Shown one piece after another: positions 1 through 64,000 of a stretch of DNA of 64,000 bases; position 1 is the first letter of the stretch; every line of letters starts with the position of its first letter. The stretch covers positions 2,666,001 to 2,730,000 of the forward strand of contig CATNEN010000003.1 in NCBI GenBank assembly GCA_950097015.1, written 5' to 3'. Below the pieces are notes generated by a model. It had not been told where the DNA came from. It saw only the letters and a program-made list of their open reading frames with translations, and did no database searches. This DNA is from Macrostomum hystrix. Lineage: Eukaryota > Animalia > Platyhelminthes. The position numbers and the translations under genes are program-made.

Positions 1-1861
1 CAGCCAGCAGCACGTTTTTCAACTACAACCCGGTGCAGGAAGTCATAACGCCGCTGCCAAGTCTACTGCCGAGATTCGTCAAGAGAAGGTGCTAACAACT
101 TTCTATTGCGCAGGTGTTTTTGTTTCTCAATTCTGTGTTTAAATTTAATCAAGGAGCATCGTTTCAGAAGCCAATCTCCTTCGGATACAATTGGCTACAG
201 GAGTTTAACAAAATGTCCATGACAGAAGCTGAGATTGAACGGGTAACGTCGAATGTCCTAAAATTGTTTGTTCAGTACATTATTACGTAATAGTTCCTAA
301 TCATAAGGTCCATTTTGCAGCGCGTCAAGAATGGTGGAAAGCTGCGCAACAGTGTGTCGCAGACAACTAGATTTGTACTGCCAATCGACCTTAGGGAGCT
401 TGAAGGTGGGTCAGACAAGCTTGGACTAAAACCAGATTGATTTTTCTGGGCAGGAAAATAACAAAAATATTTTCCTTAACAATTTCAGAAATGGATCCAA
501 AAGACTACCTCAGACAGTACACAGTCGTGTCTTCTAGGCGCATGTACCTTTACCAGAAGGTGTTTCAGAAGTACCGAAATCCAACACTAAATGCTGTTGA
601 AGTGAAGGTGAAAAGCTCAATTCTAGAAAAATATGCGGAGAGTTTTGAAACGCAGGCTTGACCAAACGGTACAGGATCACGGAGGAAGGATAGACCAAAC
701 AGTTGAGGATCTCAGAGGAAGGATAGACCAAACGGTACAGGATCACGGAGGAAGGATAGACCAAACAGTTGAGGATCTCAGAGGAAGGATAGACCAAACA
801 GTTGAGGATCTCGGAGGAAGGATAGACCAAACGGTAGAGGATCTCGAAGGAAGGATAGACCAAACGGTACACAATCTCGAAGGAAGGATAGACCAAACAG
901 TACAGGATCTCGGAGGAAGGATAGACCAAATGGTACAGGATCTCGGAGGAAGGATAGACCAAACGGTAGAGGATCTCGGAGGAAGGATAGACCAAACGGT
1001 AGAGGATCTCGAAGGAAGGATAGACCAAACGGTACAGGATCTCGAAGGAAGGATAGACCAAACAGTACAGGATCTCGGAGGAAGGATAGACCAAACAGTA
1101 CAGGATCTCGGAGGAAGGATAGACCAAACGGTAGAGGATCTCGGAGGAAGGATAGACCAAACGGTACAGGATCTCGGAGGAAGGATAGACCAAACAGTTG
1201 AGGATCTCGGAGGAAGGATAGACCAAACGGTAGAGGATCTCGAAGGAAGGATAGACCAAACGGTAGAGGATCTCGAAGGAAGGATAGACCAAACGGTACA
1301 CAATCTCAAAGGAAGGATAGACCAAATGGTACAGGATCTCGGAGGAAGGATAGACCAAATGGTACAGGATCTCGGAGGAAGGATAGACCAAACGGTACAG
1401 GATCTCGAAGGAAGGATAGACCAAACGGTACACAATCTCGAAGGAAGGATAGACCAAATGGTACAGGATCTCGGAGGAAGGATAGACCAAACGGTAGAGG
1501 ATCTCGGAGGAAGGATAGACCAAACGTTGTAGGTATAACAAAGCAATTTATTTCAATCCCATAGGACCTATCGAAGTGCATCTCGGACATCATTGTTGGC
1601 GGTATCTCGGAGGAGAAACTGGAAGAGATGCTTCACCTAACGGGCATGCTGGATGCAGGCCAGCTGGACTCCAAGCTGTTCAACGCATTCTGCGCAGTCG
1701 TGGAGAGACAGACCACTGGCAAGAAGCTACCTGACGACCCCAGTGAGCTGATGGAGTGTCACAAGCAGAGGCTGGAGAGCGCTGACTTTATCGGCCTGAG
1801 CTACAAGTTCAAGGATGTCAACCTGTCGGAAGTGATGAGCAGATTGTTAAAGGCACTGTGA
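1..1861 (+). CDS. 3' part of an uncharacterised spliced protein-coding gene (5' end outside the window)
   Basis: Phase-compatible exons with GT-AG borders: <1-88, ~168-242 (acceptor uncertain), 321-405, 489-607 and 1565-1861 (TGA). They read ...KPISFGYNWLQEFNKMSMTEAEIER|RVKNGGKLRNSVSQTTRFVLPIDLRELE|EMDPKDYLRQYTVVSSRRMYLYQKVFQKY...VEVK|DLSKCISDII...LESADFIGLSYKFKDVNLSEVMSRLLKAL*. I do not recognise the family. Confidence 0.75.
661..1530. repeat. 33-bp minisatellite (ACCAAACGGTACAGGATCTCGGAGGAAGGATAG) filling intron 608-1564
   Basis: About 26 tandem copies. Source of spurious ORFs 633-1532 (+), 534-1541 (-) and 743-1546 (-). Confidence 0.95.
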
Positions 1862-2225
1862 ACTGTTAAAAAGGCACTGTTAAAAACGGTTTTGTCTTCT
1901 GTAAACACAAGCAAGCGCCTTATTTAGTTGCTTAACAAGCCATTGTTCCCGACTTGACTTATAGATTAACCGTTTATTATTATCATTTTAGCCCGAACCT
2001 AAAAAACAAGCTCCGCTTTTTGCAACCCAGAAGTGATTTAGCGTATACATGTATATCAAAGTGAATTGCGCTTTCTGTTCATATTTTTGCTGTAATAATG
2101 AGCTTTTTTCACCAGAATATTTTTTAATAAACAAGATCTTAGCTTGAAAATTAGAAAAAAAACTAAAAAATTTATTGAGTTTTTCTCTTGTACTTACAAT
2201 GACCATACTAATAGAATTCAGCTGG

Positions 2226-2440
2226 GAAATCCACAGGGCCGAGTTCTGATGTACATTGATGTACATCTGGGCAGAGAATCACAGGGCCGAGTCATTCCTA
2301 CCCTGATGTACATTGGTGTAGGGGCAGAGAATCACAGGGCCGAGTCATTCCTACCCTGATGTACATTGGTGTAAGGGCAGATAATCACAGGGCCGAGAAC
2401 TGATTTACACTGGTGTAGGGGTAATAGAATGACAGGGCTG
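2226..2440. repeat. Short degenerate ~53-bp tandem repeat (CACAGGGCCGAGTCATTCCTACCCTGATGTACATTGGTGTA...)
   Basis: About 4 imperfect copies visible directly. Confidence 0.75.
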
Positions 2441-4722
2441 AGTGCTTCCTCTATGTAAATTTCGAGTAGCAAATCACAGAAATGCAGCAGACAAACAAGA
2501 ACTATACTTTTTAATGGAAATCGCGCAGAACAAACGAGCAATTTTTGTTTCATTTTTAATATGTTTTAGCGTCCAGCTAGTTGCGCAAGTTGTTATATTT
2601 CAGCTAAAGTTTCACTTGCCCTCGTCATGCCAGGTTGACATCGGAACGATTTTGAGAGTTTAGATTTTCTAAGCGAAAGAATTCTCGGGTCTTGACAAAC
2701 TCTTCCGGCGGACAGACGCGACAAATGAGTTACAGAAGGAAAAAACAATTGCGCTTAGACGCTACTACTGCAATTAGTGCTAGTGGGAATACGACTACAA
2801 CACACTGGCCGCGGCACAAGACACCAAAGAGAATCGCGCTTTGCCTTTGTGTTTGAGTAGCTTTGAGTAGAGAGAGAGAGACAGGTGGGAGTACAAAGTT
2901 ACCGAGCGAGTGGGCAGGGAGACTAGGTGGGGCAGACAAGCATAGACACGCGCACAAAACCTCAGTAGGATTGGAAGGACAGTTGGATGACACAAACAAA
3001 AAAGCGTCAATTGGGAGATTGTTCAGGATTGCGCAAAAAATCCGAACTCAGAGAGTCAATTCAAGTCAGACGCTTGGATGCCAAGTACGCGTTGAATCTT
3101 AAAACCGATCAAACAAAATAAGCAAGGAAAAAATAGCTAAAGTAAAATAGAGCCAAAAATTCACGGTGAGGGCGGTAGAAGAAAGTCCTCAGGTGCGAAG
3201 CAACCAGCCCGAGCAGACTGAATATTTCGGGGAGGAAAGCAAACGACTCGATTTTGGTGGAGACATAGAAAGCAAAAAAGCAATTACAGCACACACTATT
3301 TGGTGTTGAAGTGTTTCAACAGAAAATGTGCCTAAAAAGTTCTGGTAGAAATCTACAAAAAGGGAGTAGTTTTTCCTGACAAAGTGAGGCGAATTGCGCA
3401 AAAAAGAGAAAAAAAACATTTTGCGAGCACATCTGTGTCACCTAGGTTTTTCAGACCTAACTAATGCTTGTAATTTTACACAAAAGACAGAGACTGGTGA
3501 GACGGCAAAGTACTGGGGTTTGTGGAGTTGCACAACACAAGCAATTTAGTTTTTCTGTGTCTAGAGTACAGGTGTATGTACAGAAAAAAAGGGGATCTAC
3601 TATGTTTTGTTTCTTGAACCGAAGAGAATGAAGGAACGGGTGCTGAAAAAGCAAACAGACACGCACAGAGGAGGTGGCGTGAAGGAGCAAAGGGATGCGC
3701 CTGGAATTAGTTCTGCATGGCCTTATCTAAGCTTGATGTACGCTGGGCTGTGTTTCTCGCTGTCGTCACTCTGCGCGCACTGGGGGTAAGAGATTAAACA
3801 CCCACCCCACTACGCTGGGACAGAGTTAACTGCGGACGAAATCTCATAGTCTAAATGTACATTGGAAACTGACTTTACTGACTAAACTGACAGTGAAACT
3901 CTCACCCTGAGTGTACATTACTAGATATCGAGCCCAAACCAATCACGTCCTACCGTCTTAGGCTGAAAATTTTCACGAAGCAGAAAAAATTAATTTAAAA
4001 ACCAAAGAAAGTAGCTACAAGACGGCAAAGAAAGCCCCAAAAAACTGGGACCTATGAGGAATACGAAAACAAAAAGAGGCAGAAAACGCAAGGAAATTTT
4101 ATATAGAAGCCAACGGGAGAGCGAGTGAAAAAAGGCTATGCAAAAAAATTTCTCGTCAGATGCGACCCGAGAGCTGGGATGTTAGAAGAGGGCGAAGCAA
4201 GACAAAAAGAACCATTTTGATCACCATCGAGCAAAAAAGCGACAAAAATTGCAAAAGGAATTTGAACAATGATTTCCGATTCAGAAAAGCAACACGAAAA
4301 AACGAGCGGCGAATAAAAAACACAATTAAAAGATAAAATCACCCAATGGCAGAAAAATTCTCAAAGCAGCAACAAATCCTATGCGTAGTAACTACTCAGT
4401 ACGACATTTGATTCCGTAAAAATGATTTTTAATGTATATAACTTAATGCAAATTTTCACTAGATTTTCTTCAATAAGACTGAAAGCAGTGGGGAACAGGA
4501 AAGTAAATTAGCCTAACTATCGACAACTGCCCAAAAACAACCCACGAGGAGAAGTAAAGCTCGCAGCAATGTTCCAATAGTTAAAAAAGCAAGCTTAAAA
4601 AATTGCATGTTTTATTCCAGGAATTCAGCTATTTAGGAAACAAAAAAAACTAGCTTTCGCAATTCGAATCTCCGCTCTAACAGTGACTTAACTATGAATT
4701 TTGAGTGTGCCCACAAGTATGC

Positions 4723-7700
4723 TCACTGCTGCTCAGCGGCAGCCAGTCCCAGCTGGTGATAGGCGGCGGCGGCGGCGGCAGCGGGGTCGATGCCATAATA
4801 GAGCGACCCGTCTGTTGTGTACAGGGCCGCATTGGCGGCGGAGGTCATTAGGTGCGGCGCCGCGGCGTACATGCCAGACATCTGATAGGCTGACGGGTCC
4901 AGCTGAGTTCAGCGGTGACGGATTTTGATTTAGCAATGGGATTTGTTAAGCCTGGAGCACACCTAATAAGAAGCTATAATCTTACCTGGTAGATGGACGG
5001 TCCCTGAGCCACTGAGGCTTGACCTGGAGCGGTGGCAGCCGAGTGCAGCAGTTGGTAGCCAGCTGGAATGGCGGCTCCGGGAGGCGCCGGTGGCCCAGCG
5101 GAGGCTCTGGTGGCAGCGGCGGCGGCAGCGGCGGCAGCGGCCGAATATAGCGAGGCCTGGCTGTACAGGTGATGATGATGCCCGGCCTGAAGCTGCTGCT
5201 GCTGCTGCTGTTGCTGAGCCTGAGGCTGCTGAGCCTGAAGAATTTGATGAGCTGTCGGAGCGGCGTAGCCACGAGCTGCAGCCAGGGCCGCGGCGGCAGC
5301 GGCAGCAGCGGCAGCCGAATTCTGCTGCTGCTGCTGGTGATGATGCAGCAGGGCCATTGAGGCCAACTGGTGAGCGGCTGAAGATGGCGGAGCTTGCATC
5401 GCCGGCTGACCGGCGGCTGCTGCGGCAGCGGCTGCGGCAGCGGCGGCAGCTGCAGCCATCTGCTGATGTTGATGCACCTGATGCACCTGCACCTGTTGCT
5501 GCTGCTGCTGCTGCTGCTGGCGCTGTTTCTTGCGCTGATTGGTTTTGTCAGCCAATTTGGCCTCCAACGGTCTGGCGGTGCCGAGTTTCTGGCCGAGCGC
5601 CACGCCGGTCTTGTTGATGTGCGAGATGGCCAGAATGGCATCCTGAGGTTAAGCAATATTGGTTTTAGGTAGTCAGCTGACTAGGCTAGGGGTTGTTATA
5701 GGCTTGAACCTGAAGGTCGGGGGTTCGACTCCAGACTTCACTGGAACAATTTGTGTCTTTTAGCAAGACACTTATTGCACCCAGCTGTCAGTTCACCCAC
5801 AGTGGACTGAACAGTTGTACACAGCTTTTGGAAGCGCTGAGACTGTGAAACTGACCCCAACCGGGCCAGAGTCCGTTTAATCCGTCAATCCGTCCGTCAA
5901 TCCGTCCGTCAATCCGTCAATCTACGTCTTGTACAAGAATAGTCACAATTTCAGCACGGACAGACAGCAGCCTCACCTGTTCCTTCTCGAATCGGATGAA
6001 GCCAGCTCCAGTAGCTCCAGTCTGCTGTCTGGTACCCGGATCCGTAGCCCGCATCACCCGGCAGGAGATGATGCGGCCACTGATCAGCTTGCTGAGCTCC
6101 TCGGTGAAGACGCGTGTCATCCAGTCCTCATTGCACTCAGCTCTGGTTGGCAGGTTCTTGATGTAGATGTTTGTGGGGTCCTTCTCGGATTCCTGCGGGT
6201 CACGGGTGCTGCTTGTTATAAGCACCTGAACATCCTGAAGGATTATAGATAAGAGCCTGAACATCCTGAATAATAGAGCCTGAACATCCTGAAGGATCAT
6301 CTAGATAAGAGCCTGAACATCCTGAAGGATCATCTAGATAAGAGCCTGAACATCCTGAAGGATCATCTAGATAAGAGCCTGAACATCCTGAATAATAGAG
6401 CCTGAACATCCTGAAGGATTATAGATAAGAGCCTGAACATCCTGAAGGATCATAGATAAGAGCCTGAACATCCTGAAGGATAATAGATAAGAGCCTGAAC
6501 ATTCTGAAGGATCATAGATAAGAGCCTGAACATCCTGAAGGATCATAGATAAGAGCCTGAACATCCTGAAGGATCATAGATAAGAGCCTGAACATCCTGA
6601 AGGATCATAGATAAGAGCCTGAACATCCTGAAGGATCATAAATAAGAGCCTGAACATCCTAAAGGATCATAGATAAGAGCCTGAACATCCTGAAGGATCA
6701 TAGATAAGAGCCTGAACATCCTGAAGGATCATAGATAAGAGCCTGAACATCCTGAAGGATCATAGATAAGAGCCTGAACATCCTGAAGGATCATCGAAAT
6801 AAGAGCCTGAACATCCTGAAGGATCATAGATAAGAGCCTGAACATCCTGAAGGATCATCTAGATAAGAACCTGAACATCCTGAATAATAGAGCCTGAAGA
6901 TCCTGAAGGATAATAGATAAAAGCCTGAACATCCTGAAGGATAATAGATAAGAGCCTGAACATCCTGAAGGATCATAGATAAGAGCCTGAACATCCTGAA
7001 TAATAGAGCCTGAACATCCTGAAGGATCATCTAGATAAGAGCCTGAACATCCTGAATAATAGAGCCTGAACATCCTGAAGGATCATAGATAAGAGCCTGA
7101 ACATCCTGAAGGATTATAGATAAGAGCCTGAAGATCCTGAATAATAGAGCCTGAACATCCTGAAGGATCATAGATAAGAGCCTGAACATCCTGAAGGATC
7201 ATAGATAAGAGCCTGAACATCCTGAAGGATCATCTAGATAAGAGCCTGAACATCCTGAAGGATCATAGATAAGAGCCTGAACATCCTGAAGGATCATTTA
7301 GATAAGAGCCTGAACATCCTGAAGGATCATAGATAAGAGCCTGAACATCCTGAAGGATCATAGATAAGAGCCTGAAGATCCTGAAGGATAATAGATAAGA
7401 GCCTGAACATCCTGAAGGATCATAGATAAGAGCCTGAACATCCTGAAGGATCATAGATAAGAGCCTGAAGATCCTGAAGGATCATAGATAAGAGCCTGAA
7501 CATCCTGAAGGATCATAGATAAGAGCCTGAACATCCTGAAGGATCATAGATAAGAGCCTGAACATCCTGAAGGATCATAGATAAGAGCCTGAACATCCTG
7601 AAGGATTATAGATAAGAGCCTGAACATCCTGAAGGATCATAGATAAGACTCTGAAAATGGTGATAGAATGAATTGTCAACAAGTGTCATTGCAATTAAAA

Positions 7701-9278
7701 ATCATGCTAAAATTTCCTTCTCCACAAAATTAAAATATAAAATATATGAACAGAAATTTAATTAAAAAACGAGCTACTCGGATAATATTTGAAACAAAAA
7801 TTCAACGCAAACAAGTTTCGGCTTTTATATCGGTGCCACAGTCAGTGCTAGCGACAATGACAAACTAAATTGTTGCATTTACGCTGATAACATTGCAGTA
7901 ATGATAATAATAAGATCAATTAACTTTGCCGGTGCTTCAATTTCTACAGGGCTGGTAACATAAAATAAAAAACAGTGAGTGTTGGGATTTTTTTAATAAA
8001 TGATAAATTTCAACTATTTTTAGCGTATTGCTTGCGAATCTTTCCTACTGCTAGTAGAGTGGTGCGAATATGGTGAATTTTTCTGATTTATTAACGGGTG
8101 AAACAAAAATAAAATTAAAAAAACAATTTAGGGAAAGGTAGGATATATTTCAAGGAATGAAACAACATCAACGACTAATGCGTAGATTTAATTATATATT
8201 AATTTTACTCGCACATTTCATCAATTAGGTTTACCTCTTTGGCCTAGATTAACAAGAAATTATAAACGGGCAAGTTGGAGACCAATTTGTGATTAGTTAG
8301 AAATTTAATGCTAACATATTGAACATTGGTTAGAGGTGTGTTAGACTCAGGATTGGAGTAGACAATGGCGGAGTGGAGTTGACAGTTAGAGGAGTGGAGT
8401 AGACAATGGCGGAGTGGAGTTGACAGTTAGAGGAGTGGAGTAGACAGTGGGGGAGTGGAGTAGACAGTGAGGCGGTGGAGTAGACAGTGTGGAGTGGAGT
8501 AGACAGTGTGGAGTGGAGTAGACAGTGAGGCGGTGGAGTAGACAGTGAGGGAGTGGAGTAGACAGTTAGGGAGTGGAGTAGACAGTGAGGCGGTGGAGTA
8601 GACAGTGAGGGAGTGGAGTAGACAGTGAGGGAGTGGAGTAGACAGTGAGGGAGTGGAGTAGACAGTGAGGCGGTGGAGTAGACAGTGTGGAGTGGAGTAG
8701 ACAGTGTGGAGTGGAGTAGACAGTGAGGGAGTGGAGTAGACAGTGAGGGAGTGGAGTAGACAGTGAGGGAGTGGAGTAGACATTGGGGGAGTGGAGTAGA
8801 CAGTGAGGGAGTGGAGTAGACAGTGAGGGAGTGAAGCCGAGACAGACGCAGTAATCTCACCCTGGCATAGCTGATTTGTAGTTTGCCATTGCGGAGTGAC
8901 ACCTTGGTCAAAGCGTCCAGAGCCAGTTGAGCCTGGGTATCGTCGCGGAAGTCAACGAAGCCGTACCCTGAAACACGAATTCAATAATTTGTTCACGGAT
9001 TATCAAACGGATTTAGAATTAAATCCTGACAGAAAAACAGGCTCAAACAGTCAATAGAGACCTTTGCACTGTCCTGTCTGCTCATCCATCACAGCTTTGG
9101 TTGAGTTGATGGCATCGTTGGCTATGTTACAATTCTCGGACACCAATTGTCGAATGCTCTCATCGGTATCAGACGGTAGCAGACCTCTGATGTACAAGTT
9201 GGTGTTGCTCTTGCGATCTGGCTCTCCATTGGGCGAATTATTGCGGGATCCGGAATGGTTCTGCTGCTGCATTAGGCT
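4723..9278 (-). CDS. shep (RBMS-like): Core exons (RRM1, RRM2, Q/A-rich tail) of the RBMS/shep-like gene
   Basis: Five exons (9278-9062, 8967-8861, 6192-5977, 5642-4986, 4902-4723) with intact RNP1/RNP2 motifs. Confidence 0.93.
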
Positions 9279-12200
9279 CTGTGGGATTATGTTTAGTAGC
9301 TAATTAATATATAATAGTAATAATAGTAATAATGAATTACACCTTCCCCAATCAGACCAGATCTGAAGGCTGCGTACAGCTGTTCAGTCCATGGACTGGG
9401 GGGACGCCACATCCACACTCATTTAACAGCTGGGTGAACAGTGAGGCGGTGGAGTAGACAGGGAGTGGAGTAGACAGTGGGGAAGTGGAGTAGACATTGG
9501 GGGAGTGGAGTAGACAGTTGGAGAGTGGAGTAGACAGTGGGGGAGTGGAGTAGACAGTGAGGCGGTGGAGTAGACAGTGAGGGAGTGGAGTAGACAGTGA
9601 GGGAGTGGAGTAGACAGTGAGGGAGTGGAGTAGACAGTGAGGGAGTGGAGTAGACAGTGAGGGAGTGGAGTAGACAGTGAGGGAGTGGAGTAGACAGTGA
9701 GGCGGTGGAGTAGACAGTGAGGGAGTGGAGTAGACAGTGAGGGAGTGGAGTAGACAGTGAGGGAGTGGAGTAGACAGTGAGGGAGTGGATTAGACAGTGA
9801 GGGAGTGGAGTAGACAGTGAGGGAGTGGAGTAGACAGTGAGGGAGTGGAGTAGACAGTGAGGGAGTGGAGTAGACAGTGAGGGAGTGGAGTAGACAGTTA
9901 GGGAGTGGAGTAGACAGTGGGGGAGTGGAGTAGACGGTAGGGGAGGGGAGTAGACAGTGAGGGAGTGGAGTAGACAGTGAGGCGGTGGAGTAGACAGTGA
10001 GGGAGTGGAGTAGACAGTTGGAGAGTGGAGTAGACAGTGGGGGAGTGGAGTAGACAGTGAGGGAGTGGAGTAGACAGTGGGGGAGTGGAGTAGACAGTTG
10101 GGGAGTGGAGTAGACAGTTGGAGAGTGGAGTAGACAGTGGGGGAGTGGAGTAGACAGTGAGGGAGTGGAGTAGACAGTGAGGGAGTGGAGTAGACAGTTG
10201 GGGAGTGGAGTAGACAGTTGGAGAGTGGAGTAGACAGTGGGGGAGTGGAGTAGACGGTAGGGAAGGGGAGTAGACAGTGGGGGAGTGGAGTAGACAGTGA
10301 GGGAGTGGAGTAGACAGTTGGAGAGTAGAGTAGATAGTGAGGGAGTGGAGTAGACAGTGAGGGAGTGGAGTAGACAGTGAGGGAGTGGAGTAGACAGTGA
10401 GGCGGTAGAGTTAAGCGTTGTGTTAACAACACCAATGCAGAGTTAAGCGTCTTGCTAAATGACACAGATTGTTCCAGTGGAGACGGGAATCGAACCCCCG
10501 ACCTTTATATCGTGAGTCCTACTCTCTAAACACAAGGCTACCACCCGCTATTTATTAACTATTTATTAGCAGCTAAAAAAGATTAATAAATGTCTTTAAC
10601 AGAAAAGAAAGTTATCCCTGATGATTTTTTGTTTTTTCAAATTTCCTTCCACAGAGGTAAAAAATAATAATTTTGTAGCAAATTTCTTTCTTTACTTCAT
10701 TAATTTTCGCATTCTAATTGAAATGCCCGGTTTCTCACGAGAGCAAAGCAATTAAAATGTGCTTCAATTAAAGACAATTATTACGCCCACATATTGAAGA
10801 TATTGTCTGACAGTGAGGTAGGGTTGGGCACCACCCTTTTAAGTGTGTTAGCCGTGAAATTTCATATTAATTGAGCGCAGATAGATAAGCCAATTTAAGG
10901 CGTCGCAAAAGAAAAGCAAATTCAGCAATGATTCTATCAATATTTATTGACTGCAATTATACGCATAAGTGAGAATGCTTATCTGCTCAGGTCAGATATA
11001 CGAGTATTAACAGAAAGATGTGACGGAAAAACTCGGTTTACGAAATTAGTTATTTCTTGAATTGTAGAGTGCATAACTGAGAATTAGTTCAAGTCGGCAA
11101 GAAGAAAATTAGGAGAGCCAGAAGTAGATTAGGAGGGCGAGAGTTAGGTTAGAAGGGTGAGAAGTAGGTTAGAAGGGTGAGAAATAGGTTAGAAGGATGA
11201 GAAGTAGATTCGAAGGGTAAGAAGTAGATTCGAATGACGAGAAGTAGATTATAAGGATGAGAAGTAGGTTAGAAGGGTGAGAATTAGGTTAGAAGGGTGA
11301 GAATTAGGTTAGAAGGGTGAGAATTAGATTAGAAGGTTGAGAAGTAGATTCGAAAGATAAGAAGTAGATTATTAGGATGAGAAGTAGGTTAGAAGGGTGA
11401 GAAGTAGGTTCGAAAGATGAGAAGTAGATTCGAAAGGTAAGAAGTAGATTCGAAAGGTTAGAAGTAGGTTAGGAGGGTGAGAAGTAGGTTAGAAGGGTGA
11501 GAAGTAGGTTAGAAGGGTGAGAAGTAGGTTAGAAGGGTGAGAAGTAGGTTAGAAGGGTGAGAAGTAGGTTAGAAGGGTGAGAAGTACATTATAAGGATGA
11601 GAAGTAGGTTAGAAGGGTGAGAAGTAGGTTAGAAGGGTGAGAAGTAGGTTAGAAGGGTGAGAAGTAGGTTAGAAGGGTGAGAAGTAGATTCGAAGGGTTA
11701 GAATCAGTTAAAGTATGGAGGGAAATAATCAACTAGGTGAGAGGATAAGAGTGAAGTAGACAGGAAGAGAAACTGTAGAGTAGAGTCGGTACGTAGAGTT
11801 TCTAAGAAAGCCACAAGACGTGAGTACAGCTCAGTCATTCTCAAACAACTCAAAGCATATTTTACCTTTACAACTCAAGCGTTTTATTACCAACGCCAGC
11901 TTTGGTAACACAGTTTATGACACGCAAGATGATTTTATGACAGCCACTTATTGCAACAGGCCCATATAAGATTTTCTAGATTTTTATTTCCCGAGTTTTT
12001 CAAGCCAGCCGAGTTGCTTCTAGTGGAAACTATTTTACAGCTGCCTACCGTCTTGGGTCACCTAGGAAGCACTGGAACACTGTGTATTGTTTTAGTATTA
12101 AAAAATGAGAGAGCACATGTACACACGCACACACGCAGGCACCTTTGCGCCAACATCGCATCACAAATTCAAGTAGGCAGGCAGTCTAATGAGAGTGGCA

Positions 12201-15200
12201 CATTTTTTAATCAAGAAATTGCCGGCACTCTCACTGCATTACCCATACTGCCTGAGGAATCTCAGCGATTCAATTAGATTTTACTGCGTTTTTTTTTTGA
12301 TGGGGAAAAGTGTGAAGATAGAAAAACTCCAGGTATTTGGGGTCAGAGGTGGGCATTCTGGACAAGAGGAGTGGATTTTGGATCGGAGCAGGGGATATAG
12401 GATCAAATATGGGATTTTGGATTCGAGGTGGGGATTAGGGATCAAAGATAATGATTTGGGATCGGAGGTGGGTATTTGGGATCAAAGATGGAGATTTGGG
12501 ATCAGAGGTGGCGATTTAGGATCGGAGGTGGGGATTTGGGATCAAAGATAGAGATTTGGGATCGGAGGTGGCGATTTAGGATCGGAGGTGGTGTTTTAGG
12601 ATCGGAGGTGGGGATTTGGGATCAAAGATGGGGATTTAGGATCGGAGGTGGGGATTTAGGATCGGAGGTGGGGATTTGGGATCAAAGATGGGGATTTAGG
12701 ATCGGAGGTGGGGATTTAGGATCGGAGGTGTGGATTTGGGATCAAAGACGGGGATTTGGGATCGGAGGTGGGATTTGGGATCGGAGGTGGGGATTTGGGA
12801 TCAAAGATGGGGATTTGGGATCGGAGGTGGGGATTTTGGATTAAATGAGATTGACCACAATCATACTACAACTAGCTTCGAAGTTAACAATTTAAAAATG
12901 TGATTTTCAGGTTGGGATAAATAAAACGGGGAACTTAACACTTCTGACCGGTGGGCGTGGGTGAATTCCCGTGTCCTAAAGAATTTTCGAGCCCTTCGTA
13001 AAAAGCAGCAAAAGCTGGTCACACGATTTCGGTAAGAATTTCAATTTTAACAACCTTTGCTGCAGATTTCCACAGTCGAGCAAGCCAATATAGGGGGACA
13101 TTGTGCGACAGGAAGCGACAAGGACGCTGCAGCGCACGACAAGAGAGAGGGAAGCCGATGGGTTAAGAAGACTGAAGCCGAAGACTGGCGAATAAATTAA
13201 AATAGAGGACGGGGCAGAAGGACTAGGGGTAGGTCAATACAGAAGCAGCATTGCTGAGAGACACATGCTCACAGAGCGACCTTGCGAAAGTTCGACAATT
13301 AATCAGAGACTGAATGAGAGTCGGCGAAGTGCCCCCACCCCATCCAGCCTCCTCTGCTTCATCCACTCCATCCAACCGACCTCCATTTTATTTCTAAGGG
13401 AGTGCACTCGACTTCGTGTTTAACCCTAGTAGCTTTACAACCTTTTCCATATGAGGCTAGGAGGCTGGCAGAGTAGGTTAGTGGGGAGAATCGTCCCCTA
13501 TGTGTCTCTGCCCGACCCACTCCTGCACTTGAACCCGTTGAGCAATCAATCTTGGGAACAACAGAAAAAAATTGATGCTAGAGGATTTCAAAAATAGTAG
13601 CTGCTGCTGCTGCTTAAGCCTCAACTGCCGTTGATGAAAAGAAACATCTACTTTCTCTGAAATGCGAAACGGCAGTTACATGGGGGAAATAGGGATAATG
13701 TGCGCAACATATACACCATCTAATCAGTATTTCTTATCTGGCCTGAAAAATGATACCCAAGTACAAGAATATATTCCAGGAAACCGGCTTTTCTAAAATA
13801 ACTCATCCCTTGTAGCTCAAGTCAAAGGCCGATTAAAGGTCCAGTCATTTTTTCTGCCACATTTTGCAAAGGAATATCAAACGATTTCGTTTGAAAGTCA
13901 AGTGAGGACAAAGATAAAATATGTTAGAGCGAGAGGAAGGTGATGTAGCAGGCATAGTGCCTTTGAGAATCAGTAATCCTTTGCACTGCTATAGTCTGTT
14001 GTCTAAAGGAAAATGAATCTCAGAATTGGCTTCATTGATGAATTTCTTTTAGTCACGTTGGGTATGACAAGCTATTCCATTTTGTTCCTTCACCCACTGA
14101 GAGGCTAGACTAGCAATCCATTCTGTTCCTTCACCCACTGAGAGGCTAGACTAGCAATCCATTCTGTTCCTTCACCCACTGAGAGGCTAGACTAGCAATC
14201 CATTCTGTTCCTTCATCCACTGAGAGGCTAGACTAGCAATCCATTCTGTTCCTTCATCCACTGAGAGGCTAGACTAGCAATCCATTCTGTTCCTTCATCC
14301 ACTGAGAGGCTAGACTAGCAATCCATTCTGTTCCTTCACCCACTGAGAGGCTAGACTAGCAATCCATTCTGTTCCTTCACCCACTGACAGGCTAGACTAG
14401 CAATCCATTCTGTTCCTTCATCCACTGAGAGGCTAGACTAGCAATCCATTCTGTTCCTTCACCCACTGAGAGGCTAGACTAGCAATCCATTCTGTTCCTT
14501 CATCCACTGAGAGGCTAGACTAGCAATCCATTCTGTTCCTTCACCCACTGAGAGGCTAGACTAGCAATCCATTCTGTTCCTTCATCCACTGAGAGGCTAG
14601 ACTAGCAATCCATTCTGTTCCTTCATCCACTGAGAGGCTAGACTAGCAATCCATTCTGTTCCTTCATCCACTGAGAGGCTAGACTAGCAATCCATTCTGT
14701 TCCTTCATCTACTGAGAGGCTAGACTAGCAATCCATTCTGTTCCTTCATCCACTGAGAGGCTAGACTAGCAATCCATTCTGTTCCTTCATCCACTGAGAG
14801 GCTAGACTAGCAATCCATTCTGTTCCTTCATCCACTGAGAGGCTAGACTAGCAATCCATTCTGTTCCTTCATCCACTGAGAGGCTAGACTAGCAATCCAT
14901 TCTGTTCCTTCATCCACTGAGAGGCTAGACTAGCAATCCATTTTGTTCCTTCATCTACTGAGAGGCTAGACTAGCAATCCATTCTGTTCCTTCATCCACT
15001 GAGAGGCTAGACTAGCAATCCATTCTGTTCCTTCACCCACTGAGAGGCTAGACTAGGCAAATTCAAAGGCAAAACATTTTGAATAGCCTTCGGGCAAGGA
15101 TGAACGGATGGCTGAAGGCTGAGATAAGGAGCAGAGAGTTTGAGAACAGTTTGAGCAGGCCAAGCGGAATGGGATAATGGTGGGCAAGCCGGGGGAGATC

Positions 15201-18200
15201 ATATCCCCAAAGGGCAGCTTTTTGATCTCGGGATAAAAAACGCAGCTAGCGGGTGAATTAGAATTTCAAATGCAACAGTCGCTGTGGCTAGGACCCACCC
15301 CAGCCCAAACCGCTGGGATTCGGGTGGGGAATTTGTACAGTATAATATTTATATAAATGCACAAAAAAACAAAATCCATAATCGACTTTTCTAGTCGACC
15401 TACAGCCAGAGATGACAGAAGAGCCTGACAGACTGTCCGCATTTTGAGTCCGTTTTGGTGTCTACAATTTTTTTCCTCAGCAACTGCCAGAAGCAAAATT
15501 TGGCCAACATTTGCCACAGAAACAGATGTGGGATGTGAGCAGTACCGGGCGAATTCGGAATTGGGAAGTGGAATTCTGGGGAAACGAGAAAGTGTACTAA
15601 CAGATAAGAACAGGGGAGAGAAGGAACAGGGGAGAGAAGGAACAGGAGAGAGAAGGAACAGGGGAGAGAAGGAACAGGGGAGAGAAGGAACAGGAGAGAG
15701 AAGGAACAGGGGAGAGAAGGAACAGGGGAGAGGAGGAACAGGGGAGAGGAGGAACAGGGGAGAGGAGGAACAGGGGAGAGAAGGAACAGGGGAGAGAAGG
15801 AACAGGAGAGAGGAGGAACAGGGGAGAGAAGGAACAGGGGAGAGAAGGAACAGGGGAGAGAAGGAACAGGGGAGAGGAGGAACAGGGGAGAGAAGGAACC
15901 GGGGAGAGAAGGAACAGGGGAGAGAAGGAACAGGGGAGAGGAGGAACAGGGGAGAGGAGGAACAGGGGAGAGGAGGAACAGGGGAGAGAAGGAAAAGGGG
16001 AGAGAAGGAACAGGGGAGAGAAGGAACAGGGGAGAGAAGGAACAGGGAGAGGAGGAACAGGGGAGAGGAGGAACAGGGGAGAGGAGGAACAGGGGAGAGA
16101 AGGAACAGGGGAGAGAAGGAACAGGGGAGAGGAGGAACAGGGGAGAGAAGGAACAGGGGAGAGGAGGAACAGGGGAGAGAAGGAACAGGGGAGAGAAGGA
16201 ACAGGGGAGAGGAGGAACAGGGGAGAGGAGGAACAGGGGAGAGAAGGAACAGGGGAGAGAAGGAACAGGGGAGAGGAGGAACAGGGGAGAGAAGGAACAG
16301 GGGAGAGGAGGAACAGGGGAGAGAAGGAACAGGGGAGAGAAGGAACAGGGGAGAGAGGAACAGGGGAGAGGAGGAACAGGGGAGAGAAGGAACAGGGGAG
16401 AGGAGGAACAGGGAAGAGAAGGAACAGGGGAGAGGAGGAACAGGGAAGAGAAGGAACAGGGGAGAGAAGGAACAGGGGAGAGAAGGAACAGGGGAGAGAG
16501 GAACAGGGGAGAGAAGGAACCGGGCAGAAGTACTCACCATGGCGATGAGTGGCAGTCGAATTGGCTGTTCTGTTGCTAAGGGCAGTGCTATGACGGGGCT
16601 GCAGATGTCCTGGTATCTTCGCTTCATAACCATTAGCAGCGTTGGCTAGATTTTTTGGCTGTCATTGAAGACTTTTTCCAAGCAATCAAGCAAGTGGTCA
16701 AATAGGCTGTTCTCTTCAATATTGTTCCAAATTAAAATTTGAGTTCAATCAACTAAAAAATTTTTAGTTTAACTTAACGCTGTTAAGTTAAATAGATGAA
16801 ACAGGTCTTTGTGTTTGTTCCAATCCAGTTTACAGTGTTTAGACATTGCAGTGCAATGAGTAATATGCAGTCTGTTCTCTTGAGTGGGTGTCATTGGGCC
16901 ATGCTAGCCAATAGCATTGCAGCAAGATTTCGATTGGATGTTTAATGTAAAACAAGCCTGAAATTTCTATGGAAAATTTTAAAATATTCTCTAGATGGAT
17001 TTGAAGGATTCTCTAGATGGATTTAGAATATTCCCTAGATGGATTTGAAGGATTCTCTAGATGGATTTAGAATATTCTCTAGATGGATTTGAAAGATTCC
17101 ATAGATGGATTTGAAAGATTCCATAGATGGATTTAGAATATTCTCTAGATGGATTTGAAGGATTCTCTAGATGGATTTGAAGGATTCTCTAGATGGATTT
17201 AGAATATTATCTAGATGGATTTGAAAGATTCCATAGATGTATTTAGAATATTATCTAGATCAATTTGAAAGATTCTCTAGATCGATGCGATAGATTCTCT
17301 AGATCGATTCGAAATATTCCCTAGATGAATCGCATCGATTAGACAGGCAAACAGCAAAAGATGTTGCAACAAGAGAACTAGCCTTGATAGTTATTCGCAT
17401 CAGTCAAGCAGCAAAGAAGCAGCAAAATGTATGTCACAAGCTAGAGAAGACATTCCTCCAAAAATCGATGGAATGAAAACCAAAGAGAGGAATAATGTAC
17501 CCGAAGCCATGGATACCAGCAGCTTAATTATGATACGAACCATTTCCAGTTGCTGTTTCTACTTTTAGCTGTTCTGAGATTTGGCAGAATAACGAGACAT
17601 CTTGCTGGACCGCAGCTGTTTGGGGAACTATCTAGCTAGCTAGCGTTAAGGGGGATCAAAGAGGTTTCGGGTTCGGGAAAGCAATTACCGAGTTTTCGAT
17701 TGCATTGTGGTGAGTCTGGAAAAAAAACGTCAACTCGGATCTGACAGGGACAAAAAAATATGGATGGCAACTTACACTGGCCTAGTACTGAGTTCAACTG
17801 ACCTCATTAAATTAATATCTGATCTAACAAAGTTGCAATTTAAACTATTATTAATGCTTTTATAAACGCGCATTTAGTTTAATAGAATCCAGTTGTATCT
17901 ACATAAAAATGGATTAATGATTTAGAATCAAGAAGCAATACGAGACATTGCGCTGACAGCCATAAGCCCAACTATGCCATCCAGCATCAGTTGTGCTTAT
18001 TTTTGAAGTTACAATGAGCTCACACGCGAAACGGAAATGCAGGTGGAACTCTCTAGCCCTTAATTAACAGTCATCAATGCACACCCTATCCATAGCCAGG
18101 TCAGTAACGATGACTCCAGCCCCAAAAAATGTCATAAACTAGAATTCTTTGCAGGAAATGTTACAATCATGCGCCGCAAACAATGCTTCAATGGGATTTA

Positions 18201-21200
18201 TAGTTTATCAACTTCCTCATGGAAATTGATTAACACATTCTGAATTAAGATTTCGAAGCTATTATTGTAACGCGCTACTTTTCTTTGGGAAATTCATTTT
18301 TAGAAAAATATCAGTCTCCAATATATTAGGGCGTTTGACACGCGATTAAAGATCACGCGATTATTTCCTGTTTTGTGGCTGTGTCCATCTGAGCTACTAA
18401 AAGTAGTGGACTTCAGAATTAACTTTTTAAATACTTTAATTTACGATCGCGATCTGCAATCTAATAAAAAAGCCTTTTTAAATGCTTGGTGCCATTTTTA
18501 ACATCAAAATCGCCATTTCTAACCTTTAATGTGTCTTTTCTGACATCCAGAGTGCCATTTCTAACATCCAAATTGCCATTTCTATCAACAAAAATGCCAT
18601 TTCTAATATCTAAAGTGCCATGTCTAACATCCAAAGTGCCATTTCTAACATCCAAAGTGCCATTTCTAATATACAAAGTGCCATTTCTAATATACAAAGT
18701 GCCATTTCTAATATACAAAGTGCCATTTCTAATATCCAAAGTGCCATTTCTAATATCCAAAGTGCCATTTCTAATATCCAAAGTGCCATTTCTAATATCC
18801 AAAGTGCCATGTCTAACATCCAAAGTGCCATTTCTAATATACAAAGTGCCATTTCTAATATACAAAGTGCCATTTCTAATATACAAAGTGCCATTTCTAA
18901 TATCCAAAGTGCCATTTCTAATATCCAAAGTGCCATTTCTAATATCCAAAGTGCCATTTCTAATATCCAAAGTGCCATTTCTAATATCTAAAGTGCCATT
19001 TCTAATATCTAAAGTGCCATTTCTAATATCTAAAGTGCCATTTCTAATATCTAAAGTGCCATTTCTAATATCTAAAGTGCCATTTCTAATATCTAAAGTG
19101 CCATTTCTAATATACAAAGTGCCATTTCTAATATACAAAGTGCCATTTCTAACTTACAAATCGCCATTTTCTGAAATGAAAGCCTTACAAAAGCTTAAAT
19201 GCAAACTAAATCAGAATCATTAAAGCAACAGCGGGTTATGCTTAAAAAGCTAAAAGCTACGTCACGTAGACAGACGTAAATTTGACGCAGTTTCGGAACC
19301 ACATTAGCTGCGCAATATTGGCTACAAACTGAAGCCACACCTGAATATTGCGTTTTACAGAACCGTATTTGACAAAGATCAAGCACTGACTCCCTAAACG
19401 GCGCAGTTTATCTGCATTTCACAAGCTAAAAGATTATGCATACACTCCCGTTGTTACTACCAACGAAGGGGTCCAACAGCTTATCGTTAGTAGAAACTTG
19501 ATTTCACTTATGATAAACTTTGCATATCGAATGGTAGATTTCACAAATAAAATCTGCCTAACAATAATTTCTTAGGCAGAAATTTCCGCTCTAGTCTCAC
19601 TCTACCCATCCAGATTAATCTCTAGTCTCACACTCTACCCATCCAGTTGAATCTCTAGTCTCACAGTCTACCCATCCAGTTGAATCTCTAGTCTCACAGT
19701 CTACCCATCCAGCTGAATCTCTAGTCTCACACTCTACCCATCCAGCTGAATCTCTAGTCTCACACTCTACCCATCCAGCTGAATCTCTAGTCTCACACTC
19801 TACCCATCCAGTTGAATCTCTAGTCTCACACTCTACCCATCCAGCTGAATCTCTAGTCTCACAGTCTACCCATCCAGCTGAATCTCTAGTCTCACTCTCT
19901 ACCCATCCAGTTGAATCTCTAGTCTCACACTCTACCCATCCAGCTGAATCTCTAGTCTCACACTCTACCCATCCAGCTGAATCTCTAGTCTCACACTCTA
20001 CCCATCCAGCTGAATCTCTAGTCTCACACTCTACCCATCCAGCTGAATCTCTAGTCTCACAGTCTACCCATCCAGCTGAATCTCTAGTCTCACACTCTAC
20101 ATCAAATTGATCTGAAATAACATCAAATTCTATAGTCAAGCAATGTTCCGTTGGCTGAGCAAAGAGATTGATAGACAAATAAGAGACATTGATAGATAGA
20201 CTGATGAGAAACTGAGAAACCGATAAGAGAGAATGATAGACTGAGCAGAGGGATTGATAGACTGAGCAGAGAGTGATAGACTGAGCAGAGGGATTGATAG
20301 ACTGAGCAGAGAGATTGATAGACTGAGCAGAGAGATTGATAGACTGAGCAGAGAGATTGATAGACTGAGCAGAGAGATTGATAGACTGAGCAGAGAGATT
20401 GATAGACTGAGCAGAGAGATTGATAGACTGAGCAGAGAGATTGATAGACTGAGCAGAGGGATTGATAGACTGAGCAGAGGGATTGATAGACTGAGCAGAG
20501 GGATTGATAGACTGAGCAGAGGGATTGATAGACTGAGCAGAGAGATTGATAGAAAAGAGAGATATATGTATAGATAGAGGAGATAAATCGAAAAAAAAAC
20601 ACAGTGGAGGGTGATAGAGAAAGTGAGAGATCGATAGAGATTCTATTTTACAGTCGCAAAGAAAAAAACTAAAAGTACAAAAATATCTAGGACAGTCCCA
20701 GCCGATTTATAACTAGAGGACAGCAGTAGCTCAGTTCCTGAAAGTATTGTCGTACAGTTCTGGAGAACGATGATGAAGACAGAGAAAGAGACGGGGGTGA
20801 AATCCAACTACCTAACAGCTTTAGCAGTGGTGATGATTGGCAGCCACTTGATTCGGCCCGCAATGTCCCACAATACATTTTATATTAACTATATGGGAGA
20901 GAGGGTGAGAGGAAGGAACTCTTGGTAATCCACAGTAACTTGTGTAAAATGCCTCATCATATGATGAGTTGAATTCAGAAACTTTCCTATATGCGTGACA
21001 TCGCTTGGCGGGTCTCCAGTTACTGCCGCCCAGATGCGCACTAATGACGCGACAGTGTGAAAATCTAGGCTGCTGATGGGGACAACTCATCGCTTTTCCT
21101 TCTTAATCTACCCACCCTCCTCTGACTGTCCCTACCTTATCAGTCTGACTCTCCCTACCTTATCAGTCTGACTGTCCCTACCTTATCAGTCTGACTCTCC

Positions 21201-24200
21201 CTACCTTATCAGTCTGACTGTCCCTACCTTATCAGTCTGACTCTCCCTACCTTATCAGTCTGACTGTCCCTACCTTATCAGTCTGACTCTCCCTACCTTA
21301 TCAGTCTGACTGTCCCTACCTTATCAGTCTGACTCTCCCTACCTTATCAGTCTGACTGTCCCTACCTTATCTTTCTGACTGTCCCTACCTTATCAGTCTG
21401 ACTGTCCCTACCTTATCTGTCTGACTGTCCCTACCTTATCTGTCTGACTGTCCCTACCTTATCTGTCTGACTGTCCCTACCTTATCAGTCTGACTGTCCC
21501 TACCTTATCAGTCTGACTCTCCCTACCTTATCAGTCTGACTGTCCCTACCTTATCTGTCTGACTGTCCCTACCTTATCAGTCTGACTGTCCCTACCTTAT
21601 CTGTCTGACTGTCCCTACCTTATCAGTCTGACTCTCCCTACCTTATCAGTCTGACTGTCCCTACCTTATCTTTCTGACTGTCCCTACCTTATCAGTCTGA
21701 CTGTCCCTACCTTATCTGTCTGACTGTCCCTACCTTATCAGTCTGACTGTCCCTACCTTATCAGTCTGACTCTCCCTACCTTATCTGTCTGACTGTCCCT
21801 ACCTTATCTGTCTGACTGTCCCTACCTTATCTGTCTGACTGTCCCTACCTTATCTGTCTGACTGTCCCTACCTTATCAGTCTGACTCTCCCTACCTTATC
21901 TGTCTGACTGTCCCTACCTTATCTGTCTGACTGTCCCTACCTTATCTGTCTGACTGTCCCTACCTTATCTGTCTGACTGTCCCTACCTTATCAGTCTGAC
22001 TCTCCCTACCTTATCAGTCTGACTGTCCCTACCTTATCAGTCTGACTCTTCCTACCTTATCTGTCTGACTGTCCCTACCTTATCTGTCTGACTCTCCCTA
22101 CCTTATCTGTGTGACTGTCCCTACCTTATCTGTCTGACTGTCCCTACCTTATCTGTCTGACTGTCCCTACCTTATCTGTCTGACTGTCCCTACCTTATCA
22201 GTCTGACTGTCCCTACCTTATCTGTCTGACTCTCCCTACCTTATCTGTGTGACTGTCCCTACCTTATCTGTCTGACTGTCCCTACCTTATCTGTCTGACT
22301 GTCCCTACCTTATCTGTCTGACTGTCCCTACCTTATCTGTCTGACTCTCCCTACCTTATCTGTCTGACTGTCCCTACCTTATCTGTCTGACTCTCCCTAC
22401 CTTATCTGTGTGACTGTCCCTACCTTATCTGTCTGACTGTCCCTACCTTATCTGTCTGACTGTCCCTACCTTATCTGTCTGACTGTCCCTACCTTATCAG
22501 TCTGACTCTCCCTACCTTATCAGTCTGACTCTCCCTACCTTATCTGTCTGACTCTCCCTACCTTATCTGTCTGACTCTCCCTACCTTATCTGTGTGACTG
22601 TCCCTACCTTATCTGTCTGACTGTCCCTACCTTATCTGTCTGACTGTCCCTACCTTATCTGTCTGACTGTCCCTACCTTATCTGTCTGGCTCTCCCTCAT
22701 TTATCTTCTCTTCTTCCTAGTCTGACTAATCTGACTAATTTGTCTCTTATCCCTTGTCTTATCTTCACAGTCTAATAATTTCTACCTTTCTTTCGTCTAG
22801 ACAATTAAATACCAACAGCTTGAAAAGAATTTATACTCATCACCTGATAAATGTCGAACAAAATTGATTAGAGCTACAATTTAATGATCAGGTGGCGAAA
22901 TTAATTTAATTGGTGCTCAACTTAGGCCAAGCTTACCTACTGACAGTATCTTTCTCGCTCTCATCAAAAACCTTTTTTTAATTGTCTCGCTAAATAAATT
23001 TGTGAAATCCCATGCATTTTAACTCGTTGAGAGATCGCAGATAAGGCCATGATTTAATTAATAGTGCGAGCCTTTTAATTTTCATAGCCTAGCAATATCC
23101 GTTAGAGTTGCGACAAATTAAACCGATTTTTTATCAAATCGAAATTTGGCTAATCTTGCATCTTTTATTTTAAAACTGAAAGGTGCTTCAAATACTTTGA
23201 GAAAGACTTTGAGAACAACAAATTCTCTCAGGTGATAATCCTTATGGAATCACGCAAATTAGTGCTACCGATTATACTCTAATCTCCCTTACTCTCTACT
23301 CTCTAATCTCCCTTCATCTCCTCTCTCAAATCTCCATTCATCTCGTCTCTCAAATCTCAATTCATCTTATCTCTCTAATCTCCCTTCATCTCCTCTCTCT
23401 AATCTCCCTTCATCTCCTCTCTCTAATCTCCCTTCATCTCCTCTCTCAAATCTCCCTTCATCTCCTCTCTCTAATCTCCGTTCATCTCCTCTCTCTAATC
23501 TCCATTCATCCCCATTTTTTAATCTCCCATCATCTCCTCTCTCAAATCTCCATTCAACTCCTCTCTCTAATCTCACTTCATCTCGTCTCTCGAATCTCCC
23601 TTCATCTCCTCTCTCTAATCTCACTTCATCTCGTCTCTCAAATCTCCCTTCATCTCCTCTCTCTAATCGCCCTTCATCTCCTCTCTTTAATCTCCCTTTA
23701 TCTCCTCTATCAAATCTCCATTTATCTTATCTCTCTAATCTCCCTTCATCTTATCTATCTAATCTCACTTCATATTATCTATCTAATCTCACTTCATATT
23801 ATCTATCTAATCTCCCTTCATCTTATCTATCTAATCTCACTTCATCTTATCTATCTAATCTCCCTTCATCTCCTCTCTCAAATCTCCATTTATCTTATCT
23901 CTCTAATCTCCCTTCATCTTATCTATCTAATCTCACTTCATCTCCTCTCTCTAATCTCACTTCATCTCCTGTCTCTAATCTCCTTTCATCTTATCCCTCT
24001 AATCTTATGTTTATTTACACACCGGAATTCGGTCCAATTTTTTCTGCTGAAATAAAAAACGATAATTTTTGCTAGCCGTTATTTCCTGCTGCTGATCATT
24101 TCATCCTCCAGTTGCTAGTTCCCCTGATCTCCGGGGAGTTTATCCGCATACCAAATCCTGGTTTGGGAGCGTGTGCTGGAAAAGAAAAAAAACCGGAATA

Positions 24201-26058
24201 TGAAAATATGACCAAATAGTGTGTGAGTAGATCATTTATCATATTCTATTCAGAGACAGCTGCGAAGCTCTATATGTTTGCCTGTTTGAGAGCAAGCAGA
24301 CCAATCTAATTAGTGCTCAAACTGCGTGAGTTTTCGGGTCAATAGCTCGCAACATTGTTCTAACCACCCAGAGAAGCAAAGGCTAAGCAGCGGATTAACA
24401 GCGCGAAACAGAACCAAACAGCAAAATTGCTGACACATTGGCAACCTCAGTTTGTTAGTTTGCGATGTACAGATTCCAGTAATTCTCTCCTTGGTAAACA
24501 GTCCTAATTCCACATTCTAAAATATCTGAAATCATATCCCTAATTCCTAAATCGCTAATCTTTAATCCCGAAAACTAAATCTTCGTTCCAAATCCCAGTT
24601 CCCACATCCATTGATCCTAAATCCCAGTTCCCACATCCATTGATCCTAAATCCCAGTTCCCACATCTATTTATCCTAAATCCCAGTTCCCACATTCATTG
24701 ATCCCAAATCCCAGTTCCCACATCCATTGATCCCAAATCGCAGTTCCCACATCCATTGATCCCAAATCCCAGTTCCCACATCCATTGATCCCAAATCCCA
24801 GTTACCACATCCATTGATCCCAAATCCCAGTTCCCACATCCATTGATCCCAAATCCCAGTTCCCACATCCATTGATCCCAAATCCCAGTTCCCACATTCA
24901 TTGATCCCAAATCCCAGTTCCCACATCCATTGATCCCAAATCCCAGTTCCCACATCCATTGATCCCAAATCCCAGTTACCACATCCATTGATCCCAAATC
25001 CCAGTTCCCACATCCATTGATCCCAAATCCCAGTTCCCACATCCATTGATCCCAAATCCCAGTTCCCACATCCATTGATCCCAAATCCCAGTTCCCACAT
25101 CCATTGATCCCAAATCCCAGTTCCCATATCCATTGATCCCAAATTCAAGTTCCCACATTCATTGATCCCAAATCCCAGTTCCCACATCCATTGATCCCAA
25201 ATCCCAGTTCCCACATCCATTGATCCCAAATCCCAGTTCCCACATCCATTGATCCCAAATCCAAGTTCCCACATTAGATGATCCCAAATCCAAGTTCCCA
25301 CATTCATTGATCCCAAATCCCAGTTCCCAGTTACTTGTGTGTCGATCTTAGGAGAAACTTATTTAAACATATTCTAAAACTAAAAATTGAGGTTAATGAT
25401 TGAAAACACATCAACTGGACGGCTAACCAAGCTGAGAATTGTGAGCCACTATTTTATCTCATCCCTCAGATTGACTAATAAAAGCTTGCATGCTAGAAGT
25501 AATCAGTCAGCCAGTTTGGGATCCATTAGCTAGTGCCCGCCCCAGATCCCATTTATGGGGAATAAGGCGCAGATGAGGGAAGGTGGGGAGAGAGAGACAG
25601 GGTGACAGGTTTGGTCAAGAGCTGAGATTAACATTTTTTAAAGAAACAAAAAGCAAGCTCATCAGGAAATTTGTGAGGCTTCCTCCCTCCCACCCAGGAG
25701 AAGCGATGGCGCAGATTTATCCCCGTCTGCTTTTGACCACGCAGGACAAGGGATAAACATGAGCTGCTTGATTTAAGACACACAGGAGAACCTATCTAGA
25801 CTGGGGATCTGAGAGGTAGACTGGGGGTGAGAGAGGTAGAGTGGGGTCTGAGAGGTAGACTGGGGGTGAGAGAGGTAGACTGGGGATCTGAGAGGTAGAC
25901 TGGGGGTGAGAGAGGTAGACTGGGGGTCTGAGAGGTAGACTGGGGGTCTGAGAGGTAGACTGGGGGTCAGAGGAAGACGGAGCGAGGTCTCACCGGATCC
26001 ATATAGGTGCCGTACAGGATTGCCTTAGGCTGTAGACCTGGATGATATTGAGCTCTGG

Positions 26059-26110
<52 letters not shown>

Positions 26111-26162
26111 ATCTTGAGTCATGTAAGCTTGTGGCGTCTGCAAAATCAACATTTCAGATAGG

Positions 26163-26200
<38 letters not shown>

Positions 26201-29200
26201 ATGCTGATTAAAATGATAAGAACCCGGCTGACCAGATACCTAAATGGTGGGTCAAAATGGTTTGACAAATTAGAGCGGCTTTCATTTTTTAAAATCTGAA
26301 TTGGCAAAATGTAAATCTAATATTTTTAACTGCTCTTCTAAACTGGGATTTGTAGATGAGGATTCTAAACTGGGATTATGAGATAGGGATTCTAAACTAG
26401 GATTATGGGATATGGATTCTAAACTAGTTTTATGGGATTAGGATTCTAAAATAGGATTATGGGATAGGGATTCTAAACTAGGATTATGGGATAGAGAGGA
26501 TAGGGATTCTAAACTAGGATTATGGGATAGAGAGGATAGGGATTCTAAACTAGGATTATGGGATAGGGAGGATAGGGATTCTAAACTAGGATTATGGGAT
26601 AGGGATTCTAAACTAGGATTATGGGATAGGGATTCTAAACTAGGATTATGGGATATGGATTCTAAACTAGGATTATGGGATATTGATTCTAAACTAGGAT
26701 TATGGGATATGGATTCTAAACTAGGATTATGGGATAGGGATTCTAAACTAGGATTATAGGATAGGGATTCTAAACTAGGATTATGGGCTATGGATTCTAA
26801 ACTAGGATTATGGGATAGGGATTCTAAACTAGGATTATTGGATAGGGATTCTAAACTAGGATTATGGGATAGGGATTCTAAACTAGGATTATGGGATAGG
26901 GACTTTGGAATCGCAAAGTTAGTAGCTTTTGTGAATTCTGCTTGAATTCTAACGATTATAGAGAACAAATTTCATCAAAGTAGAAAAATATGTTTGGCAC
27001 AATACCTTTCTGTGCAGTCAAGCAGTCTAGCATAAAATCATGAAAGTCATAGCAAAGGTTAAAATGGAATTTTACTCAATAGGCAAATGAAATCTGTCTT
27101 GAAGCTATGAAGTTCCCCCCTATTTTGAGTTAGACTCGGCGAGTAGCACTGGAGTCGCATAATGTGGGTCCAGCTGACACCCGAAAAATTGCCCACGCTT
27201 CCAATATCCCATTCCCGTCCAAAAAAAATCCTCAAAAAAAAATCTGGAAAATTTGCGCACAGCTCATTGTCCGACGATATTTTCTAGAAAAAATGAGTAA
27301 AATCCTTCGTGAGAAAAATCCTTTCTTTGAGAACATTTCCATATACTCAACCAGCACCTCTAAAAGGCAAATCTCCCGTACTCAACTATGCCTGCCCAGG
27401 GCAAATAAATCCCTCGCTTACTATTATTATTCAGTGAAAAATGGCTGGCCTACTGGGTAGGGAATTAAATCTCAACCCCCCCAGCTCGGGTGAAATACGG
27501 TGTGCGGCATCGTGAGTGCTTTTAAGGAGCTCAACTTCAAGCAGTGTTAGCCAAGGTTTGTACAGCTGTTGCCCTCACACACACACACACACATTGTGTC
27601 TGTTGCTGTAAGACTAGTCCTGTCTTCTAGATCCAAAATATAGAGTCTGCAGTAGATATTGCTTGAGTCTATAGCAACACAATAAGCTCATCATTTACTG
27701 CTAGACACTAAACCATGTTTATAACAAAGACTGGAACTAGGAAATATTTGCTTGATCCTAATGGGATCTTTGTTTGATCCTATTGGGATCTTTGTTTGAT
27801 TCTATTAGGATCTTTGTTTGATTCTATTGGGATCTTTGTTTGATTCTATTGGAATCCTTGTTTCATTCTTTTGGGATCTTTGTTTGATTCTATTGGGATC
27901 TTTGTTTGATCCTATTGGGATCTTTGTTTGATTCTATTAGGATCTTTGTTTGATTCTTTTGGGATCTTTGTTTGATTCTATTAGGATCTTTGTTTGATTC
28001 TTTTGGGATCTTTGTTTGATTCTTTTGGGATCTTTGTTTGATTCTTTTGGGATCTTTGTTTGATTCTTTTGGGATCTTTGTTTGATTCTATTAGGATCTT
28101 TGTTTGATCCTATTGGGATCTTTGTTTGATCCTATTAGGATCTTTGTTTGATCCTATTGGGATCTTTGTTTGATTCTTTTGGGATCTTTGTTTGATTCTA
28201 TTAGGATCTTTGTTTGATCCTATTGGGATCTTTGTTTGATTCTTATGGGATCTTTGTTTGATTCTTATGGGATCTTTGTTTGATTATATTGTTATCTTTG
28301 TTTGATCCTATTGGGATCTTTGTTTCATTCTATTGGGATCTTTGTTTGATTCTATTGGGATCTTTGTTTGATTCTATTGGGATCTTTGTTTGATTCTATT
28401 GGGATCTTTGTTTGATTCTATTGGGATCTTTGTTTGATTCTATTGGGATCTTTGTTGGATTGGAGATCTTGGATTTTGGGTTTTAGATTTGATGGCTAGA
28501 ATTTGAATATTTCTTAGAAACAGAAGTTTAAATATTATGATTTCAGTAATGAGAGTTTGGACAATTTTTAAGAAAATGAATTATGCAAAACAATGCTTAG
28601 ACTAGTTTGAGCACAGGTAAATAATACTATTGGGGTGGGGCACTAAAATTAATTGACAAAGCAAATTTTCTGCTCCCAACACTGCATGGCAACCTGATCA
28701 GTCTAATTAGTTGATTCTTCTTCAAACTAGAACTATCCTGTGACACATCTCATTTCGTCGATTCTGTGTGACAAAGGACCATATCTGCACTCCTTTATGC
28801 ATATTTGAACTGTAATAATTGTATTATTATTATTGTAGGCATCAACATACAGTTGCGAAGTCATTGCAACTACTGAGTACAACTGTTCAGTCCATGGACT
28901 GGGGGGACGCCACACCCACCCTCAATTAGCCCAGCAAATGCTAATACCCATTTAACAGCTGAGTGAACTGAAACAATGCAGAGTTAAGTGTCTTGCTAAA
29001 GGACACCAATTGTTACAGTGGAGTCGGGAATCGAACCCCTGACCGTCCAAACGTGAGTCAGTCGCTCTAGACACTAGACTACAACCCCCTGATACGATTA
29101 ATAATCAAATATTCAAATATGTTAATGATAAAACCAGCTTAGATTCGGAACAAGATTCGAACTCACGACCTAACAAATTCGATTAGAATTTTTAATTCGA

Positions 29201-32200
29201 ATTGCGAGCTAGTTGCGAGTGGTTGCAAAGTCCTTACAGTCAAGAGAATATTAATAAAATTAATCCTCAAGCCATTACCGTTTGATTTCGTATTCTTTTT
29301 GTCGGCAGGAAACGGAAAATTTTCTGGAATAAGTTGAGTCCTATACTCCAAACCTGAGCATGGCTGAGTACATAAGATACTCAAGGTATCTAAGTGCACT
29401 CACTGAATCTCTACAACTAAGCAAATATTTGTCTTATAAAATCAATATACGCATTATTAATTCACTATTATATATAGAGAGAATTTTTATAAGATTTGGC
29501 CACAATCAAGCTGTTTCCTACAGGCTTCCACAAATCAACTGCCTATCATTAGGTATGCATATAGACCCCCTCTTCAACTGGGGTCCTAACCTGGCTTGAT
29601 TATTCATGTGAGTAGATATATATATATAAGTAAACTTATACCCTATAGAGAACTAAATTTAGATCCGAAACAGAATTTAGGAATTTACTAATCTCAAGTA
29701 ACCGGAAACTGGGATCAACAAAATTAAAATTCAGATCCTATATTGGGATTTAGAATTGGGATCCTAGTCCCGAGATTGGGATTCAGAATTAGGATTCTAG
29801 TCCCTAGATTGAGATTCAGAATTGAGATCCTAGTCCCGAGATTGGGATTTAAATTAGGATCCTACTCCTAGATTGGGATTAAAATTAGGATCCTACTCCT
29901 AGATTGGGATTAAAATTAGGATCCTACTCCTAGATTGGGATTCAGAATTGGTATCTTAGTCCCTAGATTGGGATTCAGAATTGGGATTCTGGTCCCTAGA
30001 TTGGGATTCAGAATTGGTATCTTAGTCCCTAGATTGGGATTCAGAATTGGGATTCTGGTCCCTAGATTGGGATTTAGAATTGGAATCCTAGTCCCTAGAT
30101 TGGGATTCAGAATTGGGATTCTGGTCCCTAGATTGGGATTCAGAATTTGTATCTTAGTCCCTAGATTGGGATTCAGAATTGGGATTCTGGTCCCTAGATT
30201 GGGATTCAGAATTAGGATCGTAGTCCCTGGATAGGGATTCGAAATTGAGATTCTAGTCCCTAAATTGGGATTCAGAATTGGGATTCTACTCCCTAGATTA
30301 GGATTCAGAATTGGGATCCTACTCCCTAGATTAGGATTTAGAATTGGAATCCTAGTCCCTAGATTAGGATTTAGAATTGGAATCCTAGTCCCTAGATTAG
30401 GATTTAGAATTGGAATCCTAGTCCCTAGATTAGGATTTAGAATTGGGGTCCTAGTCCCTAGATTAGGATTTAGAATTGGGGTCCTAGTCCCTAGATTAGG
30501 ATTTAGAATTGGGGTCCTAGTCCCTAGATTAGGATTCAGTATTGGAATCCTAGTCCCTAGATTAGGATTCAGAATTGGGATCCTAGATTGGGATTCAGAA
30601 TTGGGATTTAGAATCGGAAATCGATATCTTGATATAGAATAGATATCTGACATTGGGATTTCATAAGGGGATTCTGAATCCAGCTTTAATAACTAGCTGC
30701 AGAGGGAAAACAACAAGTCATTAGTCATAAAAACTGGGATAAAATAGATAAGCAGACAGACAGACAGGTATGAAGACAGACAGCGTTGAGGAGTTGAAGA
30801 TTTGGGAAGAAAAGGACAACTCCGGAGTCTGAAAAATCCCCATCAGCTGATGAAGAGAAGCGATCGACCAAGTGAAGTCGCAGTCAGTGGCCCCCAAGAG
30901 TCTCAAGGCTCAACTCAAATGCTACCAAACTGGTCCCACACCCACAAGCCAATCAATCTTACAGCCTAACTATATAGTAGGGGATATATCTCCCATTTTT
31001 TGAGAGGGAGAAAGTGGTATTAAGGGTTGAAGGGGGGCCTGGGAAATTGTGAGGATTTCTCGCTCCACTCAGCATGTCTAAATCTCTGTTTAAATCCTTG
31101 GTGATATATATTTAGCTAGGTATAGCTATACGATATAGATTAAGCTTTTTCTTATTCCTCAGTATCGTTTGCTGCTTCATATGCAACCTTAAAAAATGCG
31201 TTTCTCTGCCTGCTTTTTCTGCACGATTCGCAGAATTTAACGAATAAAGCAAACTCAAAAAGGGATTATCAAAGTCAGGTGAACAAAGAGTTCTGGGAAG
31301 TCTTTCTAGCAGTTCTTCGAGGCTCTGACAGTCCAGATGAAGATGCGGGGACACGCGTAAGAGAAATTACGACTCAATCCTTTTTTGCTAATTAAATTAA
31401 CACAAATAAATGAAGGACGATCTAGCGCCTAGCCTCAGCACCTTCAGGCCCTATTTCTAACAAACTTCAGGGTTGCTGCAAATTTTTTTAAGGCCAGTTG
31501 CTAATACTTTCAGGGCAATTGCTATTTGCTAATCCCTTCAGGGCCGTCTCTAATCTCTTCAGAGTTGTTGCTAATCTCTTCAGGGTCATTGCTAAACCTT
31601 TAAGGGCCGTTGCCTAACCCCTTCACAACTTCAGGGCCGTTGCTCAACCCCTTCACACCTTCAGGGCCGTTGCTTAACCCCTTCACATCTTCAGGGCCGT
31701 TGCTTAACCCCTTCACACCTTCAGGGCCGTTGCTCAACCCCATCACACCTTCAGGGCCGTTGCTCAACCCCTTCACACCTTCAGGGCCGTTGCTCAACCC
31801 CTTCACACCTTCAGGGCCGTTGCTCAACCCCTTCACACCTTCAGGAATCAGGGTCATTGCTAACACCTTCAGGGTCATAGCTAACTCCTTCAGGGTCATT
31901 TCTAACACCTTCAGGGTCCTTGTTAACACCTTCAGGGTCATTGCTAACACCTTCAGGGTCATCGCTAACTCCTTCAGGGTCATTGCTAACACCTTCAGGG
32001 TCATTGCTAACACCTTCAGGGTCATTGCTAACACCTTCAGGGTCATTGCTAACACCTTCAGGGTCATTGCTAACTCCTTCAGGGTCATTGCTAACCCTTT
32101 AGGGTCATTGCTAATCCCTTCAGGGCCGTTGCTAATCCCTTTCTTCAGGGCCGTTGCTAACCTACCTCAAGTTAATAGCTAATCTCTTGTCAAATCCTTC

Positions 32201-35200
32201 AGGGCCATCCCTAATAATACATAATCCCTAAGTTTCCCTCAAATAAACTGCCAAAAGACAGGGTTTTGTTGAAGACGAAAAAACGTTGAACTTTAGATTG
32301 CATCGGGCTGATTAAATAGGGTGAGCTGTATTGATTTTTCTAGGATATAACATGCACGCAGTCTATCTCGCTCAGCTAAACAAAGATGATCGCTTGATCG
32401 AAACTGGTTGTCTAAAAGCTACACCGCCCCATCTATATAGGTCTAGGAGAACCACTTCAACACTAGAAAGTATATAGGCATGCGGTATGACAATCTATAG
32501 GGACTTGGCTTTCTCCTCACTTTGCCCAACAAACTGAGGGGAGACACTCTGCGAGAGTAGGGATGGGAGACATTGCTGGGTGCAGGGAGGGTTGGATAGA
32601 AGAAAATCTTTAGGAAATTGCTTCGGGGCACGCAGTCCGCGAACGAGCAGCATTTTAGACGAATTTCCCAATTCCCCCTTAAGTCTCCTTATCCCAAACC
32701 CCATATATAGATAGATGAAACGTCCACCAAGGTCGCCAATTGCTTTTATTGGTCCCAATGTCCCATGATTATAGAGGAAATTGTCTTCAAGTGGAGCAGC
32801 AGCCGTATAAAACCTATTTTAGTGTTGAGCAGTTTGACTTGGGTCGAAATTGAGTGAGAGATCAGTCCAGGGCAGAAATAAGGGATCAATGATTAGACAA
32901 TAAGTTCCTGAATAAGTTTAGATTAGGTAATAAGGATGCAGAGAAGGGATAGGAGAGGAAGAGAGGAATGGGAGAGGGGAGACTCAGAGGAAGGGAGAGA
33001 GGGAGAGGAAAGAGAGAGAGGAAGGAGAGGGGGAGAGGAAGGAGAGAGAGGAAGGAGAGGGGGAGAGGAAGGAGAGAGAGGAAGGAGAGGGGGAGAGGAA
33101 GGAGAGAGAGGAAGGAGAGGGGGAGAGGAAGGAGAGAGAGGAAGGAGAGGGGGAGAGGAAGGAGAGAGGGGGAGAGGGGGAGAGGAAGGAGAGAGGGGGA
33201 GAGGGGGAAAGGAAGGAGAGAGGGAGAGGGAGGAGGGAGGGAGAGGATGGAGAGAGGGAGAGGATGGAGAGGGAGAGGATGGAGTGAGGGAGAGGATGGA
33301 GTGAGGGAGAGGATGGAGAGAGGGAGAGGATGGAGAGAGGGAGAGGATGGAGAGAGGGGAGTGGACGGGAAGGAATGGAGAGGAATAGGATAAATAAACA
33401 GTAGCAAAATATGTAGGCGATGCATAAGTTGGCACCCAATGCACAGAATAAGATAATTTATATGCTCTCATAGCCATAGCTAGTAGCGCAGGCAGATAAG
33501 CTGAAAGCCAACAAGCCAGCAATCTCCCGATATATTAGTCCGCGGAGTAAAACCGCAACAGTTGAAGAAGTGCGAGATAACAGACAAGCCTCCCATGCAA
33601 TTGCAACTCTAGCTAGCTAGCTCTATACTTGTATATTTAAGCAATGTAAATGCTCAGAAATGATAGGCAATTTCTGATTAGCCCTCGTATTCCACTGGGA
33701 GTTTCTATAGGGGCGGGTGCAGCTTCCCATTCGCAAATATTTCCCATCTCTTCTTCGCTTATACGGACTCCATTTGAAATCGGCAAGCAAATCGCGGCAC
33801 ACTCGGACACGCGTGCAACAATATTTGTGCTTGCGTTGCCTCACTCAAGCCATTTCTGATTAAAGGGGCCGGGAGAAGGGGACGTGGAAACTGGGATTAA
33901 GGAGGAAGATGGGGTTGCTGCTATATCTAGAGAACTCAGTTCATGCATTGATTCTGTTAGATCCCCATTTCTGCCGGCCTAACAAACTGACAGCTCGGCT
34001 GGGAATTCGGAGAGAAGGGATTTACAGGGTGTGGGGAGTGAAGATAACTACAGAGCTGGATAGCTGTTAAGAGTCAGTTTGACAATGGAAACTCATCACG
34101 GAAGCTATCTTTGCTTGGATAATTTCAGCAAAATAAAATAAATTGAAGAACATTTACAATCCTAACCGACTGAGAGTGGCATATGCGCATAGAGTGCACC
34201 TTTTAGATTTGATTAAGCTAAACTATTGGTGCAGTTGTACCTATAGAGGCTTCAGCAGGCATCGCGGCTGTTGCCTGAGGCTGCTTCTGCAAGAAAAAAG
34301 ACTAACTAGCCAAGGCATCGGCTTGCTCAAGCTTAGTAGAAGCAGAAAACAACAGTCTCAGGTTTGTTCAACGCAAATATGTCGATCTTTTGAGTCTGGA
34401 TGGGATAAAGAAATGAAAGCTGAATAGGAACACGTTTGACACGATCGGGACAGGATGCGAGAAAAATATCCTACTTAGAGTTTCTTAGAAACAGAATATC
34501 ATATTTTGAAATGCCCGGTTGGGATTAGGGTGGAGAAGAAAGCAGGGGAATTTTTCAAGAATAAAAGTAATATCTTAGTTGTCTAATTCTTTCGTCAGCA
34601 AAAAATTAAATCTTACGAAATTCGCGCAACTGAGTACATTAGCATGAATAATTTATTTCCATCTGATACTCGAGCAATTAAGCGAATGAATTAAACAGAT
34701 TTAAAAAAAACAGCAAAATCATTCCTTACCAAAACTAGCTTTTTAGTCTCTTCAATTGTCTGTGGGTAATTTAGTTTTAAATAGGCTTTTGCTTTTCACA
34801 AACTGGCGCCAATTTGAAATTTTAACAACAAAGAGTTCGCAAAGTCGAGTTTCGAGCACCGATGTCGCAATGGAGGTCGGACAAAAAACCTCAGGACTCA
34901 ATTTATTTTCTCTAACTGGGGGGGAGTGGGCAGCCACCCCTAACCGCATTGGGCCAACTGTTCTTTGACCGGGGGCAGCCTGGGGGTGATGGACCGCCAC
35001 CCCACTCCGCGGCCCGGAATTCGCTGACTCGCCATTGGCTGTGGAGCGAGGCCAAGAAGAACTGAGGGTGTGGGGGTGATAAAGAGAGGTGGGCAGCCCA
35101 CACACACAGGGCAGAACAGACCCCAACTCACACACACCAACACAGCATCACTCACTCGTGTCAGAGGAAAGAGGACTTTGAAGAGAGGCTGAAGCTAGAG

Positions 35201-36293
35201 GGAGAAAAAAGTGGAATTAAAAAGAGAAAGAGAGAAAGGGGAAACATGGGAAGATGGGCTTGGGTTATGGGATGGATTGGGGAGCTTTTGTGGCCGTCGG
35301 TATAGCGAAGAGGGGAAATGGGGACGACAAGGACAGGGCAAATACTGCTCTGAGAGCTGTATGCGATGAATGTGAGTCCGGGGCAATGAGTTTGGATGGC
35401 GAACCGAGATGATGACACAGTGACACATGCACACACAGTGAGGGACCACAACTGAGAGCGAAATGCTTCTGGAGATTGAGGTTTTCGGGTTGGGATATTT
35501 TGAGGATTCCTTCCTCACACACGCAACTGAGCTGCTGAACTAGCCGCCCTTGCCTCGCCTGTTGCTTCGCTAGGTTGGTTCCGTTTCTGACTCCTTTAGC
35601 TAGTTGGCTTATTATATGCAGGGCTCCATCTGTATGTTTGTGTATCCGAGCGAGGAGCGATCCCATCCTAGTTGAGGAGAAATATCCCCTGCTTAGCACA
35701 GTAACTCAACCTTGTGCCAGTTTCTGCCCCACCTCCCCGTTAAAGCCCCCAGCTGCAGTAGATCGACTCAATAGTCAGTTGGCTATTCAGTACCAGAACT
35801 AATTGTAAGCGGCCTGTCACAATTACCTGACGGAGAGATAAAATAAATTGCTTTTTTTAAAACATTAGCTAAGTTTTGGCATTTGCCAAGCAGCTGTGGG
35901 TGATGCTTCAATTTACACTGTCACAGTTAGACAAACTGGCAAATGAATTGGCAACTGGCAACTTGCAAATTTATTAACCTATATTTTATTTGCTAATTTT
36001 TTGTTGCCAAGTATTTAACACCCGCAAGAATACGTAAATACTAAAGCCGGAAATTCGTTTTAAATTCACGGCGCTAATTTAAATACTTACTTATTAATAG
36101 TGCGATTGAAATTTTTAGAACATTCGACGAAGTGACTTTGTAGATAATAAAATATAGAGATATGGCGAAAGAAGCAGGAAAAGACTAAAGTGAAGTTCAA
36201 TAATCTCACCATGGTTCGATTGTTATAATTGGCATTGTTGTAAGCTAGAAGCGATTGTACCATGCCAGCCGGTCGACAGATATCTGTAGCCAT
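4723..36293 (-). CDS. shep (RBMS-like): RBMS/MSSP family two-RRM RNA-binding protein (alan shepard/SUP-26-like), long isoform
   Basis: Minus-strand exons: 36293-36210, 26239-25994 (polyQ), 9278-9062 (SNTNLYIRGL...GQCK), 8967-8861 (GYGFVDF RNP1...SYAR), 6192-5977 (ESEKDPTNIYIKNLP...GAGFIRFEKEQ), 5642-4986 (end of RRM2, PLEAKLAD, Q/A-rich) and 4902-4723 (LDPSAYQ...EQQ*). All have GT-AG borders and are phase-consistent. The motifs TNLYIRGL, STKA, CKGYGFVDF and DPTN(I/L)YI-NLP are diagnostic of RBMS1-3/Shep. Joining the two 5' exons to the core is an inference. Confidence 0.9.
5669..5825 (+). mobile_element. tRNA-derived SINE family A (CORE-like domain), internally deleted copy
   Basis: B-box-like GGTTCGACTCC followed by GGAACAATTTGTGTCTTTTAGCAAGACACTTA...CAGTTCACCCA, matching the copies at 28870 and 45688. 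Confidence 0.75.
6224..7650. repeat. 31-bp minisatellite (AGCCTGAACATCCTGAAGGATCATAGATAAG) with 25- and 34-bp variants
   Basis: About 46 tandem copies in a shep intron, starting ~30 nt from the acceptor at 6193. Confidence 0.95.
8352..8833. repeat. 20-bp minisatellite (GGAGTGGAGTAGACAGTGAG)
   Basis: Tandem array with the same unit as 9437-10406. Confidence 0.95.
9310..10546 (-). mobile_element. SINE family A copy split by a 1-kb minisatellite
   Basis: tRNA head (reverse of GGGAATCGAACCC) and CORE start at ~10430-10546. The 3' part (CAGTCCATGGACTG, ATT-rich tail) is at ~9310-9437. Collinear with the intact copy at 28870-29088. Confidence 0.8.
9437..10406. repeat. 20-bp minisatellite (GGAGTGGAGTAGACAGTGAG)
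   Basis: About 48 copies. Source of spurious ORF 9419-10465. Confidence 0.95.
11110..11705. repeat. 20-bp minisatellite (GAAGTAGGTTAGAAGGGTGA)
   Basis: Tandem array, degenerate at the edges. Confidence 0.92.
12370..12842. repeat. 20-bp minisatellite (GGATCGGAGGTGGGGATTTR / GGATCAAAGATGGGGATTTR)
   Basis: Tandem array with two interspersed unit variants. Confidence 0.9.
14075..15056. repeat. 41-bp minisatellite (CCATTCTGTTCCTTCAYCCACTGAGAGGCTAGACTAGCAAT)
   Basis: About 24 near-identical head-to-tail copies with no spacers. Confidence 0.96.
15607..16520. repeat. 16-bp purine-rich minisatellite (RAGGAACAGGGGAGAG)
   Basis: Tandem array. Source of spurious ORFs 15266-16633 (except its first 32 codons) and 15444-16649. 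Confidence 0.95.
16538..16633 (-). CDS. Candidate alternative first coding exon of the shep-like gene (MVMKRRYQDICSPVIALPLATEQPIRLPLIAM)
   Basis: ATG-initiated, non-repetitive 32-codon frame ending at a consensus donor ATG|GTGAGT in phase 0, compatible with the acceptor at 9278. Confidence 0.6.
16985..17330. repeat. ~22-bp minisatellite (TCTCTAGATGGATTTGAAGGAT)
   Basis: Tandem array, degenerate at the right end. Confidence 0.88.
18490..19170. repeat. 21-bp minisatellite (AAAGTGCCATTTCTAATATCC)
   Basis: Tandem array. Source of the IRNGTLD and ISNIQSA pseudo-ORFs. Confidence 0.95.
19590..20100. repeat. 33-bp minisatellite (TCTAGTCTCACACTCTACCCATCCAGCTGAATC)
   Basis: About 15 tandem copies. 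Confidence 0.95.
20230..20552. repeat. 21-bp minisatellite (GATAGACTGAGCAGAGAGATT)
   Basis: About 15 tandem copies. Confidence 0.95.
21120..22690. repeat. 23-bp minisatellite (TCTGACTGTCCCTACCTTATCWG)
   Basis: About 68 tandem copies. Confidence 0.96.
23275..24005. repeat. 24-bp pyrimidine-rich minisatellite (TCTCTCTAATCTCCCTTCATCTCC)
   Basis: Degenerate tandem array. Confidence 0.9.
24590..25330. repeat. 29-bp minisatellite (AAATCCCAGTTCCCACATCCATTGATCCC)
   Basis: About 25 tandem copies. Confidence 0.95.
25795..25966. repeat. 20-bp minisatellite (GAGAGGTAGACTGGGGGTGA/TCT)
   Basis: About 8 copies next to the donor at 25993. Confidence 0.9.
25994..26239 (-). CDS. PolyQ-rich internal exon of the shep-like gene (VSGQPGSYHFNQHQn...QnARAQYHPGLQPKAILYGTYMDP)
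   Basis: TTTAG acceptor, CCG|GTGAGA donor, phase 0/0, and two pure CAG tracts in frame. Confidence 0.75.
26337..26900. repeat. 27-bp minisatellite (GGATTCTAAACTAGGATTATGGGATAG)
   Basis: Tandem array with some 36-bp variants. Confidence 0.93.
27750..28455. repeat. 22-bp minisatellite (GGGATCTTTGTTTGATTCTATT)
   Basis: About 32 tandem copies. Confidence 0.95.
28870..29088 (-). mobile_element. tRNA-derived SINE family A (CORE-like), near-complete copy
   Basis: The reverse strand reads tRNA-like head (GGTTCGATTCCCG), then GTGTCCTTTAGCAAGACACTTAACTCTGCATTG...CAGTTCACTCAGCTGTTAAATGGGTA (resembling the CORE-SINE domain), then CAGTCCATGGACTG. Confidence 0.85.
29740..30615. repeat. 33-bp minisatellite (TAGATTGGGATTCAGAATTGGGATCCTAGTCCC)
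   Basis: About 26 tandem copies. Confidence 0.94.
31500..32170. repeat. Compound minisatellite: 30-bp unit (CTTCAGGGCCGTTGCTCAACCCCTTCACAC) followed by a related 21-bp unit (CTTCAGGGTCATTGCTAACAC)
   Basis: Abrupt unit switch at ~31845. Both units share CTTCAGGG..TTGCT.A. Confidence 0.92.
32945..33390. repeat. Polypurine GA-rich tandem repeat
   Basis: 30-bp GGGAGAGGAAGGAGAGAGAGGAAGGAGAGG units and GGATGG variants. Confidence 0.9.
36210..36293 (-). CDS. Candidate distal first coding exon of the shep-like gene (MATDICRPAGMVQSLLAYNNANYNNRTM)
   Basis: ATG start and ATG|GTGAGA donor in phase 0. Confidence 0.6.
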
Positions 36294-37239
36294 TCGATGA
36301 TGCCAACAAATTTTGGATTCGGAGTCGAAAGAGTGAAACTTTCAGGCTTGCACTGTATGCAAAGCAATCGGAAATACGAAATTGAACTCGACTAGAAGGA
36401 AGGAGAGAGAGAAATTCTGACTGTGGGGTTCGGCTGTGGGGCCAGAACTAAAATTGGCGCCTCTATCAGTCTTACAGAACGGAGGGGGTAAGGGAGGTGA
36501 CGTAGTCTGCCTCCCGACTAACCAGCCAACCCCAGGACCCCAAGTTATATTTTGGGGTCCGAATGTACATCCAGCCCGTACTCATTATTAGTCACGCCTC
36601 CAACCAACTTCCTAGTGAATATTAGGCCTATGGTCCTGAGGCCCCATAACATTCCCCACTGATTCATCAAGTTAAATAGCCGAACAAATTCAATCCCGTT
36701 TGTTCCTCCCTTTCTGTGGCTATTGGCCACGCTTCGCGAATGTATTAAATCACTGCTATTTTTAGCCCTGTCGACCGCCTGAATGCATTCGAATGGACCG
36801 TGTGACCTCAGTCTCTTTTAACTCTTTTATATCGAATGTGTTTTCCCTAGTACAGAATAAGTAATTTCTGTCCTTGCAGTTGGGAGGGGCGTATTCATAT
36901 TTCTTGTTCTACATCAACTCCCAAATTTAGAATGTGGTCCAAACGTTCTCTTGTTTAATTTCTTGAGTCAAGTCACGGCTCACAAAAATGTCCATCAAAA
37001 GCTTATGAAATACGAAGCTTTTTTCACTATTCTACTCAAGTTTCTTTTCCTAGAACTTTCAAAATCCTCTAGAGTTCCTCTACTCGCCTTAAGTTCTTTT
37101 TTTTGCCAGAAGCAGAAGAAGCCTTATCTGCTTTCAGCTTGTAAAGAATTAAGACGTGATTTTTCAGCAAATCTTTTCTACATGTTCGAATTCAAAGTAA
37201 TTAAAAATTGTTATCAACTCCGCTCGTTATCTACTACTA

Positions 37240-37556
37240 TCGTTACTCGTTACTCTCGTTACTCGTTACTCTCGTTACTCTTTACTCTCGTTACTCTTTA
37301 CTCTCGTTACTCGTTACTCTCGTTACTCGTTACTCTCGTTACTCGTTACTCTCGTTACTCGTTACTCTCGTTACTCGTTACTCTCGTTACTCGTTACTCT
37401 CGTTACTCGTTACTCTCGTTACTCGTTACTCTCGTTACTCGTTTCTCTCGTTACTCGTTACTCTCGTTACTCGTTACTCTCGTTACTCGTTTCTCTCGTT
37501 ACTCGTTACTCTCGTTACTCGTTTCTCTCGTTACTCGTTACTCTCGTTACTCGTAA
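37240..37556. repeat. CGTTACT / CGTTACTCT compound micro/minisatellite
   Basis: Interspersed 7- and 9-mer units. Confidence 0.92.
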
Positions 37557-38324
37557 CATTTTTGCTTGTCTTCGTTACGCGTTATTCGCTATTCGTTACT
37601 TCGACTACTCGTCGTAGCTTCTAAACAGTCGTTAATCGTACTTATCGTTTTTCGTTTCTCGTTACTTGATATCTTTAATTATTTCTTGTTTCTGTCGTTA
37701 CTTGTTATTAATCAAAGATTTTCTGCTTAGAAAATTAAATAAAAAACTAAATAAAGTGACATTATTAGCTTGTCGAATCAGTATAATAACTCAACTGACG
37801 CCTAGGATGTTGCAATGTAAGAGCAATGGCCCAAAAAAGTTTGCACCGATTGTTTCATAAAAGCCTGCTCTAACTCGCTTGACTAATTAAGGTTCTTCAA
37901 TTTTGATTGCTAGCTAATCCGCCTCGTAGATTAAGTGGACTTACAGGACCACGCATTGCATTAAAAGCACTCCATTTAGGGAGGGCTGCACCTCAATAGG
38001 CATCCTGAAGCATAATTAATTCACGAACAAAATTTGACTGTGGGACTGTGAGATTGTGGTAAATGGACAATAGGATGGGATGGCTTAGTCGGGGGAGGGG
38101 GCTGAGTTGAGTGGCAATTAAACACAATTGGTAAGGGGAAAATTGGCGTCTGTTGGCTTTGAACTATTATTTGTAATGCTAAACCAATTTGGATTCAGCG
38201 ATCTGCTCATTCTACTTATTTAAGTAGTAATAAAGGATTTAGCGCGACTAAAAGCGTAATTTAAAATAATATTAATTCTGACAAAGCTATCAGAATTTCA
38301 AGAGGAGAATAAGGAAGTGCGAGT

Positions 38325-39630
38325 CCTGGAGAGAGTCATAGAGAGAGATTCAGAGAGGGTCAAGGAATGAGAGTCAGGGAGGGAGAGTCAGGGAGAGAGA
38401 ATCAAGGAGAGAGAGAGCCAAAGAAAGAGAGTCAGGGAGAGAGAGTCAGGGAGAGAGATTCAGGGAGAGAGAGTCAGGGAGAGAGAGTCAAAGAGAGAGA
38501 TTCAGGGAGAGAGTCAAAGAGAGAGTCAGGGAGAGAGAGTCAGGGAGAGAGTCAGGGAGAGAGAGTCAGGGAGAGAGAGTCAAAGAGAGAGATTCAGGGA
38601 GAGAGTCAAAGAGAGAGTCAGGGAGAGAGAGTCAGGGAGAGAGTCAGGGAGAGAGAGTCAGGGAGAGAGAGTCAAAGAGAGAGATTCAGGGAGAGAGTCA
38701 AAGAGAGAGTCAGGGAGAGAGAGTCAGGGAGAGAGTCAGGGAGAGAGAGTCAAAGAGAGAGAGATTCAGGGAGAGAGAGTCAGGGAGAGAGAGTCAGGGA
38801 GAGAGATTCGGGGAGAGAGAGTCAGGGAGGGAGAGTCAGGGAGAGAGAGTCAGGGAGAGAGTCAGGGAGAGAGAGTCAAAGAGAGAGAGATTCAGGGAGA
38901 GAGATTCAGGGAGAGAGAGTCAGGGAGAGAGAGTCAGGGAGAGAGAGTCAGGGAGAGAGAGTCAGGGAGAGAGAGTCAGGGAGAGAGAGTCAGGGAGAGA
39001 GAGTCAGGGAGAGAGAGTCAGGGAGAGAGAGTCAGGGAGAGAGAGTCAGGGAGAGAGAGTCAGGGAGAAAGAGTCAGGGGTGAGAGTCAGGGAGAGAGTC
39101 AAAGAGAGAGTCAGGGAGAGAGAGTCAGGGAGAGAGTCAAAGAGAGAGTCAGGGAGAGAGAGTCAAAGAGAGAGATTCAGGGAGAGAGTCAAAGAGAGAG
39201 TCAGGGAGAGAGTCAGGGAGAGAGAGTCAGGGAGAGAGAGTCAGGGAGAAAGAGTCAGGGGTGAGAGTCAGGGAGAGAGAGTCAGGGAGAGAGAGTCAGG
39301 GAGAAAGAGTCAGGGGTGAGAGTCAGGGAGAGAGAGTCAGGGAGAGAGAGTCAGGGAGAAAGAGTCAGGGGGGAGAGAGTCAGGGGAGAGAGTCAAGGAG
39401 AGAGAGTCATGGAGAGAGAGTCATGGAGAGAGAGTCATGGAGAGAGAGTCAGGGAGAGAGTCATGGAGAGAGAGTCATGGAGAGAGAGTCAGGGAGAGAG
39501 AGTCAGGGGAGAGAGTCATGGAGAGAGAGTCATGGAGAGAGAGTCATGGAGAGAGAGTCATGGAGAGAGAGTCATGGAGAGAGAGAGTCAATGGGGAGAG
39601 GGAGTCAGGGAGGGAGAGTCAGGGAGAGTG
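38325..39630. repeat. GA-rich minisatellite GAGTCAGG(GA)n
   Basis: Variable-length tandem units. Source of the RERESG pseudo-ORFs. Confidence 0.93.
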
Positions 39631-40194
39631 TGTAAGGGACAGAAGTAAGAGAGATATTAGACCTGTGTCAATTTAATATAGTCTCATTATGTTTTCCTTA
39701 ACACACGGATAAGATAAAATTTGAGCACAAATTATAATACTAAACGTTAAGCTGCGTTTTTAACAACTATTGTAAAAAATTGTTGAGAGTAAAAAATTGT
39801 AAATTAAATATTTCACTATTATAGTTTAAAAAAGCCTAGTAAAAGTGCAGTTTAACACCTTCGCTTATCAGTTTTGGTGGTTTTGGGGTGGCTGTTCAGC
39901 CACAGTTTAGTCCAAATCAATTACGAGCTAATTTACTTATTTGATCACGTTGTTAATGCATGATTAATTGAACTGTGAACTGTAACGAATTTGACACAAT
40001 ACGACTAGGCCTATATTCACTTGTATTTCAGGCATGTGACTTGATTTACTCTGCTAGTCCTTTCTGCACTTTGTAATCCTATTTTTATTTTAGTTTACCG
40101 TCCAATTAATCTGTTATCATTTAGTAATTCTATATTTACTTGCCTACACATTTGCTTGAACTCACTCTCCTTCTTCAATTCTCTATCTAACTCT

Positions 40195-40400
40195 CATTTT
40201 CCCTCTTCTCATCACTCTCCATCTCCCTCTACTTCTCACTCTCCATCTCCCTCTACTTCTCACTCTCCATCTCACTCTACTTCTCACTCTCCATCTCATA
40301 TTCTCACTCTACTTATCACTCTACTTATCACTCTCCATCTCCCTCTCATTCCTCCTCTCCTTCTCACTCTCCTTCTCAATCTCCTTCTCACTCTCCCTCT
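40195..40400. repeat. Pyrimidine-rich degenerate 12/24-bp repeat (TCTCACTCTCCATCTCCCTCTACT)
   Basis: Directly visible. Confidence 0.75.
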
Positions 40401-40956
40401 ACTTGTGCTCTCCATTAGTCTTTTCATTAGAATTAGCAAAGGCGTAGCTCGTATTTCTAAAAACATGGAAACGCAAGTTCTGTCAGCTTAAGCACACCCT
40501 GACCAAACCACAACAACATTTTTAATCTTTGTCATTGTCAGTAACACCAATTGTCAAAGTGTTCGCTCTTCTCTTAGAAGATATCACCTATGAACTTGTA
40601 TAGGCACCCTGGGAGAGACAACCTGTTTAAATCTAGAGCGACACGAAGATACGTAATTGATAAACTAAATAAAACTGAATTAAAAAACTCTGAGATATAA
40701 CAAGCACACTCTCAGCAGAGATTATCTAAGCCAAAAACAGTGAATTCAATTCTTATCTGTCTGCTATTCATGGATCAACATTGGACAGTGTTCCTCGTGT
40801 CTTTCGCACCTCTTAACAACAGTTCTCGTAGGTATTAGCTGAATTCAGATCTACCTATTTGACCATATATATAGGTCGCTATTTAAGAAGTCTTAACAAT
40901 AACGGCAGATTTGGACTAAATCAAATCCGACTGTTTTCTAAAACGAATTCTTTGAC

Positions 40957-43900
40957 ATGCAGTCTTCCGAGACGGCGGCCGTGGTTCGAATCCCACTAGA
41001 CGGCGGCTACGGCTGGGTGGTGACATTGTCAGCATTCATGGTCGGCGTCATTCTGGACGGCATCAGCTTCTCGTTCGGCTTGTTTTACAACGAATTCTTG
41101 GATTATTTTCAGGAGTCAAAAGCTAAGACTGCGTGGGTTGGCAGCGTGTACAATGGCATGTACATGTCCATTGGTTAGTTAGAATGCTAGTCACTTTTTT
41201 TAACTATTAAGAATTCTCATAGTTCTCATCGCATGAATTCTCATGCGATTCCGCAGCTCGATTCGAGAGAATGCTTGGGGGCTTGTCGTGCAGTTTACAC
41301 CCTTAAGGGCCAACCTCCAAGGCTCGGCGAGAGTGTACACTGCCTGACGATGAGAAAGTCAGGGCAGATGTACACACCTGCGTACAGTTTCTGTGTTTGT
41401 GTGTGCAGTCAGCGAAATGGGCAGAATTGCCTCCTCGCTGGCTGCGGGTCTAGTGTCACTAAATGATGCGCCATTGTCCGCAGCCCTCCAACAATTATTC
41501 GGAGCTTACAGTAAAAATTGTCGTATACAGGCTGTCTGATGATGCGAATACTCGATTTGTTAAAACTAATTTGAACTGAGATTTTTAATATTGAAATCCC
41601 AGGTCTTGGGATAAATAAGATTTATGATCTAAAATCCCGCAGGTCCGATAGTTAGCTTCCTCTGCGACAGATTCGGCTGCAGAAGGGTGTCCATGGCTGG
41701 CGGCCTGCTGGCTTGCGTGGCCTGTCTCTTCGCCGTGTTGGCCAACTCAGTGTCCCTGTTAATCCTCACCTATGGCTTCCTAGGCGGTGAGGTTGCACGA
41801 TTGTTTAAGGATTTCCATTTTTCGAAATGGGATAAATAGATTATTTACTTCGACAAAAATGCATGCTTGAGATTCTGATTAAGAGGCTATTTTAATGCAG
41901 ATAGGATCGGGATTTCGCAATGGATTTGGATTTTTATTTAGATTGGGGTTTCGAATAGAATTTTATTAAATTCAGATTGGGATTCCGGAAAGGATTTAGA
42001 TTTCAATTCAGATTGGGATTTCAGAAAGGATTTTGATTTTAATTCAGATTGGGATTTCAGAAAGGATTTTGATTTTAATTCAGATTGGGATTTGGAAAAA
42101 TATTTAGATTTCAATTCAGATTGGGATTTCAAAAAGGATTTTGATTTCAATTCAGATTGGGATTTCAGAAAAAGATTTAGATTTTAATTCAGATTGGGAT
42201 TTCAGAAAGGATTTTGATTTTAATTCAGATTGGGATTTCAGAAAAAGATTTAGATTTTAATTCAGATTGGGATTTCAGAAAGGATTTGGTTTTTTAATTC
42301 AGATTGGGATTTGGAAAAAGATTTAGATTTCAATTCAGATTGGGATTTCAGAAAGGATTTAGATTTTAATTCAGATTGGGATTTGAAAAAATATTTGGAT
42401 TTCAATTCAGCTGGGATTTTGAAAAGGATTTAGATTTTAATTCAGATTGGGATTTCATAAAGGATTTAGATTTTAATTCAGATTGGGATTTTGAAAAGGA
42501 TTTAGATTTTAATTCAGATTGGGATTTCAGAAAGGATTTTGATTTTAATTCAGATTGGGATTTCAGAAAGGATTTGGTTTTTTAATTCAGATTGGGATTT
42601 GGAAAAAGATTTAGATTTCAATTCAGATTGGGATTTCAGAAAGGATTTAGATTTTAATTCAGATTGGGATTTGAAAAAATATTTAGATTTCAATTCAGAT
42701 TGGGATTTTGAAAAGGATTTAGATTTTAATTCAGATTGGGATTTCATAAAGGATTTAGATTTTAATTCAGATTGGGATTTTGAAAAGGATTTAGATTTTA
42801 ATTCAGATTGGGAATTTTAAAAGGATTTGAGATCGAAGGCTAGGATCGGGTTTTGCACCTTGGAAAATACCCTCGTAAATACCTAAGTTATGTGGCAAGC
42901 AAGGTGGTCAGTGGCAGAACGGTCTAACTCGTTTTGCCTCTCGCACCAAGTTCACTGAGCTCGATTTCGCGACGAAGTTATGATGTTACACTGCCTGACG
43001 ATGAGAAAGTCAGGGCAGATGTACACACCTTGTGTGTGCGTGTGTGCTCAGGAGTCAGCGAAATGGGCAGAATTGCCTCCTCGCTGGCTGCGGGTCTAGT
43101 GTCACCAAACGATGTGCCATTGCCCGCAGCTCTCCTGCAATTATTATTATTGCTTTTATTATTATTTTGGCAAGCACAGGTTTCGGATTCGGCATGATGT
43201 ACCTGCCAGCTCTGGTGATGGTCGGACAATACTTTGATCGGCGTCGCGCTTTGGCAACCGGCATCGCCGTCTGCGGCTCCGGGGTTGGCGCCTTCGTGTT
43301 CGCCTACCTGGCCGAGTTCCTGATTGACAGGTTCACCTGGCGGGGTGCGACCCTGATTTTGGCTGGTAAATCACGTTTTTAAGTTTACTATCGAATATTT
43401 TTACATTAGGACATCCTGCGAAGAAATGGATTCAATCTTATGGGTTCGATTTTGAAAAGTCAGGGGTTTGAATCCTGAGAAGTTACGGAACATGTGAAGA
43501 ATCCTCGAAACATGTGAAGTTACTGGTTCGAATACCGTGAAGCTAGGGGTTCAAATCCTGTGAAGTTAGGGCTTCGAATTCTGTGAAGTTGGGGTTCGAA
43601 TCTTGTGAAGTTAGGGGTTCGAATCCTGAGAATTTAGGGGTTCGAATTCTATGAATTCGAGCTTGGGGTTCGAATCCGGTGAAGTAAAAGGTTCGAATCC
43701 TGTGAAGTAAAGGGTTCGAATCCTGTGAAGTAAAGGGTTCGAATCCTGTGAAGTAAAGGGTTCGAATCCTGTGAAGTAAAGGGTTCGAATCCTGTGAAGT
43801 AAAGGGTTCGAATCCTGTGAAGTAAAGGGTTCGAATCCTGTGAAGTAAAGGGTTCGAATAATGTGAAGTCAGGGGTTCGAGTCCTGTGAAGTTAAGCGTT

Positions 43901-46384
43901 CGAATTCGATTGATTCAAAGCTGTATCAATCCTTATCCAATGAAATCGCTGACACCTCATGCAGGCATAGCTTTAAACGGTGTTGTTTTTGGCGCCCTGC
44001 TTCGACCACTGGAGGCCACGGTGATTGTCAACCCGGAGCCGGAGGACACAGCCAACACCGCCGATTTTGTTGACCTGCCGCCGACTGGAGCTGGCGATTC
44101 AGAAGCCAAAGGTCGCGGCAGCAGCGACGCGTACTACCTGAGCCTCCCTGATTGGCAGGTGTCTGCCCGCCCCGGCACGCGCAGAAGACTTTTGTCTGCC
44201 AGCGGAGGCGGCGACAATGGCGTCAATGCCAAACACAAGTCGGTCGGCTCCCAGCCGTTGTTGCTTTTGAATCTGCAATTGCCTCAGAAGCAGCAGCAGC
44301 AGCAGCAACAGAAAACTGCAATGTAATTATCGGGGAGATCATTGAAAATCCATGCCTAGTCCTCCGACTATTGAGTAGTATTACGAGTATCACAAGGTCA
44401 CCGAACTTTCTCGATTTCCCCGATCGGGAAACTAAGTCAGAGCGGTGCGTGGCAGAGCGTTTAACCCTGAGTGCCTGAGTTCGAATCCTTGGTGAGACCA
44501 AATTTAATTGAAGGACAGGAGTGGAGAGACGGATTTGAGTCACTGTTTTGCTCTGCATTAGTGCTCTAGGAGTCAGATGAATGAGCAGAATTGCCACTCG
44601 CCGGCTGCGGGTCAATGAATTGTCACCAAATGATGTACCAGTAACCGCAGCACTCCTAGAACTGTTAATATAATATTATCCACCCAAATGTTAGAAGCCT
44701 CACAGGTACCACCACTGCTGACGTCGCGAAGACCCATGAGCAGCATCCCGAGACAAACCTGCCGATGCACTATAGACAGCGTCGCCTACACCACATTGAC
44801 ATTTCGCGACCGAAATTTCGTTCCGTCGGCGGTAGCGACTGGCAGTTGGCAACTACTGCGGCTTCGGTGGCCGCGTCGGCTACGAATCTGGACGTGCTGC
44901 GCGATGAGATTCTGCGACTGGAAACCGCAGAGGCTGAAACTGCCGAGGACAGGGTATCGGTGGATCATCGGAGTCTGGCCAACGGCGGCGTCAAGGAACG
45001 CCTTCGTCGGCTCAGTCTGGAGGCCCTGAAGCTGCTGCACCTGCTGCGAAGCAACCCAGCTCTCGCGGTATATGGAGCTGCGTGCTTTCTCTGCATGGCT
45101 GGTAAGTCGTTGCTTTCAGCTTGTAACGTTCTTGAGCTATTGTTCTACTAGATAATGACAGGCATGCAAGCGACCCATCTTTCTCTATTTCTGCATGCAG
45201 GTTTCTACATCCCGTTCACTTACATTCCCGTGTACGCAAAGTCACTCTCGTTGAGAGACTCCGCGCCACAGGACCTGATCTCCATCACTGGCTGGGTGAA
45301 TCTGGTCACGCGTCTCCTGATTGGCTGGGTGGCCGATCGACCTTGGGCGGACAGTCTGCTGATTAACAGCCTGTCGCTGATTATAGGCGGTATTGCCACC
45401 GGTCTGTTTGTGCTGTATCGCAGTTTCGCTCTATTGGTGATGTCGTGCGTAATCTTTGGAAGCTGCATTGGTAAGACCTAGCTATTGGCGCATGACGTTA
45501 TTATCAGAATCAACTTTCACCAAAAAAGAATGAAATTCGGCATCTAAATTTGATTGGTCAATGCCAGTCACATGCTGGAGTTTATCATAGCTAAACTAAT
45601 AGCTTTCCTCAAGCAGTATCTAAAAATAGCGCTAATTTACATTGACTTTGACATTTACATCTTTTGAATGCATTTTTTTCATTGGTTCTGTAGCCTATAG
45701 TTACAGCGTCGGACTCACGACTTCAAGGTCGAGGGTTCGATTCCTTAATCTACTGGAACAATTTGTGTCCTTTAGCAAGACACTTAACTCTGCATTGCTT
45801 CAGTTCACCCAGCTGTTAAATGAGTACCAGCATCAGCTGGGGTAATTGAAGGTGGTGTGGCGTCCCCCCAGTCCATGGACTGAACAGCCGCGTACGCAGA
45901 TTTCAGATGCGCTGCGCAATAGGTGCGGCTGTGTGCACATCTGGCCCAATTGTGGCAGGTGTGAGAAATTATTAGGCTACTAATTATTATTGTTTCAATA
46001 TTTGCAGCCATTTTCGTGGCCCTCCGATCGATAATTGGTATCGAACTGGTCGGCATTGAGAATCTATCGCAGGCGTTCGGTTTCATCATTCTCTGCCAGG
46101 GTCTGTCAGCTTTCATTGGCACACCTCTGGCTGGTGAGTGCAGCTGATCACCTGCTAAAAGTGCAGATGCTCTTTCTCAGGTCGGAAATGGGACTTGATT
46201 TTTTTCGGGAACCACTTGGCATGCAGGTCTTCTAGCTGACCTCACTGGAAGCACGGTGAGTACGTTCTACTTCGCGGGCGCAGCCATCCTACTGTCTGGC
46301 CTGCTGTGCCTCCCTCTGCGTCGTGTGGCAACATGGAAGAGTTCATCGGACACCGACCAAACAGCAGACAAGTCTGCTAAATGA
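40957..46384 (+). CDS. SLC16A-like: Monocarboxylate transporter, SLC16/MCT family (MFS)
   Basis: Exons 40957-41173, 41643-41786, 43180-43365, 43965-44322, 44695-45101, 45201-45470, 46008-46133 and 46227-46384 (TGA), all GT-AG and in phase. Hallmark motifs: [60 protein letters not shown] at 46434. Confidence 0.95.
41270..41500 (+). mobile_element. SINE family B copy (MCT intron 1)
   Basis: Shares CTGCCTGACGATGAGAAAGTCAGGGCAGATGTACACACC and GAAATGGGCAGAATTGCCTCCTCGCTGGCTGCGGGTCTAGTGTCAC...CCGCAGC with the copy at 42905, and shares the second motif with the copy at 44437. Confidence 0.75.
41905..42830. repeat. 36-bp minisatellite (AATTCAGATTGGGATTTCAGAAAGGATTTAGATTTT)
   Basis: About 25 tandem copies in MCT intron 2. 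Confidence 0.94.
42905..43167 (+). mobile_element. SINE family B copy (MCT intron 2) with an (ATT)n tail next to the acceptor
   Basis: Degenerate tRNA-like head (TGGTCAGTGGCAGAAC...GAGCTCGATTTC), conserved body and ATT tail. Confidence 0.75.
43441..43907 (+). repeat. 23-bp minisatellite containing a Pol III B-box motif (GGGTTCGAATCCTGTGAAGTAAA)
   Basis: Homogeneous core at ~43690-43860 with degenerate flanks. Confidence 0.92.
44437..44680 (+). mobile_element. SINE family B-related copy (MCT intron 4)
   Basis: tRNA-like head (GTGGCAGAGCG...GAGTTCGAATCC) and a 3' body GCAGAATTGCCACTCGCCGGCTGCGGGTC...CCGCAGC. Confidence 0.7.
45688..45992 (+). mobile_element. tRNA-derived SINE family A (CORE-like), full-length copy (MCT intron 6)
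   Basis: GTAGCCTATAG...GGGTTCGATTCC head, CORE-like GTGTCCTTTAGCAAGACACTTAACTC...TGTTAAATGAGTACC, CAGTCCATGGACTG, and an ATT-rich tail. Confidence 0.85.
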
Positions 46385-47663
46385 CTGGCAAAATTTATTT
46401 AATCAAAGAGCCATTGTAGCTGCTTCCATTTTTAATAAAGCCGAATTTCCAATGGCCAATAATATTTTAGAGGCTGAATATCCACTTACTCTTTAAGAAA
46501 GCTTGAATTTTATAATTAAGATTTCAGCATAAGTACATGTTATTGAAAAATGATTATTCTAATCAAACTTTGTATCTATATTACTGAGTTGAGTTGGCTA
46601 TTTTAGAGAAGTTATAACGAGCAAAACGTAATTATTTGTGCACCAGTGGAGCTTGAATGTATTCGTAAATACAATACAGTCTTCTTGTGTCTCTTCGAAA
46701 GTCTCGAGTGACCAATGAAGTCCGGCCATAACTGTTTTCGTAGAATTCTAGTTCGATCTTCTTTCGAAAGTGGCACTAATTGAAAAGAAAAATAAATGAA
46801 AAAGAGCGTGCAAACTACTTTAAGTAGGATAGCGAACGCCTGCGTTTATCACGTTTATTTTTGGGCTGTAGGAAAGAAAATTCTGTTTAGATAGCTTTTT
46901 TCGAATAACATTGCTTTATACTCGTATTCCGCAAACAGGAAACTGACTACTATAACTTTATTTTTACTGACTATAACTCAAGGTTACACAAACAGAATAT
47001 TTGTTTAAATTGAGCCTAAAACCCCTAAAAGCATTGTTTAGCAATTTTGTTCCGACTACCTTTGTCTCTACGGAGTAAAGGCAAAAAGCAAGAGAAGACT
47101 ACTGAATAAACGGCAAAAAAAGAAGCAACCAAACTGAGGTTTTGTCAAGGTTGACGATATTGAAAGTTACGCTTGATTCCGCTCAAATTAAACCCCGACT
47201 GCGATTAGATTCTTTGCTTTTTACGTTTTAGAAACGTACGATAAATTGTCGACGAGTAATTTTTAACAGAAGACACTACAATTGCACTTAAGTGAAAATT
47301 GACTCGAAAGCTTGATTGGCTGGACTTAAGTCACGTGCTCAGTTTTGGGAGGGTGGGCTACTGTGGGAAACCCAGCAGCGCTTCTAAAAATAGCTACATG
47401 TTTACGCTTTAAAAGCCAGCAGCTCTCTGTCGTATTGAAAATGAATTCCAAAACATAAAATAATGGGCTATTTTACTTCTAAGGACAAAGCGACATGCCG
47501 ATTAACAATTGAAACTAAAAAATTGAATTATTACCTACTGGTACTAGTTAAAATATACGAGAATTACAAGAAAGAATTTTGTTTTCGCGTTGAAAATTTT
47601 TGAAGCTTTGTCGGTGCATCATCACCCCCATCAATGATTGACATCCCAGAAAAAGCTGATTGA

Positions 47664-50292
47664 TCAATGATGTTCCCCACCGTCGGCGTCTTCGCCAGCG
47701 TCCTGCTCGGAGGTCCAAAGCTGCAGGATATTTGTTTGGTTTGACGATGCAACTTTATAGAACAAGCGCCATACAATACGAGTATAATACAGAAACACAA
47801 AGAACTCGATAAAATCTCAAAAAGACAGCTACACATGTCTCATCTCTCCCTTATCTAATCTCTCCCGCATCTCATCTCTCCTGTATCTCATCCCTCCCGT
47901 GTCTCATCTCTCCCGTGTCTTATCTCTCCCGTATCTAATCTCTCCAGCGTCTCATCTCTCCCGTATCTAATCTCTCCAGCGTCTCATCCCTCCCGTGTCT
48001 CATCCCTCCCGTGTCTCATCTCTCCCGTATCTCATCTCTCCCGTGTTTCATCCCTCCCGTGTTTCATCTCTCCCGTGTCTCACCTCTCCCGTATCTAATC
48101 TCTCTCGCGTCTCATCTCTCCCGTATCTAATCTCTCTCGCGTCTCATCTCTCCCGTATCTAATCTCTCCAGCGTCTCATCTCTCCCGTATCTCATCCCTC
48201 CCGTGTCTCATCCCTCCCGTGTTTCATCTCTCCCGTGTCTCACCTCTCCTGTATCTAATATCTCTCGCGTCTCATCTCTCCCGCATCTCAACTCTCCCGT
48301 GTCTAATTACTCGTGTCTAATCTCTCCCGCATCTCATCTCTCCCGTATCTAATCTCTCCCGCATCTCAACTCTCCCGCATCTCAACTCTCCCGTTTCTAA
48401 TTACTCGTGTCTCATCTCTCCCGTATCTAATCTCTCCAGCGTCTCATCTCTCCCGTATCTAATCTCTCCAGCGTCTCATCTCTCCCGTGTCTCACCTCTA
48501 CCGTGTCTCATACCCTCCCGTGTCTCATCACTCCCGTGTCTCACCCCTACCGTGTCTCATCTCTCCCGTATCTAATCTCTCCAGCGTCTCATCTCTCCCG
48601 TTTCTCACCTCTACCGTGTCTCATCCCTCCCGTGTCTCATCTCTCCCGTTTCTCACCTCTCTTCCGTGTCTCATCTCTCCCTGTGTCCCACCTCATGTCT
48701 CGTCTCATATGTGTCTCATCACTTACGAATCTCATCTCATATTCGTGTCTCATCTCATACGTGTCTTCCCTTATCTTTCTCCTGTCTCATCTCTCCTGTC
48801 TCATCTCTCCTGTCTCATCTCTCCAGCTTTTGCAACTCTGGCACTGACCGTGAGGTTGTCTCGCAGCAGTTGCATAATCAGTGTGCTATCCTTGTAGGAG
48901 TCCTCGGGCAGGTTGTCCAACTCGGCGATGGCCTCATCGAAGGCTTTCTTAGCCAGCTGGCATGCCTGGTCTGGTTCGCTGCGAATCTCGTAGTAGAAAA
49001 CTGAGAAGTTCAGAGCCAGGCCGAGTCTGATTGGGTGGGTAGTTGGCAGCTTCTCCTCGGCGCTCTTGGTGGCCGCTTTGTAGGCCTCCATGCTCTTGTC
49101 TACAACGTCCGTGCGGTGCTCGCCCACTGCCACCTTTGCGTGGGATCAATGTCAGTTGGACATTAGAAAATAAATGCAAGGACTTATAGGGATGAAGGTG
49201 AAGGATGAAGTGAAGGTAGACAGATGAAGGGAGAATTGTGGATAGAGAAGGATGTAGGGGGAGAAGGATGGGGAGAAAGATGGGGTAGAAGGGTGGAGGA
49301 GAAGGATGGGGGAGAAGGATGGGGGAGAAATATGGAGGGAGAAGGATGGGGGAGAAGGATGGGGGAGAATGATTGGGGGAGAAGGATGGGGGAATCGATG
49401 GAGGGAGAAGGATGGGGGAATCGATGGAGGGAGAAGGATGGGGGAATCAATGTAGGGAGAAGGATGGGGGAATCGATGGGGGGAAGGATGGGGGGATGGG
49501 GGGATCGATGGGGGGAAGGATGGGGGGATGGGGGGATCGATGGAGGGAGAAGGATGGGGGAATCGATGGAGGGAGAAGGATGGGGAATCGATGGAGGGAG
49601 AAGGATGGGGGAATCGATGGAGGGAGAAGGATGGGGGAATCAATGTAGGGAGAAGGATGGGGGAATCGATGGGGGGAAGGATGGGGGGATGGGGGGATCG
49701 ATGGAGGGAGAAGGATGGGGGAATCGATGGAGGGAGAAGGATGGGGAATCGATGGAGGGAGAAGGATGGGGGAATCAATGTAGGGAGAAGGATGGGGGAA
49801 TCGATGGGGGGAAGGATGGGGGGATCGATGGAGGGAGAAGGATGGGGGAATCGATGGAGGGAGAAGGATGGGGGAATCGATGGAGGGAGAAGGAATTTGG
49901 AGAGAGTTGGAGGGAGAAGGAGGGAGGGAGATGGATGGAGGGAGAAGGATGGAAGAAGACTGGAGGGAGGAGGACAATGGGAGAAAAAGGAGTTATGAGG
50001 ATAAAGAGAGGGATGGAGGAAGAAGGATGAAGGGAGAAGAGAGGGAAATGGATTAAGGGAGGAGGATAACGGTAGTAAAGCATGAAAGGGAGACAGTGGA
50101 AGGCAGGGGAGCGTTAAGGCTGGAGGACGAATGATATTACATTTCAGGCTATCAGACAGCCTGTTAGTGCAGGTGATTTTATCGCAGCCTTACCTCAGCC
50201 AGGTACCTATAGTAATCTCCTTTCATTTTCAAGTAGAACACGCGACTTTCGGACAGCGTGGCCTTGTTGATCAGGTGATCGTCCAGCAGATC
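47664..50292 (-). CDS. 14-3-3 (YWHAZ-like): 14-3-3 distal C-terminal cassette B (three exons, no N-terminal exon of its own; predicted to splice from exon 53412-53077)
   Basis: Exons 50292-50194 ([33 protein letters not shown]), 49133-48849 (VAVGEH...[18 protein letters not shown]...LLRDNLT) and 47720-47664 ([18 protein letters not shown]). Canonical splice sites, all phase 0, no disabling lesions. Confidence 0.9.
47835..48825. repeat. 16-bp minisatellite (TCTCATCTCTCCCGTR) filling the last intron of 14-3-3 cassette B
   Basis: Degenerate tandem array. Confidence 0.92.
49215..50050. repeat. G-rich ~26-bp minisatellite (GGGAGAAGGATGGGGGAATCGATGGA) filling the first intron of 14-3-3 cassette B
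   Basis: Tandem array with G4-prone G-runs on the + strand. Confidence 0.92.
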
Positions 50293-51600
50293 CTGCATTA
50301 TTTGGCAGTTTTTTGGTTATCCCCAATGAGCGGAATAATTTAGATGTTTAATCGCTGTCAGGTAGAATTATTTTATATGGACCCTACTAAAAGCAGTATC
50401 GCAAGTAAAATAAACAGGTAAATAATTGTTAAAACATTCTTTTGCAGAATAGGAGTGTCAAATGTTTTTAAAGTGTTAGTTCGCCTTATGCCCAAAATAG
50501 GTAAATCGAAACTAAGGTAAGCAATTAATTCTAGATGACTAATTAAGAATTGCGAAGTTCGAGTCTCAATCAATATATTTCAGCTAGTGAGTGATCTTTT
50601 ATTTGATTAAATTGCGGATGTTACCATTTGTGGCTAGTTAATTTCTCTTATTTGAATTTTTAATTAAATTTCATGCCATGCTGTTTGCAGACCATAATGG
50701 CTTGCGTTGTTTCTGCGGCGTGCAATCCTAACTCATTAGCATGCACTAAGTGAAAACCGACATGCCGCTATAGTGACCGGAAAATAAAGTGAAAGCAAGC
50801 CAGAGAAGCAGAGTTTAAATTCTACTTTTCGAAGGATGCGCTTCGAATTTGGATTTAAGAAACACTTGTCTTATTAAGCTCAAAAAGCCAATAAAGGTAG
50901 ACTGACCGCAAAAAACGACAAACACACTTAGAGCCGTCGTCAAATGATCAACTTATATAAATAATGATGTTGATTTTGTGATTAAACTTCAACTTTAAGA
51001 GCCTGTTTGAATGCAACTTTCAGTGGTGCCACATTAGACACAAAAATAGACGCTAGGGGCTTAATGCTACAACAAACAATTACTAGAAATGTAATATAAA
51101 AGACATTAAATTAAGCGAAACCAGTTTTCAATAGAATTAAATAGCGAATTTTTTCCTAAAGAAAACATTTTTAACGCAATTTCCTAGTGCGTCTGATAAT
51201 TTCACAACTCTATTAACAGTCTTATATTTACCGGTTTCTATTATAGGACTATTATCACTTAATTTTACAGGCCTTTTATAGCTGAAAAGAGCATCGAGAA
51301 ATCCTGTTCCGGTAGTTGACAGTCAGGTAATTTTTCACAGCTAAACTAGTTGGTACACAGTTGCTGGGGAAAAGCGCGGATAGGTTTTTGCTATACGAGA
51401 TCAGGCTCAGACTAGCCTGCAATGTGTGTTCCTTTCACTGTCACAGTCAAAATCTATAACGCTTTATGAATTAAGAGTAAGATAAAGATATATAGAGAGA
51501 ACAAACGCATATTTCAGTTGATAGTAATCGCAAGTGTAATATATAATATTAATTATTAATGTTGGGTAGAATAGGAGTCTGATTTGAATTCAGAGAAGGT

Positions 51601-53412
51601 TCAGTTGTCCTGCTGCTCTCCGTCCTCGCCGCCCTGCTCGGAGGTCCACAGCTGTAAATGTGGGAAAAGGGGTAATTCGTTTGTCATTTCTTGAAATCTT
51701 CTAGAAGAAATGTAACAGAATGCAGTCGGTGACGCGAGCAGGTCTACTCACCGTCAGATTGTCCCTCAGCAACTGCATGATTAGGGTGGAATCCTTGTAG
51801 GACTCCTCGGCTAGGTCGTCCAGGTCGGCAATTGCGTTGTCGAACGCCTGGCAGTGCGGATAAAAAACGATAAATTAGCTACTAGAGAAGGAAAATAAAA
51901 GTACATTAAAGTTCAAGACATCATCCAAATAAAAAACGCTTGCCTTCTTAGCCAGCTGGCAAGCCCTCTCCGGATCGTTCTTGATCTCGTAGAAGAACAC
52001 AGAATAGTTAAGGGCCAGGCCCAGTCGGATGGGATGGGTGGTAGCCAGCTCGGTCTCGGCGTGGTCAGTGGCGGACTTGTAGGCGCCCTCGGAGCTATCG
52101 ACGACATTCTTGCGCTCGTCGCCAGTGGCCACCTCAGCCAGGTATCGGAAATAGTCACCCTTCATCTTGTAGTAGAAAACCTTCGACTCCGAGTTGGGAG
52201 CGTTCTTAATTAGGAAGTCATCCAAAAGGCTCTAAAAATGTTAGTTTTCCAAAGGGCGTAACACAGCAAACGTTATTGTTGTCCAACATGCAGGATAGAA
52301 CATGCACAAAGCTAACATTCAACATTTTCATGCAGTACACTTGATTTCGAATCAATTGCATTTTGGGTGCATTTTGCAGTGCTTGACACTGCTTGATTGA
52401 TTGATGCTAATGATCAAAATGTGGATGACAGTAGGCAAGCAAGCAAGCAATAACTTTTTTATCTAATTTTAATATTCACCCATACCTACAGTACTAGACT
52501 TTAATTTATTAATAAATATAGTTAAGAGCTTCAATAATCAAGGTAGGCTTGGTCATTACATTTTGTAGATAAATGTAGATTTTATTTTACCAAATTGTTT
52601 GATCAGGCCTAGTCTTCTCTTTGTTTAATTTTTTTCCAGAATTATAAATAAATCAGAACTATCTAGACCTTGACATTTTAAGACAGGACTCGAAATGACT
52701 ATAACAAACAACTATAAATACAAAGAGTTAAGTTTGAACAGTCGAAGTTATGATGTGATAGAAAATGTTTATCATATATTATGATTACTATTATAATACT
52801 AATAGTCTAAAATAAAAAACAGAGTAGGCAAAAATATCCAATCTGAATCTTTTTTTTCTTTAATTTTATCTATCTCATTCTTTAAATAATTTACTACTTT
52901 AAAACGTTTCTTTTTAGCCAGGTAAGTAGCCAAAGCCTAGCACATATTTTGACAAAAATCTTATTACATTGATAAAGCTGTTTTCCCTAACGATGTATAA
53001 CAACCAGAATTGCGTACTGGAAGTTGCAATTAAGCAACAGTGGGAGTAAATTTGAATATCAAACGTACAAACTTACCAGGACCTCCTTGCAGATCTTCTG
53101 CAGCTCGCTCTCGATTTTCTGGCGGTACTCCTTCGCCATCGACTGCTTGCGCTCGCTACCCTCAGTCTTACTCTCAATGCTGGAAATCACACGCCACGAG
53201 GACCTCCTGGCACCAACCACGTTCTTGTAGGCAACAGACAGCAGATTTCTCTCCTCGTTACCCAGCTCCTGTCCCTTCTCAGTAACGGCCTTCATGGCGG
53301 TTGCCATATCGTCATAGCGCTCAGCCTGCTCTGCCAGCTTCGCGATATGAACCAGGTCCTCGCGACCAGAGATGTTGGAGGAAGTTAGCCAGCCAGACAT
53401 GGACGACGACAT
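51601..53412 (-). CDS. 14-3-3 (YWHAZ-like): 14-3-3 protein (zeta-like), isoform A = shared exon 1 + proximal cassette A
   Basis: Exons 53412-53077 ([33 protein letters not shown]...ICKEVL), 52231-51944 (GC donor), 51847-51752 ([16 protein letters not shown]) and 51651-51601 ([16 protein letters not shown]). Confidence 0.95.
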
Positions 53413-54892
53413 TTTGACTTAGATTAGTTAGCTACTTTGGGTAGAATACGTTGAAAGATTAGGAGTCAAGCTGAAGTTTTTTAATAGTGACAAGAGTGTT
53501 CAGAGCGAATAGCGTATTTAAGGCAACCTGAGTCACGTTTTGCCTTGAAGTAGGATAAAGTAGATCCTAAAAAATTCAACAGGTTCATTTAAGACTAAAT
53601 TTTATATAGCTAAAGAAGGAAGAGTTATTTTGCCTTCAGGAATAGAGTATTAACTAGTTTCAGTTGCAAAGGATAAAAAATATTCAACTTTTTAAATAAT
53701 ATAATTCAAGGTCGTTATTCTTGCACAAGAGCAAGAAGGTTTCTTTGAGTGTGGCTACAGCTTAAGAGTGTTGACTAAGCTAGTAGATAAAATTCGCATT
53801 TGAAATGCGCATTATCTACTTACAGTAAGGAGCAAAACATTTTATATCGTACATACCTGCAAACTGCAATAATGTACATTTTTTGTACAGTCAATATATG
53901 TACAATTGGGCACGCACAAAATATTTGACGTGTTTCATGATTTTTCTAGATGTCAATATTTATTAATTTTTATGCGATTTGCGAAGCTATACAAAAATGT
54001 ATGCTATAACTAACCACGCCCTTCCAGAACGTGCTGATGGAACACCTACAAGTAAAGTAACATTAGTATATTATGTTTGCGCTTATGTCCGTACATGTAT
54101 ATGTATACTCGCCCCGACGCCCGTACGTACATTTCTCTAGCTACCCTACGATTTCCAGCTATAAAAAATTTTGTACGTCAATACTTGTGATTATTATAGA
54201 TAAATTCTATCTCTTAGTATTACGAAATGTACACTCTTTAGTCTTCTGCTTGACAGGTAATAAGTACTGATGTTGTAGCCTGTTCAAATGTAAAAAGCAG
54301 TGATTTCTGTAGTACATGTGTATAAAATTTAGTAATTTGTAATCTCGCTACTTAGATAGCCAGCAAACAGTTATACATTTATTACGCACCGGAGTGGAGT
54401 ACTTTACTTTTAGCTGAAATTGCGCATTTTAATCTCTTAACAATAAATACACCTTATCAGCTGGTCTCATAGAAATCAAAAGAACTCCAATTTAAGCTTA
54501 TCTACAGAAAAATAGTTAAAATAGACTTTACTGTTTGCTCAGTTCTTGTGTCTCGTGTCTGTTATCAGTCACGCGTTGTTACGCTTTTGTCGGCGCAAAG
54601 GCTTGCTCTTCTTTTCTGAAGGAGGTCAACTTTCAGCCATTCTTTTCGTGGCCTTTCAGTAACACTGTATGTTAGCACACAAGTGAAGCCGAGGCAATTG
54701 GTAATCGCAATTGTGTTGACTTAAATTGCTTGGCTCATTGTGAAAGATCAGACATATTACTATTTTATGGCTTTGGCACTGCATGTACATGATGTACTTC
54801 AAATTGAAGCTTGTCTGTCAAACATACATAGAACAGGTTAGAAACAAAAATGACACCTACACAGCCTAGTTGAGCCAGGTTTAAAGCCAGCC

Positions 54893-54992
54893 GTTGGCTG
54901 CTCAGTCCATGGACTGGAAAGGCAACCATATTCTACCCCAGCTGATGCTGGTACCGTGAACTGATGAACGCTCTAACTACTTGGCTGCTGCC
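54893..54992 (-). mobile_element. Degenerate, deleted SINE family A fragment
   Basis: CAGTCCATGGACTG followed by CCCCAGCTGATGCTGGTAC, the reverse of the copy at 45825-45882. Confidence 0.6.
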
Positions 54993-56774
54993 TACAAGCT
55001 CTCGACAAACTTATGCGTTCAAAACTTTGTACCGTTTGTACCGTGTGCAAACTGTGTATTATGTTACCCTATCCCGCCTGTACGCATTTGAGTACGACAC
55101 TGTTAATAGTGCAATAGGCTAGTTTAAATTCGCGCTAAAATATTCGATGCGTATAGTAATAATAGTGATGTGAGATGGACCAAGCCATTGGAAGGGCCAA
55201 ACTTGGATGGAGCTAATAAAAGCCTTGTTACCTATAGTACAAAGAGTGACCAAGTCATGCTGTGAATGAAGAGAGCAGTGGTCTCATCTCACCAGACCAC
55301 GAAAGATGGTCTAAACCAGTTTTATTCGTTTCTTTGTCAATGAGTCTTTAGTCTTCATTCTCAACTCTACTCCAGATTACCCCCTACTCAGTCATTTATG
55401 CGCCAGTTTATCCACCTGTCGTGCCATCACTCCATTCACAATGAGTCATTACGGTATTTGTTATAATTTCGAGATAACTTCAGGCCCCTATAAAGATGAA
55501 GACAAAAGGTGGCTATAAGCATTTAATATGTTTGCATTGCGCTTCGCATTGCTCGTATACATTGTCTTGAAATATAAGATGATATATAAAATAAGCCGGC
55601 CTATATTAGAAGCGAATTGTTCCATTTCTTAGTTTCTTCTCTTCTCTATACGCCTGTGTTAAAATATTACTGAGCAAATTCTAGATTTCGGTTAAAGAGG
55701 CCTCTTTTAAGTCGCGAGGCCGACAACAAAGTAGAAAGAAAACTATTAGCTATTAGGCGATTCCTGATGGGCGAAGGCACTTTGCCCCACCCCTCGCCAC
55801 AGAACCCTGCCCCGAGCACGAGGCAACAGCGTGACTGGAAAGACTATTAACCTCGGGTTCTAGGGTTCGGAGGGGGATGCATTGGGGGATGAGGATTCGG
55901 GAAATCGGAGAGGATTAGAGTAATATAGTCAGACTTCAGTTGTGTTAGTCACGACCTGAGTATCCGACTAATATAGGGAAATTGGATAATAAGATTCGAG
56001 CATTTGCAATTCGTGACTCCCCCTCGACATCCCGGGTCAGTTTTTTTGCGGGGCAAATTGGAAACCCTCCATGGTTAGGAGATGAACGGATCGTGTCAAT
56101 TATTATTTTCGGTCCAGTCATGGAGCACAAAATATGGAACATTCGCTTTTTGAGCACAATTTTCCATCAAAGAATTCTTTTCCCAAAGACACAGTTGCTA
56201 ATTAATAATTTATTGCCTAATCAGTTTGGAATACCAAATTTCTAATGGCATTAAGAGCGGGGATTCATTGCCAATTAGGACAAGGATTGATGTGAAATGG
56301 TCTTTACATGCATGTAACCTAAGGAAATTCCCAATATCAGATATCATATCGATATAGCGTGGCAGATGAAAGCAAGATGATGTACACGAAATAGTTTCTT
56401 TGATATTGTTTCGTGTGGTGCTGAGTACTCTACTGCAAGTAGGGTTAAAAACATTTTCTTACACCCATACTAAATCAAAAATAAAAAGACGGGTTAGTAA
56501 AATCAAACATTGAACTGATAATTTGCATCTAATATAATTACGAATCTTGTTTTTGTGAAACCTTTCTTTGACTGGCTTAGTCCTTCTCGAAAGTTTACAA
56601 TATATTTTTATATTACAGCATCATATAGGGGATTTTAGCGGCGTTCGTTGGAGCCAGGTCAGATGAATTTAATTGATTTAAACTAAGTTGTCGTCTAGTT
56701 ACTGAATTTTTTTAGTCACAGACGTGTTAGACTGGAGGTTAAACATGTTATGAGTAGCCCAGCATATTCTAGAT

Positions 56775-57500
56775 AAAACCTATTAGACACAGAAAAACCT
56801 GTTAGTCATGGGAAAACTAGTTCGACACGGTAAAACCTGTTACGAGTAGATACGGGAAACCTGTTAGACATAGGATAACCTGTTAGACATAGGAAAACCT
56901 GTTAGACACAAGAAAATTTGTTAGATACTGGAAAACCTGTTAGACACGGTAAAACCTGTTAGACACGGGAAACCTGCTAGACATAGGATAACCTGTGAAA
57001 TACGGGAAAACCTGTTAGACACTGGAGAACCCGTTATACACGGGAAAATCTGTTAGAGATGGTAAAACCTGTTAGACATAAGAAAACCGTTAGACGCGGG
57101 AAAACCAGTTAGACACATTAAATCCTATTAGACACGGTAAAACCTGTTACATTACGGGAAAACCTGTTAGACACGGGTAAACCAGTTAGACACATTAAAT
57201 CCTGTTAGACATGGCAAAACCTGTTAGACACAACAAAAACCTGTTAGATACTGGAAAGCCTGTTAGACATGGGAAAACCTGTTAGACACGGGTAAATCTG
57301 TTAGACACAGTAAATCCCGTTAGACATGGCAAAAACCTGTTAGACACAGGAAAACCTCTTAGATACGGGAAAACCTGTTAGGCACAGGAAAACCTGTTAG
57401 ATACGGAAAAACCTTTTAGAAACAAGAAAAATCTGTCAGTTACAAGAAATCCTGTTAGACACGGTGGAAACTGTTAGATACGGGAAAACATGTTAGATAG
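56775..57500. repeat. Degenerate ~20-bp minisatellite (GGAAAACCTGTTAGACAC..)
   Basis: Old, heterogeneous tandem array. Confidence 0.88.
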
Positions 57501-57982
57501 TGAAATTAATCACTTTTAAATTGTTTTGGAATTAGCGTAATAATTTGATTTGTTTATAGTGTCACCCAACGAACACCACAAAGTAAAACGTAAAAAGTAC
57601 ACTATCTATATATGGTTGTACATAATCGTATTTTCATACACGCTTTGATAGAAAAGTAGAATTTCTTAATGTCAGATCAAAGTTTGATGTTTCACGATGC
57701 TAAGCAAAAATTACCGCTTTTAACTGTTTTTTCGTTAAAAATTGACACAGATAGTGTTTAAAACAATATCTGGCGTTACATCAAATTAGCAAATGAACCA
57801 CTAAAAGTTTTGTGTTCTATATAATCAGCTATTCTTTAGTTATAACGCGTAAAATAACAAAGATTTTATCATAGTTTGTGTGAAGACTTTACATTGTCGA
57901 ATTAAGGTACGAACTATGCTTTTCGGGCGGAAAATTGTGTAGCATCAGAAACATATTTATTAATAAAAATACTTTATGATTA

Positions 57983-59865
57983 ACTGGATGGTGGACATTG
58001 GTTGCAGTTCTGATGGGATTTGATGGTGGACATTGGTTGCAGTTCTGATGGGACTGGATGGTGGACATTGGTTGCAGTTCTGATTGGACTGGATGGTAGA
58101 CATTGGTTGCAGTTCTGATTGGACTGGATGGTGGACATTGGTTGCAGTTCTGATGGGACTGGATGGTGGACAATGGTTGCAGTTCTGATTGGACTGGATG
58201 GTAGACATTGGTTGCAGTTCTGATTGGACTGGATGGTAGACATTGGTTGCAGTTCTGATGGGACTGGATGGTAGACATTGGTTGCAGTTCTGATGGGACT
58301 GGATGGTGGACATTGGTTGCAGTTCTGATTGGACTGGATGGTGGACATTGGTTGCAGTTCTGATGGGACTGGATGGTGGACATTGGTTGCAGTTCTGATT
58401 GGACTGGATGGTAGACATTGGTTGCAGTTCTGATGGGACTGGATGGTGGACATTGGTTGCAGTTCTGATTGGACTGGATGGTGGACATTGGTTGCAGTTC
58501 TGATGGGACTGGATGGTGGACATTGGTTGCAGTTCTGATTGGACTGGATGGTGGACATTGGTTGCAGTTCTGATTGGACTGGATGGTGGACATTGGTTGC
58601 AGTTCTGATGGGACTGGATGGTGGACATTGGTTGCAGTTCTGATGGGACTGGATGGTGGACATTGGTTGCAGTTCTGATTGGACTGGATGGTGGACATTG
58701 GTTGCAGTTCTGATGGGACTGGATGGTGGACATTGGTTGCAGTTCTGATTGGACTGGATGGTAGACATTGGTTGCAGTTCTGATGGGACTGGATGGTGGA
58801 CATTGGTTGCAGTTCTGATTGGACTGGATGGTAGACATTGGTTGCAGTTCTGATTGGACTGGATGGTGGACATTGGTTGCAGTTCTGATGGGACTGGATG
58901 GTGGACATTGGTTGCAGTTCTGATTGGACTGGATGGTAGACATTGGTTGCAGTTCTGATTGGACTGGATGGTAGACATTGGTTGCAGTTCTGATTGGACT
59001 GGATGGTAGACATTGGTTGCAGTTCTGATTGGACTGGATGGTGGACATTGGTTGCAGTTCTGATTGGACTGGATGGTGGACATTGGTTGCAGTTCTGATG
59101 GGACTGGATGGTGGACAATGGTTGCAGTTCTGATTGGACTGGATGGTAGACATTGGTTGCAGTTCTGATTGGACTGGATGGTAGACATTGGTTGCAGTTC
59201 TGATTGGACTGGATGGTAGACATTGGTTGCAGTTCTGATTGGACTGGATGGTGGACATTGGTTGCAGTTCTGATGGGACTGGATGGTAGACATTGGTTGC
59301 AGTTCTGATGGGACTGGATGGTGGACATTGGTTGCAGTTCTGATTGGACTGGATGGTAGACATTGGTTGCAGTTCTGATGGGACTGGATGGTGGACATTG
59401 GTTGCAGTTCTGATTGGACTGGATGGTGGACATTGGTTGCAGTTCTGATGGGACTGGATGGTAGACATTGGTTGCAGTTCTGATGGGACTGGATGGTGGA
59501 CATTGGTTGCAGTTCTGATTGGACTGGATGGTAGACATTGGTTGCAGTTCTGATTGGACTGGATGGTAGACATTGGTTGCAGTTCTGATTGGACTGGATG
59601 GTGGACATTGGTTGCAGTTCTGATGGGACTGGATGGTGGACATTGGTTGCAGTTCTGATTGGACTGGATGGTGGACATTGGTTGCAGTTCTGATTGGACT
59701 GGATGGTAGACATTGGTTGCAGTTCTGATTGGACTGGATGGTGGACATTGGTTGCAGTTCTGATGGGACTGGATGGTAGACATTGGTTGCAGTTCTGATG
59801 GGACTGGATGGTGGACATTGGTTGCAGTTCTGATGGGACTGGATGGTAGACATTGGTTGCAGTTT
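57983..59865. repeat. 35-bp minisatellite (GGACTGGATGGTRGACATTGGTTGCAGTTCTGATK)
   Basis: About 54 copies. The unit is stop-free on the minus strand, which gives three overlapping >600-aa pseudo-ORFs. Confidence 0.97.
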
Positions 59866-60251
59866 CGAATGACCTGATGGTGAGAATAATGAATAAGTCT
59901 CACACAAAACAGCCACATATTTCTGATGCTACACAAAATCTTAGATGCATATAGGTGCAGTGCTAAGACACTGTTACCTGTCAGTAAGGTAAGAAGAATT
60001 TAGCGCAAAGGAAAATACGTTAAACTTTGTTGTGCTGCCAGCTCTGTGTACTGGTACATGATGTACGCATTTAAAAGTGCATAATTCACAGACAAAATAG
60101 TTTGTGGCTAAAAGTGCGCGCCAAAACAACCTTTGTACTTATGTAAGTTTAGTCTAAATCGAGACCGCAAGCCGCTATTTTTTAATGGTGAAAAATGACA
60201 TCTGTGTGAAAATATAGTATCTAAGAAAATAAATTTGTGACGCCGACATCT

Positions 60252-61423
60252 CTAGATGAAGGCGACAGCGGTCGACTGTCCGTTCTCCTTCACCTCGTGC
60301 AGTTGGTGGGTCTGCTGCAGCATCCGCTTGGCTCTCATACCCTTGGAGCGCAGCTGCATCTTCACTCGCTCCTGCGTAATCGAAAGACTCAATTCCTGTA
60401 TTGACTGCTCCAGAATAAACTGCCAGATATTCATAGCCAGTCTGGGTGTTGTGGTATTGTCTACTTCAAACACAATTATTATTCGTTTATATTACACAGT
60501 ATCTGCGTGCGATCTGAATTAGGTTCTACTGTCACCAATGTTGTGCCATTGCCCACAGCTCTCCCAAAAATATTATTTTTCATATTCTAGTGAGAGAAAA
60601 AAGCATGTAATCGCTCGGCTCCCATGCACCACATCGCTTATCCTCTTTTTCTGGCATCTTATATACTATCTTTCTATCCCATTTCCAATGAGACAGACTC
60701 ACCGTGTACTCTTTGTCCTTTTTCTTCATAATTCTTCTGCGTTTGCAAGCCTGTAATTATATGGACAATGACTTAATTTTAATAAAAGCCGAAATTGTAC
60801 TTCAAATTAAGTGTTAACTGAATTGCAACAACTCACCACAGAAAATATCATAATGACGAAGCCGACATTGTAGGCCACATAGCTGAATGCCATGCCAATG
60901 ATAACGTAAGTTTCCAGGTTGTCCCAGACCATGCCAAAGTGTTCCAATATGATTTTATCGATGACCACAATGAGTCCGTGCCACAGGCAGATCAGAGTCA
61001 AGATGAACAAACTGCTGATCACGTATTTGTCCTGTTTTAAATTTAACACCGTTTTTATAAAGCCGGAAGATAAAGTTTTCTTGTAAAGAGTATAGCAACT
61101 TCTAATCATAGAAAGCATACTTAAAGCAAGATAAAAAGCCACTGCCCTGAGGCCCATAGTTAGAATGCAAAAACACAATAGTATTCTCGTTTCGGGAGCG
61201 AAGCGATTTCAGTCAGTTTTAATTTTCTCTTTAAATTTCAATATTTCATTTTTTGTTTTAATGCCTTTGTTTATTTCAAAAATTAATTTTTTTCAAATAT
61301 TTTATTAACCTAAAATTACGCATGCTACTGTTTTCCTATCGCCTTCTCTTTAAAAAATCGATTTGTTTAACCTCAAACATAAAATAAACAAAAAAATCAG
61401 CACCCAATCGGCGTGCGCACCTC

Positions 61424-61463
<40 letters not shown>

Positions 61464-63013
61464 TCTAAAGTAAAGACTAAATAGCCCATGAAAACATGTT
61501 AAACTCTGTTTATTTTTTACTTTTGACTAATACTAGTTTCGTCAATTTTTTAAACGTTTCAAGTGTTTTAAAATTCCTGAAAGAAATATTATTATTGAGG
61601 TGCGCACGCCGATTGGGTGCTGATTTTTTTGTTTATTTGATTTGTGAGGCTGAATAATTCGATTTTTTTAAATAAGGCGATATGAAAACAGTAGTATGCA
61701 TAAGATTAATTTTAGGTGAATAAAATATTTGAAAAAACAAACTTTTGAAATAATCAAAGGTTTCACTAAAACAAAAAACGAAATATTGAAATTTAAAGAG
61801 AAAATTAAAACTGACTGAAATCGCTTCGCTCCCGAAACGAGAATACTATTGTGTTTTTGCATTCTAACTATGGGCCTCAGGGCAGTGGCTGTTTTATCTA
61901 GCTTTAAGTATGATTTCTATGAAGTCCACAAAACTTTCTGTTAATTCTGTGCTTTCCTGTGTCATTAAATACATAATTTTGTCATCAGCTAGCTGTTAGG
62001 CTTTCGAAATTTCTACCAGTACCTCCCACTTTCTCTATGAATTTATTTCTAATTGGAACATAAACGGACCAATCGCATCTAAAGAGAATATGAGTTTCGT
62101 TCTCTACCTCGACTCTACATTTTGGACATGTTCTGTTTTCATAGGCGATTTTCGGTCTTACAGTGCGCAATGTCTCACAGGCCAGTTTGTGGTTTCCTAG
62201 ACGAAATCGGGACATTGTGCGCCTTTGTTCTGGGTTAGAGATTATTGTTAGGTACTTTTCTCTGGAGAAATCTTTCTTAAACGTGTAATAGAAGTGGCTG
62301 AGCTTGGCTGATTTTCCCATCCTCTGAGTCCAGTGCCTTCGAAACTCAGACTTAAAGTTCTCCCTGTGCGTTTTGATGGACTTTGTTTTCTAGTCTGTAA
62401 TTGACAATTCCGCATTACTTCACTATTACTATCACTATTACTATTCACTATCACTATTTTTCCCCAACGCCAACATCGCTGTATTCTGTATCTGCCACCA
62501 ATTTCGCGATGATGGAGTCTGGTCGGCTCCGAACTGAGGACCAGTATTGAAGGCTTCTTTTTTGAATACTATCTAGTAGTGGTAGTTTAAAATAAATTCT
62601 CTCTATAAGGTTCCGATCCCAAGTACCCGATCAAAAGTGATCAAAAGTTTCTAGAGAAAATTTTTTTTATACTCTCTTGAAGCAAAATTAATTATTAGTT
62701 TTTTATATCCTAAGAATCATTCGAATACCATTAAAAAAATCTTAAGAATTCAAGCAATTCCTTTCTCATTAATTAGAGAAAGTTTGACAGTTAAAGCAAT
62801 ATAAATGCTTTGCGTGTTCTGAGTTTTAGAAGTGAAAATTCCAACATTGCTACTCACCAAATAAGTCAAGTAGGATATCTTGGGCAGGCACTGGTTGACA
62901 ACAAATTTGAAAGCGACCAGAGTCAGCACGAGGGTGAATGTCAGCTGCAGCCGGTTCTGGGGCAAGTCTCGCTTGACAGCAAATGTGACAAGCGACAGCG
63001 AGCAGATGAGAAA
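60252..63013 (-). CDS. Pentameric ligand-gated ion channel subunit, transmembrane and C-terminal exons (5' part outside the window)
   Basis: Exons 63013-62858 (end of M1; M2 RLQLTFTLVLTLVAFKFVV; M2-M3 loop LPKISYLTYL), 61031-60837 (DKYVISS...M3, short linker, M4), 60750-60703 and 60371-60252 (TAG). All GT-AG and phase 0. The LPxxSYxxxxDxY motif is characteristic of pLGICs. Confidence 0.85.
61107..61461 (+). mobile_element. 5'-truncated LINE 3' end (last ORF codons, 3'UTR, (AAT)n tail)
   Basis: Inverted homologue of 61588-61921, ending in (AAT)~12. Confidence 0.75.
61588..62400 (-). mobile_element. Non-LTR retrotransposon (LINE) 3' fragment with C-terminal CCHC zinc-knuckle region, 3'UTR and short AAT tail
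   Basis: ORF 61985-62320 reads RFRLGNHKLACET...RTCPKC...ENETHILFRC...Y..IR, typical of LINE ORF2 C-termini. It continues after a frameshift as DDKIMYLM...FVDFIEIILKAR*. Clade not determined. Confidence 0.8.
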
Positions 63014-63054
63014 CTGCGGATGGCAACCATTCGGATTTAAAATCCCATGCGAGC

Positions 63055-63290
63055 TTGAAGCCCTACAGTTAGAGTTTTGGACTTCTTACCGCGAGAGGTC
63101 GGGAGTTCGAATCACAGTCCAAGAGAATTCGCACTCGAGCACAGCACTTAACAGTAGAAAGACCGCGGAGGAATTTCAAATACCCACTGCCTACCTCACG
63201 ATAGTTCCCAAACCTGGTGTTCCTACTGTGCCACTGGCTCTACCCGGGCTAGCAGGACTATAGGCCTAAGTTACTAAAGGGAATAGAGAA
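63055..63290 (+). mobile_element. Probable tRNA-derived SINE (third family)
   Basis: tRNA-like head ...TTGGACTT...GAGGTCGGGAGTTCGAATC. Only one copy in the window. Confidence 0.4.
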
Positions 63291-63724
63291 GTACTAAATT
63301 TCGCTAAATAAACTAAATTAGTATAGCTACCGATTTTTATGGAAATTAAAGCGTGATTTGAAATAAATTAATCTGATTCATGCTCAATTTATGCTTAATT
63401 TAACAAAAGGCAGACAAGGGTGCCTCATATAGATTGATACGATAAGAAATACTAAGATATACTGTACGCCAATCTATGAGAACTCGACATTATAATGAAT
63501 CTATCTTTACTATACTATTTGCGTACTCAAGTAATGTCTGAAGTTCCAGAATATTTGGACTTTTTAGTACTGACTACTGATCGAAGTAACAAAGGGAAAT
63601 TTTTGTATCATCGATCAACATAGGTCTCGATTTCTCCAGCTTACTATGGACAATTTGTGTTTTTGTGGACCCCTTAAGTTCATGGACTTAACAGCTGAAC
63701 AAATTTCTATGGACTGGAGGTGCT

Positions 63725-64000
63725 GGGGGTTGCAGCTCCTATTGGTCACATTTTTAAGGACTTGCAATCCTTATTGTGGGGGTTGCAACCCTTATGATTA
63801 GTCCCATTTTTTAGAACTAAAGTGGGTGGGGGTTGCAGCCCTTATCATTGGTCACATTTTTAAGGATAGGAGGGGGTGGGGGTTGCAACCCTTATCATTA
63901 GTCACAGTTTTAAGGATTGGAGTGGGTGGGGGTTGCAACCCTTATCATTAGTCACATTTTTAAGGATTGGAGTGGGTGGGGGTTGCAACCCTTATCATTA
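63725..64000. repeat. ~50-bp minisatellite (GGGGGTTGCAACCCTTATCATTAGTCACATTTTTAAGGATTGGAGTGGGT) running off the window
   Basis: Tandem copies become more homogeneous toward the window end. Confidence 0.88.

What the first reader, a model, noticed from the sequence alone, without database searches (positions are those of the whole stretch)
47664..53412. One 14-3-3 N-terminal exon feeding two complete, mutually exclusive multi-exon C-terminal cassettes
Seen in the sequence: a single exon (53412-53077, 112 codons, ending ICKEVL|GT in phase 0) is followed by cassette A (52231-51601) and then cassette B (50292-47664). Each cassette encodes the remaining ~60% of the protein, with its own stop and 3' region. 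By hand count they differ at 35 of 134 aligned residues (~74% identity). Synonymous sites are heavily diverged, yet both are lesion-free and keep the RY and LLRDNL ligand-groove residues. No second N-terminal exon is visible in the 1.3 kb between them. A candidate minus-strand AATAAA lies at 50598-50603. Established: 14-3-3 dimerisation is mediated by the N-terminal helices, and Drosophila 14-3-3zeta has mutually exclusive single internal exons. Inference: this is an old partial gene duplication retained as an alternative splicing/polyadenylation switch. It would yield two paralogue-like 14-3-3s that share the exon-1-encoded dimer-interface region but differ in C-terminal client-binding half, tail and 3'UTR.
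Basis: partly seen in the sequence, partly recalled or inferred. Interest (0 to 1): 0.85.

Follow-up and report, generated by a model that had tools for sequence, protein, structure and literature searches.

The report
Flatworm 14-3-3 gene, two alternative ends
A Macrostomum flatworm 14-3-3 gene joins one shared first exon to either of two old, diverged copies of the rest of the protein, and transcript assemblies from two studies show both joins, so one gene makes two paralogue-like 14-3-3 proteins that current M. lignano gene models miss.

Summary
One 112-codon exon (53412-53077, minus strand) covers 14-3-3 Pfam positions 2-92. Two cassettes follow: A (52231-51601) and B (50292-47664). Each covers positions 93-220 and has its own stop and AATAAA. 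No other N-terminal exon lies in the 64 kb window. The other seven in the genome all sit at separate 14-3-3 loci.

Transcript contigs show E1->A1 in three runs and E1->B1 (53077->50292, GT..AG) in two runs from two studies. B is at roughly 5-20% of A's contig depth.

A and B share 99 of 134 residues. Synonymous sites are saturated and dN/dS is about 0.1. All groove residues are kept, and the differences sit in helix F, the loops and the tail.

The organism is a Macrostomum flatworm. M. lignano has the same layout, but its models show B as a 124-aa fragment or as a 367-aa A+B fusion.

In a tree, B falls outside the clade holding A and three further paralogous genes, so the split is old.

The mechanism is alternative terminal-cassette splicing coupled to alternative polyadenylation. 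That is a known kind, but I found no description of it for 14-3-3. An added trans-spliced form of B is not excluded.

The parts
53077..53412 (-). E1: the shared first coding exon. It has 112 codons, the ATG is at 53412, and it ends ICKEVL|GTAAGT. It encodes helices A-D, which hold the dimer interface and K49/R56 of the phosphate site. The 5'UTR runs on to about 53475.
   Evidence: PF00244 positions 2-92. Contigs reach 53462-53475.
52232..53076 (-). Intron removed when E1 is joined to A1 (845 nt, GT..AG).
   Evidence: The 52231/53077 joint is seen in X1, X2 and X7.
51944..52231 (-). A1: first exon of cassette A, 96 codons, followed by a GC donor.
   Evidence: PF00244 positions 93-188. The protein P0269 from a transcript assembly is identical to it.
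51752..51847 (-). A2: 32 codons. The 96-nt GC-AG intron at 51848-51943 precedes it.
   Evidence: The 51845/51942 joint, which may shift by up to 4 nt, is seen in three runs.
51601..51651 (-). A3: the coding part of A's last exon ([16 protein letters not shown], then stop).
   Evidence: The 51651/51752 joint is seen in three runs.
50560..51600 (-). 3'UTR of the A isoform, about 1.04 kb, with AATAAA at 50603-50598.
   Evidence: X7 contig 20 runs unbroken from 50560 to 51651.
50293..50559 (-). Spacer of about 270 nt between A's poly(A) site and the B1 acceptor. No transcript contig lies on 50382-50522.
   Evidence: Depth table.
50194..50292 (-). B1: first exon of cassette B, 33 codons. Its acceptor is joined to the E1 donor.
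   Evidence: The 50291/53076 joint (CT..AC on the plus strand, so GT..AG on the minus strand) is seen in X1 and X7.
49134..50193 (-). First intron of B, filled with a minisatellite at 49257-49974.
48849..49133 (-). B2: 95 codons, helices F-I.
   Evidence: PF00244 positions 128-220. It is 99% identical to M. lignano PAA66868.1.
47721..48848 (-). Second intron of B, filled with a 16-nt-unit minisatellite at 47836-48824.
47664..47720 (-). B3: the coding part of B's last exon ([18 protein letters not shown], then stop).
   Evidence: The M. lignano protein P0151 carries the same B2|B3 junction.
46827..47663 (-). Inferred 3'UTR of the B isoform, with AATAAA at 46859-46854.
   Evidence: The hexamer is. 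X7 contig 19 is 1310 nt, which equals 31 (E1) + 100 (B1) + 285 + 57 + 837. That puts its end near 46827.

Best explanation
This is one zeta-like 14-3-3 gene of a Macrostomum flatworm. It has a single promoter and a single first coding exon (E1, helices A-D), followed by two alternative 3'-terminal cassettes.

The E1 donor is spliced to one of two acceptors. If it joins A1, 845 nt downstream, the transcript ends at A's own poly(A) site near 50560. If A1 is skipped and RNA polymerase reads through A's poly(A) site, the donor joins B1, 2784 nt downstream, and the transcript ends at B's poly(A) site near 46830.

The products are a 256-aa A isoform, which is the major one, and a 258-aa B isoform, which is the minor one. 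They share the dimerisation half and K49/R56. They differ at 35 positions in helices E-H and the loops, and also in the acidic tail and the 3'UTR.

Shown here: the exon structure, both junctions in RNA-derived contigs, selection on both cassettes, and the same layout in M. lignano.

Inferred: that B is translated, that A and B form homo- and heterodimers through the common E1 half, and that the choice is regulated by competition between the A1 acceptor plus A's poly(A) site and the B1 acceptor.
For: - Exons, frames and splice sites.
- Complementary Pfam coverage by E1 and each cassette.
- Joints E1->A1 in X1, X2 and X7, and E1->B1 in X1 and X7 (two studies). Contig depths were 50.4 against 11.1 in X1, and 2273-3707 against 212 in X7.
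- The E1 letters at the joint are unique to this locus.
- The B contigs pass straight from B1 into E1 and stop only where the A and B forms diverge.
- A's contig ends 38 nt after the AATAAA.
- A transcript-derived protein, P0269, equals E1+A1+A2+A3 exactly.
- dN/dS is 0.095 at saturated dS, and there are no lesions.
- All groove residues are identical, with differences in helix F (12 of 26), the loops and the tail.
- M. lignano keeps E1, A and B in the same order, with 1, 3 and 4 conservative changes.
- No other E1-like exon lies in the window, and none in the genome is unaccounted for.
Against: - All runs were Logan contigs, not raw reads. Only 31 E1 letters lie on the E1 side of the E1->B1 joint, which is the tool's minimum. 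Depths are a poor measure of isoform ratio.
- The runs are labelled 'RNA?' by guess. Their RNA nature is inferred from exact intron removal.
They rest on the M. lignano protein P0151 and on contig length.
- X2 shows no B at all.
- No full-length E1+B protein is in the 5.8-billion-protein collection.
- There is no protein-level evidence for B.
- The M. lignano annotation treats B as a separate 124-aa gene.
Confidence: 0.78

Rival explanations
1. B is in effect a downstream gene of an operon-like unit. Its B1 acceptor mainly receives the spliced leader (SL) in trans. The SL ends in ATG, which is in frame with B1, so this would give a roughly 147-aa half 14-3-3 lacking helices A-D. On this reading the E1->B1 join is a by-product.
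For: - The organism has the exact published 35-nt M. lignano SL, followed by GTAAG, in 18 copies. It also has a variant SL array (SL text from PMC8629364).
- In M. lignano, 30% of genes are trans-spliced and 15% lie in operons, with spacers of about 100 bp.
- Here A's poly(A) site and the B1 acceptor are only about 270 nt apart.
- GenBank models B as a stand-alone 124-aa protein.
Against: - In both runs that hold B, the B contig continues from B1 into E1 without a branch.
- No loose end at 50292 is among those shown.
- A half 14-3-3 without helices A-D would lack K49/R56 and the dimer interface.
- Selection on B is as strong as on A.
Confidence: 0.1
2. B is a decaying remnant of a partial duplication, and the E1->B1 join is splicing and read-through noise with no function.
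For: B is the minor form, and it is absent from run X2. Its introns are swollen with minisatellites. No annotated full-length B isoform exists.
Against: - The split is older than the radiation of four paralogous genes, yet B has no stop, no frameshift and no broken splice site.
- dN/dS is about 0.1.
- B's branch is shorter than the stem of the A-type clade.
- All ligand-groove residues are kept.
- B is intact in M. lignano with four conservative changes.
Confidence: 0.07
3. B is an ordinary tandem paralogue whose own first exon is missing from the assembly or was overlooked, or the locus is misassembled.
For: Tandem 14-3-3 genes merged into one model are common in other animals.
Against: - Most of the 1.3 kb between A and B is A's 3'UTR, covered by a single contig.
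- There is no E1-like exon elsewhere in the 64 kb window, and none in the 220-Mb genome is unassigned.
- The transcript joint uses this locus's E1.
- An independent M. lignano model has the same order of parts.
Confidence: 0.03

Closest known systems
Mutually exclusive exons of arthropod 14-3-3zeta (Drosophila leonardo; three alternative exons)
   Same: It is the same protein family and follows the same logic. Tandem exon duplication yields isoforms that keep the N-terminal dimerisation half and vary the helix F-H region. Merged insect, tick and mite models with the duplicated ~54-aa exon appeared in my own search. The cluster of three exons and its docking/selector RNA pairing are described in PMC6071210.
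   Different: In arthropods a single internal exon of about 54 aa is swapped, and shared exons follow it. Here the whole remaining ~60% of the protein is swapped as a multi-exon terminal unit of 146-147 codons. That unit has its own stop, 3'UTR and poly(A) site. The two units have different intron positions. I found no convincing docking/selector pairing.
3' variable-region genes such as Drosophila PGRP-LC (one common 5' part spliced to alternative 3' cassettes, each encoding a homologous domain)
   Same: One upstream donor chooses among downstream homologous cassettes, and each cassette ends the transcript. This is the closest match in mechanism (PMC6191721).
   Different: In PGRP-LC each cassette is a whole domain attached to a common membrane anchor. 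Here the cut runs through the middle of a single compact domain, near the end of helix D. One half-domain therefore has to fit two partners.
Classical alternative last exon choice coupled to polyadenylation (calcitonin/CGRP, IgM secreted/membrane; from my own knowledge)
   Same: There is competition between an upstream acceptor with its poly(A) site and a downstream acceptor.
   Different: In those cases the alternative ends are unrelated sequences, not diverged copies of the same protein half.
Existing M. lignano gene models (PAA66868.1 / PAA76752.1, 124 aa; UniRef A0A1I8IT57, 367 aa; A0A1I8II35, 256 aa)
   Same: They cover the same locus in a sister species. A0A1I8II35 is the E1+A isoform.
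   Different: None of them joins E1 to B. B appears either as an N-terminally cut fragment starting at an internal Met, or fused behind A2 in an impossible double protein.

Membership tests
14-3-3 protein family (Pfam PF00244) | Domain match above the curated cut-off | tested here: met
   Every exon scores above the 33.2-bit cut-off: E1 119 bits, A1 148, A2 43, B1 49, B2 143.
14-3-3 protein family (Pfam PF00244) | One complete nine-helix domain per product | tested here: met
   E1 covers profile positions 2-92. Each cassette covers 93-220 of 223. P0269 equals the spliced A product.
14-3-3 protein family (Pfam PF00244) | Phosphopeptide-binding residues (K49, R56, K120, R127, Y128, L172, N173, V176, E180, helix I LxxLLRDNL) | tested here: met
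   K49 and R56 lie in E1 ([10 protein letters not shown]). The rest are identical in A and B. Numbering comes from the alignment to human zeta chains. The residue list is from my own knowledge.
14-3-3 protein family (Pfam PF00244) | Dimer formation through the N-terminal helices | not tested
   This is inferred from established 14-3-3 structures. No complex prediction was run, because the B product may not be joined.
Mutually exclusive internal exon cluster (arthropod 14-3-3zeta type) | The alternatives are single internal exons flanked on both sides by shared exons | tested here: not met
   Each alternative has three exons and carries its own stop and AATAAA. Nothing is shared downstream.
Mutually exclusive internal exon cluster (arthropod 14-3-3zeta type) | Docking/selector competing RNA pairings | tested here: inconclusive
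   Only one weak inverted repeat turned up: 19 nt, 79% complementary, between the A1 acceptor and A's 3'UTR. No relatives' DNA was available to test conservation.
Alternative 3'-terminal cassettes / alternative last exons coupled to polyadenylation | One donor is joined to two alternative downstream acceptors in transcripts | tested here: met
   Joints 53077->52231 and 53077->50292.
Alternative 3'-terminal cassettes / alternative last exons coupled to polyadenylation | Each alternative has its own stop codon and poly(A) site | tested here: met
   For A, the AATAAA at 50603-50598 is followed by a contig end at 50560. For B, the AATAAA at 46859-46854 fits the contig length, by inference only. 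No 3'-end sequencing was available.
SL-resolved operon (downstream gene trans-spliced) | Spliced leader joined to the downstream unit's first acceptor | tested here: inconclusive
   SL genes are present. No SL-bearing contig or loose end at 50292 is among those shown. However, contigs drop rare forms, and 10 loose ends were not listed.

The most novel reading that the evidence does not exclude
The B1 acceptor may be used in two ways. In cis, the E1 donor would give a full-length B-type 14-3-3. In trans, the spliced leader would supply its terminal AUG, which is in frame with B1. That would give a free C-terminal half 14-3-3 (helices E-I) that can neither dimerise nor complete the phosphate pocket, so it could act as a decoy or regulator. 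One cassette would then yield both a whole and a half 14-3-3, depending on which donor wins.
Probability: 0.1. Interest if true: 0.75.

Novelty: new variant of a known kind. Interest (0 to 1): 0.55.

Why it matters
14-3-3 proteins are hub adaptors, and their isoform specificity is still poorly understood. Here nature has made a clean half-swap. The dimerisation half and half of the phosphate site are identical, and they are joined to two C-terminal halves that have been diverging for longer than four separate paralogous genes.

This gives a direct way to ask which isoform-specific properties (client choice, tail autoinhibition, localisation through the 3'UTR) reside in helices E-I and the tail. 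It also raises the question of how one half-domain stays compatible with two partners.

The host genus includes M. lignano, a laboratory model with RNAi and transgenesis, so isoform-specific tests are practical.

The finding also corrects public M. lignano gene models, which show a 124-aa fragment and a 367-aa fusion. And it shows that alternative terminal cassettes can look like operon neighbours in trans-splicing animals.

Tried and rejected
- **Second N-terminal exon.** I searched for one by tblastn in the window and across the whole genome. There is none.

- **Second cassette at the paralogues.** None was found at C29, C38 or C33.

- **HMMER search with B2.** The search of 1.84 billion representatives was too coarse, because the library is clustered at 50% identity. 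It mainly returned merged tandem models.

- **Reaching full-length proteins from single exons.** The open frames are too short for the length window. I got round this by using the database protein P0266 with region 1-112. That found E1+A (P0269, P0388) but no E1+B protein.

- **M. lignano genomic DNA.** I could therefore not fetch the DNA, compute synonymous divergence of B between species, or test intron conservation.

- **Literature.** I found nothing on 14-3-3 alternative terminal cassettes, on Macrostomum 14-3-3, or on Mlig017350.

- **Competing RNA pairings.** One weak inverted repeat only.

- **A1->B2 hybrid.** A loose end in X7 at 51945 continues with B2 sequence. I read this as the B contig cross-aligning over 20 letters that A1 and B2 share, not as a hybrid transcript.

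- **A2->B1 join.** The 367-aa model implies it, but it is not among the joints.

- **Steps deliberately left out.** All comparisons were made exon by exon or with database protein ids. I left the B introns out of read laying because of their long tandem repeats.


Full report
**What is in the sequence**

On the minus strand, an ATG at 53412 opens a 112-codon exon, E1 (53412-53077). It ends ...ICKEVL|GTAAGT.

Two sets of exons lie downstream.
- Cassette A is A1 52231-51944 (96 codons), A2 51847-51752 (32 codons) and A3 51651-51601 (16 codons plus TGA).
- Cassette B is B1 50292-50194 (33 codons), B2 49133-48849 (95 codons) and B3 47720-47664 (18 codons plus TGA).

All introns are phase 0 with AG acceptors. 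The donors are GT, except for the A1/A2 intron, which has a GC donor (GCAAGC).

Pfam's 14-3-3 model places E1 on profile positions 2-92. It places A1+A2 on 93-220, and B1+B2 on 93-125 plus 128-220. E1 therefore needs exactly one cassette to make a whole domain, and either cassette will do.

**Is there a hidden first exon for B?**

tblastn with E1 finds nothing else in the 64 kb window.

The whole assembly is 220 Mb in 42 contigs, and the window is C3:2666001-2730000. E1-like exons occur at eight loci.
- Four are zeta-like genes with the same E1|A1|A2|A3 plan: this one, C29, C38 and C33:3.43 Mb.
- Four are epsilon-like genes with a short first exon and one large exon: C39, C33:1.87 Mb, C2 and C37.

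Every N-terminal exon is accounted for by its own C-terminal part. Only this locus has a second cassette.

**Transcript evidence**

The look-up of sequencing runs returned ten small runs that hold 6-49% of the sampled words of 47600-53450. Their sizes (39-206 million letters, plus one of 434 million) are far below 1-2x coverage of a 220-Mb genome, so they must be enriched for transcripts.

I laid four of them (X1, X2, X7, X6) on 50100-54300. That stretch has no long tandem repeat and holds E1, all of A and B1.

The joints found were:
- 52231/53077 (E1->A1) in X1, X2 and X7.
- 51651/51752 (A2->A3) in the same three runs.
- 51845/51942, with four ambiguous letters, in the same three runs. This is compatible with the GC-AG intron 51848-51943.
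- 50291/53076, 'CT..AC (cut +1)', which is GT..AG on the minus strand and equals E1->B1. It is in X1 (study P1) and X7 (study P4).

Exact intron removal shows these runs are RNA-derived, even though their records do not say so.

The B contigs contain exactly 31 letters of E1. That is what a k=31 assembly leaves before the fork with the A form, and it is the tool's minimum for a bridging record. Those 31 letters match this E1 with no mismatch. The paralogues C29 and C38 match only 26 and 27 of 31.

Contig depths put B at about 5-9% of A in X7 (212 against 2273-3707) and about 20% in X1 (11 against 50). B is absent from X2. The tool warns that such depths are rough.

X7's A contig runs unbroken from A1 through A3 and on to 50560. 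That is 38 nt past the minus-strand AATAAA at 50603-50598. About 1.04 kb of the '1.3 kb between the cassettes' is therefore A's 3'UTR. No contig lies on 50382-50522.

X7's B contig is 1310 nt long. After 31 nt of E1 and 100 nt at B1, 1179 nt remain. That equals B2 (285) + B3 (57) + 837 nt, which places its end near 46827. This is just past another minus-strand AATAAA at 46859-46854. This last point is arithmetic only. I did not lay the B introns because of their minisatellites (47836-48824 and 49257-49974), and only one read-laying run was allowed.

**Organism and independent models**

A search with B2 found a 124-aa GenBank protein of Macrostomum lignano that is 99% identical. It is PAA66868.1 / PAA76752.1, 'hypothetical protein BOX15_Mlig017350g2/g1'. 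It starts at the internal Met of B1 and carries the B1|B2 and B2|B3 junctions exactly as I drew them.

Its cluster also holds a 367-aa M. lignano model, UniRef A0A1I8IT57 (P0266). That model reads E1+A1+A2 and then B1+B2. It is an impossible double protein, but it shows that M. lignano has the same parts in the same order.

I then used P0266 residues 1-112 as the query.
- This found P0269, a 256-aa protein from a Logan transcript assembly that equals E1+A1+A2+A3 of this window residue for residue.
- It also found P0388, the M. lignano E1+A protein.
- It found no protein that joins E1 to B.

Compared with M. lignano, this genome differs at 1 of 112 residues in E1, 3 of 144 in A and 4 of 146 in B. 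All the changes are conservative.

The exact 35-nt M. lignano spliced leader followed by GTAAG occurs 18 times in this genome. The leader text is from PMC8629364. The genome is therefore a Macrostomum very close to M. lignano but not identical to the deposited proteins. Earlier notes of this scan on other parts of the genome reached the same genus.

**Age and selection**

Between A and B, synonymous sites are saturated (pS 0.72). dN is 0.229, so dN/dS is about 0.095.

I built a maximum-likelihood tree of the cassette region: 131 columns and 20 rows, with the epsilon-like genes as outgroup.
- A, its M. lignano orthologue, the C29-, C38- and C33-type paralogues and three Logan relatives form a clade with 99/96 support.
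- B (this genome plus M. lignano) lies outside that clade. It sits in an unresolved group with plain zeta-like 14-3-3s of other flatworms: P0276, P0156 and Protopolystoma P0304.
- B plus the A-type clade as one group has only 73/74 support.
- B's branch (0.16) is shorter than the stem of the A-type clade (0.27).

B keeps ancestral motifs ([28 protein letters not shown]). All A-type genes have changed these ([19 protein letters not shown]).

The intron positions also differ. B is split at E131|V132. A-type genes are split at K193|A194. Both share T226|L227.

So the A/B split predates the radiation of four paralogous genes, and B has evolved slowly throughout. That is not how a dead copy behaves.

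The tree cannot tell how the layout arose. One possibility is a partial duplication of the 3' part. The other is a whole-gene tandem duplication followed by loss of the downstream first exon. P0276 is a full-length protein from another organism, with an E1-like N-terminus (83% identical) and a B-like C-terminus. It suggests that 'E1 plus a B-like end' is the older gene form.

**What differs between the products**

B2 aligns to human zeta residues 133-226, so each cassette starts at residue 99 (human zeta numbering), near the end of helix D. The helix limits I use are from my own knowledge of human zeta.

The 35 differences are distributed as follows:

| Region | Differences |
|---|---|
| Helix F | 12 of 26 |
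| D-E loop | 5 of 8 |
| G-H loop | 3 of 3 |
| H-I loop | 3 of 7 |
| Helix H | 4 of 18 |
| Helix E | 3 of 21 |
| Helix G | 2 of 17 |
| Helix I | 0 of 17 |

The remaining three differences are one each at residue 99 (end of helix D), in the E-F loop and in the F-G loop.

K120, R127, Y128, L172, N173, V176, E180, L216, I217, L220, D223 and N224 are identical in A and B. K49 and R56 lie in E1.

The acidic tails differ ([10 protein letters not shown] against [12 protein letters not shown]), and the 3'UTRs are unrelated.

The two isoforms should therefore bind phosphopeptides in the same groove and pair through the same interface. They present different outer surfaces and tails, which is the same region that arthropods vary with their alternative exon.

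**Mechanism**

Shown: one donor is joined to two acceptors. A has its own stop, poly(A) signal and transcript end.

Inferred: B's own transcript end. Also inferred is that making B requires skipping the A1 acceptor and reading through A's poly(A) site. That is the classical competition seen in alternative last exon choice.

I found no convincing long-range RNA pairing. The only hit is a 19-nt, 79% complementary repeat between the A1 acceptor and A's 3'UTR.

**Rivals**

Macrostomum trans-splices 30% of its genes and has operons with spacers of about 100 bp (PMC8629364). The B1 acceptor lies only about 270 nt after A's poly(A) site. The leader also ends in ATG, which would be in frame with B1. 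A spliced-leader form of B is therefore plausible in principle, and it may explain why M. lignano annotators split B off as a separate gene.

Against it as the main form, both B contigs run from B1 into E1 without a fork. A half protein would also lack K49/R56 and the dimer interface.

The pseudogene reading is contradicted by the selection and conservation data. The misassembly or missing-exon reading is contradicted by the transcript joint, by the continuous A 3'UTR contig and by the M. lignano model.

**Comparison with what is known**

The family is 14-3-3, with all tested features met.

The arthropod 14-3-3zeta cluster of three mutually exclusive internal exons (PMC6071210) is the nearest case within the family. 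However, its defining feature is internal exons with shared exons on both sides, and that is not met here.

In mechanism, the locus is a '3' variable region' or alternative-last-exon gene like Drosophila PGRP-LC (PMC6191721). One unusual point is that the cut passes through a single compact domain.

Searches of the paper library found no description of such a 14-3-3 gene, nor any study of 14-3-3 in Macrostomum. That library is incomplete.

**Limits**

- The evidence comes from contigs only.
- Only 31 letters lie on the E1 side of the joint.
All work on it was done exon by exon or through database protein ids.

**Verdict**

The locus is a new variant of a known kind of gene architecture. It is of moderate to good interest because it is a natural half-domain swap in a hub protein of a tractable model genus, and it corrects public gene models.

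Noticed in passing
G000 C39:12667884-12753120 (outside the window); exact copies on C1, C15, C17, C42: Besides 18 exact copies of the published M. lignano spliced leader, there is a tandem array with a period of about 927 bp and more than 60 copies. It carries a variant leader with 3 mismatches (...GACTCTCTTTTTTGCATG|GTAAG). This may be a second SL RNA class.
   Followed up: no
window 47836-48824 and 49257-49974: Both large introns of cassette B are almost wholly minisatellite. One has a 16-nt unit in about 62 copies. The other has a 13-nt unit (about 55 copies) nested in higher-order periods of 127-193 nt. Cassette A's introns are short (96 and 100 nt) and repeat-free.
   Followed up: partly
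window 51848-51943; L022 (C38) 4940-5296: The intron after AKK has a GC donor both in this gene (GCAAGC) and in paralogue C38 (GCTAGT). It has a GT donor in C29 and C33. Transcript joints confirm that the GC-AG intron here is spliced.
   Followed up: partly
window 51164-51182 and 52224-52242: A 19-nt inverted repeat, 79% complementary, could pair the A1 acceptor with A's 3'UTR. It is probably chance, but it sits where masking the A1 acceptor would favour B.
   Followed up: no
Protein P0001 (Mizuhopecten yessoensis OWF44887.1, 302 aa): This scallop gene model strings two 14-3-3 C-terminal cassettes together. The second begins exactly at the same exon boundary (GLLTDHL...) as cassettes A and B here. 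It could be a tandem gene pair merged by the predictor, or a similar two-cassette gene.
   Followed up: no
Proteins P0270 (Calicophoron daubneyi, 378 aa), P0267 (Actinostola), P0268 (Watersipora), P0271 (Mytilus): These over-long 14-3-3 models have two N-terminal matches. The fluke model repeats an identical E1-like segment twice before one C-terminal half. They are probably assembly or prediction artefacts, or tandem genes.
   Followed up: no
G000 C39:10302725-10305015 and C33:1870225-1871977: Two epsilon-like 14-3-3 genes are 98% identical in protein with dS of about 0.13. That is far younger than all other 14-3-3 pairs in this genome, so it is a recent segmental or genome duplication.
   Followed up: partly
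Run X6 (sediment metatranscriptome) on window 53214-53473: A 260-nt contig with a single mismatch to E1 and its 5'UTR occurs in an environmental sediment RNA library. This fits the sand-dwelling habit of Macrostomum.
   Followed up: no
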